The notes under the pieces are model-generated. The model did not search any database, was not told the origin of the DNA, and saw only the letters and a list, made by a program, of their open reading frames with translations. Both the position numbers and the translations under genes were made by a program. Positions 1 through 64,000 of a stretch of 64,000 nucleotides of DNA are shown here, in pieces; the first letter of the stretch is position 1, and each line of letters begins with the position of its first letter. The stretch is from Lophium mytilinum (Eukaryota), in assembly GCA_010093605.1 (NCBI GenBank), contig MU004194.1, positions 720,323 through 784,322 of the forward strand, in the 5' to 3' direction.

Positions 1-310
1 CATATTAAAGAACCTTGGATTCGCTGTGCTCCATTAGGTAGTCGTCGGTAGCTTAGAGAAACCATCTTGAAGCGCTATATTCATTGGTTTGCATAGGTGA
101 AACGAGCTCAAAGCGTGAATTCTAGAATAGACTTAAATATGACGTAGATGTATCTGCTTAACGAGCCTGATCGAAAGGACTTCTAGTACAATCACTATTT
201 GATGAGCAATCTAGTAATATTTCACATATCTCTAGTCATGTACGGGTATAGTACAACCACGTCCTCAGCCCCCCAACTATCTATATCTACACATACCCAC
301 CAGTTCCATC

Positions 311-2096
311 TTACTCATCTACATAGCCCAACAGCTCCCCAACCTTCACCTTTTGCCCCTGCTTAATCTTCCAGCTCCACCCCCCGGGCCTGTGACCTTC
401 AACATATCCTTCATCGAAAGTCGGCCGGCGGCCCTTCGGTGCTTCAAAGACAAGTACAATCGTACTGCCCAGCTGGAAGCCACCCATCTCCTCCCCTCTC
501 TTCAGCGCATGACCACCAAGGACAGAGCTCGCGTTCTCGTACGTAGCCTCAGAGAACCCAGAATACAGCTCTCCACGTTGCGCCGCCTCCTCGGCAGCTC
601 TATCAGCCGCTGTGTCTGTATTCAGACTATTTGTACGCAGTTCGCGATCGAAGTTGACCACGATAGAACCGACGTTAGTCGCGCCTACGGGGGTGTAGCT
701 GAAGAAGCCCCAGCGCCAGCGACCAAGAAGCACAACGCGCTCGTTTAAAGTGAAGAGACCCGGCAGTGTGCGTTGTAGATATGGCGATACGCTGTACAGC
801 TCCCCGGCGAAGTGGCGGCGGGATTCGACGACCCAGGAGGCCGGGGAGTGGAAACGGTGGTAGTCGCCCGGCGCAAGGTAGATAACGCAGTAATAAAGCG
901 CGGTGGGATCCTTGGAGGCGGTCGGTGCCCACCAGGAGCGTGAGGCCTCGGAGAGAGCCAGGTCGGCGCGGACTTCGGCTTCGGAGGAGGCACGGGGGGA
1001 TGTCGATTGGTCGACTGGCATCTCTCCGGGTTCGTTGCCTTTAGGTTGGGGGCTGGAGAAGAGATTGGGTAGGGTGTACGAGATGCCGTTTATCTGGGCG
1101 AATTCTTCGTCGGCGCGAATGATCTCTTCATCGCCGGTGCGGGCACGGGAGTCACTAGGCTGGGCCGAGTTCGGGGATGAGGCGATATTTGAGGTTGGTG
1201 CTGAACCATTTGAAGACTTTGGACGAACAGAGCCTAGGAGTGCATCTAGGCTGTACGTTACGCCTTTTACTTGTTCGACTTCGCCATTGTCAATGATGCC
1301 GAATTGGATCACTTTGCCATCGGCTGGTGAGACAATGGCGTTGGGGGAGGGGTCGATGGGCCGAGAGCCAGGTTTTAGGGTACGGTAGAAAAAGGACGCG
1401 AGATTAGGGTAGGTATGGAGGTCAGGTTCGTCGACTTCTGAGAGACTGGACTGGTATTAACACGGTTCGATTGGGTGGAGAGTGTTAGGTAAGGCTTACT
1501 TCACACCAAATATAAAAGAGTAGAGTTTGAAGCCGGGCACGCGAAGGTAGTATGGTATTTTTAGTTCATTGAAGCGACCCCATATCCTCGATAGTGCTTT
1601 CAATGGTAGCGTGGACATTATCTGAACTTGCCTAGAGGCACAATTGTCAGGTTCATGGCTTGCGTAAAGCTGAGGCTGGCGGGACGTACCATGGTCCACT
1701 CGGGCGTATTCTCTCCCTCTTCTTGGGCTTACCTCCATCTGGTCCACTCCCATAGCTACTCCTCTCCTCCTCCTGCCTCCTTTGCTCCCGTTGTTGGACT
1801 CTGTAGAACTGGAAGAGACCAAGGAATCCAATGCCGAGGCCGATTGGTATGGGCTTCCACTCAATCTTGGTAGACTTCAGAGCAGCATTCAGCCGTGACC
1901 GAAACGACTCCTTTTTCTGCTGTTGTTGCTCTTCTAATAGGGGTTTCGTCCAGGCAAAGGTCCTGGAGGGCGCATGGTTGCGGACATGTGCGTTGCGGCG
2001 AAGGGACCCGCGGTAGACAACAATACGGTCGCTGCTAATGGGTCGAATCGCGGCTTGGCTCGTGGTATAAGCTCGGCGGGAGCATGCTAGAGACAT
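311..2096 (-). CDS. PSD1: Mitochondrial phosphatidylserine decarboxylase proenzyme 1 (3 exons: 2096-1690, 1631-1500, 1445-311)
   Basis: YLAPGDYHRFHSP, NERVVLLG, VGATNVGSI and the self-cleavage motif GGFQLGSTIV. Arg/Ser-rich presequence (MSLACSRRAY) and a TM segment (IPIGLGIGFLGLFQF). Two GT-AG introns join the ORF pieces in frame. Confidence 0.95.
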
Positions 2097-2373
2097 GGCT
2101 AGATCATAGTAAGAGAAGAAGGAGGGTTGAATGCATGGACACGGGATGGCTGCTTTTTGCAGCACAGGCAGGTGACGTTTGGCGCATGCCAAGAGGCGCG
2201 GCGATTCACAACGTGTCTGCAGGTGGAAACAACACCACCTAATCACCATTCACCACTTCGCCGCAGCTCGCTTTTTCGTGTCCAGAACACTACAAACTCC
2301 TGGTGGCAATGCTAGATACTCACCTCCCGGCCTCATCGTAAACCCTGCGTCTCTCGCTTTCCACTCTTTCGCC

Positions 2374-5076
2374 ATGTCCGATCCCAGCGCGGCACCACCG
2401 GCCGAGCAGACCTTCATTGATTTGAAGGTCCTGTCTCCTTCCACCGAGGTCGATGGCGACATGTACTTCAAGGAGCTTCCGGCGTCAACGACGGTGGCCC
2501 AGCTGAAGCTCAAGATCAAGGATCTGATTGCCACAAAGCCCGCGGTGGAGCGTATGAGGCTGATCTATAGAGGGCGGGTCATGGCAAAGGAGTCAGACAC
2601 CATGACTGATGTATTTGGCCGCGATGAGGTAAATGAGTGCTCCTCTTGTCTGGCTTGAACTCTGAGATTAATCATGTACTAGATCCGCGCTTCAAGTGAA
2701 CAGAGCCTGCATCTTGTCCTCCGCGAATTCGTCCATTCGTCCCATCCTCACAACCCCAGTAGCACGTCCTCCACGCCCATTCCCCGAAACTCGATAAATC
2801 CAGCCCCTCGCTCGGCTACTGTACCTCCCCAGAACCCCTTCCGAACTGGTCCTCCTTCCCCCGCACTCGGAGGCCCGATCCCTCCACCCCAAACGAATCC
2901 CTTCAGAGCTCCAGCTCAAGGCCGTCAACCCTTACAACCACACCAGAACCACGTACCGCACTTGCATCATCATCACCACCATAACGCGTTCCCTCACTTG
3001 CAACCGTTTCCGTTCCCAATGAACGGCCAACCAGGAGTGCCGCCACAGCTACCCATTCCGCCTGAGCTTCAAAACCTCCTACAGCAGCAGGTGCAGCAGC
3101 AAGCGCAAGCAGCAGGGCAGCTCGGCACTGACCCGAATGGGCCCCAACAAAATGGACAAACTACACCCGAGCAACAAAACGGGGCGGAATCAGGGACCCA
3201 AACCAACGGCAGAGCACCAGGCACAAGGAACGCTTTCCAGGACTACGTAGCTCGTCAACAACAGCAGAGGGCTGCTACAGGTTCCCCCGGAGCGGGACTC
3301 AACGGGGCCAATGCTATTCCTGGCGACAATAGGGAGCTGGGAAATGGACCACCGCCTGGATCACCTTATGGCGGAATACCACCAAACAGCTCTAGCACCA
3401 TCAGGCATGAAGGCATAGGTCCAAATGGACAGCGCTGGACTATGACCGTGAACAGCACCAATGTTACCACTGGCCCTGGTCAACAACCTCCCAACTTCGG
3501 CCGCGCATTTGCCCACCCTCCACATATGCCCCTTCCTCCGTTCCTGAATGGACGAATTGGAACTCCTAATCCCAACAGACAGGTCTACCCTAATATGGAC
3601 CGAGATCTAGCTAGGATTCGATCGAGTTTGCAGGCAGCCCAGCGGGAAATGGAGAACATTAGGTTGCTTATAAATGCCGACTCTGGGGAATTGACGGCAA
3701 ATGGTACGACTACAGCTTCGAGTACGCCGACCTGGCGACACGGAACAGTAAGACAGCACATGCAGAACCTCCTCGGTAATCTGGACGAGTTACAAACCGC
3801 ATTGAATTCCCTTGTTGCGGATCCCCAATTGGCGCGTAATCGGGATATAGTCTCTCTGCAAATGCTGAATAACAGTTTGAGACAACAAGCAGATGGCCTG
3901 GTCGAAAGCATTGATCGCCTCCAAGAAAACGTGGAGAGTTCTCGAGCAACTAATACGAATGGCACCGCAGACACTAATCCTACTCCGACTCCAACCTTGA
4001 TCAATTCTTCGAATCAACCCCAGCAGCCAACTTCGACTGAAACAAGTGCCCAAACAACAGCCACCGCGCCCGGCCCAGAACTATTCCTCCTTTCTGGCCC
4101 TCAAGGACCCGTCGGCCTTCTCTTCGACGAGAGGGGCACTTACACAACTGCTCCATTCTCTCCAACCCTCCCCTTTGATACGTTCAATCAGCAATTTAAT
4201 GCGAACCGCCAAGTTCTTGCGGGGTTCGTAAATCAAGTTGCCCAGATATATCAAGCACAGCCCGCTGCCAATCCTGTCCCAGGTCAAAACCAGCAACCTC
4301 AGAATGCAAATCCGAACCCTGCCGCACAACCCGGTCAGCCCGCCGCACAGCAGGCACAACCAGGCCAGGCGGCAGAGCCTCCACAGAACGGTTTCGGAGT
4401 GGCAACGCATTTCTGGCTTCTATTCAAACTCCTCGCTTTCATCTACCTCTTTGCCGGTGGCAGTGGCTGGCGTAGGCCAGTCATGATGGGAATTACTGGC
4501 ATCATTGTCTATCTTGCGCAGCTCGGCCTATTTGAGAATCAATTTGATAGAGTGCGCCGACATTTTGAAGCACTTCTTCCTATTGCGGAGCGTGAGGTCG
4601 GCCCTGGCCAGCGACCGAGGCCAGAGGCTCCCCAGGGCGGCGACTCGCGCCGTGTCCCTTCGCCCGAGGAGACTGCGCAGCGATTGATAAGAGAGCATGA
4701 GGAGCGGGAAAGAGGGTGGATGCGGGAAAGAATACGAGTTGTGGAACGCGCGGTTGCGCTTTTCGTGGCGAGTCTTTGGCCTGGGCTGGGTGAAAGGATG
4801 GTTAGGGCGAGAGAGGAGCGAGTTGCGGCGGAACGGAGGGAGGAGGAGAGATTAGCGGCGGAAGAGCAGGCAAGGATTGAGAGAGAAGCCAAGGAAAAGG
4901 AAGAGGCTGAGGGCGAGAAGGCCGAGGGTGAGCAAGCCGAGAGCGAAGGAACTAGAGAGGAGGGTGAGGCGAGTAGTAGTGATAAGGGAAAGGAAAAGGC
5001 CACCATCCCTGAAGCTGGAGAGGCTTCAGGGTCCGAGGCGTTGCCTACGATAGATAAGGAGGTGACGGCCCAGTAA
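2374..5076 (+). CDS. N-terminal ubiquitin-like domain membrane protein, HERP/Usa1-like ERAD scaffold (intron about 2629-2682)
   Basis: UBL-like start (IDLKVLSPS...TTVAQLKLKI...RMRLIYRGR...LHLVL after splicing), long Q/P-rich disordered region, two close TM segments (FWLLFKLLAFIYLF, MMGITGIIVYLAQLGLF), LFVASLWPG motif and a charged tail. Confidence 0.75.
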
Positions 5077-5677
5077 GGACATTTCTGAGCGTATATGTTC
5101 TTCTGACGATGGTAGCGTTTTAAGGGCGTTTAACGGCTTGAAAACATCGATATCATGCTTTGCAAGCAGTGGGGGAGGGATGTATCATAGGAAGGTTCCC
5201 TTCGTGTAGCACACTTTCGGCCCTCAGGTTAGTTTCACTATGGACATATCTTTCGTACGCTTTGTACGGCTTAGAACAAACTTCCTGATAGGTTTTCTTA
5301 TCCTGACCCGTTACGGGATCCCACCGATTGTCTAGAGGTCTCCGGAAGGTCACATGATGCTGCTTAGAAGAAGCGGCTAGCTCATCTTTCTAACCGACTC
5401 CGACTCCGACTGCGAGTCCTTGCTAACTATGTACTGTGAGACGGTCTGTCCTCCCTTCTACGCATCCCCCTATCCACAAGTAACAACCGGTGGGGCCATA
5501 TATAGGCAGAGGCGCTCGCCGTTGCTTCACAGTAAAGCTGCAAATTCAATACCCCTGTATCTCTGTGACGCGTAACCACTTCGGTACGGCCGTATACAAT
5601 CCGCAACCCAAACTATAACCAGTCGACCATACAGCCATCGTGGACGTCAGCACTACCAGATATCATACACCACAATC

Positions 5678-5713
5678 ACCAAGAGCTTCACCAAGAACTT
5701 CACCAAGAGCTTC
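5678..5713. repeat. Short tandem repeat, 3 x 12 bp (ACCAAGARCTTC)
   Basis: accaagagcttc accaagaacttc accaagagcttc read directly, upstream of the monooxygenase. Confidence 0.85.
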
Positions 5714-5827
5714 TACATCTCCTTCTTTCCGTCTCACATCTTCACAACTCGTCTTTCTTCTATCATTCTATCATCGAAAACCTACTTATCCAACCATCTC
5801 CCACATCCACTCAACTCCCCCCAAAAG

Positions 5828-7098
5828 ATGCCTCCCCTCACCATCGCAATCATCGGCGCCGGCCCCGGCGGCCTTCTCCTCGCCCGCCTCCTCCAGCGCT
5901 CCTCCACCCCCATCGCCGTCGCCATCTTCGAAAGCGACCCCTCCCCAACCACCCGCTCGCAGGGCGGCACGCTCGACCTGCGTCCCGGCGGCGGGCTCAA
6001 GGCCATGCGCGAAGCCGGCCTCTGGGACGAGTTCTGCGCCCACGCGCGCTGGAGCGGCGAGGCGCTGAAGGTCGTTGATAAGAAGCTCGTTACGTGGTTG
6101 AGCCGCAGCGGTGGCAGCCAGACGGAGCCAAGGGAGTGGGGCGCGGCGCCGGAGATTGATCGGAGGGTATTGCGGGATGTGTTGCTGGGGAGTGTGGGGG
6201 AGGAGGTGGTGAGGTGGGGGAGGAAGGTTGCGAGTGTGGAGGTAGAGGGGGAGATGGGGATGGGGGTGGTGAGGTTTGCGGAGGGGGGGGAGGAGGGGGG
6301 GTTTGATCTGGTCGTGGGCGCGGATGGGTGCTGGAGTAGGGTTAGGGGGGCGGTTTCGGAGGTCAAGCCGTACTATTCGGGGATTGGGGGGTTTTCGTTT
6401 TCGATCTCGGAGTGTGAGAGGAGGGCGCCGGAGGTGTGGAGGCTGGTGGATGGGGGAAGTGTGTTTGGGTATTCGGATAGCAAGGGCAGGTGCTGGGGGA
6501 TGGGAGTGTGAATGTGTCGGCGTGGGGGTTGAAAGGTGAAGCTTGGATGAGGGAGAGTGAGTATGATGTCCATGATCTGGAGCAAGCGAGGGAGGGAGTG
6601 AAGAGGGAGTATGCAGGGTGGGCGAAAGAGTTGACGAATATGCTGGATGCTGTGGATGACGATGTTGCGCCGAGGTCGCTGTATATGCTCCCGGTTGACT
6701 TCTCGTGGGAGCATAAGAGGGGGGTCACGTTGTTAGGAGATGCTGCTCATGTCATGACGCCGTTTGCAGGGATTGGAGTCAATATGGCGATGCAGGATGC
6801 GATGGAGCTGGCGCATGCTATCATCGATGCTGCCAAAGAGGCGGAAGAGCTAGCTGGGAAGGACGTCCTGGACGACAAAATGAGGAGGTATGAGAAAGAA
6901 CTGTTTCCGAGGATGCACGCGGCACAAGAGATCACGGACGGCGCGACGAAAGATATGTACTTCACGGAGGGAGCACCAAGGACCTCAATACACCGGTGGT
7001 GCTCTAGAGTTGCAGGGCACGACATGCCACCTCTTCTCAGGCCTCTTTTCACGGCGGGACTATACACTTACTTTTTCTTTTTCAAAATGTTTGTCTGA
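5828..7098 (+). pseudogene. TetX-like class A FAD-dependent monooxygenase, frameshifted near 6480-6490 (pseudogene or assembly error)
   Basis: IAIIGAGPGGL, SQGGTLDL, PEIDRRVLR and DLVVGADG in ORF 5828-6511. VTLLGDAAHVMTPFAGIGVNMAMQDA in the overlapping -1 frame ORF 6490-7098. No usable intron at the junction. Confidence 0.8.
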
Positions 7099-7291
7099 AA
7101 ATCATCGTTGAAAAGACTCCCTTCCGAGCTTGTCTTAGATTTGTTGCTTCCGCCATTGCGCATGCAACAGCTTGTAGTAGCATTTCATATCCCCGCTATG
7201 TGTCGTATTCCAAGCAGTCAATAAGGATGAATGTACCGCTTCTTCGCTTGTCTCTGTCAATTACTAGCTGCTTATCCGTAGATGTTCTTGA

Positions 7292-8938
7292 TTATGCGAC
7301 AGAGCAGCTGTCGCACACATAATGGCCGCAGTTTGGACAGGAAGGATACATCGCGATGGTGAACGGCCCGAACAAACAAGCACAACAGTAAAATTCAATA
7401 GCTGTACTTATATGGGGAGCAATTTGAGGCAGAAGCCGAATGCGTTTGAAATCCGAAACGCAATCTGAAAAGTTCGAATCTTGTGGCAATTTGGCTAGAG
7501 CATTGATGGCATCGTTTTGCGGCGCGTCTTGGAGACTTATACGCTGGTATTGCATGCCACATTCCCCACTGCCATTCTAGGTTAACATTGGCGACGGGCT
7601 AGAAGCTGGAGGCTAAGAAGAGCGGAGAGGATTACCAGGTTATATGGTCATCGGCATTTCCAGCATTCAAATTGCCACAACTCGGACAACACTGGTCATT
7701 GATGGCATCGTCCGAGAAAAGAGCTGCCATCAGTATTCGCCGTCCAGGTCGAAAGCTACATTTGAAAGGGCCGTTCCGGGATATTTCTTTCCTCGTCGTC
7801 GCATCCTGTAGTACGTACTGTTTTCCGGCGATACGGTCTAATCCTGGCATACCTCTGAAGCGCGCAAGGAGGACATTCTCGAATATCTATTTGGGAGCAT
7901 GTCAGGCACGGTAACAGGTGGCACATTGAGCAAGGGTCTTCAACCTACATCCCAGTTTTCAACAAGCTCTAAAGGCATCCTAGTAACTCTCCCTATAGCA
8001 TCGTCGAAGATGATAGGCTGCTCACTCCAAGGTTCAAGAAGGCGAGGTAGCTGGGAGTTGATGTAAGTCACGCCTTTCCAAGTTTCGTAACTTATCTTGC
8101 TGTTCACCTTTTTAGAACTAATTACCTAATGAACAAGTAATGCGCAAGGATGAATATGACTTACCAGATGTTTCTAAGCTTCTGAAGGAACTCTTCGCGG
8201 AACATCGTCAACCTATACGCCCACTATTAGTCACTGCAAAAACTACACGACTAGGCACTTACGCACAGAGCCATTCAGCACAAGGCGCAATCATTCGGCC
8301 CTCCAGCTGCTCCAGTCGTTTAGTTAGAGCTTCCAACTCGGCCGATTGCTGGGCAGAACAGGCCTCTTGTCGACTGCACGTTTCTTCAGCCTGGCTGCGC
8401 AATCGCTCATCGGTCATGATGAAGGAATTTCTAAAACCATCAACCAATATGTCAGCAACCTTATTATTGAGAAAAAGTTATTGGCATGGTCTTACAAGTG
8501 TGCTGAAACCAACAAAACGGTGATCGACTGCGTCCGATCCCTGATATCCGTCCGAAACTGCTCCACGCAGTCCATATGCGAGTTTCGCCAATGCAGCTTC
8601 CAAAAGGCCTCGCGAACAGCGTTCCCACCATCAATTCTCGACTTTCCAAGATGCTTACTGTACTTCTCAATCTTATCATGAAACGCAACGATGAGATCAT
8701 AGCAGTCCTGTGCCTTCAGCCTTGCGGTCTGACCCAGCGCGATATATCCCGAGGAGTTATCGCACGTGGCCGTAAGGTCTTTCAAGGTAGATAGAAGCCG
8801 CTGGAGGTTCCGAATATCGTCTACGGCCTTCTGGTAGTCTCGGGCGGAGCCGCGGCTTTCGTCCAGAGTTTCGAGAAGGTCCCGGAGGATCTGGCATAGG
8901 GATATGATATCCCCGACGGCGCCAAATGTGATGGGCAT
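7292..8938 (-). CDS. Multi-exon protein: HeLo-like fungal N-terminal domain, ubiquitin-like domain and C-terminal Cys clusters
   Basis: N-terminus MPITFGAVGDIISLCQILRDLLETLDESRGSARDYQ is typical of fungal HeLo-like/SesA-type N-termini. Middle QPIIFDDAIGRVTRMPLELVENWD...MPGLDRIAGKQYVLQD...FRPGRRILM...CPSC. End FYCCACLFGP...CPNCGHYVCDSC. First intron 8495-8431; others approximate. Confidence 0.7.
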
Positions 8939-9262
8939 GGCTCCTCGCTGGGGCGATAGTGTAAGAAGGCTTTGCGTAGTGGCGGGCTTTTGAGCATCTT
9001 ATACTGTGGAACGCATTGATTAAGTAGCTGCCTTTCAAGAGGTGTGTTGTCAGGCTGAAATGCGCCTTGCCTTAGCGTGCATGACACCCTTCAGGCTTAG
9101 CGTAAATATGGGAGGGAAGTGACACGATTGGACCAGTCTTTGTCCCCTGCTAAGTTATAGAGGTGATCCGAAATAGTCAATAGCATGACTTTTGAGGACA
9201 TGGCTTCTTGCATACTCGTTCGTCACATAAGTTCTCCTACAAAAGTTCATATCCTATATGTG

Positions 9263-12205
9263 TTAAATGACCGTTAGAAGAACCACCAACAAAGCTCCTG
9301 CAAAGACCTTGAAAGCTTCGAGATCAATCCGGCCGGCGGCATTGGTTGTCTGAATCTCCATCGGGGTGCTCGTAGCATCCGTAGGCAGCATCGTTGACGA
9401 CGCTGACAATGTAGCACTACTACCACCACCTTTACCGCCGCCACCAAGGCCACTCCATATCAACGCTCCTAGACCGGCGCCTGATGTCGTAGATTCGGGT
9501 GCCGATGTAGCGAGCTGGAATAATGGCGTCGAAGGGGAAGCTGGTGACCCAGGGATACTTAGGACGCTAGCTTGCGGAGGTCCCGAGATTGACGGTGCAC
9601 TCGACGGCGAATGAGAAGCAGTTAGAGTATTGAACTCAGAAATTTCCGAGCCAGAAGGCAAGCCTTCTGCCGTGTCTGAAAATTCGTAGACGGTGACGCT
9701 GGATTCGAAGTGTGCGGCTGATGTTGCAAGGATCGTGGGCCGGTTCGGAGACGGAGTAGTAGTCGGAGGGGAGTTGTGGGACTCGGAAGGCGTGGAGATG
9801 CTGCTTTCTACATGTACCACAAGCGGAGATGTGAGAAACTCTGCTGATGATGGCTGTGTAGAAGATGATTCGGCGGGGACAGATTTGGAGCCGCTTGGCT
9901 CATCACTTGACGTTGAGGAGGTCGAGATTACTGATGTTCTTTCAGAGTGGGTAGCTTGGGACTCGGGACAGAACGTCGTTACAATGGTTTTGCCGCTGAT
10001 TACAGTTGTGACAGGGTACGTTTCAGATTGCGGTGACGAATGAGTGCTTGCAGCCTTGGAGCTCGCATCCTTGCCACCGAATGTTGTAGTCGAGATGTTG
10101 AAGTTGACAGGGCCGAATTCTACTTTGTAAGAATCCTCTTTCAAAATTGCGTTGGTAGTCTCTGTAACTAGCGAAACGCCGTAGCCAACTTCACTAAGAG
10201 TGAAAGATAGGATATATGTTGAGCCGGACGATGGGGCGGATGTTCTACCGCATGTGAGCAAACATAAGCTTGTGAGACCAAAGTGACTTACACAGAGAAC
10301 GTTTCTCCTTGATTGTCGATGATATGAACATTCAGGATTACTGAATTCGGAGGAAACGATACGGACATGTGGTACCTATGTAATGGTCAGTAGCAAACTC
10401 TAGTATATAGCACTCATGCCTTGTGACTGACGTTCCAGCAATAACGTCTCCTAGCCCGATAATCAATTTGCCGGTTTTACTGGGGTCATCCGGAGGATAG
10501 AAAACGCCCTGAGAGTGAGCCAGATCTTCTTGTCTCTTCCTAAACCTCGTGCATCCCGGTATATCGTCCTCGTGCACGGTATCGCAATCGATACCCGTAA
10601 TCTTGACTAGGAACGGATCGCCTTTCTTCATTTTGTAAGCCTCGTAAAACGGTCCCAAGTAGCTGCCCTGTGCGCCATTCTGGAAATCCGTAATGCAACC
10701 GACGTGAGCACGTTGGCCATTCTGTTGTTTGCCGCCCTCTTGAGCGGATGAGAATGGATACTCGTCGCAGGAGAGCTTATAGCCTTTATTCGGACCATCG
10801 GCTTTCGTCTGTCCCTCGCAGCATTTGCCGTCCTTGCACCGAGTCTGTTTGCGGTTTCCCGACTTTGGCCCAGCATAGTGTAGGACTTCCTGATTGACCG
10901 GTGCAGCACGCGCCCGGAGCCCCAAGCACATATTCGCGACCAGATCATCAGTGAGAACTGGAATATATGGGAAAAGAATGGTCGGCATTGCGCTAGCAGT
11001 ACTCGATCTTGAGGTTTTCGGGCGTTTTGGAGATGTCGTGAGAGCGGACGATGTGGTCGTGCTTTCATCTGATGACGAGACCTTCGTGCTAGTAGCTCCT
11101 GGAGATGAAATGGTTCTTGTTGCAGACCCTCGAATTGACTCCCTCGGCGTAGAGGCCTTTGGAGTCGATGCTTTCGGAGTCGATGCCTTTAGAGTCGATG
11201 CCTTTGGAGTCGATGCCTTTGGAGTCGATGCCTTCGGAGTCGACGGCTTTGGAGTGGATACCCTTGGTGTTGAAACCTTCTCCGAGGGAGCCTTTGTTGA
11301 CTCTTTTGGTAGCGAGATCTTAGGCGTCGACGTCGGGGGTTTAGAGGTCTTTGCGCTTGCTGGTTTAGAACCTGCTGTTTGGCTTGGCTTCATGCCTATC
11401 TCCTTTTCTCCTCCAGGCGCCTGGCAGAAGTCTGTCTCTGCGCTACATGTCTGGCCCTCGGCACAGCCTTACAATTATTAGCAACAGCGTGTCTCCAAGG
11501 ATAGAGGGGCGCCTACACCATCCATCACATGCTACCTCGCCAGGCATGCAACATACCGTGTCGCCAAAGCATTCTGCGCCCTCTAAGCAGCAGAGTTCTG
11601 CTCCACAACATGTAGTACCTTCCCAACAAGCTTGCTCAGAAGGCTGTGGACAGCAAACGGTTCCTGGGAAATGGCAAAACATGGGGTTGATTGCTCCGCA
11701 GGCCGTAGTGTCGATCGGGCCTTCAATCAATCAGCTTTCTAGGTCAAGAGCATTTGTGTCATACTTACAACAGAAATCATTTGGCTGGCACACGGGATGA
11801 GCTTCGTCGCAACAAAATAGCCCGCACTGTGGTAAGATAGTTAGTCACGAATCGCAGGCTTGAGACGACAAGACCTCACGCAGGTGTCGCCAATGGGACA
11901 ACACAGCCCTTCGCAAGGCTCTAGTCCAAGTCAGACCTCTGATATGCTTGACCACATGTCCATAAGGTTTGCGTGATTCACATACCCATTCCGACGCACT
12001 CAGCGCGTTTTCCAAAGCCTAGAAATGAAGTAGGCGGACGGCTCATTTCTCCTAGCACCCCCATCCCTCCCCTCTCTCCTAGACCGCCTTTTGAAGAAGT
12101 CGCATTGCGATTTGAACGAGAAGGGAATCCCGGTACAACGCTCTTAGCAACGCTCCCAGAAAATGAGGCCAATATTACGAGAAGGAACAGCGAAGAAGAC
12201 AGCAT
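9263..12205 (-). CDS. Secreted, probably GPI-anchored protein with Cys-rich repeats, a NucA/NucB-type deoxyribonuclease domain and a Ser/Thr-rich stalk (about 7 exons)
   Basis: Signal peptide MLSSSLFLLVILASFSGSVA, KR dibasic site, CC-rich exons (11920-11443), KASTP repeats, nuclease motif SCDEYPFSSAQEGG...QNGAQGSYLGPFY, S/T-rich region, C-terminal NAAGR...FAGALLVVLLTVI. GT-AG introns link the pieces in frame. Confidence 0.8.
11143..11280 (-). repeat. Coding minisatellite, about 9 x 15 bp, encoding (K/R)(A/V/P)STP
   Basis: Repeated ctttggagtcgatgc-like units on the + strand; translation KVSTP RVSTP KPSTP KASTP KASTP KASTL KASTP KASTP KASTP. Confidence 0.9.
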
Positions 12206-13146
12206 GCTTCGGCAGGAGGGGACCTGGTGACATTACACGCGAAAGTAAAGACGCGACACGATACCGAGCCCTGGGAGACGACCTACATTTAACGTTGCTC
12301 CACCCCGCAGTAGTTTATCCCCCAAAAAAGCGCACTGGGTGTGCAATACGAAGATAGCGGCATGGACACAGTGCCTTGCAGAGCTGAGGTGCGGAGATTG
12401 GTGGGACAAGTAGGGATGGGCATATTAGAGGCCAGGAGATGAACGGCAGAGAAACGGCATGCCGCCTCGGGAACATGGATCTCCCCGTGTTTTCTCGCAT
12501 TCAGCCTCGCACAGATTGATTGTGTTGGTATAATTGGTATAGCCAAGCTCGTATCCACACAGCCTCAGCGCCACCGTACTTGGTGGAGGTGTGTTATCGC
12601 TTGATCCAGCACCGGACGTGACATGGCACGATAATGATGGACTGGTGTCATGGATTGAGAAAAGCTAGAGCATGATGTTCGTAGTGACGGAAACGGAAGG
12701 GTGAGAAACGGGACGATGTCCAGGGCTGAGAGGATGAAGGTGAAGTATAAGTACTGCGCGTGCTGTGCGTACTTCTGGGGCTATCTAATCTCCCCAACTA
12801 CGTCAGCGACTCTAGAGATTTAGACACTGCACACAGTAGGAATGAGACAGCATTGGATCATTCGTGCCCGCGCCTTACATAGAACACAGAGCTTCCAAAG
12901 TTTTGTGCATCTATTGAAAACTTCGGGGAGTCTGCAACATCGGAACTGGGCCGCAACAACAGCGAAAACTATCTTTCATCTCATGCTTCTTGGTCCATCA
13001 GCACTCGCTCATTAGGACTGGTGTTGAACTTACGAGAGTAGTAATACACTTACCATGAAGTGCGATACACCAACAATGACATCCAACGCGCTCTCATCCG
13101 AATCGCAGCTTCACAGTTACCCCCAAACTTCCGGCACCAAGTGGAA

Positions 13147-13815
13147 TTACTGTTCGTGAGACTGGTGCGACCGATACTCGTAATAGTCCGCCCCTTCCCA
13201 GACTGGAAACCGATCCCCGCAGTCCGCAGCCGTTTCAACGAAAGCCTTTTCAACTCTCTCCAGCGTGGTGATGTTCTCGCCGTTGCTAGGGATAGCTTGA
13301 AGGAACTTCATCAGGACATCTTCGCCGTCATAATACACCCGGTCGTCCCAGAAGTGTGCCGCTCGTACGAATGCGTGGTATAACCAATCGTACTTGATCT
13401 GATCCTTCTCGCCGAAATGGCGCACGCCCAATAATAGGAGGAATCGCTCTATGTTGACGAATCCGATGTGTGGCTCGGTGTTATCAAAATTCCCGAAATC
13501 GAACCGTTTCCTGGAACCGGTTAGTCGTCACACTCACGAATATAGGCCTGAGGAATCTCGTTACCTCCACACCGGATTTCTCCAGCCTGACTTGGGCCTA
13601 TTTTCGGCTTGCCAAGAGTCTTCGCTTGATGAGTACGTCGATGATTGTTCAGATTCGTGCAAAGAGTTTGAGTCGCCCTTTGAATGTGGCACAGGACTAG
13701 AATTAGAGCCGTGAAGAGATAGCGCCGGGCCATTGTGTTCTCTGTTCGATGAAGAATCCGATTTAGAATCCGATGCTGTTGGCAAAGCTTTGTAGTCAGA
13801 GCCGTCGCTGGCCAT
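13147..13815 (-). CDS. Hypothetical protein of about 205 aa (exons 13815-13565 and 13510-13147)
   Basis: ATG 13815 (MASDGSDYK), Ser-rich N-terminus, intron GTAACG...CTAAC...CCAG joining in frame to a globular-looking segment (KRFDFGNFDNTEPHIGFVNIERFLLLLGVRHF...WLYHAFVRAAHFWDDRVYY). Family not recognised. Confidence 0.6.
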
Positions 13816-14091
13816 TGGAGATGATGATGAAGTAAAGCTAGTGAAGAGATGCCCGGAACCAAGCGCGTCCGAGACACAGCGTAGTGAGGGAGGTGGTCGT
13901 CGTAGCAAAGTGGGAGTCTGCGCTGGGGAGATGAGTCCGACTTGGCTCTCGGATGCAGTGGACGTGGTCAAGTTGCTCCTCTTGCTTTGTGGTTAGAACA
14001 ATGGCCTTATGCTCCGGGGATGCTATAGACACTCAGCCGCTCTTTCTGATGAAAATTTGTTTTGATCAGGATCAGAAGCTGCAGATGCGCC

Positions 14092-15220
14092 ATGGACAGA
14101 GCAGGATCGCCGCGAGGTCCTCCTGATACCTTCCTAACCATGAATGCGACGTGAAGGTAGACACTATACATATTAGGCACTTTTTTAATCAGTAGAACAT
14201 GTGCAACTTGGGCTACTCCCAACGGTGCTATTGAGAGTGCAAGATTGTAGCCGCGGGAGTATGATATCAAACTCTCAGGCCTCTTAAACCGTAAATTCGA
14301 GGTTAGTGCAAACACTATAGAGATTAAACGAGCTTTAAGTAATAAGCCACTTGCTAGTCAGGCCGCCCCCCACAGTGCTTTCAAGCGCGCAAGAGTAAAT
14401 CCACGGAAGTATAATACCAAACCTATAGGCTTTTGTAAACAAGAATACGAGGCTAGAGTAAGCACCACAGATATTAAGCTACTTTCTACTATTAATATAC
14501 CTACTACTTAGGCTACTCCCTATAGCGCTATCAAGTACGCAAGAGTAAAGCCGCGCAAGTATAATCTTAAACTTGTAGGCCTTTCTAAACGAGAATGTGA
14601 GGCCAGAGTAAACATCATGGATATCAAGCAACCTTTTCACTGCCACGTCACTTGCTAGTAGGGCCACTCCCAACGGTGCCATCGAGCGCGCAAGTACAAC
14701 AACCAAGCAGTTGCACATCCATTTCGTTCACGATTACATGGGGATTCGTGATCCCTAGTTTCGAGTTCATCACTTCAACACCTCCTAACTCGCACATGAG
14801 CCTAGCAGAATTAGTTCAAAGTTATGTAGAACTTTTAAGATTTTCTACCAGAAAGATCATCGAGATCAAAGCCCCAATCGCTTGCCAACCCTGGACCCAT
14901 CCGAATTCGCATTAGTGTCTTGAAGCTCTCGGGTATCCGCTGCCCCATCTTCCGTCACTTCGATGGCTACCTTTTTACGGGCTAGAGACCTGCTAGCGGG
15001 GCTACTCCTGACAGTGGTATCAAGCATCCAAGATCGATAAGCGGGCGTTGACATTTCCGCGCATGCAGTCCTCTAATTCGCATATACCGTAGAAATCCAA
15101 TCTGACGATCGAGGCCATAAATACTAGGCTACCTTTTGACAGACTAGAGATCTACTAGCGGGGCTGCTCCTTACAGTGGCATCAAGAGTACAAGACTGAG
15201 AGGCTGGCGGTGGTATATCC
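14092..15220 (+). pseudogene. Degenerate gene built from 150-bp (50-aa) tandem units with RIP-like damage
   Basis: Unit anchors ggc(t/c)(a/g)c(t/c)ccc at 14211, 14361, 14511, 14662 and related units at 15000 and 15162. The + frame from ATG 14092 reads ATPNGAIESARL*PREYDIK / AAPHSAFKRARVNPRKYNTK / ATPYSAIKYARVKPRKYNLK. TpA-rich. Confidence 0.6.
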
Positions 15221-15521
15221 ATGGGCCCTACCGCATGACCTAGTACTGGACAAAGGAAGGCCGCGATGTTACGAAGTTCAAATCACACTGTCATTGCACA
15301 GGATGGTAAAAGAAGTAAGTTCAAACTACAACTACGTCCATGTAGACTAGAACTAGCACGTGGCCCCCAACTCCACCTCCTATATATTGCCTTGTAATAA
15401 CACATAGCTGTTAGGCTATGCGTCGTAACTAACACCATATAGAAGCGAGCTGGTCTATACCCACAAACTAGCTACCCAACACCTCGCAACCGCCAGAAAA
15501 AACAGCCCACGAGATCACCAT

Positions 15522-18500
15522 CTAGTGCTCGATACCGTCTTCGTTCCGCTCTCTATCCCGCTGCACTCGTCGCGCTCCGCCGACTCCCAAACCTGCCCCC
15601 CCAATTGAATCCTGCATGTTAGTCTCCCAGCCTCCAGCCTCCCGGAACCGGCACGATATCATCCCAAGGATACCGCAGAAAAGAATGATAGATGATTCCC
15701 ATAGCTTAGGGACGACGAAGTAGCTGAACAGGCACACCCCGATTGTCAAGGCTAACAGTATCAACATCTTGAGCAGTACAGATGTAACTGTGTTGACACC
15801 TTGAATAGGCTTCTTCCTATTGGACAGGATTTCTTGAACGTTGTCGGGAAGTTCAGTTTCCGTCTCCAGCAGGTTGCCACGGCTGTCAGTGGCGGCCTGG
15901 GTCTCCAGCAGTTCCTCTGTGGATATGGGAATCCCAACATCAAGGGAAACAGGAGGAGGTGCATGAGTATCTTTGCTGCTGGCGGAAACGGTGCCAGCAG
16001 ACTCTTCGAACGCGAAAACCTCTGTGATGACGACCGTGAATGTTGGAACTCGGTCCAACAGTCGAGTAGTATGCTTGGGAAACATCGCGAGTTCTTCGGG
16101 GCGAAGCATTGGATCCTCGGGGTCGTAAGGTTCCTGGTCTAGGAGTTGGGTAGTATTCGTGGATGATTTCGCGATTTCTTCGGGGCGAAGCATCGGATCC
16201 TCGGGGTCGTAAGGTTCCGTCAGCAGGTCGATTTCGTCGGCCATGGTCTCACCTGCATCCTTTTCGTCACCGTGGTCTGAGAGCTCCTTGACAATACTGT
16301 CGTGTGGCGTCGGATGAAGAGCATGCTGATGTTCGATCGAGGTGGCAAGAGTTTGGTCAATCTCAGGCTCCTCTTCGTCCTCCCATATCGTGTCGAGGAC
16401 TTCGCCATCTTCAATATCTTCCCATGCCTCATCATCTTCATTGGTGCCCTGCTCGTCGTGGGCGTCCTCGGAAGAGTCATCATCATTCTCCTCAACGAGG
16501 TACTGAATTCCACCCGCAGGCTCTTCTCGCTCTGGAAGACCGTCAGGTCCGATGGCAATGCGGTCGAACATGCTTCGCTTGGGGAGGATATTTGCCTGTA
16601 ATGCCATGTCTTCTTCGGGGCCTTCATCAGAAAGCTCTTCAGTGCCTGAAGCAGATTGAGCCTCTGAAGCCTCATCCTCGTCCGAGCACTCCTCGGCAAT
16701 GGTGTCCAGTTCTGGCTGGTAACCGACCCCGCCGTCTTCATTATCGCCTTCTTCAAAACCTTCAGCATCTTCGTCTTCATCGTCAGACTCCCAGTCCTCT
16801 CCAAAGATTTCTTTCACGGCATCCACCGACACGAACTGAACCTCTTGGCCTGCTGCAACATCCCTCACTGGTTGTCCATCGGGTCCGTACTCGATACGAT
16901 CAAAAAGCGACCGGCTCTTGGGCTTTGTTGCCTCCTGATGCTCCCGTGAACCCTCGCTGATGATGCTCGGTATGCCGTCAGTCGAATCTTCCACCGTAAC
17001 CTTTTCCTCATGAAATTGGAGAGTGGAATCGTCCGTCGTATTGGTCAACTCGGTGATGATAGGAGTCATAATAGTCTCCTTTGATGCTTTCTCGACGGTG
17101 GAAGCCTTGTCCGAAGATTCGGCTGCTTCAAGAGGTAAATCATCCTCTAAAGGATCTTTCGATGGGACATCGGCGGTGTTGGACTCGGTAGGAAGAGGTG
17201 TAGTTCCTGCGTCGGCAGCAATGAACTGCTCTGCGACCTCGAGGTCCTCTTCCAGGACAAGCTCTGGGGATACCGCCACAGTTTTGCCACGGCTCTCGGT
17301 TGGTGAAGAATCGAGAACATTTGAGGAAAGCTGTGGCTCATCCACCGACCCGTCTTCCTCTTCTGACGTGCTGTCCTCTTCCGATAATTCCGGTGTGCTC
17401 TCGAGATAAGTGCCTTCATTTAGCACTAGGGTTTCGGATGGTGCTGAATCGTCGTCCGAAGATTCAGTCGTTTCCGCAACCTCAGTCTCTGTGATGGAGA
17501 TTTCCGATCCAGTCAAATCATCGCCGTTTGTAACTGGACAAATCAGGGGCGGGGGTGTCGAGTCGGCTGTTACATTGCTTGAAGATCCCCCAAATTGGAA
17601 TGCGAAGGAGGAGTCGCCGGAGATATTCGAGAGAAACGAAGTGCCCGACGTGCTCGAGCCTGATGTAGATGAATTCGATGAGGAGTTGGAGGGGTTCGCA
17701 CGATGTCGGCCGGAAGTCGGCTTCTTAGTGGGAAGAGTTGGGGGTGCAGTCCAAGTTCCTTCCAAAGTCTGTAAGTATGGCAAATCTTTCGCCTCAGGCT
17801 CCATCGCCTTCTTCTTTGCCTCATTCTCCGCCTCCTTCTCCGCCACGAGCGTTGTAACTGCCTTGGCGGTGGCTGCATTTAGCAGATCTTCTTCGATCTG
17901 TCTCTCTTTCTTCAGCAACTCTTCTTGGACCTGCTGCTCTTCCTTCAACAACTCTTCGTGTGCCTCCTTTTCCTTCTTGGTCAAGGCGACATTGCTCGGC
18001 GGCACCGCGGCCCCATTGGAGCTGCTCTGCTGACTGTTAGTGTCGAGGATATATCTGCTGGAGGATGGTGGACTTACGATTTGTGACCGACGAGCAGCAG
18101 GTGCTTGCTTCTTACCCGACCGCTTTGACTTCAGAAGCTCATGGAACCTCTTGCGAACTTCTGGATCTGCCTTCTTTGGCCCTGTCCGCTCTTTGGTTTC
18201 GTTCGATGTCGCCTCTGCGGCCTCTTGCCTAGCCTTGAGAAGCGCCGCTTGCTCCAATGCGGCAGCCGCCTTGGCTTGCTTCTGCTTGACTTTCTCCGCC
18301 TTCCGCTTCAACTTCTTCTTTTCCTCCTTGGAGACCCTAGTTTCTTCGACCGGGTTTTCGATAGTTAAGGTCGCTTTATCGGCGGATAGTTTGGTCGGAG
18401 CCTTGGCAGTGTCTTCTAGGTACACAGCGGGCTTGACCGACGGCTTCTGGAGCTCCTTAGCCGGGGGATCGACAGTTCCAGTAGTTTGGTTCTTGATCGT

Positions 18501-19076
18501 AGTCTCCTTCTGAGGCGGCAAAGCAGCTTTGGTATCCTTGGGGGTTGCGCGAACAGGGGTAGGAGCCGACTTCAGGGCGGACCGGGCGCCTGAAGGCTTG
18601 GTCTGTTTGGTGGTGATTCGGATGTTTGGAAGTTCAGCGGCAAGAGTGAACTGAGCCAGGGGCAATGGCTTCGAGGCGGCGGCTTTGGCGAAGCTCATAG
18701 TGACAGGCTCCTCCTTCTTCTCCTTGGCCTTCTTGGCGTCATTGAGAGAGGCAGAGATGGCAACACGCATCTCCTCCTCCTCCTCCTTGGTGATCGAGCC
18801 CTCCTTCAGCATCTGGTCGATAACTTTCTGGGTCTCAGCGAAGTTGTCGATCTTGGCCATCATGTCCTCGCCGTTGCTGGCTGAACCAGTGGTCTTGATG
18901 GAGGAATTGGGACCGTTCGCCTTCTTCGCTTTCTTGAAATTCATCGGCTTTTGGTTGACGATTCGGGTGGTGGCGCTTCCCAAGACCACAGAGTTCTTCT
19001 TCTCAAGGGCTGCCTTCGCCTTCTTGTCCTTCTTGCTAACGACGACGGTGAAGCCCGACATGTTGGAAGAAGACAT
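15522..19076 (-). CDS. 1184-aa intronless orphan: Lys-rich N-half, very acidic C-half, two C-terminal hydrophobic segments
   Basis: Uninterrupted 3.5 kb ORF; coiled-coil-like stretches; hydrophobic segments VLLKMLILLALTIGVCLFSYFVV and SIILFCGILGMISC; internal repeats. Confidence 0.85.
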   Translation of the reverse strand: MSSSNMSGFTVVVSKKDKKAKAALEKKNSVVLGSATTRIVNQKPMNFKKAKKANGPNSSIKTTGSASNGEDMMAKIDNFAETQKVIDQMLKEGSITKEEEEEMRVAISASLNDAKKAKEKKEEPVTMSFAKAAASKPLPLAQFTLAAELPNIRITTKQTKPSGARSALKSAPTPVRATPKDTKAALPPQKETTIKNQTTGTVDPPAKELQKPSVKPAVYLEDTAKAPTKLSADKATLTIENPVEETRVSKEEKKKLKRKAEKVKQKQAKAAAALEQAALLKARQEAAEATSNETKERTGPKKADPEVRKRFHELLKSKRSGKKQAPAARRSQIVSPPSSSRYILDTNSQQSSSNGAAVPPSNVALTKKEKEAHEELLKEEQQVQEELLKKERQIEEDLLNAATAKAVTTLVAEKEAENEAKKKAMEPEAKDLPYLQTLEGTWTAPPTLPTKKPTSGRHRANPSNSSSNSSTSGSSTSGTSFLSNISGDSSFAFQFGGSSSNVTADSTPPPLICPVTNGDDLTGSEISITETEVAETTESSDDDSAPSETLVLNEGTYLESTPELSEEDSTSEEEDGSVDEPQLSSNVLDSSPTESRGKTVAVSPELVLEEDLEVAEQFIAADAGTTPLPTESNTADVPSKDPLEDDLPLEAAESSDKASTVEKASKETIMTPIITELTNTTDDSTLQFHEEKVTVEDSTDGIPSIISEGSREHQEATKPKSRSLFDRIEYGPDGQPVRDVAAGQEVQFVSVDAVKEIFGEDWESDDEDEDAEGFEEGDNEDGGVGYQPELDTIAEECSDEDEASEAQSASGTEELSDEGPEEDMALQANILPKRSMFDRIAIGPDGLPEREEPAGGIQYLVEENDDDSSEDAHDEQGTNEDDEAWEDIEDGEVLDTIWEDEEEPEIDQTLATSIEHQHALHPTPHDSIVKELSDHGDEKDAGETMADEIDLLTEPYDPEDPMLRPEEIAKSSTNTTQLLDQEPYDPEDPMLRPEELAMFPKHTTRLLDRVPTFTVVITEVFAFEESAGTVSASSKDTHAPPPVSLDVGIPISTEELLETQAATDSRGNLLETETELPDNVQEILSNRKKPIQGVNTVTSVLLKMLILLALTIGVCLFSYFVVPKLWESSIILFCGILGMISCRFREAGGWETNMQDSIGGAGLGVGGARRVQRDRERNEDGIEH

Positions 19077-19703
19077 TTTGATGGAAGATGGTGTTTCGAA
19101 AGTGGAGTTGATGAGAGTGGAGTTGTTGGGTTACAAGGAAGCTGAGGTGGAGTGTCTGGATGCGAGATAGAGTTAGTGGATTGATTGAAGGTGGTGGATC
19201 GAAGCAGTGGTTGTGGTGTGGGGTGGTGTGGAAGGGTGGTGGATTTGGAAGCAAATGATTGAAACAAATGTCAGGAATGAGTGGTCTAAATACAGAAGAA
19301 GTTCAAGACAGGAAGTGAATGAAAGGTTGAGAGGATATGGATGTGGGTGTGGGTGTGGAGCAGAACGATGACGAAGTAACAAGAAAAGGTTGGGAAGTGT
19401 AGTGAATGATCACGGAGGGAAGGACGGGGATGTGGGATGGGTGTTGTGGAATGGTTGGTGAACGGCAACGAAGAGGTGGAGTGGGCAGAGGATAAGTAAT
19501 AGAAGAGGAATGAGAAGAGGAGGAAACTAGAAGCTGAGATGATATTGGAACTGGAGAGGTACTTACGATTTTGATGTTGGAATGTTGGATTGGGTGGATG
19601 CTGGTTGTTGGAGAACAGAGGCTCTTTGGTGTGGTGGGTGGTCTTCAAGGTTGATGGAGACGCGAACGAGTTTCTGTGATGAATTCTCAATCGGGAACGA
19701 GGT

Positions 19704-19711
19704 CTTTTTAT
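19704..19711 (-). promoter_or_regulatory. Candidate TATA box for the 1184-aa gene
   Basis: TATAAAAA on the - strand, followed by a long C/A-rich leader with a GTAAGT donor at 19566 (possible 5' UTR intron ending near 19286). Confidence 0.4.
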
Positions 19712-20823
19712 ACCCCCAACGAAATTAAGGATCACACCCTGCCGCGCATCCTGTGCCGGCTTCCAGAAACCCGCCGAAGCAGAGGCACAGTGAAAGCACC
19801 CGTCCGCGCGCCTCCAGGGCAGGCGGCTGGCCGCGGTCGTCCCAGATCACCACCTCCTTCTCCGGCACATATAAACCAACCCACGCTTAACACCGGGTCT
19901 TCTATTCAATCGTGCACACCACGCACCCCACAACTTCCTTTTGGCCTGTATCCACGACTTTCTCTGCACTGCAGGGACGTTGGATGTCAAGTGTTGCCGG
20001 CGACCGGGACGTGACGTAAGGCCGGGGCCCGTCCATAGGCGGCTATAATTCTTGAGTATCTTTTCCTTTGCTTTCTATTATATTTTTGGTAGATGATGAT
20101 GGTAGTCATATCCCCTAATGGTGATGAGCCGCACCTATACGCAGTGTAGACGGTGAACTACCAAGAACGGAGAAGGCCAGCAATCTGTTAGAGTATCCAT
20201 GCTCACCAGCAGTGTCTTCCGGAGACATCTAGCACTTGTAAGGAGCGATGGCGGCTCATCTAAGTATATGGATGTAGCAAACGAACCGTCTTATTTCGAG
20301 AGCATCATGCAAAATTGTGAAGTGGCTTCGCAATTCCGCTTCGTTTACTTCAAACGATGCTCTTCCCTCGACACATTTTCAGTGTCCATTTGAAAAGTCC
20401 TCGAGCAACTCGAGCCCCTCCACGGCCTCTCGTATTTAGCAAAGGAACTTGAGATCCTGCCGCCCTTTCCGAAAGATCTTACTCTGTCTGATCAGCGGAT
20501 TGAATGCTTTACGAAATACCATCTCGTTCATAGTCCGTCCACAATGAAATGATAAGAAACAGTAAGAAACCTCACCTCATACTCACATTCCTATACAAAG
20601 ACAACTCAAAAGATAGTAGAATCAATTATGCATATGATGGTACACGGTACCTTTCTAATAACCTACCCAGACGCCAAAGTGCCGCAGTGTTCCGGCCTAG
20701 CCGCAATATATACAAGAACCCGCCTCATAAGATATGCTAAACACGAATCTACCTCGTGGATCGTACTCCCCAAGCCCCAGTCGATCTACGCCGCCTAATC
20801 AATCATCAAGTCGTGCCCACCCG

Positions 20824-23800
20824 CTACCTAGTACTGCGCGTAGCCTCAAGCGCTTTCTCAAGTCCAACGAGCCTCAAACTTTTTCCCCTGCCCAACTTCC
20901 CCTGCATCAGCCCTGCTGCGGGCACAAGCGCGTCGTTCCAGTGGCGGAACACGGCTTTCATATCGCGCGGCACGCCTTCGAGCACGACGGTGGTGACGGG
21001 GACGAAGGGGCGGTCTTCGGCCGAGGCGGCGAGGATGCCGTACTCCTGTGCGAAGAGGAGCGCGGTGGAGAACGCAGTAGATTGGGAGCGGGAAGTGGAG
21101 CCGACGATACTAATTCACTCGCGTATCAGTAAACCCTTCTTGTAAAATACACGATCTAACAAGGGATGGATTCACAACTCACATATAAATCTCAAAAAAC
21201 GCATCCAACACAAAAACATGCTCAGGGTCCAAATCGCGCTGCACAAACGGCGCAACCTCCACAACCTTCGTAGTCGCGTTGGGCGAGCTCGGGGGTAGCG
21301 GTGATTTCGGTGTCGACGGGGTCTGCGGGCGCGGTGAGGTTGGCGACGATGCTCCTTTAATGTCTTGCCACGATGGCCGGCGCATTCTCGTGAAGAAGGA
21401 GCTCACCTGCAACCCGGCTCCCGCCCCTGTCATCCATCCTGATCCTCCCTGAGCGCCCTGGTGCTGCTGCTCCACGCGGAACAGCCGCGCGCGGTACTTG
21501 TCGCTGGTTTTCTTGTACCGCCAGTGGTCGGCGGATCGTGGGACAGCGGCGGCCTGCTTGCCCTTAGCGGTTGTGCTGGTGTTGTCGGTCGCAGGGAAGG
21601 CGGAGAAGAAGTCGGGGGTTTCATTGCCTTCGTGGATCTCGACGAGCTCACCGGAGGAGCCGAGATCCATGCCCATGAGGCGGGCGCCGGAGACTTCTTC
21701 TTCGGAGCAGCCAGCGCCACGCCAGAGGAAGACGGCGCCGGTAGAAGTGGAGATGAGGTACGGGAAGCCGGAGCAGAGACTCTTAAGCGAGAGCTCGACT
21801 TCATCGAATGCGATATGGCCGAGGTGACGACGCCCACAGAGCATGTACTGACGGGGTCCAGGTCGTGATCCGCGGCGTGTGATTACGATCCCGCCAAGCG
21901 CCTCGAAAAAATATGGTGTCTCTTTTCCTTGTCTCAAGACGATGAGCTTGCCGCCATATTTCTTCGCCTCGTTCCTAGCAAAGAGTTGGACATCCTCAAC
22001 GGTAGCGTCTGCTACATCATTTCCAGCCCACAGATAAACTTCGTTGACTTTTGCTCCTTTCGAGTCTCCAAAAGAATGAGTAATGAGATACATAGATTCC
22101 TGGTACAGAACGTGTTCTTCTTGCATTGGTATTGGTGACAGCTGACCACTTCCAGAGATCTCCTTTATGCTTTTGCGTAGTGTTCTGATCTTTCCCGAAT
22201 CAAGTGGGCTGCTCGTCAGTACTTCTTGCGCATCGATATTGCTAGGAAGTTCGCCAGTGGTAACAGGTATCTCATCAAAGAATTCAGCGAAAACGTTGTC
22301 GGACTGGGCCTTTTTTTGAGTTTGAGATTTCCGAGGAGGTTCAGATTGCGGTCTTCCACCGCTCAGGGGAGGGGATGCTGGGTAGTGAGAGCCGAGAGCT
22401 TTCGGTGGAGTTGATTCTCGTCCAGATCTAGATGAAACAGACGAGGAAAATGCCCCTAATCCTAAGCCGAGAGGCTTAGGTTTTGGAGCTACTACAGACT
22501 GCTTGGTGGTTTGCTGTTGCTCCTCAGCGCGTGCCAAGCCAGCACTCTCCATAGCAGCTTGCTCATCTGCCTTCGTAGGTAGCTTAATGGGAGATTTTGA
22601 GCGTCCGAGCTCCGGTGAGGACGACTGGGACTGTCTACCCCATAGAGCTGTCGCGCTCTTGACTGAAAAGCGAGATGCTTCGGACTCCGACGTATCGTCA
22701 CCGGCAGTGACCTCTCGGGTTTGATCTAGGTTCGGAGAACGTTTTTCAGAACCTCGTTTTGATATCTGTAGAGGCTTGATGATAGTCTGTTGGGCAAATG
22801 CCTCCTCCATGGGCTTCGCAAAGGGCTTCTCGACTGCTTTGTCCAGTGGCTTTTCCGGCGGCGTTGGAAGGGGCCTCACGGGTAGTTTGAACAATTCGGG
22901 TTTTGAGGACGTTGATATACGGCTTGACATGAAATCCCTCCCAAAAGCCGACTCCGAAGGCTTGCTGCCGATAGGCGGCGAGAATCTACGCTCCAGCTCC
23001 GGCGACTGGGGTTTTCTCGGTAGTTCTGGCGACGCTGGCTTCTCTATTTTCTTATCAAGCTGTGGTGACTTTGCAGGTGCCAGAGGCTTCGGTTTAAGAG
23101 AGTTCCTCGAAGGTGTTGGTGTTTCAATAAGAGGATTCGACTCTACGGTGGTGGTGGGAGTAGACAAAGGGGCTGCGTTACTTAGCAGGATATCATGGCT
23201 TCTCACAAGTGACACGGATGCCACACGAGTGGCTTTGGGGGTAGATGGCTCTTCCTTTTTGGCCGCTGGAGCTCGTCTCTTGGGACCTCGGGCGCGGCCT
23301 TTGGTCATATGAGTCAACTCCGGTCCTGGTTCATCGGCCTCTTTTGATGTAGATCTAGCGGTGGGAACAGTCTCAGAGAAGCTGCTAGCCTTTGGAGCTC
23401 CGGTATTGCCAGCCAGCGGAGATGGACCTCGCGCAAGTATCCCGGCAAGCGCAGGATTAAAGCGATCTGATAACTTACTCCCTTTCACTGGTTCTTTCGC
23501 TTGCGGGGGAGGGGCTGCTTGTGGCTGCTTCTCTATAGAGACGGGCTTCGCATTCCCCTTCAAGCTCTTATGTCGAGAAAGTGCTTCTGGGGTTGTAGAA
23601 ACACGCTTTTCCTTGACAGGCGGAGGGTTCATGATACTTTCAGGTCTTCCAAGATTTTTCCTCTTGGCAATGGCCTCTGGTGTTGTCGGCGGCGGCACGG
23701 AACTCGAAGCTTTCGCTCTATCATTAAGTCCCTCTTCTGAAGCCTTGATCTTTATGGCCTCCTTTTGCTTGACCAGGCTCTCTTTCAATTCATCCTTACG

Positions 23801-25979
23801 AGCTGAAGGCTTAGGGCCTCCAGTAAACGCTAGTCCAGCTTTTCCACGGAGGATATTATCCTTCAGAGGATCGGACGCAACATACTTTTCTGGATGGGTT
23901 CGCTTCAGTTTTCCCACTGCGCTTAAAAATTCAGGTTCTTCTTTCTTTTGCCCGTCAGAAGGACCTTGACGAGGTTTCAAGGCAGCACGGAAGTCCTTCT
24001 TTGGCGGGGTACTCGGCTTGGACTTGTTCAGTGACGCTGCGGTGGAAGCGGTGTTAGGGAATCGCGACGCAATGGGCAGCGGCTTGGTCGCAGGCTGGGG
24101 TAGCGGGAGCTTGTTCTCGTCCGGATCTGTAGCCGGTTCTGGCTTCTCTACTTCCTCAGGTGAAGCCGCTTGAGGTGTTGCATCTGTAGTCAAAAAAGTA
24201 GCAGGCTTCGCTTTGGGAGGCGGGATCACGGACTCGACAGGTTCTTGCGGTGGTGCTGAGTCTCGCGATGGGAACTTTGTGATTGGTGCTGTTTCCTTGG
24301 TGGGCGAGGGAAGAGGGGAGCCGGAAGAGAATACTTTTGAGTCAGCAGGGCGGCCGAGATCAACACTACCTCGCTGTTGCTTGAGCCTGCTGATCTCAGC
24401 CATCCATGCTGGTTGCTGAGGAGGTGGAACTTTTGGCTTCGATGAGTCTGGTTTGTTGAGTGCACTCTCTAACCAGCTCGATTTTGTAGGGCTCCATCGC
24501 TTTGAAGGACTAGGAGGGCCATCATCCGGAGATTTACTATCATCACCAAATGTTGATGCAACGGATTTTCCTCTCGAGTGATGTGGAAGGGCAGGCTTCA
24601 CGAAAGTGTCTTTGGAGCCAATATCATTGAAGTCGCCAAAGCCTTTTGTAATAGTAAGATTACTGGAACTTGAGGTAGGTCGCGAGGTCGGTTCCATAGA
24701 GTTGCCACGGCTGAGACTACTGGGTCTAGAATCCAGCTTTGGTATGTTGCCAGCTCCACTAATGCCTCCGGGAGAGACGCCGCGGTTACTTGCAGTAGAG
24801 CCGTGGCGACTCAGGCCTGGCGGTCCCTGGGCACTGAATCTCTTGCTCTGGCTGTCAGTGCGCTTGAGCATGGCACTCTGCACGAAGCCACCCAAGCCCT
24901 TGGTAGGAGAAGCTGGGCGGTCCACTCGCTCGGGAGAAATGCGCCCTTGGGACGGCGACATTGCAACAGTTCTACCTAAGCCTGACTGCTCACCGCTGTC
25001 CCTTACTGGAGGTTGATCTGGCGGCGGCATACTGAACTTTTGAGTGTCTAAAGTGGGGAGAGGGGACTTCTTGCCCATGAGGTCGCCGTCTCCGCCGGAT
25101 ACGGACGTGTTTGCGGAGAATCGATTGCTCCACGCAGCACTGCCCCGGACGGAGCTTCCTCGTGACGGCGAGCTGGAGCGGAAACTCTCCGGTGGGGGGC
25201 TTGATGCTTCTGGCTCTGCAGTAGACTCGCGCGACAAGCCGGGCAGCTGTCGCCGGCCTGATATTGATCCCACATCGCTTGCCGAGTCTTCCTGGCTCCG
25301 CCTGTATGCCGCCGAGCCGACGCCTCTGTCCGCCGTCTGTCTGAACCATGCAGGGTCTTTTGATCCCAGAGATTGTGCGATCTTGTCTCTGTTTATACCC
25401 GAGTCCTCTGGCGATGTGGGCTCTGGTGTTTCACGCGGCGACTGCGTGGCGCTCTTCTCCGCGGCCACCATGGAGAGCGGTCGTCGCGCGCCAGATTGAG
25501 GCCTCCGCTGCTGCCATGAAAGTGTACCGGACCGTGTAGGCATGCCGACGCTGGATGTTGAGGGCTTCTTGGGCTCCTCGTCTAGGGGGGCGGCCGGGGA
25601 ACCGGTCAAGGCCCGCAGCGAATCTTCGCGCGATGATCGGTCGGATGGAGGCTCCATGACAGGCGTGGGGGATTCGGCGGCCTTTTCGTGTATGCTTCTC
25701 GGGGTGCCGGCGGCAGAGCGTTGGGATTGCGGCGTGTTGGTTTTTTCGGGGGAGAGAGATCGAGCGCGTTCTGTTGAAGCCATCAGCTCGACCACAACAC
25801 ACACAGGGCCCCTTCTGCCAGCACATACCTGCTCTTCGCGCCAGTCTCTCACTGCGGCCCTGTATAATCTCTTCTTCCAGCTTGCGCACGCGCTCGGCGT
25901 CTTGTTGATCTCGCTGCTCCCCTAACTGCCTGATTCTCTGGACGAATTCCGTGGGATCCAGCTCATCGGCGGCAGACAT
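20824..25979 (-). CDS. DUF4045 / C-terminal gelsolin-repeat actin-binding protein (exons 25979-25829, 25770-21183, 21109-20824)
   Basis: N-terminus FVQRIRQLGEQRDQQDAERVRKLEEEIIQGRSER, motifs LSWQQRRP, KDPAWFRQTADRG, PTKGLGGFVQSAM, KRWSPTKSSWLESAL; gelsolin-like EVYLWAG, QGKETPYFFEALGG, VFLWRGAG, VFVLDAFFEIY. Two canonical introns. Confidence 0.85.
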
Positions 25980-26384
25980 GATGGTGAAGAGCACGACGGA
26001 CCCCCGTACAACCTACGACGCGCGTGGGGGAATGGAGAGGAGATCCTGGGAGGGCTTCAAAGCTAAACAGCCTCTGTTATATTGGCGTCTTCGGTTACCT
26101 CATGCTTGGCCGGAGCTCCCTGTAAGATGTTGGGCAGTCACGTTTAAGGGGCCGGAGGAGAGAACTATAACACTGCGAGCACCCAACACACAACTCCAAT
26201 GGCATTCTGATTCACTATTGCTATGTCTACGCTCGCCATGACCGCCGCGGTCTCGTCCCAAACATCGGTTTCGCTGGCCTGACGCGCCTCGAAACGGATA
26301 CCTGTCACGCTATGCTGCTTCTAGAGCAAGCGGAAAAGCTTGACGACAGGCCCGTCGCGCCCTTGCAGGAGTAGAATATCGGAT

Positions 26385-27194
26385 TCAGAAGAGGAACAAG
26401 CGGTCCTTTGCGTCCTGCACCACCCATTGGAGCCCTTCCTGGAGGTTCATGCCCGTCATCGCGCTGCACGCCATAATGGTCCATTTGTGCGTCTTGATCG
26501 AGTCCAGATGGAGTGCCTGTGTCTTGTTATTGGTCGAAACATTCCGGAAGTCAGCCCGCCTACCAGCCGCACGTCGTCCTCTGTCATGGATCCAGACACG
26601 TCGCTCTTGTTCTTGAACACGAGGAGACTTGCGCCCATCAGACGCTGTGATACTGGCTTAGCCATGCACGAAGCCTGAACGCATCGAGAGAGTCGAGAGA
26701 CGCACCTCTTCCAGCAGCAGGCCCTCCAGCTCGCGGCGACAGTCGTCGATACGCTCCCTGTCAGTCGCGTCAACCACCCAGATGAGCGTGTCCGTCTTCT
26801 CGAAGTAGTTCTTCCAGTAAGTCCGCAGTGTCTTTTGCCCGCCGACGTCCCCTTCCTGTGTCAGCCGGCGCGTGAATGGATAGTATGGTGCAAATACAGA
26901 TGTTCAGCTTGTATCTTGTTGGTGTAAGTAGATTTATCTCATCAGCCATAAATTGAAGCAAGTACGCACCCGTCGTACTCGATCGTCTTGATAATGAAGC
27001 CTAGAGTTGGACTGACGCTATAGACGTCTTCATTCATGATCTTCTTGACGATGGTGGTCTTTCCCGCGCTATCAAGCCCACTGCACAGAAGTCAGCCTCC
27101 ACGACGGAGCAGACGCGCTTGAATCAAGCACCCACAGCATCAAGATCCTCATCTCCTTGTCCTTGAGCCTCGCTTTCCGTAAAATGGACAACAT
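26385..27194 (-). CDS. ARL2: ADP-ribosylation factor-like GTPase 2 (Cin4/Alp41 orthologue), 6 exons
   Basis: [61 protein letters not shown]-terminal RLFLF. Five short GT-AG introns, including one after a 17-nt exon. Confidence 0.95.
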
Positions 27195-28563
27195 TCTGAA
27201 TTATGCGGTGAAAGGTGATGTTCAGTTACCTCTAGCGACTGCAGACGAGTGGGCGAACTTCATGCTCGGCAAAACCTTCCTTCAGTCTCTCAACCCCTAT
27301 CCCCGAGAGACGTCAAATTCTTCTATCATTTTAGCTCACGAGACTCGGGTTAAAGTCTAGTAAGAATAGGCAAGTACGCCTCTTCTGCTACTTTTGCATG
27401 TACCACGTCAATATCCTTGATTTGTGCAGTATCACGACCCCAAATATGCATCTTAGCAGTAATGATTAAGTAAACCATTCCCATTTGATACTTCGAGACG
27501 CCCTCTCTACGCAAACCAGTTGTGTAGATCTCAGCGAGCCTGGCTAGATCCTACACCCCAAGACAACTAGCATGTAAATCCCCGTGCATGGTGTTACCTA
27601 GACACACAAGTACTAGTCACTCAATATCAGACCGTGCATTCCATTGTTCAATCTTATTGTCGCAGCTATAGTGCCTGGTTCCAACCGTTCACGAGTGAGT
27701 GTGCGCACTACATGGCGATGGCCGAGGTTCTTCAATGCATCTCCAAAAATCACCAAGATGGCAAGGTTTGTCACGCAAACTAGGTAAGCTTCTGATCCCT
27801 CGGCTACTTGCTTGAGCCACGCCAGGCAATAGCAGGCAGAACTTAAGAGAGCCGTAGCAGTAGTTCATTAGGATGTGAATCTAATGAGTCTGTTGAATGC
27901 TGCTGATTGCTGCTGATTGCTCCGATTGGTCGGGGCATTCTCCATGCAGAGCCACGGGTTGACCTTTCCTAGCGGCATCGGCTCCTGCAAACCCACAGCT
28001 TCGACTTTCTCAAGGACACTTTTCTACTCAAGGCACTGTTAGTAGAGTAACAGCTTTCATCTCTTCCCAGCTTAACTATCTACTTGTCTTCCAAAAAGTC
28101 GATAGCTAGAGAATGACCATCACGAAGACTGAAGACATGCCAGCCATGACCCGGACTAAAGGTATGCCGCCCCTCACCGTTTCCCAGCCTTCCTACTCAC
28201 CTCATGATTCCAGGAGAGGTTCCAGGAGAGTCTCCAGAAGAGATTCACCCAGTGTTCGCCAGTATCGCGCAGGCCCCAGCAGCCTCGCTTGTCATCGCAC
28301 CTGCACCTGCCGTGCAGGAGGCTCCAACTCAGACGCGGCGGAGGCCCAAGCGGCGACAATACAAAAAGCTAGCGCTCGACTCTATTGTAGAGCCCGAAGT
28401 TCCTATTGTTCTGCCAAGCCTCGTGCCCGTGACTTCAACCTCACCTCACCACCTCTCAACACCACCTGTCAACACCACGACTTCCTACATCAACGATCTT
28501 AAGCAGCTTAACGACGCACCCTCCGCCCCTCGCGGACGTCGACGAAAGCGAAAGTCAAAGAAC

Positions 28564-30516
28564 ATGGCGACTGTTTCAATCCCCCCTCACTTGCGATACA
28601 AAAAAAGCGCGACGAACCCAGCTCCGACGGCCTCCAACAATCCGCCTCCAGCCGGCACGACCGCAGCGTCCAAGGGCATCACTAATGGAGTTGCTCCCTC
28701 TGACCAGCCCAAGCAGCAGGCTAAGCAGTCTACGCCTGCAGGCTTGACCCAGTCACGATACGCAGTTGGCGGCGCGGTCAAGAACGTACCCGAGTAAGTT
28801 CGAGATCTTCATCATACCTTCCCCCTTCACACATGCAATTTTGGCTGATGCGGTCATAGACAACCTCCAAAGAAGGATAGCGCGATCAGTCTGCAGGCTC
28901 TCCCGACTCCGCCCGTCAGTCCAGCACAACCAGTAGCTCCTCCAGCCGCGTCGTCTCCGGTTCCTACGCCCAATCCGACTACAAATGCGGCTGCCGCCTC
29001 TCCGGCTAAAGCGACTCGTGTTCCTCCGGCCAAAGCAAATCCTGTTGCTTCTGCTACCGCGGCCCCGGCCTCTTGGACCAACACGACTCCTGCGCAGAAT
29101 GGTGGAGCGAAAAACGGGTCATTCAATTCGCCATGGCAAGGACGCGCGACAAACCAGGGCCCCAGGCCGCGAGCGGAGCGTTTCCCCAAGTCCAAGGCGA
29201 TGCGACCACCAACTGATGAAGAAAGCGACGGAGGAGTTTCGTTCAAGTCGGACAGTAACGGCGACCCTAACCATGACATTCGCAAGCTTACGGATTGGGA
29301 CGGCAATTGGTTACCAGCTCCTATAGAGTGGGAGGGCAGACGTGGATTCTCAGACCGCAACTTTTCCAGCCGTGTCGAGGGCTGGATTGTCAAGACCGAG
29401 AAGTCCTATCGAAACCTGGAGATTATAGACACCAGTGCTCCCAGATTCTTGTCTCAAGATAATGGAGATGTTGCGCCTAGGGTCTGGATTCCGCAAACGA
29501 TCGACGCTGAGTCTCCGGGAGCTTTCTGGAGGACTTATCAGTCGCGAGCACCGCCACCCATGTCAGACTTTGATCCGGACGACCTTCCTTGGTGGGAGAA
29601 GTACGAATCACCAACATCGAGCCTGCTGAAGTCTATCGAAGTTCCCAATGCATTTCTCGACCGTGAGGATCCTACGTACGCGAAAGCACAGCAAGACAAT
29701 GGCGCTGTGGGAGCGATCAAGAGACGCGAGCATCTACTGAAGGCAAAGCACGCCAGAACGGCTGCCAAGAGAAGACACCAGCTAGCAGAAAGCAAGGCTG
29801 CCGCAGCGATGTACGCTGATCACCCAGAACCACCTGACAACAGCCTCCATCCGAAGGGTAATATTTTCGTGCGCCCAGCTTATCCCGCCGACATGGAACA
29901 AGTCCGGGACATCTACAATCACTATGTCATGCACACCATTCAGAGTCCAGAGTACGAGCCCCGTACCCGAACCCATATGGTCAACCGAATCACGGATATT
30001 ACCAATAACCACCTCCCTTACATCGTCGCCATCGACAGGTCTCACAAAGGTCCCAATAGTGGGCTCAGGCATCTCCCGGAACGTATTGTTGGCTTCGCAA
30101 ATGCTGACGACTACTGCCACCCCGGTTCCATGTATCGCTTTACCGTGGAGATGGAGCTTTACGTCCACCCTGAATACAGCCACAAAGGTGTCGGAAGCTG
30201 CTTGTTGGACAAACTTCTCGACCTCCTAGACAACGGGTACCGCGCACGAGGGGGGTACGACTGGTACGCGAAGCCAGACTACAGATCAGACGGCCAGCGC
30301 GTTGTGAAGACAGTCAACGTGCAAGTCCCGTACGACCACAACAACACCTATGTTATTGAATGGATCAAAGCATGGCTCAAGGCGTTTGGCTTCAAGGCTG
30401 CCGGAGATATGTACCGCATGGGCTACAAGAACAACACCGTCATCAACGTTGCTATCTTCCAGTTCGCCACAAGCGAGTTCATCGACCCGCGCGAGCGTCC
30501 CAGCAACCCACTGTAA
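28564..30516 (+). CDS. GNAT-family (phosphinothricin acetyltransferase-like) protein with a long disordered N-terminus (intron 28794-28859; in-frame upstream ATG at 28204)
   Basis: VRPAYPADMEQVRDIYNHYV, IVGFANADDY, YRFTVEMELYVHPEYSHKGVGSCLL (acetyl-CoA-binding motif A), KAFGF. Start aacATGg gives MATVSIPPHLR. Confidence 0.85.
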
Positions 30517-31433
30517 GTTCTCATACTACACCCACCATATACCCAACTCCCCAATCTGCATCCTGGCTTGCAAATGACCCAAAGATTCCCTGCTTTCCTT
30601 TTTTGATTCCCTACGATTCCTTTACGGCCCTGAGAGAGAAGTTTTCCTTTCTTTTCTCATGGCTATGCACGTCTAAGATGACGGGCCTTCTCGGGTCTTG
30701 TTTCTAGGGATCTGCTATTACGGCAGAGATACACGGGGCAAGGGCTTCTGAAAGCTGGCTGGAAAGCTGGCGAGATACAGCACCTCCGGGTGCTCTTTCT
30801 GGGTGTTTTACGGTTGCCTTTCTTTTCTAAATTCTACAATGAGTATTTACTCAATCGGATCACAAAATTCTGCTTGCACTCACCTTCAATCTTTGGGTCA
30901 ACTCGGTGATGATGTGTCGTGAAGGTCGCCGGTGCACTGACTCTTTCTGGAAATCGTGCCTACTCGTCAATGACGCAGCTATGGTCATCCCTCACGTTCC
31001 GTTAAGGTATATTGTTTCAGATCAATGGCGTGAGTGGACACGCTGCGATCCGTCACGCTCATATTCCCTCTTTGAAATGACGGCAGGGGTATGACTTCGT
31101 TTCTGAGCGATCAAAGCTCGAAACCCAGAGGTTGCACACGCTTGGAAGTGCTGAAACAGTCATGTCCTTCTAAATTCAGTGTCGTGGAGTCGAAACGAGT
31201 AGTAATGACTCTTCTTTCTAGGACGATTATAAAAGACTTCTCCTGTGAAGGTACATACTTCCTGCTTTCCCTACCAACTACAATATCTTGCCATCTAATC
31301 TCATCGATACGACTTACACTACCCAACAACCCACATTTCAAGAACCTTTGCGACACCTTTTATCCACACCACACCTTTGCTCAAACCAAGATCTCATATC
31401 AAGACCACATACTCCCAAGACACTTGAATCACT

Positions 31434-31910
31434 ATGTCTTCCCGAACCCCCCTACGGTTAGATCCTGGCACACCCTTCACAATCAAGGTCAACTATAACG
31501 AAGAGGACCAACCCGGGCAGCACGGCGAATTCATTTTCCAGGTCGAGCCATCCAGCCTCGCACCCGAAGTTCGCTGCTCTCATCTCAAAGGCGGGAGCAC
31601 AAACTGTGAAAGTGGTACATGCTATTGGTGGTTGCGCGGGGCATCCCTGTTCTATTACGCGACGACTGCGGTGATCTTTGAGTGCGAGAACAGAGCGTGT
31701 GCGGGCCATCCAGGTCGCTTTAGGAGGTGTGATACAGACCAGTCATTGATCTTCATGGGGAAGGATGCGGATCCTGATAAGTTGAGGAATCAGGAGTGGA
31801 AAGAGCATAACATTTATTCATATGAAGATGGTTCTGGAAATGAGAATTTGGACGCGACGATCAAGGAGGTCAGGGCCGAAAGAGACATGAGGAAGATTGC
31901 TGCGCCGTAG
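31434..31910 (+). CDS. Hypothetical 158-aa Cys/His-containing protein
   Basis: Single-exon ORF with normal amino-acid composition, C/A-rich leader and G/T-rich trailer like neighbouring genes. Family not recognised. Confidence 0.6.
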   Translation: MSSRTPLRLDPGTPFTIKVNYNEEDQPGQHGEFIFQVEPSSLAPEVRCSHLKGGSTNCESGTCYWWLRGASLFYYATTAVIFECENRACAGHPGRFRRCDTDQSLIFMGKDADPDKLRNQEWKEHNIYSYEDGSGNENLDATIKEVRAERDMRKIAAP

Positions 31911-32464
31911 GAGGTCGAGGGGCGAAGGAGGGGAAGAGGGAGGAGTTTTGGGATTAGCGAGTGGGCTTTGTGTTGGAGTTGTACAGGGTTTGAATATTCG
32001 GTCCTGCGAGTTGTGGAGGATTGTCTGGTTTTGTTTCTGAATGGTGGTTTAGGGGTGCATGTTTTTCTTTTTCTACATATGGCTACTAGATTATGTGATT
32101 GGTCTATTTTACACTACTACAGTCGAGAATAGCCCCAGTAGCTCGTGCTCTTGGTACCGATGTAAATATTGTTTTCTCGGTCCTTCGCAAATGGTTTCAC
32201 GTCAGTACTAAGCCAGCGACTTTACGCATCAACCCTTCCCAACTCAACTAGCTAAGTGAAGGCGGATCAAGGTGCAACGCAGATTCCTCTGCGATAAGGT
32301 GAGGGAAATGAAAGGACTGTTTCAACAGGAGAGTCAGACTTACGAGATTCTATTGGTCTTATACAGCCGAGGAGACGCGGAGGTAGCTTCTCTCGCTAGG
32401 CATGAAAAAAGTGGCACACTCATCAAGATCTGTTTCTTGTGGTCGTGTGTACACCTATCTACCA

Positions 32465-33232
32465 ATGCTTAGAGTACTTCAACAAGTTTCTAGATAGCCC
32501 ACAGCTGAGACGTTCTACCTCTTCTATATTCAACAGGCTGTATTAAAGCACCTAAACAGCGGCAGACAAGTATATAAGGTGTTTGCTTGGTTCTTAAGCT
32601 ATCACACCCTAGCAGAGGAAGAGATCAATCTACCCGTCCCTACTAGTCATCCTGCCAAGACGGCGCTCGTCAAGATAGACCATAGAGCAACTCTAGGCAT
32701 AATCAGAACAGCAATTACTAATAGAGCGGACAACGTTATCTAATCCTTATTCTATAGCCGGCCAGTGGGTATAAAGGACATTGCTACGATTAGCGGCGAA
32801 TGTAAAGACCCACAATAGGTTATATATGCGAACTCTCTCTGCTCGGAAACAGGAGACGGACTCTAGCTATACGGGGTCCGCCGGACGGAATTCAGCATCA
32901 CGGCCGTACAATCATGGGTTCCGGGCGCGATCAACTCAGCACAGAAGCTCTATGACTTTTGGCACGATCACAACGCCACTCCGTGCCTTGTCAAGTTGGT
33001 CGTCTTTGACGGCGAGCTGGTATCCGAGGTCGTATTGCGGTTAGCGGAGACGCTAATGATGCTATTGTTGTGCTTACTAGCGATACCGTTCATATACTCT
33101 CTCCCCGAGTGTCCGGATTGGGTGGCGCGGTCAGGCCCTCTTCCATGGACGCAACTTAACGACAATTGGCCACTCTATCCTCTCGGTTTTGATACGGGGC
33201 GTGAGCAGAGCGGGACTGCCAAGCTAAGATAA
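32465..33232 (+). pseudogene. RIP-type pseudogene of unknown family
   Basis: One frame of 256 codons from ATG 32465 with only four internal stops, all TAG/TAA (32495, 32741, 32816, 32864), each one C>T from a Gln codon. TpA-rich. Confidence 0.5.
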
Positions 33233-34399
33233 AGTATCCGTGGTGAATTCACTATTCGTGTCTACGGGAAATGCACCCATATCGCTATTGGTGAGGCAAG
33301 CCCGTTCCGGTTCTTCTACCGGTCGTGCGAAAGTACAATCTCAAGATTGGAGACACCGTACACTTGTCTTAGTTGTTTAACAATCATGATGAATCTCGTT
33401 GATGGGCGCTAACGGCTATAAAGGAAGACAAGTCCTTTACCTTCAGCATTAAGCTAATGTGTGCCGGCGGTAGCGGATGGTTGCACACTATGTCAAGAAA
33501 GATTGAACAACTCAATGACTTCGTTACCAGGCTCTAAGCGCCGAATTATGGGGTGTCAGCAGCGCATTGCACTAGTCTTATATTTTTCCTTTCTTTTGGG
33601 TAGTTCACCAGCATCTTGGCATTGAGCACTAGATAAATATAGTCCAGACGAGCATAATAGTAGCATGTAACTTACGCAGATGCAATATGTGTAGCAATAA
33701 ACTTAGTTACCAGTCTAAACTTGAGATGCATTGTTCCCGCAAAGCAGCTATTCGATACACTCGTGAGACCCTCGCGGACGTACGATAAGCTGGAGAATGA
33801 GATGTCAAAGGGCCAAACATTGTGAAATGAACCATGGCTTGGGGAGTAGTCATATATTCTACCAAGTTTTTGATCAAGGACGTAATTACAACGTGTTAGA
33901 GTAAGCGCACTACTACACTCGGAATACTCGTGAGACTCTCTTGAACGAACGATAAGCTGCAGAATGCGATGTTGAGGGCCGGACGCTGTGGATGAAGCAT
34001 TGCTTGTAGAGAGGAGCGATCTGCACGTGGAGCAATGCCGAACATCACGTGCCACTGGGTCGGTTTAGCGCTGTTTTAGCTGTTTCGAGCTCCATCGACT
34101 ATGTTCCAACATCAGTCAGCTGCAGTACTTCCCACTCGCCGCTCCGCTGCTCCCGTCACTGCTCCTTCATTGCTCTTTCACTGCTCCAACCTCTCTGCTT
34201 GCGTGCATCTTTTCCAGCACCTCAAAGACTGCTGTTAACAGCTTCGTGTGCCCCGCACTTCGTCACATCAACGTAGCCTTCTACACGCGCAGCCGTCCAT
34301 TTGCCACGATCTCCAGCTGTACAACGCCCCGTGGGAGTAGGCAAGCTGGGGAAGAGAAGGATTTCGAGTGAGGACCTTGGTCGTCCACTCAAGAAAGCT

Positions 34400-37300
34400 A
34401 TGACAGTTCGTATACTCGTTGCTGTTTCCCAGTCTTCACCCTAGGGCTCTGCCTAGGCACCGAGCGTATATTAAGCACAGCCTAGCCCGCAGAGGCTTCC
34501 TCCTCTACACACCCTTCAAGTCCGCCCGCATACTACATTATGACCAGCGTACTGACAAATTTGAAATCGTTGCAGGACTCCATCATGCAGGTCGACAGCC
34601 CCGCTGCTGCCGCCGAGCAGCTGAGAGCTGCCGACGGAGAGATCGACGAGTCTCTCTACAGCAGACAACTCTACGTGCTGGGGCACGAGGCCATGAAGCG
34701 TATGGGGTCCTCCAACATCCTCATCGCGGGGCTCCGAGGCCTCGGCGTGGAAATCGCCAAGAATATCGCACTGGCCGGCGTCAAGTCCCTGACTCTCTTC
34801 GATCCGAAACCTGCCACTATAGCCGACCTTTCTTCTCAGTTCTTCCTGCACCCAGAGGATGTGGGCAAGCCTCGAGCCCAAGTCACAGTCCCCCGCGTCT
34901 CCGAGCTGAATCCCTATACCCCTGTTCGAGAACACACAGCCGCAGACCTCACGTCGGATTTGAGTCTGCTGAAACAATACCAAGTCGTGGTCCTCACGGA
35001 TACGCTGTTAAGAGACCAGGTCAAGATCGCTGACTATTGTCACGAGAATGGCATCTACGTCGTCATTACGGATACATTTGGGCTTTTTGGAACAATCTTC
35101 ACAGATTTTGGCAAGAACTTTACCTGTGGGGACCCCACGGGCGAGCAGGAGCTGAATGGCATTGTGGCCGACATCGATTCCGAGGGATTGGTGTCTGCGT
35201 TGGACGAGACCAGACACGGTCTAGAAGACGGCGATCATGTCACTTTTACTGAGGTGCAAGGCATGGATGCTCTTAACGACTGTGCACCCCGAAAGATTGA
35301 AGTGAAAGGACCCTACACCTTCTCCATCGGCGATGTTTCGGGGCTCGGAACATACAAGCGCGGAGGACTGTACATCCAAAAGAAAATGCCAAAATTCATC
35401 GACTTCGAGACGATGAGCAAGCAGCTAGCCAAACCCGAATTGCTGATCTCGGATTTTGCCAAGTTTGACCGACCTCAACAGCTTCATGTCGGCATCCAGG
35501 CTCTCCATGCCTTCGCGGAAAAGCACAATGGAGAGTTTCCAAGGCCCCACAACGAAGACGATGCCTCAGAGGTCTTGAAAATTGCGTCAGGCTTAGCAGG
35601 TGAAGGAGAGGACAAGGTTGAATTGGACGAGAAACTACTAAAAGAGCTCAGCTATCAAGCCCGTGGCGACCTCACACCTATGGCAGCCTTCTTTGGCGGT
35701 CTCGCGGCGCAAGAGGTGCTGAAGTCCGTCTCCGGAAAGTTCCACCCAATTGTGCAATGGCTGTACTTCGATTCCCTCGAATCTCTGCCAGAATCCACCC
35801 CACGCTCCGAGGAAAATTGCAAACCACTTGGAACTCGTTACGACGGCCAGATTGCAGTCTTCGGAAAAGACTACCAGACCAAGTTGTCAAATGTCAAGCA
35901 ATTCTTGGTTGGAGCCGGCGCGATTGGTTGTGAGATGCTCAAGAACTGGGCTATGATGGGGCTTGCTGCAGGCCCGGAGGGCAGGATATCCGTAACGGAT
36001 AACGATAACATTGAAAAGAGCAATCTGAATCGGCAATTCCTCTTCAGGCCTAAGGATGTGGGCAAGTTGAAGAGCGACTGCGCTGCTGAAGCAGTCCAAG
36101 CGATGAACCCAGATCTGAAAGGCAAGATTGTGACCATGCAGGATAAAGTCGGACAAGAAACAGAGCATATTTTCAACGAGGATTTCTGGGAAGAGCTCGA
36201 CGCGATTACAAACGCGTTGGACAATGTCGAGGCCCGTACTTATGTTGACCGACGATGTGTCTTCTTCCGGAAGCCTTTGTTGGACAGCGGCACACTTGGA
36301 ACGAAAGGCAACACCCAAGTCGTGCTGCCCAATATCACCGAGTCGTACTCGTCGTCACAGGATCCTCCAGAGCAATCATTCCCAATGTGCACGCTTCGAA
36401 GCTTTCCCAACCGTATCGAACATACCATCGCATGGGCTAAGGACCTCTTCCACGCCTTCTTCGTTCAGCCGGCGGAGGTGGTCAACCTGTACCTTACGCA
36501 ACCGGGTTATCTTCAGGCTTCTCTCAAACAGTCAGGGAACGAGAAGCAGACTTTGGAGACGCTTCGCGATTTCTTGGTTGTCGACAAGCCACTGACCTTT
36601 GACGATTGCATTATTTGGGCGCGAATGCAGTTCGAAAAGCAGTACAACAACGCCATCCAACAGCTACTTTACAATTTCCCCAAGGACTCCACCACGTCCT
36701 CTGGACAGCTGTTCTGGTCGGGACCGAAGCGAGCCCCTGACGCATTGAAGTTCGACCCTTCGAACCCTACGCACTTCCTGTTCGTCGAGGCTGCTGCTAA
36801 TCTCCATGCTTTCAACTACAACATCAAAGCAAACAACGTCAGCAAGCAAACATACCTGGACGTTCTCGATGACATGATCATCCCAGACTTCAAGCCAGAC
36901 CCGGGCGTCAAGATTCAAGCTAGCGACAATGATCCAGATCCAAATGCTCAGCAGTCATCATTGGACAACGACAACCAAGAGCTTTCGAATATTGCCAACA
37001 CTTTGCCCCCTCCAAAGTCGCTCGCTGGGTATAAGCTCGAGCCAGTCGAGTTTGAAAAGGACGATGACACAAACCACCATATCGACTTTATTACAGCGGC
37101 TAGCAACCTGCGTGCCGAGAACTACAAGATTGTGCAGGCTGATCGACACAAGACCAAGTTCATTGCCGGAAAGATCATTCCAGCAATTGCAACTACTACT
37201 GCTCTTGTGACAGGTCTCGTCAACCTTGAGCTCTACAAGATCGTGGATGGGAAGACAGACATTGAGCAGTACAAAAACGGTTTCATAAACCTAGCTCTTC

Positions 37301-37731
37301 CGTTCTTCGGCTTCAGCGAGCCAATCGCGAGCCCGAAGGGCACGTACACTGGCACCAATGGAGAGGTCCAAATCGATAAGCTGTGGGATCGCTTCGAGGT
37401 TGAGAACGTCACGCTGAAGCAGTTCGTGGATGACTTCAAGGCGAAGGGTCTTGATGTCCAGATGATCAGCTCCGGCGTCAGCTTATTGTATGCTTCCTTC
37501 TACCCGCCGGCCAAATTAAAGGATCGTCTAGTCCTCCCGTAAGTGATCTCATGCTTTTTATCAGTAAAGATCAAGTGCTAACCAAGGAACAGACTGAGCG
37601 AGCTCGTCGAGACCATCAGCAAGAAACCCATTCCTTCTCACCAGAAGAACGTCATCTTCGAAGTCACAGCAGAAGACACGACAGGCGAGGACGTCGAAAT
37701 CCCCTATGTCATGATGAAGCTACGGAAGTAG
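34400..37731 (+). CDS. UBA1: Ubiquitin-activating enzyme E1 (exons 34400-34405, 34576-37538, 37593-37731)
   Basis: [37 protein letters not shown], catalytic [37 protein letters not shown]. The last intron restores the UFD C-terminus (EDVEIPYV). The 6-nt first coding exon is inferred from splice signals. Confidence 0.97.
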
Positions 37732-39106
37732 AAAGTGCTCTCGTGTGCATCGGTAGTTTAGGTTGGAAACGTGATGTGCGGGCTCTGATCGCTGCGCACC
37801 TCCAGCTGCATAGATACAAAGGTAGTGGCATGATTGCATGCATGCATCAATGCCTGGAAATAGAATGAATAGACGAAAGCTTTGAACAATGCAAAACAAG
37901 GGGTTGTGACCAATGATGACGGGGGGCATGTGCAGAGGAACCTACCCTTGTAACCAACAGCCCTTTTACCCTAACGCATGCGTATCCTCGAGTATACCTG
38001 ATCAGCAGCCTAACGCATCTTCCGGCTAGCTGGTTCAGGAAGGCCGCACCGTCGTCCAAAATACATGTCGGGACGTCCGAAGTTTAAAGCATACAACCTC
38101 GTCGTACTCAGTCTTCATCACCATGGGGTTGGAACCCGTATTCGGAAAGTTACTTGGTCGCGGGAAACATACCGCCTCGAGCAGGTACTAGGTGTCTGAC
38201 GCAGCGGACCCTTGCTCTCATCACCCGTCGCATCCTTCCCCACGGCCGACGCGGCCCGCTCCCTGCGAAACACCGGACTTAGATGTTCCGCGCGTTCTAG
38301 CCTCGAAGAGGGAGTGTGGCTTTGGAGCGTCTGGCGCCACTGATGGATCTGTGGGAGCGTGCTGAACTACGGGGCGTGCGAGTTGGCGGGAGGGGGACCA
38401 TGGATGGGTGGGTGGATAGTGTTTGATCCTTTTGTTCGGCGTGGAGCGGATGGTGGGCTTTGGTGGGGAAAGGCGGAGGTTAGTGATATACAGGCGAAAC
38501 AAGCGCAGAGGGTGGTCGTATCGGGGTATCTGGGAGAGGCATGGCAACGCTCTCACGCGTTATGAAGTCGGCTGAGGGATTCCTAGGAAGGGAAATTTGC
38601 GAGCTCCGAGGCTGTAAGCTCTTGAGGATGTAAATTTTAAGATGCAATCTGGATTGGGGAGTTGGTTGCTGGTGGGTGCTATGCCTGCAGAGTTTGCGTT
38701 ACCGAGTATTCCATCTACTGCATATTGCGTCGTTGCATGGTGAGAGAATTTTGCTGGGATCATTTTGAGTTTCGGAGGGTGCCAGGGAACCTGCAGGCAT
38801 GGGGTGCTACATATGCACAAGCATAGGTGGTGCTTGCTATTGCGGCACAGTTCATTGAGAATGTAACGGTTCTGTTTGAGCGCGGAGAACGGATCTGACC
38901 GAGTTCGATTGGAATGTCGGTGGGGTATCAAAGTGGTTTGAAGAGCTAGTCCATGGATGTCTATCTACAACGATCTTCGTATATGCAGAGCCCCCAACTC
39001 CCAGTGCGCCGCAATCGCCCTGCCTTTCGATCCAGGGCGTCCGTGAAGTGAAGCGGTCGTAGTCCCATAACCGCCTGCTGTGTGACATCTACAGAGATGA
39101 AGGCTG

Positions 39107-40571
39107 TCATGAGACCTGTCTCGCCTGGACCACAACCTCGTCCTTTTCATGCGACTGTCTGGGTGGCGGGGGATATGGCATCTCCTCGCTTACCTGCTCG
39201 CTCCTAACAGACACGTCTCGTTGCACCGTGATGCCACGTAGGATGTGATCTTGGCTTTCGGTTTTCCTGAGCTCGTGGTGATGCCCCACTGTTGTGAAAC
39301 TCTGGCCCAGCATTTTGCCGTCGTGGTTCCGTGTGGACTCCATGTTCTCGAGTCCATATTCCGAGAGTCTCTGGCTACCGACTCCAGGCGCTCTCCGCGC
39401 ATTGCTGCCGTACCCGTATGCGTATTGTGAGCTCTTGCTCTTGCCCACAGAGGAGAGCAGGCCTGGAAAGCACGCAGATGCTGCTTTGCGAAGACTGATC
39501 AGACAGGCGCATATCAGGCCCATCGCGGCCTCGATGAAGGACCATAGGTTCGTTGTACATGAGTCCCACGGTTGGTCAACCGCGTGAGTGGACTGCACGA
39601 GCGCTTTCATGCGAATGGCCGTTGTGATACAGACGAAGAGACCCAGCGTGAATAGGATCATCAAGCCAAGTTTCTTAGCTAGCGTCATCTGTAGGCGTCC
39701 GATCACGGGTAGCGGAAGTGTGAAGACGAAGATGTCGCTCAAAAGATCTGTTTGTAGGTCAGTCTTCATATTCGAGGTCAGCAGATCGTCCCACTCACTA
39801 AAGGCGGCCCAAGTCCACCTAGGAGTAGCATTAGCACAGTGTTCTGATGAAGACCGATGGGATAAACTCACCGGAACCAGCTGTTGTTAATGCAATGACC
39901 TGGTACATTTGCCTTGTTCCACGACTTGCGGATCGGCGTGCATTGAAAGATCGTCGCAATAACGAAAGCAAAGCTGCCCAGTACTATAACAGCGAGCGTC
40001 GCCCGGCATATCTTGCGGAATAGGGGAGTCGAGAACACTCTGAGATAGAGTAGCAAGAAAGCCAGCTTGTTGAAGGTGATGTTCACTTTGTAGAAAAGCT
40101 GAGAAAGGAAGTAGTACTGCAACATACGTCAACGACACGCTTATACGCATCTAAATTCAGTCACTTACTTTCAACGCAGTGTGAACGTTCCCGCCCATCT
40201 TCGGTATGTCTTTAGTGTGATGACCAAACCCGTACTGCGCAGCTAGATGGAAAGTCAGCAAAGGAGATTCGAGGTGTACGGAGACTTGATCAACCGATCA
40301 GCGCGAGATAGCAATACTCTGAACATACCCAAATTCAATATAATGCAGAAGCCTATCATGACAGCCTTCAGTTGGTCAGTCCAGTTGCAAGAGCGAAGTT
40401 ACAGCGTATTTCTCTTACGTTAGAGCAGATGACCATTGCCTCTTCGAGACCCAAAAACCCTCTGTGTCGCCATACTGTGAACATGCGGGCTGCAACAAGA
40501 ACCGTTGCAATTACAGTCAGAGCTATGGGCACAGCCCGTAGGTATTTGTCTTGCCCAGGAAAAGCGTCCAT
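39107..40571 (-). CDS. PTH11-like integral membrane protein (fungal rhodopsin domain, no CFEM), multi-exon
   Basis: VIATVLVAARMF, YGFGHH, KLAFLLLYLRVF, TIFQCTPIRKSW...GHC, DIFVFTLPLPVIGRLQM..KKLGL..LF.LGLFVC, WSFIEAAMGLICACL. Confidence 0.9.
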
Positions 40572-42249
40572 GGCATCGAAAAGAGATACAATACAGACGA
40601 ATTTGAAGTAACAGAGCAAGAGAGGGGCGCACAGGGAGGAACGAGGGCGGTTAAAGCATAGGCATGGTTTTGACACAAGCTCCGTTCCTGACCGCGTGAG
40701 TGAATACCGACGGCACGTTCTTGGATCACGGTGCAGATCACGACGCCAGCGTGCAAAGGTACTATCGAGTAGGACGGACAGCAAGTTCTTCCCGCCGTAG
40801 AGGGATAAGCTCTCAGGCACAGTCAGCGGTACCAGGGGGACGAAAGATGCAGCACTGCGCGTGCCAAACGCACGAAGGGTCAACAAGTCTGTACCCACCA
40901 GGACCGGCAATCTCCGAGTAGTGCAATCAGGCGGGCTGGTTGGATGTCGTGTATCGTGAGGCAACGGAGGCAGACCAGCCGCTAACGCTCCGATCTCAAT
41001 GCAGAAGTCGATTAGATTGAGGATCGTCCTAGGTACAGAGCTGCTCCATCCAGTGACTGCTGTCGGGTCATGCTAGCAGCGACTCGATGCCACAGGGAGC
41101 AGGTTATCGTGTTGTCTGCAACACCGTGGACGACATGATTGGCCTCTACAAGTGGTCCTTGGTGCAGCCCATGGAGCCACACGGGAAGCCAAGAGAGCGA
41201 ATCTGATCAGCACTCAGAGGTCCAGCATGCGGTTGGCCGTTGATCAAGCCTCGAAAGGGATGTACGGACTCGGTCTTGCTGCCGTGTCCGCGAGAGTGCA
41301 GATTCTAACGTCTTCTCGATGCGGGTGGAGCTTGGGGGGACGCCTGGAGGAATGCTGCGGGACGTCAGAGAGTGGTGCAAGGGCGCACAATGCTCAGCAG
41401 CTCCTTCGCGCGTGGCGTGTTCGTCTGGAAGGCTTTCTCTGGGATCCGGCTCCCGTGTGGCGGATATATTGGACGGGAGGGGGCAGCTGTGTTGGCGGAG
41501 GCAAGGCACATTGCCCACACCATTCGCCGAGCGTGAAGCAGGGGAGGTCGTCAATCTCTGCCAGCGATCCCATGCGCGATCCGTCAGCGATCCTGGACAA
41601 GGAGTGACCGAGCCGGCATCCGTCTCACTCCCGTTGGCTTAGGATGGCCACCATGCCCGACACGGTCTAGGCGGCGGTACTACATGCCCAAGGAGTCGAC
41701 CTTAATCCTACGCCAGCTCCCCACACTCCCTCGCCAACCCCATCTCAACCATCTCAGCCATCTCTCCATCCCGCTCACCGGGCCCATCCCGGCCACGCCG
41801 CGCTGTCGGGACATCCAGGGCGCCAGGGTCCTCTGCCGTCTGTAGCGTCGTATCGCGCTTCAGCGTCGGTATCAGCCCATGGCGATCCCCATATCCTCCC
41901 AATATTAGCGTCCATTCAGCCTGCAACATGCCCTTACAGCCGATCCCAACCGTCTGGGTGGCCCGCGACAGCAGCCAGCGACAGCAGCTCTCCCTGTGCA
42001 ACTGGCCTGCCGCTGGTGAATTGATAGTTCGCCCCGATGACAACCCTGAAATGTCAAGAGTTGCGTCTGCTGGTGTCCCCGTTGTTGTCCTACGTTCACC
42101 GTCTTTTTCTTTCTCTGCCTTTCTCTTATAGCTGTGACACCTGCCTTTAGCATCGTTCACTCTGTCTGGCTCGGACTCCTTCTACTAGAGCAGCCCCATA
42201 TACTAGCGTAGCCCCCAATCATTCACTCCCTTTTTTCGCTTTCTTCAAC

Positions 42250-43978
42250 ATGGTGTCAGAGAAGGATCTCGAGGTCACTGCTGGGTCGTATTCTGGCTCT
42301 GAGAGCCCGACCACCTCTCACCCGCCGCTGGACCCGCAAGTGGAGAAGCGGATCGTGAGAAAGCTCGACATGAAGGTCATCCCGATCCTGTGGATCCTCT
42401 ACCTCGTGTCTTTTGTCGATCGAGGAAACATAGGTAATGATCACCCCAGAGCATTGATGGCGTCAAGAGCTGACACGATATTGCGCTGTATCAGGCAATG
42501 CCAAAATCCAAGGCATGGACAAGGAGCTGAAGCTCGAGGGGCAGATGTTCAACATCGCTGTCATCGTCTTCAACATCGGCTATGTCATCGCCGGCATCCC
42601 TCTAAGCATACTTTTCCGGAAGACGGGCCCGAAATCGCTCGCGATCATGATGTTCGCTTGGGGTGGGCACCCTCGTTGATGTAACCGTCTACTTATTTGC
42701 TAACATCGCTGGCAGGCCTGACCGTTATTGGCCAAGGGTTGACCAAAAGCTACGCAGGCCTCGTCGCTTGTAGGACCTTGGAAGGTATCGCGGAGGCCGC
42801 TTTCGTCCCTGGCGCAGCCTATCTCATTGGATCCTACTACAAGAGAAACGAGTTCCTCAAGCGCTACGTCATCTTTTTCAGTGCTGGAATCTTTGCAGGC
42901 GCCATCAATGGGGTACGAGTCTGAGCTGCAATAGTGCCAACCGTTTGCTGATCATTCAATAGTTCCTCGCGTATCTGTTCGTGAAGATGGATGGCATTGG
43001 TGGCTACTCCGGCTGGCGATGGTAAGAGCATATGGAATGGCGCTCGTTCGCAATCCAATCTAATCTCTTATGGCAGGATCTTCATCATGGAGGGGCTGAT
43101 CACTGTCCTCATCAGCTTCGCTTGCATATTTTCCATCGTGCCCTTCCCTGAGCAGTCAACCTTTTTGGCCCCTGAAGAGAAAGAGATTCTTCTAGCCCGG
43201 CTCAAAGCAGATGGCGGTGCCGTGGAGCACGACAAGCTTACAGTAGGGCGCGCTCTAGGGTTCTTCAAGGACTGGAAGATCTGGGCAGCGTAAGTATCTA
43301 CCATCCTTCGATTGAAACCTTGCTAACCCTGTCAGCATCATCATCTATGTCGGTGCTGAAGAGAACGCAAACTCGATTGTCAACTTCCAACCCAGCATTC
43401 TCAAAGGCATCGGGTACACAGCCATCGAAGCCCAGACCCACACGATCCCAGTTTATGTTACCGCTATGGCGTTCTCAATCAGCTGCGCTGTGTTGAGCGA
43501 GTATTCCCGCCAGAGATATGTCTTCGCCATGGTTGGATTCAGCACACTTTGCATTGGTCTCGCTGTGGAGATTTCTCAGTCAAAGGTCGCAGGCGTGAAG
43601 TACATGGGCATGTTCTTCATGACTTCCGGTGCGTACCTAGTCATGCCCCTGGCCGTCGTTTGGATCGCCATAAACGTTGGTAAGGGCTACAAGCGTACCG
43701 TCGCTTTAGGCGCCATTGTTGCCTTTGGCAACTGCGGCGCTTTCGTCGGCTCGAACGTATTTCTCACGTCGGAGGCAAAGACTGGCTACCATACTGGTTT
43801 CAGCGTGGGCATGGCGTTCTGCTGTGCTGGCGCTCTCGCTTCGACTATTTTGTATATCGGTATGCGTTCAGGTAACAAGAAGCGGGACGAAACGAGGGGA
43901 ACGTTGCCTCTGGTCTTGGATGAGCTGAGTCTGGAGGACATGGGTGAGAAGCATCCGGACTTCCGTTACTCGTTGTAA
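42250..43978 (+). CDS. MFS transporter, anion:cation symporter (Dal5/Tna1-like) family, multi-exon
   Basis: EKRIVRKLDMKVIPILWILYLVSFVDRGNIG(N), RTLEGIAEAAFVPG..Y.IGSYY, GYSGWR.IFIMEG, C-terminal GEKHPDFRYSL. Confidence 0.93.
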
Positions 43979-45077
43979 CCATTTGTCATGCGCGGGGATG
44001 GTCCAGCCTTTGCAAAGGATCAGTTAGAAGGTTTAAGTAAGAGGTCTCGGTTGCAAATAGATGACTGTGATCTATCAATCTAGTGTTATTCTTATACAGC
44101 CATCACTGATGACTCGATTTATGGTGTCCAGTTCCGTACGTCTCACTTTTCAGCTTTCAGGTGGTGTAGTGGGTCCTCGCGACTATTCTCAGTGCCGCAG
44201 GTCTGTCCTCCCTATGGCTCAGAATTGCGTGTTCGCCAAGTGGTCCTTGAACGAGCACTGATCAAGAGTATTGGAGCACAACCTAGCTGTTCAGCGCTGT
44301 CTGATATGATCGTTGGAACACCTTTCATTTTCAAGGTCTATTGAGCGCCGACTCCCGGTTATAGGGCTATGCTCTACCAGGTCGCTCAGGAGGGTCTTAC
44401 CGTGTTTCCAGTGTCGAATACATATGATTCAAAATGAGGATAAACAGGACTCGCAGGTGGAATGCCGTGCTACGCCACTGCACCGCCACTGTACCTCCAT
44501 AGACGCCCAGCCACCCGGAATATCCCCGTCGAGCTTGGGCCGCCCGCAGCGATGGTGTCGCGGGAGAGGAGCTCATGGAGTCAAGGGTGCGAGCGCAGGC
44601 TAGCCACTCGAAGCGACTCTCCGCGTGTTCGTAGGTTTCGTGTGATGGTTTGGGTCGCATCACCACCGAATCGACGCTGCGATGATTGCGATAGACATGC
44701 TGAAGCCGCACAGCCACTGTGAAACAACCCATACTCGACGATGTCATCCCCATCGCTCAAGCTCCTTAGTGGTCCTTGGCTGTGCTTGGCAGACACTCTC
44801 CGCCCAGCCTCTGCTGCCCTGAAATGTCCTTTCTTGCGCCCAGTCAGATCTCCAAGCTCCTTTTAGAGCCACACGCGCTGCCGTCGCATCCGCCGCATTG
44901 CTCTCCCCATCCCCTCCACTTCTCCCGCGTCCCTTCGACACGCTCGCCGCCATTGCCCTTACAATAGCATTGCGCTAAGCTCCAAACACCACTATAAACA
45001 ACAGGATCACGAGCTGTAGCTGACATTCAGCCCCCACTCAGCCTTTCCAACGACTCAATTCTCTTCCTATTTGCAAC

Positions 45078-47414
45078 ATGAGCCTTGAACGAGAGAAGGA
45101 CCAGTTCCAGCATCAGGAAAACGAAACCCCCGAGCAGCGCGGCCTTCACCTTCACGATCCTTCTCCCCCCAACGTAGCGACGCAGGGAACCGTCCCGCAG
45201 ACTCGGCAGAATGGCATACACAGCGTGGGAACGGGCACTACGGATGAGCTTGAAGTTCTCTGTGGACCGTTGTTGAACTACAAGCGCATGAGCAACGCAG
45301 GCTCTCAAGCTCCAACATGGCACGGGAGCGTGCTCATCGTCACCAAGCCTGGGCAACATCATCCGGAGCTCACCCTGCGATGTCTAGGCCCCGCGGTAGC
45401 TAGCCAGACGAATGGCTCTGCATCAGTGTCGGGATCTGTATCTTTCCCGGGTACAAAGCTATACGAGGATCCCTACAAGGTCTTCTGGCGCTTCTTAATT
45501 GACGTGCCATTCCAGAGCTCCGAGGCGAAATGGGAGTATAGTATTGGGAGCACCGCGAATTCATCGGGAGAACGGAAGAATGGACCCAACACCTTTGTGG
45601 TCCCCTCAATTGCGCAATCAATGCGCATTCTCTTCCATTCGTGCAATGGCTTCAGCGTTGGAACTGACGTTGATGCTTGGTCAGGTCCCGCGCTTTGGAA
45701 CGATGTCCTCCGCATGCACGAGCAGAAACCTTTTCATGTAATGATCGGTGGCGGCGATCAAATTTACAACGATGGCGTAAGAGTAGACGGCCCCCTGCGC
45801 GCCTGGACAGATATTGGGAACCCGCACAAGCGTCGCGGGTATCCCTTCAATGAACAGCTGCGTGCCGAATGCGACGATTATTATTTCAACAACTACATCG
45901 GGTGGTACGGCACCAAACCTTTCTCTGACGCAAACGCCCAAATTCCGCAGCTCAACATCTGGGACGATCACGACATCATCGATGGCTTCGGCTCTTATAC
46001 CGATCGGTTCATGAGATGTGCAGTCTTCAGGGGCATTGGCGGCGTAGCACACAAATATTATCTCTTGTTCCAGCACCACATCCCACCCCCGAGGAGCACC
46101 TTCACGACGGATGCTCCAAACACAATGAACGTAGGGATGGACGGCACTCCAGAAGACCCTGTGCAAATGAAGGACACTTTCGTGAAGACAGACGACAAGG
46201 AGGATCCGTCCTATATCATTGGTAGCAAGCCTGGACCGTATGTTGAAGAGCGAAGTCGAAATCTCTACTGCCAGCTGGGTGCACGTATTGCTTTCTGTGG
46301 AATAGATGCGCGTACTGAGCGTACCAGGCATCAGATCAACTACCCAGAGACTTACAAGCAGATTTTTGACCGCCTTACCGCCGAGTTTGTAGCTAATAAG
46401 GAAATCAAACACCTAATCCTCCTCCTTGGTGTTCCCATCGCATACCCACGTCTCCAGTGGTTGGAGAACATTTTCTCCTCTCCTATTATTGCGCCAATCA
46501 AATTCTTGAACAAACGTTTTGGATTCGCGGGAGGAGTTTTCAACAAATTTGATGGCAACGTGGATCTACTTGATGACTTGGACGACCATTATACGGCACA
46601 TCAGCACAAACACGAGCGAAAGGAGTTGATTCTCCAACTTCAGGATCTTGCCAAGAAGCACTCTGTGCGCATTACTATTCTCGGTGGCGACGTTCACCTT
46701 GCCGCCATCGGGCGATTCTACTCCAACCCGAAGCTTGGAATTCCAGCCGAACGTGATTTCCGCTACATGCCTAACGTTATCAGCTCGGCCATTACCAACA
46801 AGCCACCGCCGCAAGCTGTTGCTAATCTGTTGGCCTCCAGGAACAAGATTCACCATCTTGATCATGACACTGACGAGACGCTGCTGGAGCTCTTCGACCA
46901 TGACCCAGGCCACAAGCCAGGCGAAGAGGTCATTAACGGGAATGGCAACGGCAACCGTACTGGCACGAACGAAAAGATTCCGAAGAAGACATCCGATAAG
47001 AACCATGCGACCATGCCTTCGCGCAATTACGCCATCATCACCGAGTCGCAAGCAGATCCCGCAAATGTAGCTGCCGCTGCACCAGCCCCCGCACCCCCAA
47101 CTACTACCAATGGTGACGCGTCGGCGGTTGCGGAAGGGGCTCCGGAACTTATTCATGGAGCTCCGGTGTCCGCTGTGCCTGATGTCAAAGCCAACGCCCG
47201 CAAGCCCATGCATGCCGGGGAGAATGGTGCTGGCACATTCCATCCTGCCGCCACTGGCTTACAGCCGACAGGTCTTTGCGGTGCATATGGACTCGACGTC
47301 ACTCTGAGAGTAGAGATCACCCCGAACGACAAGGAAGGGCGTACGGAAGGTTATGGATTTAGTGTTCCTGCGCTTGATGCAGCAGCTTACCTGGGCCAGG
47401 GGACCACTTGGTAG
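45078..47414 (+). CDS. PhoD-like metallophosphatase domain protein (intracellular fungal type)
   Basis: 778-aa ORF with FHSCNGFS, MIGGGDQIYND, IWDDHDIIDGFGSY, DARTERT and ILGGDVHLA metal-binding motifs; no signal peptide. Confidence 0.85.
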   Translation: MSLEREKDQFQHQENETPEQRGLHLHDPSPPNVATQGTVPQTRQNGIHSVGTGTTDELEVLCGPLLNYKRMSNAGSQAPTWHGSVLIVTKPGQHHPELTLRCLGPAVASQTNGSASVSGSVSFPGTKLYEDPYKVFWRFLIDVPFQSSEAKWEYSIGSTANSSGERKNGPNTFVVPSIAQSMRILFHSCNGFSVGTDVDAWSGPALWNDVLRMHEQKPFHVMIGGGDQIYNDGVRVDGPLRAWTDIGNPHKRRGYPFNEQLRAECDDYYFNNYIGWYGTKPFSDANAQIPQLNIWDDHDIIDGFGSYTDRFMRCAVFRGIGGVAHKYYLLFQHHIPPPRSTFTTDAPNTMNVGMDGTPEDPVQMKDTFVKTDDKEDPSYIIGSKPGPYVEERSRNLYCQLGARIAFCGIDARTERTRHQINYPETYKQIFDRLTAEFVANKEIKHLILLLGVPIAYPRLQWLENIFSSPIIAPIKFLNKRFGFAGGVFNKFDGNVDLLDDLDDHYTAHQHKHERKELILQLQDLAKKHSVRITILGGDVHLAAIGRFYSNPKLGIPAERDFRYMPNVISSAITNKPPPQAVANLLASRNKIHHLDHDTDETLLELFDHDPGHKPGEEVINGNGNGNRTGTNEKIPKKTSDKNHATMPSRNYAIITESQADPANVAAAAPAPAPPTTTNGDASAVAEGAPELIHGAPVSAVPDVKANARKPMHAGENGAGTFHPAATGLQPTGLCGAYGLDVTLRVEITPNDKEGRTEGYGFSVPALDAAAYLGQGTTW

Positions 47415-47463
47415 ATTTTGGTTAATTTAGGCAAGCGTAGTGGAAATACCCTTTGAATCTTCG

Positions 47464-48245
47464 TTGCGTCCTTTACATTCCGTTTTGAAAATCTCAGTAC
47501 GTGTAGAGGTGTCTGACGACTTTAAACATACTGTCAAAACGGTCTCAGAACTAACTCAATTCATACTATCTATTCCATAGGTCTAGTTTGTCACATCACG
47601 TACCACAAGCTTCAAATTCACGGCTTTGCATCCTTTACATTCCGTTTTGAAAATCTCAGTACGTGTAGACGTGTCTGCCGACTGTTACCGTACTGTCAAG
47701 ATAATCTAAGAACTAACTCAATTCATACCATCTAATCCATGGGTTTGGTTCACAGTACCATATAGCATTACGTACCACGAGCTTCAAACTCACGGCGTTC
47801 CGTCCTTGACATCCTATTCTCACATTCTAAGTATGTGTAGAGGTGTCTTACGACTGTAAACATATTGTCAAAACGGGGTTTAAAGTGACCCAATTCATGC
47901 TCTATTCCACTGGTCTAATTTACAACACAACACAGCATACGTACGACAAGCTTCAAATTCACGGTGTTCCGTCCTTGACATCCTATTCTCAAATTTCAAG
48001 TACATGTAGAGGTGTCTTACAACTATAAGCATATTGTCAAAACGGTATTAAAACTAGCCTAATACATACTGTCTATTCCACTAGCCTAATTTACAACGCC
48101 ATATAGTATACGTACGATAGGCTTCAGATTCATGGCGTCCCGTCCTTTACATCCTATTTCAAAAATCTTAGTACGTGCAGAGGGACCTCAAAAGCGTGCA
48201 TATAGTGTCAGAACGCTAACCGCTACGGCCCAATTTGGATTATAG
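47464..48245. repeat. Tandem array A: about 4.5 units of 162-172 bp
   Basis: Recurring tcctt(t/g)acat...agta(c/t)(g/a)tg(t/c)aga...tgtcaa...agcttcaaattcacgg. The gta(c/t)(g/a)t anchor falls at 47497, 47659, 47831, 48000 and 48171. Confidence 0.9.
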
Positions 48246-48333
48246 ACGTCTTTCTCCTTGCATTACCCTCCGCGTACCCCATTTTATTTCTCTATATACG
48301 TTACTCCGCGTAGCCTGTACGTGCCCGTTCTAG

Positions 48334-48850
48334 CATCATTTAGACGCCACGGCCCCATCTGTGGCCCCCTCTGCGTCTTCTTTTTCAACTCTACGTGCCC
48401 CATTTAGCATCTTTTCTTATACTACGAGCCCCTCATTATCCCCTCTATATTCACCTCCGTGTGTGCTTTCTTACCTCTATATCTTCTTCTATTTCTTTAT
48501 ATATCTTTAGTAACATCTTTTACACGCTATGGCCCCCTTTAAGTCCCCTATATATAATGTGCTTTGCCTTTATATACTTACTTTAGTATCTTTCTATGCA
48601 TAAGGTCCCCCGCTGTATACCCTATATATACCCCTCTACGTCTCCCTATTTACCTCCGCGTGCCTTCTTTCTTTACTTTATATACTTTTTATAGCATCTT
48701 TTACACGCCACGGCCCCCTTTAAGTCTCCTCTGCGTGATATGATTTGCCTCCATATACCTACTTTGCCATCTTTCTATACACCACGTCCCCCTCTGTGTA
48801 GCCTATACATGCCCCGCTGCGTCTCCCTATTCTCCTCCGCGTACCCTCTT
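48334..48850. repeat. Tandem array B: about 3 pyrimidine-rich units of 180-181 bp with RIP-like transitions
   Basis: Anchor catc(a/t)ttta(g/c)acgc(c/t)a(c/t)ggcccc at 48334, 48514 and 48695. Followed by 3 x 12 bp gtccccct(c/t)cac near 48948-48984. Confidence 0.85.
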
Positions 48851-49190
48851 TCGCAGCTCTTGTTACCCCAAGTCCCCCTCTGCAAACCTTCTGTATAGCC
48901 CTTTGCGTCCCCCTACACGTGCCCTTTAGCCTCTTTTGTTATACGGCGTCCCCCTCCACGTCCCCCTCCACGTCCCCCTTCACGTACATCTAACTCACAC
49001 AAGCACCAAAACACACCACAATATGCTCAAGAGTCTCTTCTATTCCTACTGTACAGTTTTTAAAACAAGGGCCGAAGCCCGAACCTGGGGTATAATAATC
49101 ATAATTCGTTTGCCCCCAATGGTGCCCGCAGGCCATGCAAAAACACAAACAAACCGGCCCGAACCCCACGCTCAACTCCAATCGCTATGC

Positions 49191-52036
49191 CTAATAATCG
49201 AATTCACCCTTGAAACCCCCCCGAAGGAGGGTGCCTGCAAGCTGCAGGCGCGCGGTTGGCATGCCCCCCGACGTCACCTTCTCCGCCGGCTCCACCCCCT
49301 TCACCAACGCCAAGGCGTTGAATGCAGTAAATACGCCGCAATCACGCGCGTTGCCTTGGTGGCCGGACCTATTTGGGACATGTGTCCACTCATTCGCCAC
49401 GTAAAGGGCCCCCAGCTCACACTCTAGGAAGCGGCGTGCCAAGTGCACGTAGTGCTCGTACGCGCGCTTGGCCGGGTTGAGGCTGTCAAGAAGCTCAATC
49501 TCTCGAAGTTGCGGTTTGATTGCCAGAAGGCGCCAGTGATTTCCCTCGCAAATGGGGATAACAATAAGCTTTGTGTCGAGCAGTCGCTTGCCTCCGAGGC
49601 CTGCGCGCGTGTGCCACTTCCTCACACTCTCGAACTCTTTCGGGTCAAATGCCGGCTTGTCCTCGTTGAACTTGGCCTTGTTTTTGCCCTTGACGTTGGT
49701 GTACCACTGGGACGCGATGGCTTGCACTGGCGGTCCGCGCCCTGATCCTTTCTTCCAACCTTCTAGCTCTTGTTCACGCTCAGCCAGCAGTTTGAGGTAA
49801 GTGTTGACAATCTCGTCGTCAAGCCACGCTTGGGGGTTACCTCCGGCAAACTTGGTTGGTAGGAGGCTGCCGAAGTTTCTGCCCTTGAGAGACATGGCGT
49901 GCATTCCGTTTGGGCCTTGCTTCGCCGCCGCGTCGATGGCAGCTGCAGCTTCTTTCGAAATCCGGAAGATGATCGGTCGAGCGGCCTCTTTAGCCTTTGC
50001 AGCAGCTTCAGCCGCGTCGCGCGCAGCTTTCTCGAGGAGCCTCTGCTTCTCTGCAGCTTCCTCTGCCTCAGCCTTTCGCTGGGCCTCCTCCTCAGCCTTT
50101 CGCTTGGCTTCCGCCGCCTGTCGCTTGGCTTCCTCCTCTTTCTTCAAAATCGCGAGACGTTCCCTTTCGTCTTTCACTTGGCGCTTCTTCTCAGACATCT
50201 CTATTCCGTTCCAGTGCCAATTTTCGAACTCGCGAGTGACACTGCCCAGCAGCGGAGCGATGCCGTCGTCTTCATCCTTCTTCTTTGGTGACTGATTGGA
50301 TAAATCGGGGAAGGCTTGCGGTGATTTCCTGCCTTCGGCGAAGAACCCGCCTTCGTAGTCCTCTAGATCAGTCTCATCTAGGGTCTCTGCGGGGTGCGGA
50401 AGCCTTGGAGGTTGGTTGCCAAAGCGGTTCTCGTCTTGCTCGGCAATAGCCATATGGCCATGAAAATAGCGCACATGTTCTAGGACCGCGTGCTCCGTCT
50501 TAGTGGGGTCCGTGGGGTCAAGCTTGAACGAGTTCTCGTGAAACCTGATCGACTTTCGGGGAGGGGCATCCTCAAGAGTCGACATGTCGTTGTCAACGGG
50601 GGTCTGCGGGTGCAGTTGCAGTGTGCCTCCAAGGAGGTGCTCACTGCCTTCTGCCTCAGGGAACGCGCCTGGGGTCTTCGGGAGGGTTTCGATAGAACCA
50701 TCGTCGCCGTCTTGGCCATTGCTGGTGGTGTGCATGTGGTCATCAACAAGAATGAGGGGCTGCTTGTGCGCAGTGCCCTCCTGGCCGACGACGGCGAGAT
50801 TGGTGTCGGTGGTGGGGTCCGCTGCAAGGTCTGACAGCACCGGGGCCTGGCCCACCTTTGGATCCGATTGCGGGGTGGCGCTAGCAAGCGCAGCTGGGAG
50901 CTTGAGCTTCGACTTTTCGCGACCAGCTTGCGCATTCCCGGTCCGACGCTTTTGAGACGGGGCCTTCGGCACCAACGCGGGGCGGCGATGAGCGATGGAC
51001 AAGGACGCCCGCCGTTCTGCCTTGATCTTCTCTAGCTGCTTCCAAAGCCGATGTTGATGGATCATGTCAATCCTGTTTCCGCTCTCGTCGAACTGGTACC
51101 GCAAAAGAGCTTTCGCCGCCTCGGGGTTGGCGGACCTCTCCCACATGTAGATGTTCTCCAAGCGAAGGTCAGCTGGATTCACCTGCCTAAGCCATGGAGC
51201 TTGTTCGCTCAGTTCCGAGTCAGGCTGTAAGTCTGTGCTGTCGATCTGCGACGCGACGGGGGACGTTGGTGTAGCGGCGCTGGTGAAAGATGGTATAGCG
51301 GCATTGGGGGATGATGGTATAGCGACATTGTCGGTAGTATATTGCTCTTCCGGCCACTCGCCTGGGACATGACGAGGGAGAAGACTCGACAGATCTTCAG
51401 TCGTGTTGTTTATGTCCAAAAAGAGCCTTTTATTGCTCCGCGGACTACTGACTGGGACGGCTGCGATATTGTAGACTACATCCGGCTGAGCAGGGTGTGG
51501 AGTTCGAGTGAAGAAAGTCGTGACTTTTGTGATGACCGAGGTCAGAGGACGGAAGGTCGCGAATCGTCCGATTGCGCGGCGAGTGACGGGGACGAATGCA
51601 GTGACGGAGGATAGGGTAGGAAGGGTAGGGACATTGCGCGCGACCATCTGAAAAGCGTATCCAACCCGCCCGGTCGCGGGCATAGGATTCTACGTAGCAG
51701 ATTAGCTTTGGTAGAGAAGGAGCGACTGCGCACCGTGGCGCATGGATGACTTACAACAGCATTGAAGTCATCGATATCAAGCATCGACACATCCAACGCC
51801 TCGGCCTCGACCTCAGCTGGAGTTGCGGATGGCTGGCCCTCGAACTGGAGGATCGGCACAGCGACGGGAATCGACGCTGACGGTGCGACTGCGGCTGCAG
51901 GTCCGCGGCCGCCCGACATGAAGTAGTCTGGTCCGGACTCGGGTCCTGGTGACAGGCCGGGAGGGGTGCGCACGCCATAGTCAGACGGCGAAGGAGGTGG
52001 AAAGGCTGGCGAAGCTGATCTCTTGCGTCGCGCCAT
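49191..52036 (-). CDS. ULP1: Ulp1-family SUMO protease, peptidase C48 (exons 52036-51755 and 51689-49191)
   Basis: WLDDEIVNTY, catalytic His (GNHWRLL), Asp (LLDSL), oxyanion Gln and Cys (QGNARDCGVF), preceded by a coiled coil. Exon 1 is 94 codons (MARRKRSASP) and splices in frame. Symbol reflects family-level recognition. Confidence 0.85.
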
Positions 52037-52859
52037 TGTTGCAAGGTGGTGAATCAAGTGCAGGAAGGGTCAATGGAGCGCGAGGGATCTCAGCGCAGGC
52101 GCGAGGGAGAGGTGAAGGGTGGTTCAAACAACGTGTGTCGAGGACGGTGTTGTTGTTGTGATGCGTGATGGTGGTGGTGGGGTGGAAGCTGCGACGGAGC
52201 TTTTGAAGGGAAACTCCCACGATCGCCAAGCCTTTTGACCTGTTCGCGGGGAGACGCTAACTGTATTCGGCTTAGCGCCTTGACACGATCAACGCTCACC
52301 CCCCGGCAAGCCGGTCCCGTGTCCTGGGCAGGCATGGCAACATGCAAGGTACCGCTGGGTGCGGGGCTCAACACCACGCGTCTATCGTGACTATTCCCGC
52401 CACCAGCTTTGGCCGCTAAGTCCATTTTGCGTTGCCGGGCCACCAGACTTGTCGATGAGAGAACATGCACTTGTCAGTATGCGGGTTTGGTGTGATATAT
52501 TCTACAGAGAATTTGGATGCAGATGGCCCATACTTAAGTAGGTTGCGGTGTAAGTCTCGCAATCTGTTCCTTGCTTGTTTGATGTAGTTGCGTAGTGATC
52601 TGAAAGCCGGGAAGCTGCTTGGAGCTTGGTCGGCAACAATTCTTCAAAGCCTTGGAAAAGTGGTCTTGCATATGTCAACCGTGAAGACTTCGGTGTGTGA
52701 AGGATTTTTGGTAGTAACCCAATGTCAAACGAGAGGAGTGAAGAACTCAAGTACTCCAGTGCTAGGTCCTGCAGCCATGGATCAGAGGAGAGAAGTCATA
52801 CGTAGCACACAAGCTAATTATAGGAGACAAGGGAGCCACAGCACGACCGCATTAAGGCT

Positions 52860-54068
52860 TTGGCCTACATGCCCTGGTGCCCCTCTGTAACATGCTTCAC
52901 CACAGTTTCAAATTCCGGGATAAGTTCTAGGGCTATCAAATTGAGCCATCTGTTGGCTCGTCGGCTACTAGACAAAGCCGTCTACCGCTCCACTACTTTA
53001 TGTATCACCAAGAAGATACACCTTGCCCTCTCTATCCTCGTGTCGACCGCCGCTCGCTGCACCAGCTCCACTTGCTGACGGTTCTAATTGGTCTACTCTC
53101 GCCCCACGATCTTTTCGTACCACGCTTACTCCACTTTGACCGTATCTCGCACCTTGGGGATCAATAACAAGACAATCACCTTCCCTAGCTATCCTGAAAT
53201 CGTGAAGGACTGAGCAGAAGATGCTGAATCAACACCTAGCTTCTATAGTAATACTTACTTATAGTTCGCGACAAAGGTCCACCTGGCTACAGCTGGTACA
53301 TGGAGACACAGGCGAACTCGAGCTAACCTTAGAGAAGCGATATAGGTCAGCTACACACGACATGATTTAGTCGACGAAACCATCAAAGAGTTATGGGACA
53401 GGGCTCTATGTATCATAGCTTGGACGGTCATAGCTAAAAGATTTACAATACGGCTATGAGATATGCTGCTGGCAGGAGAAATAAACAGATTTTACACCAA
53501 AGCGTCCGTAGAGCTCTCCATTTTTGACGATGAGAGGTTTTCGGACTTTCCGCACAGGCGGAAGATTGAGACCTGCGTCGAGTCTTCGAAGCAAGCCGTG
53601 AACAAAAACCTCCCGCAACCCTAAACAAGATGCTATTAAAGATTCCAGGCCCCTAAAAATGCTGAAGGCGGCAGCAGTTGCCGTATTGGCATCAGTATTG
53701 TTGCCATTGACGGGGCATCTGGAAAGTTCGCGGCCACATTACTTCGGAAGCTGACTCTGAAGAATGCTGAGAAAAGCAGTGCGCAAGATGTCGTGGCGCT
53801 CGAGATTTTGAAGCCAGGAAAACTCTTGAAAGGCAAATCAGCTCCGAAAAGTCCCACTCTTTTCCCCGTCAACAGATCATTGTCGATTTGGATGATTCTG
53901 AGGTTCGATCGAGGACGAATAGTAAGCTACCAACAAACGCATAAAGCTAGTCAACGTCGAGAAGGCTATCTAGACGGTATGTATTCGATATCTATTGGAG
54001 CGAGAGGAAGACAAGTGGATAGTCGACAAGCAGAGGTCGAGATAGTTGAGCGATTGGTAGATGCTTGA
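52860..54068 (+). pseudogene. Decayed reading frame of unknown family
   Basis: One frame of about 400 codons with about 8 internal stops (e.g. TGA 53457, TAA 53622, TAA 53637) and protein-like text (LVDETIKELWDRALC...FDDERFSDFPHRRKIETC...VVALEILKPGK). Confidence 0.4.
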
Positions 54069-55352
54069 TGATTAGGGATAGAGGACTGACGACATTGGAG
54101 TGAATGGAGGAAATGAGAAATAGGATAGCTTAACGGGGTAGTGGAATTCCTAATAGCTTGAAAAGACAGGAGAGTTGTAAAGTTAGTGTCTCTCTGCTAC
54201 TTACCAAACTCCTCGTAGGCGAAGCATGTCCGCTGTCTACCGGTGCAATCTGAGTATAGACTGGATAGATATGATGTGACGGGCCTGTAAACTCCCAGTC
54301 TCTCTTTGCTTGGTGAAACTTTCATTCAACAACGCTCTAAAGCTCTGGCCACTACCAACCGCGGCTATGGATGATGGTTTAAGAAGCACTGCTCCATGCC
54401 TCTTATGTCGATGGGGTTTTTAACATGCAACACTCTGCTCGCACTTCTCTGGCGCTGCGATTGATAAACTGGCCACGCTCAGGTAGCCATGACTTGCATA
54501 GGGAGAATGCGTTTTAGTTCTGCTTGCGAAGGGAATGTGAGGCAGCCGAAGGGAACGTGTATTTTAAAGGTCAATTCATGGGGACTGTACGTTACTCTTT
54601 GTTACTGATGAGAACCTTTCCTCAAGGGTCATCCAATCTTGCCATGAGCATGCTCGGTGGTTTCCTCGCAAGCCAGAATGGAGCTTGAGGTACGGGGAGC
54701 ATGAAGCTGAGGATCAGAGGTGCAAGGCCTAGCCTCGAAGAATGTTCCTTGTAAATCAAGCCAGCTCATGATTGCACTGTAAATCCGCACATAACGTCGT
54801 GTGAGGTTGTTCGAGGGCTCCCGACTGTCCACGAGAATTCACTCAAGCTTTTCGAAGTTTGCCGAAGTAGGATAGGTCTGGCATACGAGTTTAGACGGAT
54901 AAGAGTTTCAAGGCGTTTTTCGAGACGGCATTGGAGTGTACGTATGTGTATAACTTGTTGTGCCAGTCTGTCAGCGCTTTTCATGCACAATCTAGATTTA
55001 TGTACGCCAAGCCTGGCCAGTTTAGAAGCTCCCTGATGCGAGCTAGCTAGAAGCGGCTAGCGCGGCCGGGACTCTTAGCACTCCAGGACTGCTTCCAAGG
55101 TCGCAATCAACAACAGACCTTCACCACCTCCCCGCAGTCGTCGCCGTCGCCCCACGATACCACCGACACCCAACTTCGCCGGCCTCTCGTGCGGTGCAAA
55201 TACTAACAGGCAAGGTCCCGCCACCGGCGTGCCCTTTCTTCTAGACAGCACGTCATCTGTTCCTAATCCGGGGCGGCAAGCAGCGCCCTCGCAAAAGCAC
55301 CCTCAACGAACCACCAACCCTCTTATACCCTCGTGCTCACGCTCCCGCAATC

Positions 55353-56639
55353 ATGGATACAAACATGGAGGATGTGAAGATGCCCGAGCCCATGCAGATG
55401 TTGTCTGTCCCGACCACAGAACCTGCCTCGATTTCGACTCTTGACGGATGGATTGAGAGTCTGATGGCCTGCAAGCAGCTAGCCGAAAGCGATGTCCAGA
55501 GACTTTGCGACAAGGTGAGCAATCCACACTGCGACGCTCAATTTTGCGTCGCTTGACTAGGGCACTCGTTTCATGTGTAGCAAAGGCTGACAGTTGTCGC
55601 GTGTCCAGGCTAGGGAGGTCCTGCAAGACGAGTCCAATGTACAGCCAGTGGTAAGCAGCATGCATGCTCTTTGAGGCTGTCAAAAGCTTACCGCAATTCA
55701 GAAATGTCCTGTCACCGTGTGCGGAGATATACACGGCCAATTCCACGACTTGATGGAGCTTTTCAAAATCGGTGGACCCAACCCAGATACTAACTACCTT
55801 TTCATGGGTGAGCTTCGAAGTAATATTTTGGCGCAAAGTCGTATTCTAACGATAATATAGGTGACTACGTCGACCGTGGCTACTTCTCGGTGGAAACCGT
55901 GACCCTCCTTGTGGCCTTGAAGATTCGGTATCCCCAGCGCATTACGATCCTCCGCGGCAACCACGAGTCCCGCCAAATTACCCAGGTATACGGGTTCTAC
56001 GATGAGTGCCTTCGAAAGTACGGAAACGCCAACGTGTGGAAATCCTTCACGGATCTCTTCGACTACCTCCCCCTCACCGCCCTTATCGACAACCAGATCT
56101 TCTGCTTGCACGGCGGCTTGTCTCCCAGCATTGACACCTTGGATAACATCCGGGCTCTTGACAGAATACAGGAGGTGCCCCACGAAGGTCCCATGTGCGA
56201 CCTCCTCTGGTCAGACCCTGATGATAGGTGTGGGTGGGGCATATCTCCCCGAGGCGCGGGGTACACGTTCGGGCAGGATATCTCTGAGGCGTTCAACCAC
56301 AACAACGGTCTGACGCTTGTAGCACGAGCCCATCAATTGGTCATGGAGGGGTACAACTGGTCTCAGGATCGAAATGTGGTGACAATATTCTCTGGTGAGT
56401 TGGGTCCCCATTACTGCCACTGACGAAGGCTAATGCGCACAGCACCAAACTACTGCTACAGATGCGGTAACCAGGCTGCGATCATGGAGATAGACGAGCA
56501 TCTGAAGTACACCTTGTAAGCTATCTTCTACTGCCCTCTACTCAGCATATGCTAACATATCTGCAGCCTGCAATTCGACCCGTGCCCACGAGCTGGGGAG
56601 CCGATGGTGTCTCGCAGAACCCCGGATTACTTCCTTTAG
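55353..56639 (+). CDS. pphA: Ser/Thr protein phosphatase 2A catalytic subunit, multi-exon
   Basis: [38 protein letters not shown] (spliced) and the invariant C-terminus RRTPDYFL. Confidence 0.97.
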
Positions 56640-57045
56640 ACAGCGTGCTTCCCTACTCGAGTCACTTTGCATGATTGGTAGACTGTACATAATACATCAG
56701 CCTATCAAAACGAACCGGCTTGGTCTCGCGCTGTGGACCATCCGTGATGATGATGCCACGCTTGAATGGGCGTTACAGTTGGGTGCTTTCGCGATCGAAC
56801 CATGGAGTGCGCTGCAGGAAGCACCAGGGCGTTGCGAAGCCAAGCGTGAAGGATGCAGACGGTACAACGAGCGTGTCTGCTCGATGGGCGATGAATATGA
56901 GCGTGCCATGAACTATTTTGCTCGTGTGCTGTTCGTTGTGACTGCCAGGCTGCTTCAACTAGCTACGATAGAACTAAAGCCCCCCACTTTGCGCTAGACC
57001 GAACCTTGGAATCGTTAATTGAATTTATCCGTGCCAACCTAGACG

Positions 57046-57073
57046 ACGCGAAAAAGACGCGGCCCTCCACGCG
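57046..57073 (+). promoter_or_regulatory. Cluster of MCB/SCB-like G1/S elements upstream of MCM6
   Basis: Three ACGCG cores (57046, 57057, 57069); the first is ACGCGAAA. They lie 55-82 bp upstream of the ATG of a replication gene. Confidence 0.55.
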
Positions 57074-57127
57074 CCTCCTTTCCTCCCCACCACCCTCAAC
57101 TTTACAGTTCCGCTACAACCACGCAAG

Positions 57128-60100
57128 ATGTCTTCCGTGGCCGACGCAGCTCTCAATTCGGATTTCTTGGGCGCCGCCACTCCCTCTAGCGACCCTGGCG
57201 CCAGCCGACGCAGGAACCAGACGCCCTCCTCAGCCAGACAGCGCGCCCCGCCCTCAAGTGCAGGCGCCGGGAGCGACCATGAAGGCTTCCCCGATGACAA
57301 CATCGTCGGTGGAAGGGCACCTGGACGTAGGCCAAATGCTGCTACTGGGAACATACCTCGCGTCGTAGACGTCACTGGCGAGACATTGTCGCAGCGGTTT
57401 GAGGAGTTTCTAGAAGGGTCAGTCTGTTGAGCATTGCTGCCAGAAGAAGTCAGAGATTGATATATTTCACAGATTTACGGATGATCCCACTTCTTCCGCC
57501 GCCCCTACTGCGAGTGCCCAGACAGATGCCCGATTCTATATCGCTCAGATACACGGGCTTCGCCTGCACAACCTGTCGACCCTATACGTTGACTTCACCC
57601 ACCTTCTCAGACATGAAGACGGGGTGGTCGCTGAAGCGGTTGCAAGCGAATACTACCGTTTCTTACCGTATATGGTCCGGGCATTGCACAATCTCATCGC
57701 AAAGTACGAGCCGCAGTATTTCCGCGAGCATCGTCAACCGGCTTCGGCGTCGTCTGTGACCAATTCATCGGTCGCTGGGAACGCCCTCAGTCAGAACGAG
57801 TCTCTCAACGAGAAAACGACGAACCAGCAAACGGACAAGATATTCACACTAGCCTTCTACAATCTGCCCCTCGTCTCTCGGGTGCGCCAATTGCGTACCA
57901 CCTCTATCGGCCGCCTTTTATCTATCTCTGGAACTGTAACTCGCACTTCAGAAGTTCGTCCGGAGCTTTTCCTCGGAACTTTCATATGCCAGGCCTGTAA
58001 CGCCATCGTGCCCAATGTTGAACAGACCTTCAAGTTCACGGAACCAACACAATGCCCAAATCAAGTGTGCGGCAACCGAGACGGCTGGCGCTTGGATATT
58101 CGGCAGTCTACGTTTGTGGATTGGCAAAAGGTCCGAATCCAAGAGAACAGCTCTGAAATACCCACTGGAAGCATGCCTCGTACCATGGATGTCATCCTCC
58201 GCGGTGAAATGGTAGACCGAGCTAAAGCTGGCGAGAAGTGCATCTTCACAGGCACAGTCATCGTCATACCGGATGTGAGCCAGTTTCGCGTGCCAGGAGT
58301 ACGACCACAAGCAACCAGAGATTCTTCCAATGCCCCACGTGGAAGCGATGTGGGTGGCAGCGGCGTCACTGGGCTAAGACAGTTGGGTGTGCGTGATCTC
58401 ACCTACCGAATGGCCTTCTTAGCGTGCATGGTAATCCCAGACACGTCCACTCCAGGCCATCCTCAGAGCAACATCCTGGCGTCTTTGGGTCAAAATCAAC
58501 CGCTGGAGTCCAATGCCACGGGCGAGGAAGCTCAAAAGGAGTATCTCGAATCACTCACGCCTTCCGAGATTGAAGATCTTCGGAATATGGTACACAAGCC
58601 GAACATTTTCATGCGCCTGGTGGACTCCATCGCCCCAATGGTGTACGGGCATCAGGTTATCAAGAAGGGCTTGCTGCTCCAACTCATGAGCGGCGTGTCA
58701 AAGGAAACCCCGGAAGGAATGGCTCTTCGAGGCGATATCAACATATGTATCGTTGGCGACCCATCGACATCGAAATCGCAGTTCTTGAAGTACATCTGCA
58801 GCTTCCTCCCTCGGGCAGTGTACACATCCGGCAAAGCTTCTTCGGCCGCTGGTCTCACCGCAGCAGTAGTCAAGGATGAGGAGACTGGCGAGTTTACTAT
58901 TGAAGCGGGTGCACTGATGCTTGCAGACAATGGGATTTGCGCCATTGACGAGTTCGACAAGATGGATATTGCCGATCAAGTTGCCATTCATGAGGCTATG
59001 GAACAGCAGACTATCTCCATTGCTAAGGCCGGCATTCAAGCCACTCTCAATGCCAGGACATCGATTCTGGCAGCCGCTAACCCTGTCGGCGGTCGCTACA
59101 ACCGCAAGACGACCTTGCGTGCCAATGTCAACATGAGCGCCCCCATCATGTCTCGTTTTGATCTTTTCTTCGTCGTGCTAGATGAGTGTGACGAAACCGT
59201 CGATCGTCACTTGGCAGAGCACATTGTCGATATCCATCGGCTTCGCGACGAGGCCGTTCAGCCTGAATTCTCGACTGAGCAGCTCCAGCGGTACATCCGG
59301 TTTGCACGTACCTTCAAGCCCGAGTTCACAGAAGAGGCCAAGCGAACTCTTGTCGAGAAATATAAGGAACTTCGTGCCGACGATGCTCAAGGCGGTATTG
59401 GCAGGAACAGTTACCGCATCACGGTGCGTCAGTTGGAGAGTATGATCCGTCTCTCCGAGGCTATCGCCAAGGCTACTTGTGTGAGTGAAATCACTCCTGA
59501 TTTTGTGCGCGAAGCCTACAATCTCCTCCGCCAATCCATCATTTCCGTCGAGAAAGACGATGTGGAAGTTGAAGACGAGGACGAAGAAGCGGCTCTCAAT
59601 GATGGTGAGGCTGGTGCAGACGGCGAAGCTGCAACGGCGGACCAAGACCACGATATGGACGACCCAGATGATGACGCTGATGCTGAAGCTGGTCCTTCCG
59701 GAGACGGTGCAGCGTCACGAGCCGCGTCTCGCACGCCAGCGCCACAACGTGAGCGTACCAAGATCACCTACGACAAGTACATGTCCATCCTGAACTTGCT
59801 TGTGGGGCGCGTAAATGCGGATCAGGAGACATCCGAGGACGGCGTCGAGGAGGAAGAGCTGCTGGTCTGGTACCTTGAGCAGCGCGAGGCCGAATTGGAG
59901 ACGCAGGAGGACTTGGAGAATGAGAGAGAGCTAGCGAAGAAGGTGCTAAGAAGGATGGTCAAGGTACGTGCTTTGTGTTCCAAATGCAGGTCAGAGCTGC
60001 GCTAATGCGAAGTAGGATTCTATTCTCATGCCTATTCGCGGCGAGGGATTAGCGGACGATCAGGGACATGGCCTTGCCCAAGGCAAAGTGGTCTATGTCA

Positions 60101-60132
60101 TGCATCCTAATTGTTCTGTTGAAGATATGTAG
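57128..60132 (+). CDS. MCM6: DNA replication licensing factor MCM6 (introns about 57418-57472 and 59964-60015)
   Basis: TRTSEVRPEL, C4 zinc finger, EIPTGSMPRT, Walker A GDPSTSKSQ, IDEFDKM, Arg finger SRFD, YRITVRQLESMIRLSEA, C-terminal VMHPN. Confidence 0.97.
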
Positions 60133-61213
60133 GTTGGGTTTTGTGGTCTTGTTTCCAGGGAGTTTTGAAGGATACAGTACCTGGCATTGGGATGACTACG
60201 AGAACAGGTCAATCGGATGATATCACGGAGGGCATTGAAGGAGCTGGCGTTCTGTGTTTGTTGCTTCGGAGGTACAAAGAGTGTTTGTGAGGCTAGGTAG
60301 GCTACGGGTATACCGTATCTGCATGCGGAGGCCTACTTTTCTTGATCAAATATAGTGGTTATTGAAGGAAAAAGGACGAAGAAAAACATTCACCTTAAGA
60401 GTTTGCGAATCAAACTCAAGAAGGGCCAAAAATATGCACATCCCCGCACAGCCAAGCTACATGAAATACGACGGATTTTTGTCTTTTTGCAGTCTGGCTA
60501 GAAATCCGCACTTTTTCCTCCTGTCTTCCCCCCTCCGCCACTGGCGCCCTGCCGCTGACCAAATCGGCCAACGTTAAGCTTGCCTCAGCTCGGATTGGAT
60601 AGCGGCTCAAAAATTACAATACATAAGGTATGAAAAAGAAAGGGCGGTCAAGAGGAGAGGGACGTACGTACAACGGGGACCTCGAGCACGGAGCAGAGAG
60701 CGTGACGAGAGACGCGGAGAGCAAGGGATCTGTAACTAGAAAGCCTTTTGAGTATGCGCTGGTGATGTGTACAGCTAACGTACGTACATGTGATGAGAAT
60801 GCAGCATCCGTTTCCGTCTAGAAGGACACATGTATGTTCACCCGCATATCTAACTATACCGCTAGCCTTCACTATTCCATTGCCATAGTGAGGTTTATAT
60901 CAGACAGCTGAACAGGGCATTTGAAATGGTCGTTGGAATTGGCGGAAGCGTGATTGGCCCCTCGGCTTATCGCGCTGGACGAGCAATGAGAACGATTAAG
61001 GTACTTTTCAATGCCCTTCTCTTTCCTTTTGCGCAGCCCCATGCTACGGCCGTCTACATGCCCTTCCCGTCGTGACGCCTACCACACATTCCATCGCCTT
61101 GGTCAGCATGTTGGATGCGCGCAACACTCAGACGCCTAGAGTTGAATGCTGCCCCCACGACGAGTTTGATCTCGAACTTCCCCGCCATCCTCGATAACCA
61201 CGACCCCACCACC

Positions 61214-64000
61214 ATGGACTCCGGCGCGAAGCTCGAGGCCGCTGACTCGCAGCCCAGCGCGGACGGCGCGCACAAGGCGCGGAGGAAGGGCAAGAAGGAT
61301 CTCCTAGACGAGGGCTCGAAAAAGCGGCGATGCATATCCAGTGCATGTGTGCCGTGCAGGAAGCGCAAGTCAAAGGTAGGTTGCGACAGCGTCTCGTCCC
61401 CGCCGCGGAGATACACCCACCGACTGAAGCATCGCTATCTAGTGTGACGGCTCAACTCCATCCTGCTCTGCATGCGCCGCTGTATATAACACGGAGTGCA
61501 TATACGACCCGAATTCGGACCACCGGCGGAAAGGCGTCTACAAGAAGGACATAGACAATCTCAAGACCCGGAACTCGACCCTCCAAACCCTCGTCCAAGC
61601 AATCCTAAACTACCCCGAAGATGAAGTTGCTGCGTTGGTGCAGCAGATTCGGACGTGCGAGAGTCTGGATTCAGTTGCCGAAGCCATAATCGCGAAGGAG
61701 AATGGAATGGATGAGGACGAGGACGAAGCCGTGTCGCCGTACAGCGATGCGTCAGCATTTGCGCAAACGTTTGAGTCGAAGTTATCCGGCAAGATGGGCG
61801 AGCTGCGGTTGGAGGACGGCTCAACACGCTACATTGGGGGGACCTCGAACTTAATATACCTGGGAGCCGGATCGGACTACGACGAGGGTTCTGAGTCGAA
61901 CGTGGAGCAATATATGCAACAGGAGAACCCATTAACGTCGTGGACGACCGTCACATCGGACCCGGACTTGATTGTACACCTTATGAACATGTATTTTTGC
62001 TGGCATTATACCTTCTTTACTACGTTATCAAAGAGCCTCTTTTACCGCGACTTCTTGCTTGGGAAACCTCCTCCAAACTCGCGCCGGAAAACTGAATACT
62101 GCACTCCTCTCCTTGTAAATGCGATGTTAGCTCTGGGATGCCACTTTACGTCCTGGCCCGGATCGCGAGCTACTCGGGATGATTCTGCTACTGCGGGTGA
62201 CCACTTCTTCAAAGAAGCTAAGAGGTTGATCTTGGTAGACGATCTTCATGAGGTACCGAAGCTGACTACGGGTCCGTGTCTGAGAACGCAGCCGCTATCG
62301 TAGATGTGCTAATCCTCTTCTAGTACAAGCACTTGCTCTCATGTCTGTCCGTGAAGCTGGCTGTGGCCGAGAAGCCAAGGGCTGGGTATACAGTGGAATG
62401 AGCTTCAGAATGGCCTGTGACCTTGGACTCAACCTCGATTCCGGCGGAATGTATCATGACAAGAACGCAGCTTTAGATGAAACGGAGGAGGATGCACGCC
62501 GTATTACATTTTGGGGATGTTTCTTGTTCGACAAGTTCGTATTTCTGCCACGCATTCGGAAGCATTGGCTAATAACCTTGAATCTAGATGCTGGTCAAAC
62601 TATCTCGGACGACTGCCACAGCTACCAACCTCGATAATAACAGTACCTAAATTCGAGGTCTTCCCGATGGAGGAAGCTGATCTCTGGTCTGCATATACCG
62701 ATTCAGGCTTCAGCCAAGCACACACGCAGCCATCAAGAACTCGCGCTGTAAGCTCAAGCACCTCACCCCTTTTGTTATACACAAGGCTAAATGACGCAAA
62801 GGTCGCTCGCCAGATATCTGCCCTCTGTGAGATTAGTAATGACCTAATTAACTTTTTCTACAATCCCATCGACATGGATAAAGCGAAAGGTAAGCAATCG
62901 GAGCTCAAGAAGCTGAGCGAGATCCACCAAAGACTAGAGACATGGCGGAGAGAGCTTCCTAATGAGCTCGAACCCAAGGAAGGGGGGTTGCCAAGTATGT
63001 TGGTGATGCACATGTTCTTTCAATTGCTGTACATTCATCTGTTTCGGCCGTTCCTCAAGTACAATCAAGCGACTTCACCGCGTAAGATCTCTCCAAACCC
63101 ATCTTCTGTCAGCCCATTCTGAACATCCAGCAGTACCGGCTCACGTCTCTCCGCGGAAACTATGCACCCAGGCAGCAGCCATGATTTCCAAACTACTCAG
63201 ACTTTACAAACGATCCCACGTAAGCTTCCTCCGAGCCCCCATTCCTCTGGCCCTAGTCTAACCATCTCAGGGCTTGAGGCAAATCTGCAACGTCGCAGTC
63301 TACATCGCCCACAGCGCCTGCACAATCCACCTCCTAAACCTCCCCGAAAAGAACGCCAAACGCGACATCATCCACGGGGTCAAGCACCTCGAAGAGATCG
63401 CCGAAGGCTGGCTCTGCGCCCGCCGAACCCTCGGCATCCTCAGCGTCCTCGCGCGCAAATGGAAAGTCGACCTCCCCGAAGAAGCCGCCGCCGTCCTCTC
63501 CCGAACCGACGCCAAGTTTGGTCCCTACGGCGACGTCACCCCCAAGGTCCCAGCCCGCAAGCTCGAGCCCGTGTCGCCGCCGCTGCCCCAGTACACCATG
63601 CCCGCCATCCAAAACCCCACCCCTTTCTTCCCCGCCGACCCCACGATCGCCACCTCGATCTCCTCAGAGGCGCCCCGCAGCACATCCATACCGCACCCCC
63701 TCCCCCCAAGCTCGGCAGCCGACCTCCAGCAGTTCTCGCGCTATCCCACAGGCACACCGGCTTCGCAGCCAGCAAACACAGGGCGCCAGTCGCTCGACAG
63801 CACGAACTCATCCGGCGCGTCGCCGAGCCAGCTCTTCGGCGGCGTTGATGCCCTTGTCAGCGATGGCCAGGACTGGTGGCTGCGCGACCAGTCGCAGCTT
63901 GCGCTGGGGTTTGATAACTGGAACCTCAGTGAGGCGGATATCGCGTGGTTGAACACGACAACGGCGGCGGTGAGCCCGAGCAATGGGTATACGGCGCCTG
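61214..64000 (+). CDS. nirA: Zn(II)2Cys6 transcription factor, NirA/NIT4-type nitrate assimilation regulator (multi-exon, truncated by the window end)
   Basis: KRRCISSACVPCRKRKSK|CDGSTPSCSACAAVYNTECIYDPNSDHRRKGVYKKD, QIRTCESLD, LSGKMGELRL, fungal TF middle homology region (REAGCGREAKGWVYSGMSFRMACDLGL, RRITFWGCFLFDK). A close paralogue cannot be excluded without a tree. Confidence 0.85.

Follow-up and report, generated by a model that had tools for sequence, protein, structure and literature searches.

Background

Targeting extensions that begin at a non-AUG codon are known from yeast ALA1 and GRS1 and from the CUG-started nuclear forms of FGF2. For ubiquitin-activating enzyme E1 the closest described system is the mammalian pair UBA1a/UBA1b, in which the same enzyme is made in a nuclear and a cytoplasmic form: the shorter one starts at an in-frame AUG further downstream, only the longer one carries a basic cluster beside serines, and the first 11 residues of UBA1a hold a nuclear signal together with phosphoserines (PMC4596250). 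Conserved near-cognate starts have been documented in the same fungal clade as the present species, where cpc-1 of Neurospora crassa and its Pezizomycotina homologues keep in-frame CUG, AUU and ACG codons with A at −3 and G at +4, lack stops ahead of the main AUG and are subject to purifying selection within their main frame (PMC5487733). In Cryptococcus, upstream near-cognate starts in strong context in the ArgRS (AUU) and LeuRS (ACG/AUU) genes add a targeting signal, and one mRNA serves two destinations (PMC7049704).

Here we describe the UBA1 locus of Lophium mytilinum, within a contiguous stretch of 64,000 nucleotides (the window), which has a layout of the UBA1a/UBA1b type: a CTG at 34346 and an ATG at 34400, in frame with each other, flank a KRR..KK peptide. 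Both mammalian starts are AUG, whereas the fungal upstream start would be CUG, and elsewhere ATT or ATG; the fungal extension has 18 residues before the first AUG as against 40 in mammals, and the dual isoforms of the fungus and their localisation are putative. Compared with cpc-1, a different gene whose extension of about 180 residues interacts with uORFs (PMC5487733), UBA1 has a short tag, and within this fungal class only one such codon is conserved. The fungal cases of non-AUG targeting on record concern mitochondrial presequences, whereas the UBA1 tag would be a nuclear signal. E1 is absent from the fungal non-AUG extension cases in the literature searched. The study of Neurospora start-codon stringency by Wei et al. 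2013 (JBC) may list candidate extensions.

The UBA1 gene and its transcript

The gene was identified as UBA1 from its best protein match, the L. mytilinum E1 model P0002 (100% identity), and from the Pfam domains ThiF, E1_FCCH, E1_4HB, UBA_E1_SCCH and E1_UFD of its product, which also matches yeast and human E1 structures (HMMER against solved structures). All of the features described here lie on the + strand. Exon 1 ends with the first AUG and an ACA codon (34400..34405); this is the short-isoform start as annotated in relatives, whose gene models begin M-T or M-A at this position, and a purine stands at −3 of the AUG column in all 21 sequences compared (see below). Intron 1 (34406..34575, GT..AG, 170 nt) runs GTTCGT...TTGCAG with the branch site TACTGAC, and is followed by exon 2 with the E1 core (34576..37538, second AUG at 34585; defined by translation, Pfam and the identity to P0002), a predicted intron 2 (37539..37592, GTAAGT..CAG, 54 nt; from sequence and homology to the C-terminal consensus) and, by translation, exon 3 (37593..37731), with the stop TAG at 37729-37731.

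Intron 1 was confirmed by transcript contigs from three runs that splice 34405 to 34576 (contigs X1, X4 and X5). Contig X1 (3521 nt, 100% alike) starts at 34110 after adapter letters and is colinear with the window to 34405, so CTG 34346 lies within the mRNA. The 5′ leader upstream of it (34110..34345, at least 236 nt) holds no AUG in any frame, and the closest ATG on its 5′ side is at 34101, at an offset of −245 from the CTG. An mRNA start downstream of 34346 is thus ruled out, and no exon with an upstream AUG joins this frame by splicing.

The initial annotation had described an in-frame TAG, an open frame, a CTG and its peptide, intron 1, the element TATATTAA and ATGs at 34540 and 34585, and all of these are present at the positions given; it had also raised an intronic promoter, for which we find no support. 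The contigs, which drop rare forms, show intron 1 spliced out in every case, and the absence of contig cover in intron 1 says nothing about an intronic promoter. A broader version of this idea dispenses with leaky initiation and derives the isoforms from alternative transcripts, either through a promoter near TATATTAA or through intron retention with ATG 34540 or 34585. The sequence does offer the parts, with TATATTAA at 34467-34474 and ATG 34540 inside the intron and both ATGs in frame, but the three runs, for what such contigs can reveal, gave the spliced form only, many public models begin at the AUG closing exon 1, and a transcript started in the intron lacks the extension and leaves its conservation unexplained. 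We regard this explanation as very improbable.

A candidate CUG start ahead of the annotated AUG

The frame of ATG 34400 is closed upstream by a TAG (34274..34276), and from 34277 to 34399 it is open and holds no ATG. By itself a 41-codon open frame is compatible with chance, since about 14% of such frames stay open at 3 stops per 64 codons; its significance comes from comparison with relatives. We compared the upstream DNA of 20 related metagenome loci with that of the window (21 sequences). Out of 80 loci, the 25 examined were at least 58% identical and had upstream DNA that could be used. Left out were a duplicate of L016 (L050), a near-duplicate of L006 (L021), the yeast-like L020 and L045, which lack the exon, and loci without a 5′ end (L011, L018, L028, L035, L038, L041, L043, L047, L053, L076 and L078); L044, which carries the peptide with an ambiguous start column, stands outside the 21-sequence counts.

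The proposed CUG start of the long isoform (34346..34348) was recognised as a conserved column. In the window it is embedded in ggcaagCTGggg, so that −3 is A and +4 is G, and the initiation context GGCAAG CTG G (34340..34349) agrees with the consensus of the 21 sequences, G-c-C-A-A-g CTG G-G, in which A occupies −3 in 19 and −2 in 20 sequences and G occupies +4 in 17. At the start column itself 16 of the 21 aligned sequences have CTG, and TTG, ATG, GTG, ATT and CCG occur once each. The near-cognate codon is accordingly either conserved or exchanged for a start-capable codon, the exceptions being CCG in L040 and the Claviceps models, which read Q, R or P. L040 shares K-P-G at this column with Aspergillus affinis and Penicillium angulare, so the CUG is not universal. 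In the same genes CTG makes up only 12–34% of Leu codons, as against 16 of 21 at the start column; the product of the per-gene CTG fractions over the 16 CTG loci is 10^-10.6 if the loci were independent, and the 21 sequences are related by descent, such that counts over them are not independent events. One locus (L012) has ATG at the column but in a weak context (C at −3), and gene models of Cladosporium fusiforme and Zymoseptoria tritici have M at or adjoining it. The loci of three other, non-Dothideomycete classes carry a second conserved near-cognate codon, ATT, 12 codons further upstream, which may be the main start in those loci.

In Leotiomycetes, Sordariomycetes and Eurotiomycetes the same peptide is found in gene models that extend through this region, including those of Lachnellula, Chlorociboria, Drepanopeziza, Pseudogymnoascus, Claviceps and Metarhizium as well as Aspergillus, Penicillium, Histoplasma and Cyphellophora. 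Most of the 359 public models listed begin at the AUG of exon 1 or the one that follows it. A regular-expression scan detected no such exon in 19 more distant loci (41–60% identity; yeast-, fission-yeast- and basidiomycete-like ones among them), some of which had less than 120 nt of upstream sequence; the yeast-like loci L020 and L045 lack the exon.

Coding signature of the extension

The 18-codon N-terminal extension (34346..34399) encodes a KRR cluster (34352-34360), a conserved Ser (34364-34366) and KK (34391-34396); read from the CTG, the peptide has 10 residues between KRR and KK and continues after KK with A, M and T. Across the 21 sequences there was no stop in 371 extension codons, compared with 16 in 630 codons upstream, and in two loci a stop stands shortly before the start column, 5 codons before the CTG in L008 and 6 codons before the GTG in L019. 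Over the full set, conservation sets in abruptly at −6 and shows three-base periodicity thereafter, with none upstream of −6. Entropy by codon position was 0.95/0.83/1.58 in the extension and 1.80/1.70/1.78 upstream, and pN/pS was 0.56 and 0.97, respectively. In-frame openness, a favourable and conserved context and conservation of coding type that starts at the codon itself are thus found together.

The conserved block could instead be a non-coding leader element, for example one bound by protein or RNA or one of translational control, with the open frame incidental to it. In a close relative (organism C; contigs X4/X5) there are no differences from the window at 34304-34405 and 14 at 34167-34303, so that the shared block starts 42 nt before the CTG; exon 2 of the same relative differs at six positions, all of them third codon positions. 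The 5′ edge of the block is marked, with low confidence, by CCACGATCTCC (34304..34314), which resembles a C-A-n-C ATT C motif conserved upstream in other classes, although its ATC (34308) and the CTG are in different frames. A non-coding element, however, accounts poorly for the three-base periodicity, the lowered pN/pS and the lack of stops, and it has to contend with the lineage that has ATG at the start column and with annotated AUG-started proteins that carry the peptide. Nor did an Rfam scan of 33900-34700 return any family match at E ≤ 1, and folding of +4 to +60 in 16 loci, to look for a hairpin by which CUG recognition might be helped, found none and no excess of folding after the start (mean z −0.15 against mononucleotide shuffles). 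We consider a purely non-coding role very unlikely. Because codon, context and peptide are conserved together with a coding signature, a CUG-initiated extension of 18 codons ahead of the annotated AUG is well supported by comparison, its translation being predicted.

Nuclear-signal reading of the peptide

The classical bipartite nuclear localisation signal (NLS) consensus consists of two adjacent basic residues, a spacer of 10–12 residues and at least three basic residues among the next five. The window peptide has the first of these features, with KRR, a 10-residue spacer and KK, and its second cluster, with two basic residues of five, falls short of the strict consensus. Counted by eye over the 21 peptides, the spacer between the basic clusters measures 9–13 residues, 19 peptides fit a relaxed bipartite pattern in which at least two of five residues are basic, five (L001, L002, L003, L006 and L014) reach the strict threshold of at least three of five, and most miss the monopartite K-K/R-x-K/R pattern. 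The initial annotation had proposed a hidden CUG-initiated extension encoding a bipartite NLS; the CUG, its context and the KR..KK pattern withstood comparison, being conserved with coding-type substitution, and the frame and basic residues are kept in orthologues across filamentous ascomycetes, while the strict bipartite consensus did not hold. We infer a role of the extension as a nuclear localisation signal.

Near the N-terminus of the human E1 chain stands KKRR-V-S-G-P-D, which is similar to the fungal K-R-R-[LI]-S-G-E-[DE], and a motif of KRR, a hydrophobic residue, S, G, any residue and an acidic residue is shared by the two; the resemblance is short, and homology of the two tags is putative. 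An HMMER alignment of the fungal and human proteins was considered as a homology test for the tag and set aside: it has no gaps and owes its match to the IDE-x-LYSRQLY block further downstream, and its register in the tag differs from the proposed motif match, so it does not test homology.

The serine leads to a further possibility, that translation from the CUG does produce the extension but that it has another job: its conserved basic-basic-x-Ser may be a site for a kinase, a motif for partner binding or degradation, or a tether to nucleolus or chromatin. By eye, 17 of the 21 peptides have [KR][KR]-x-S near the N-terminus, and the Ser codon is conserved (T at +18 in 17 and C at +19 in 18 of the 21 sequences), which, with the strict bipartite and monopartite patterns mostly unmatched, speaks for such a role. 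So does the situation in yeast, where Uba1 is described as mainly nuclear (PMC4544378) although yeast-like loci lack the exon; E1 can therefore reach nuclei by other routes. On the other hand, the second basic cluster is conserved too, at its spacing of 9–13 residues, a kinase site and a nuclear signal are mutually compatible, and the N-terminus of mammalian UBA1a, the closest functional precedent, carries phosphoserines along with a nuclear signal (PMC4596250). A job other than nuclear import is, on balance, unlikely.

Proposed mechanism and implications

We favour, with a probability of roughly 70%, leaky initiation at CUG 34346, giving a long E1 with a tag of nuclear-import type, alongside a short E1 from AUG 34400. 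A minority of scanning ribosomes would start at the CUG, in its strong context, and add 18 N-terminal residues comprising KRR, the conserved serine, an acidic and proline-containing spacer of about 10 residues and KK; the others would scan 54 nt further to AUG 34400, which has a purine at −3, and yield the short form of the annotations. The extension would most probably be a nuclear import signal of bipartite type, which the serine beside it may regulate, and nuclear and cytosolic E1 would then both come from one gene, as in mammals, where two AUGs give UBA1a and UBA1b. In N. crassa the upstream near-cognate starts of cpc-1 have less than 1% of main-AUG activity in vivo (PMC5487733), so the long form of E1 may be scarce.

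More speculatively, and in our opinion rather doubtful, the tag with its basic cluster, serine and acidic tail could be an ancient E1 module shared with animals that has come to lie behind AUU and/or CUG in filamentous ascomycetes. How much E1 is nuclear would in that case depend on start-codon stringency (eIF1/eIF5 levels, stress) and not on transcription, and the Cladosporium/Zymoseptoria lineage would rely on leaky scanning past a weak AUG.

E1 heads all ubiquitin conjugation, and our literature search found no paper describing how fungi supply it to the nucleus. From the genomic comparison, a second, slightly longer E1 started at CUG and missed by annotations seems to be encoded in most of the filamentous ascomycetes examined. 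If this is true, the UBA1 start is incomplete in many public models of filamentous ascomycetes, including plant and human pathogens and model species, and the UBA1 leader would be a natural reporter for start-codon stringency. An essential housekeeping enzyme would also join the few fungal genes in which non-AUG starts are conserved, and the known mitochondrial examples would gain a counterpart in nuclear targeting.

The UBA1 locus and its transcribed leader

UBA1, the E1 enzyme that activates ubiquitin, is encoded on the + strand of the window, where exon 2 (34576-37538, + strand) carries the complete E1 domain set (Pfam) and yields a product 100% identical to the NCBI-named Lophium mytilinum E1 in a protein search. 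The initial annotation had proposed a hidden CUG-initiated extension ahead of the ATG at 34400, and its reading of the DNA was borne out. The frame of this ATG contains neither ATG nor stop codon back to an in-frame TAG at 34274, and from CTG 34346, within ggcaagCTGggg, it translates as G, KRR, a 10-residue spacer, KK and A, followed by M-T. Intron 1 (GT..AG, 34406-34575) was likewise confirmed, as were TATATTAA at 34467 and the ATGs at 34540 and 34585; the accompanying proposal of an intronic promoter was unsupported.

Logan contigs from four public runs were compared with window positions 33900-34900; such assembled contigs do not give the exact 5′ end, rare isoforms or expression levels. 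One contig of 3521 nt, 100% alike and with adapter letters preceding 34110, joins 34110-34405 directly to 34576-34900. The same 34405/34576 joint was present in both runs representing a close relative (organism C), and intron 1 is therefore real. The RNA label of the run containing the 3521-nt contig is a guess only, and the removal of intron 1 argues for cDNA. The UBA1 mRNA thus extends at least 236 nt 5′ of the CUG, and because this leader is colinear with the genome from 34110, splicing of an AUG-bearing exon from farther upstream into the extension frame is ruled out. No ATG was found in any frame of the leader between 34110 and 34345. Organism C differs from the window at 14 positions in 34167-34303 and at none in 34304-34405, a pattern with a chance of about 0.002 if the differences were evenly spread; in exon 2, all six differences fall at third codon positions.

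The public model P0002 (100% identity) begins M-Q-L-R-A-A-D-G and lacks both the exon-1 AUG and 10 residues of the window's frame, implying that a GT..AG intron of 30 nt was predicted within exon 2 (34591-34620). The model looks wrong, since the transcript contig is colinear across this segment. The flanking open frames match a GNAT acetyltransferase domain (28849-30513, + strand) and a fungal rhodopsin domain (39110-39886, - strand), and no gene was recognised at about 31900-34100. Within this gene-poor interval, 100-350 nt upstream of the start of the transcript contig, a stretch of about 80 nt was seen by eye in two copies (33755-33835 and 33920-34000; ACTCGTGAGAC...GATAAGCTG.AGAATG.GATGT). 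Many NCBI models of 1360-1480 aa (including P0365, P0367, P0398, P0404 and P0438) fuse UBA1 to glutathione S-transferase domains (PF13409, PF13410) and are probably merged neighbouring genes.

Conservation of the extension and its start

A scan of metagenome contigs produced 80 UBA1 loci, and the comparison drew on 25 that reached 58% identity or more and retained usable DNA upstream. With the near-duplicates L021 and L050 set aside, the same small exon was present in all 21 Pezizomycotina-like loci, encoding L-G-K-R-[RK]-x-S, an acidic/proline stretch, K-K, one residue and M-T, with GT directly after the M-T codons in most; it is absent from the two yeast-like loci (L020 and L045). Locus L044 has the peptide with an unclear start column and was left outside the counts, which cover 21 sequences (the window and 20 loci).

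The start column is CTG in 16 sequences and TTG, ATG, GTG, ATT and CCG in one each. All 16 leucines counted at this column are CTG, a codon that makes up only 12-34% of Leu codons in the same genes, and the product of these fractions is 10^-10.6, a value overstated by the relatedness of the sequences. The context is also conserved, with A at -3 in 19/21, A at -2 in 20/21 and G at +4 in 17/21, while information content is approximately zero upstream of -6; the first AUG has a purine at -3 in all 21. Mean entropy per codon position was 0.95/0.83/1.58 in the nine codons following the start versus 1.80/1.70/1.78 in the same frame upstream, pN/pS was 0.56 in the extension versus 0.97 upstream, and stops numbered 0 in 371 versus 16 in 630 codons; a stop lies 5 codons ahead of the CTG in L008 and another 6 codons ahead of the GTG in L019. 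PMC5487733 describes the same signature as that by which non-AUG starts of Pezizomycotina cpc-1, a gene with a conserved near-cognate-initiated extension in Neurospora crassa, were called. Together, the comparative and transcript data strongly support a putative CUG-initiated extension of UBA1 in Lophium mytilinum, through which a longer protein would be made. In the Eurotiomycete-like, mRNA-type contig L009, a 6-codon AUG uORF (143-163) precedes the CUG by 181 nt; the last 170 nt or so ahead of the start are free of ATG in most other leaders.

Most of the 359 public E1 models surveyed, from three protein searches, begin at the exon-1 AUG (M-T or M-A), the next AUG (M-Q-V-D) or other predicted starts. 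Read-through models with the same peptide occur in Leotiomycetes (Lachnellula, Chlorociboria, Drepanopeziza, Hymenoscyphus, Pseudogymnoascus), Sordariomycetes (Claviceps, Metarhizium) and Eurotiomycetes (Aspergillus, Penicillium, Histoplasma, Cyphellophora). Cladosporium fusiforme and, at the DNA level, L012 have ATG at the CTG column, and Zymoseptoria tritici has M one residue away; with C at -3, the L012 ATG is in a weak context, past which scanning ribosomes would be able to leak. The column departs from this pattern in Aspergillus affinis, Penicillium angulare and L040, where it reads K-P-G, and in Claviceps, where Q, R or P is found.

A probable second near-cognate start outside Dothideomycetes

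An invariant in-frame ATT, in the context C-A-n-C ATT C, precedes the CTG column by exactly 12 codons (36 nt) in seven non-Dothideomycete loci (L005, L006, L009, L014, L016, L030 and L040). The intervening segment also looks coding (entropy 1.07/0.97/1.66; pN/pS 0.59 versus 0.95 farther upstream), and the ATT probably represents an additional near-cognate start of greater age. AUU and CUG may both be used in these fungi. Dothideomycete loci have stops within the corresponding interval and the window has a similar motif (34304-34314) with its ATC out of frame, leaving the CUG as the candidate start in Lophium mytilinum.

Possible function of the extension

In a count by eye, the 21 peptides show a pair of basic clusters separated by 9-13 residues. 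Only five match the strict bipartite consensus, the window's peptide not among them, and 19 match a relaxed form. Ser follows the first basic cluster in 17/21, and the main rival to a nuclear signal is a kinase-regulated or other binding motif. Human UBA1 has KKRR-V-S-G-P-D near its N-terminus, resembling the fungal K-R-R-[LI]-S-G-E-[DE] over a short stretch, a likeness that does not test homology. According to PMC4596250, mammalian UBA1a carries a nuclear signal and phosphoserines in its first 11 residues and UBA1b begins at a downstream AUG. On this basis we prefer nuclear import, a plausible role by analogy that, given translation, we put at roughly three in five.

The mechanism of non-AUG initiation is already known, as is the two-isoform E1 of mammals. 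A full-text literature search turned up no account of a fungal E1 that begins at a non-AUG codon or bears a nuclear signal at its N-terminus, and the combination of the two known elements in fungi appears undescribed in the literature searched. Farther afield, in an mRNA-like contig from a distant eukaryote (L062:1-226, 45% identity), P-P-S-K-R-Q-K-T stands in frame immediately ahead of the first Met, and this E1 too may have a basic tag preceding its first AUG. AUG-started N-terminal basic clusters were seen in other distant E1s (P0132, P0159, P0242, L026, L027, L029 and L034; 39-54% identity), with an internal M-T shortly ahead of the core in P0132 and P0242. Judged from these sequences, N-terminal basic tags on E1 seem to be widespread among eukaryotes.
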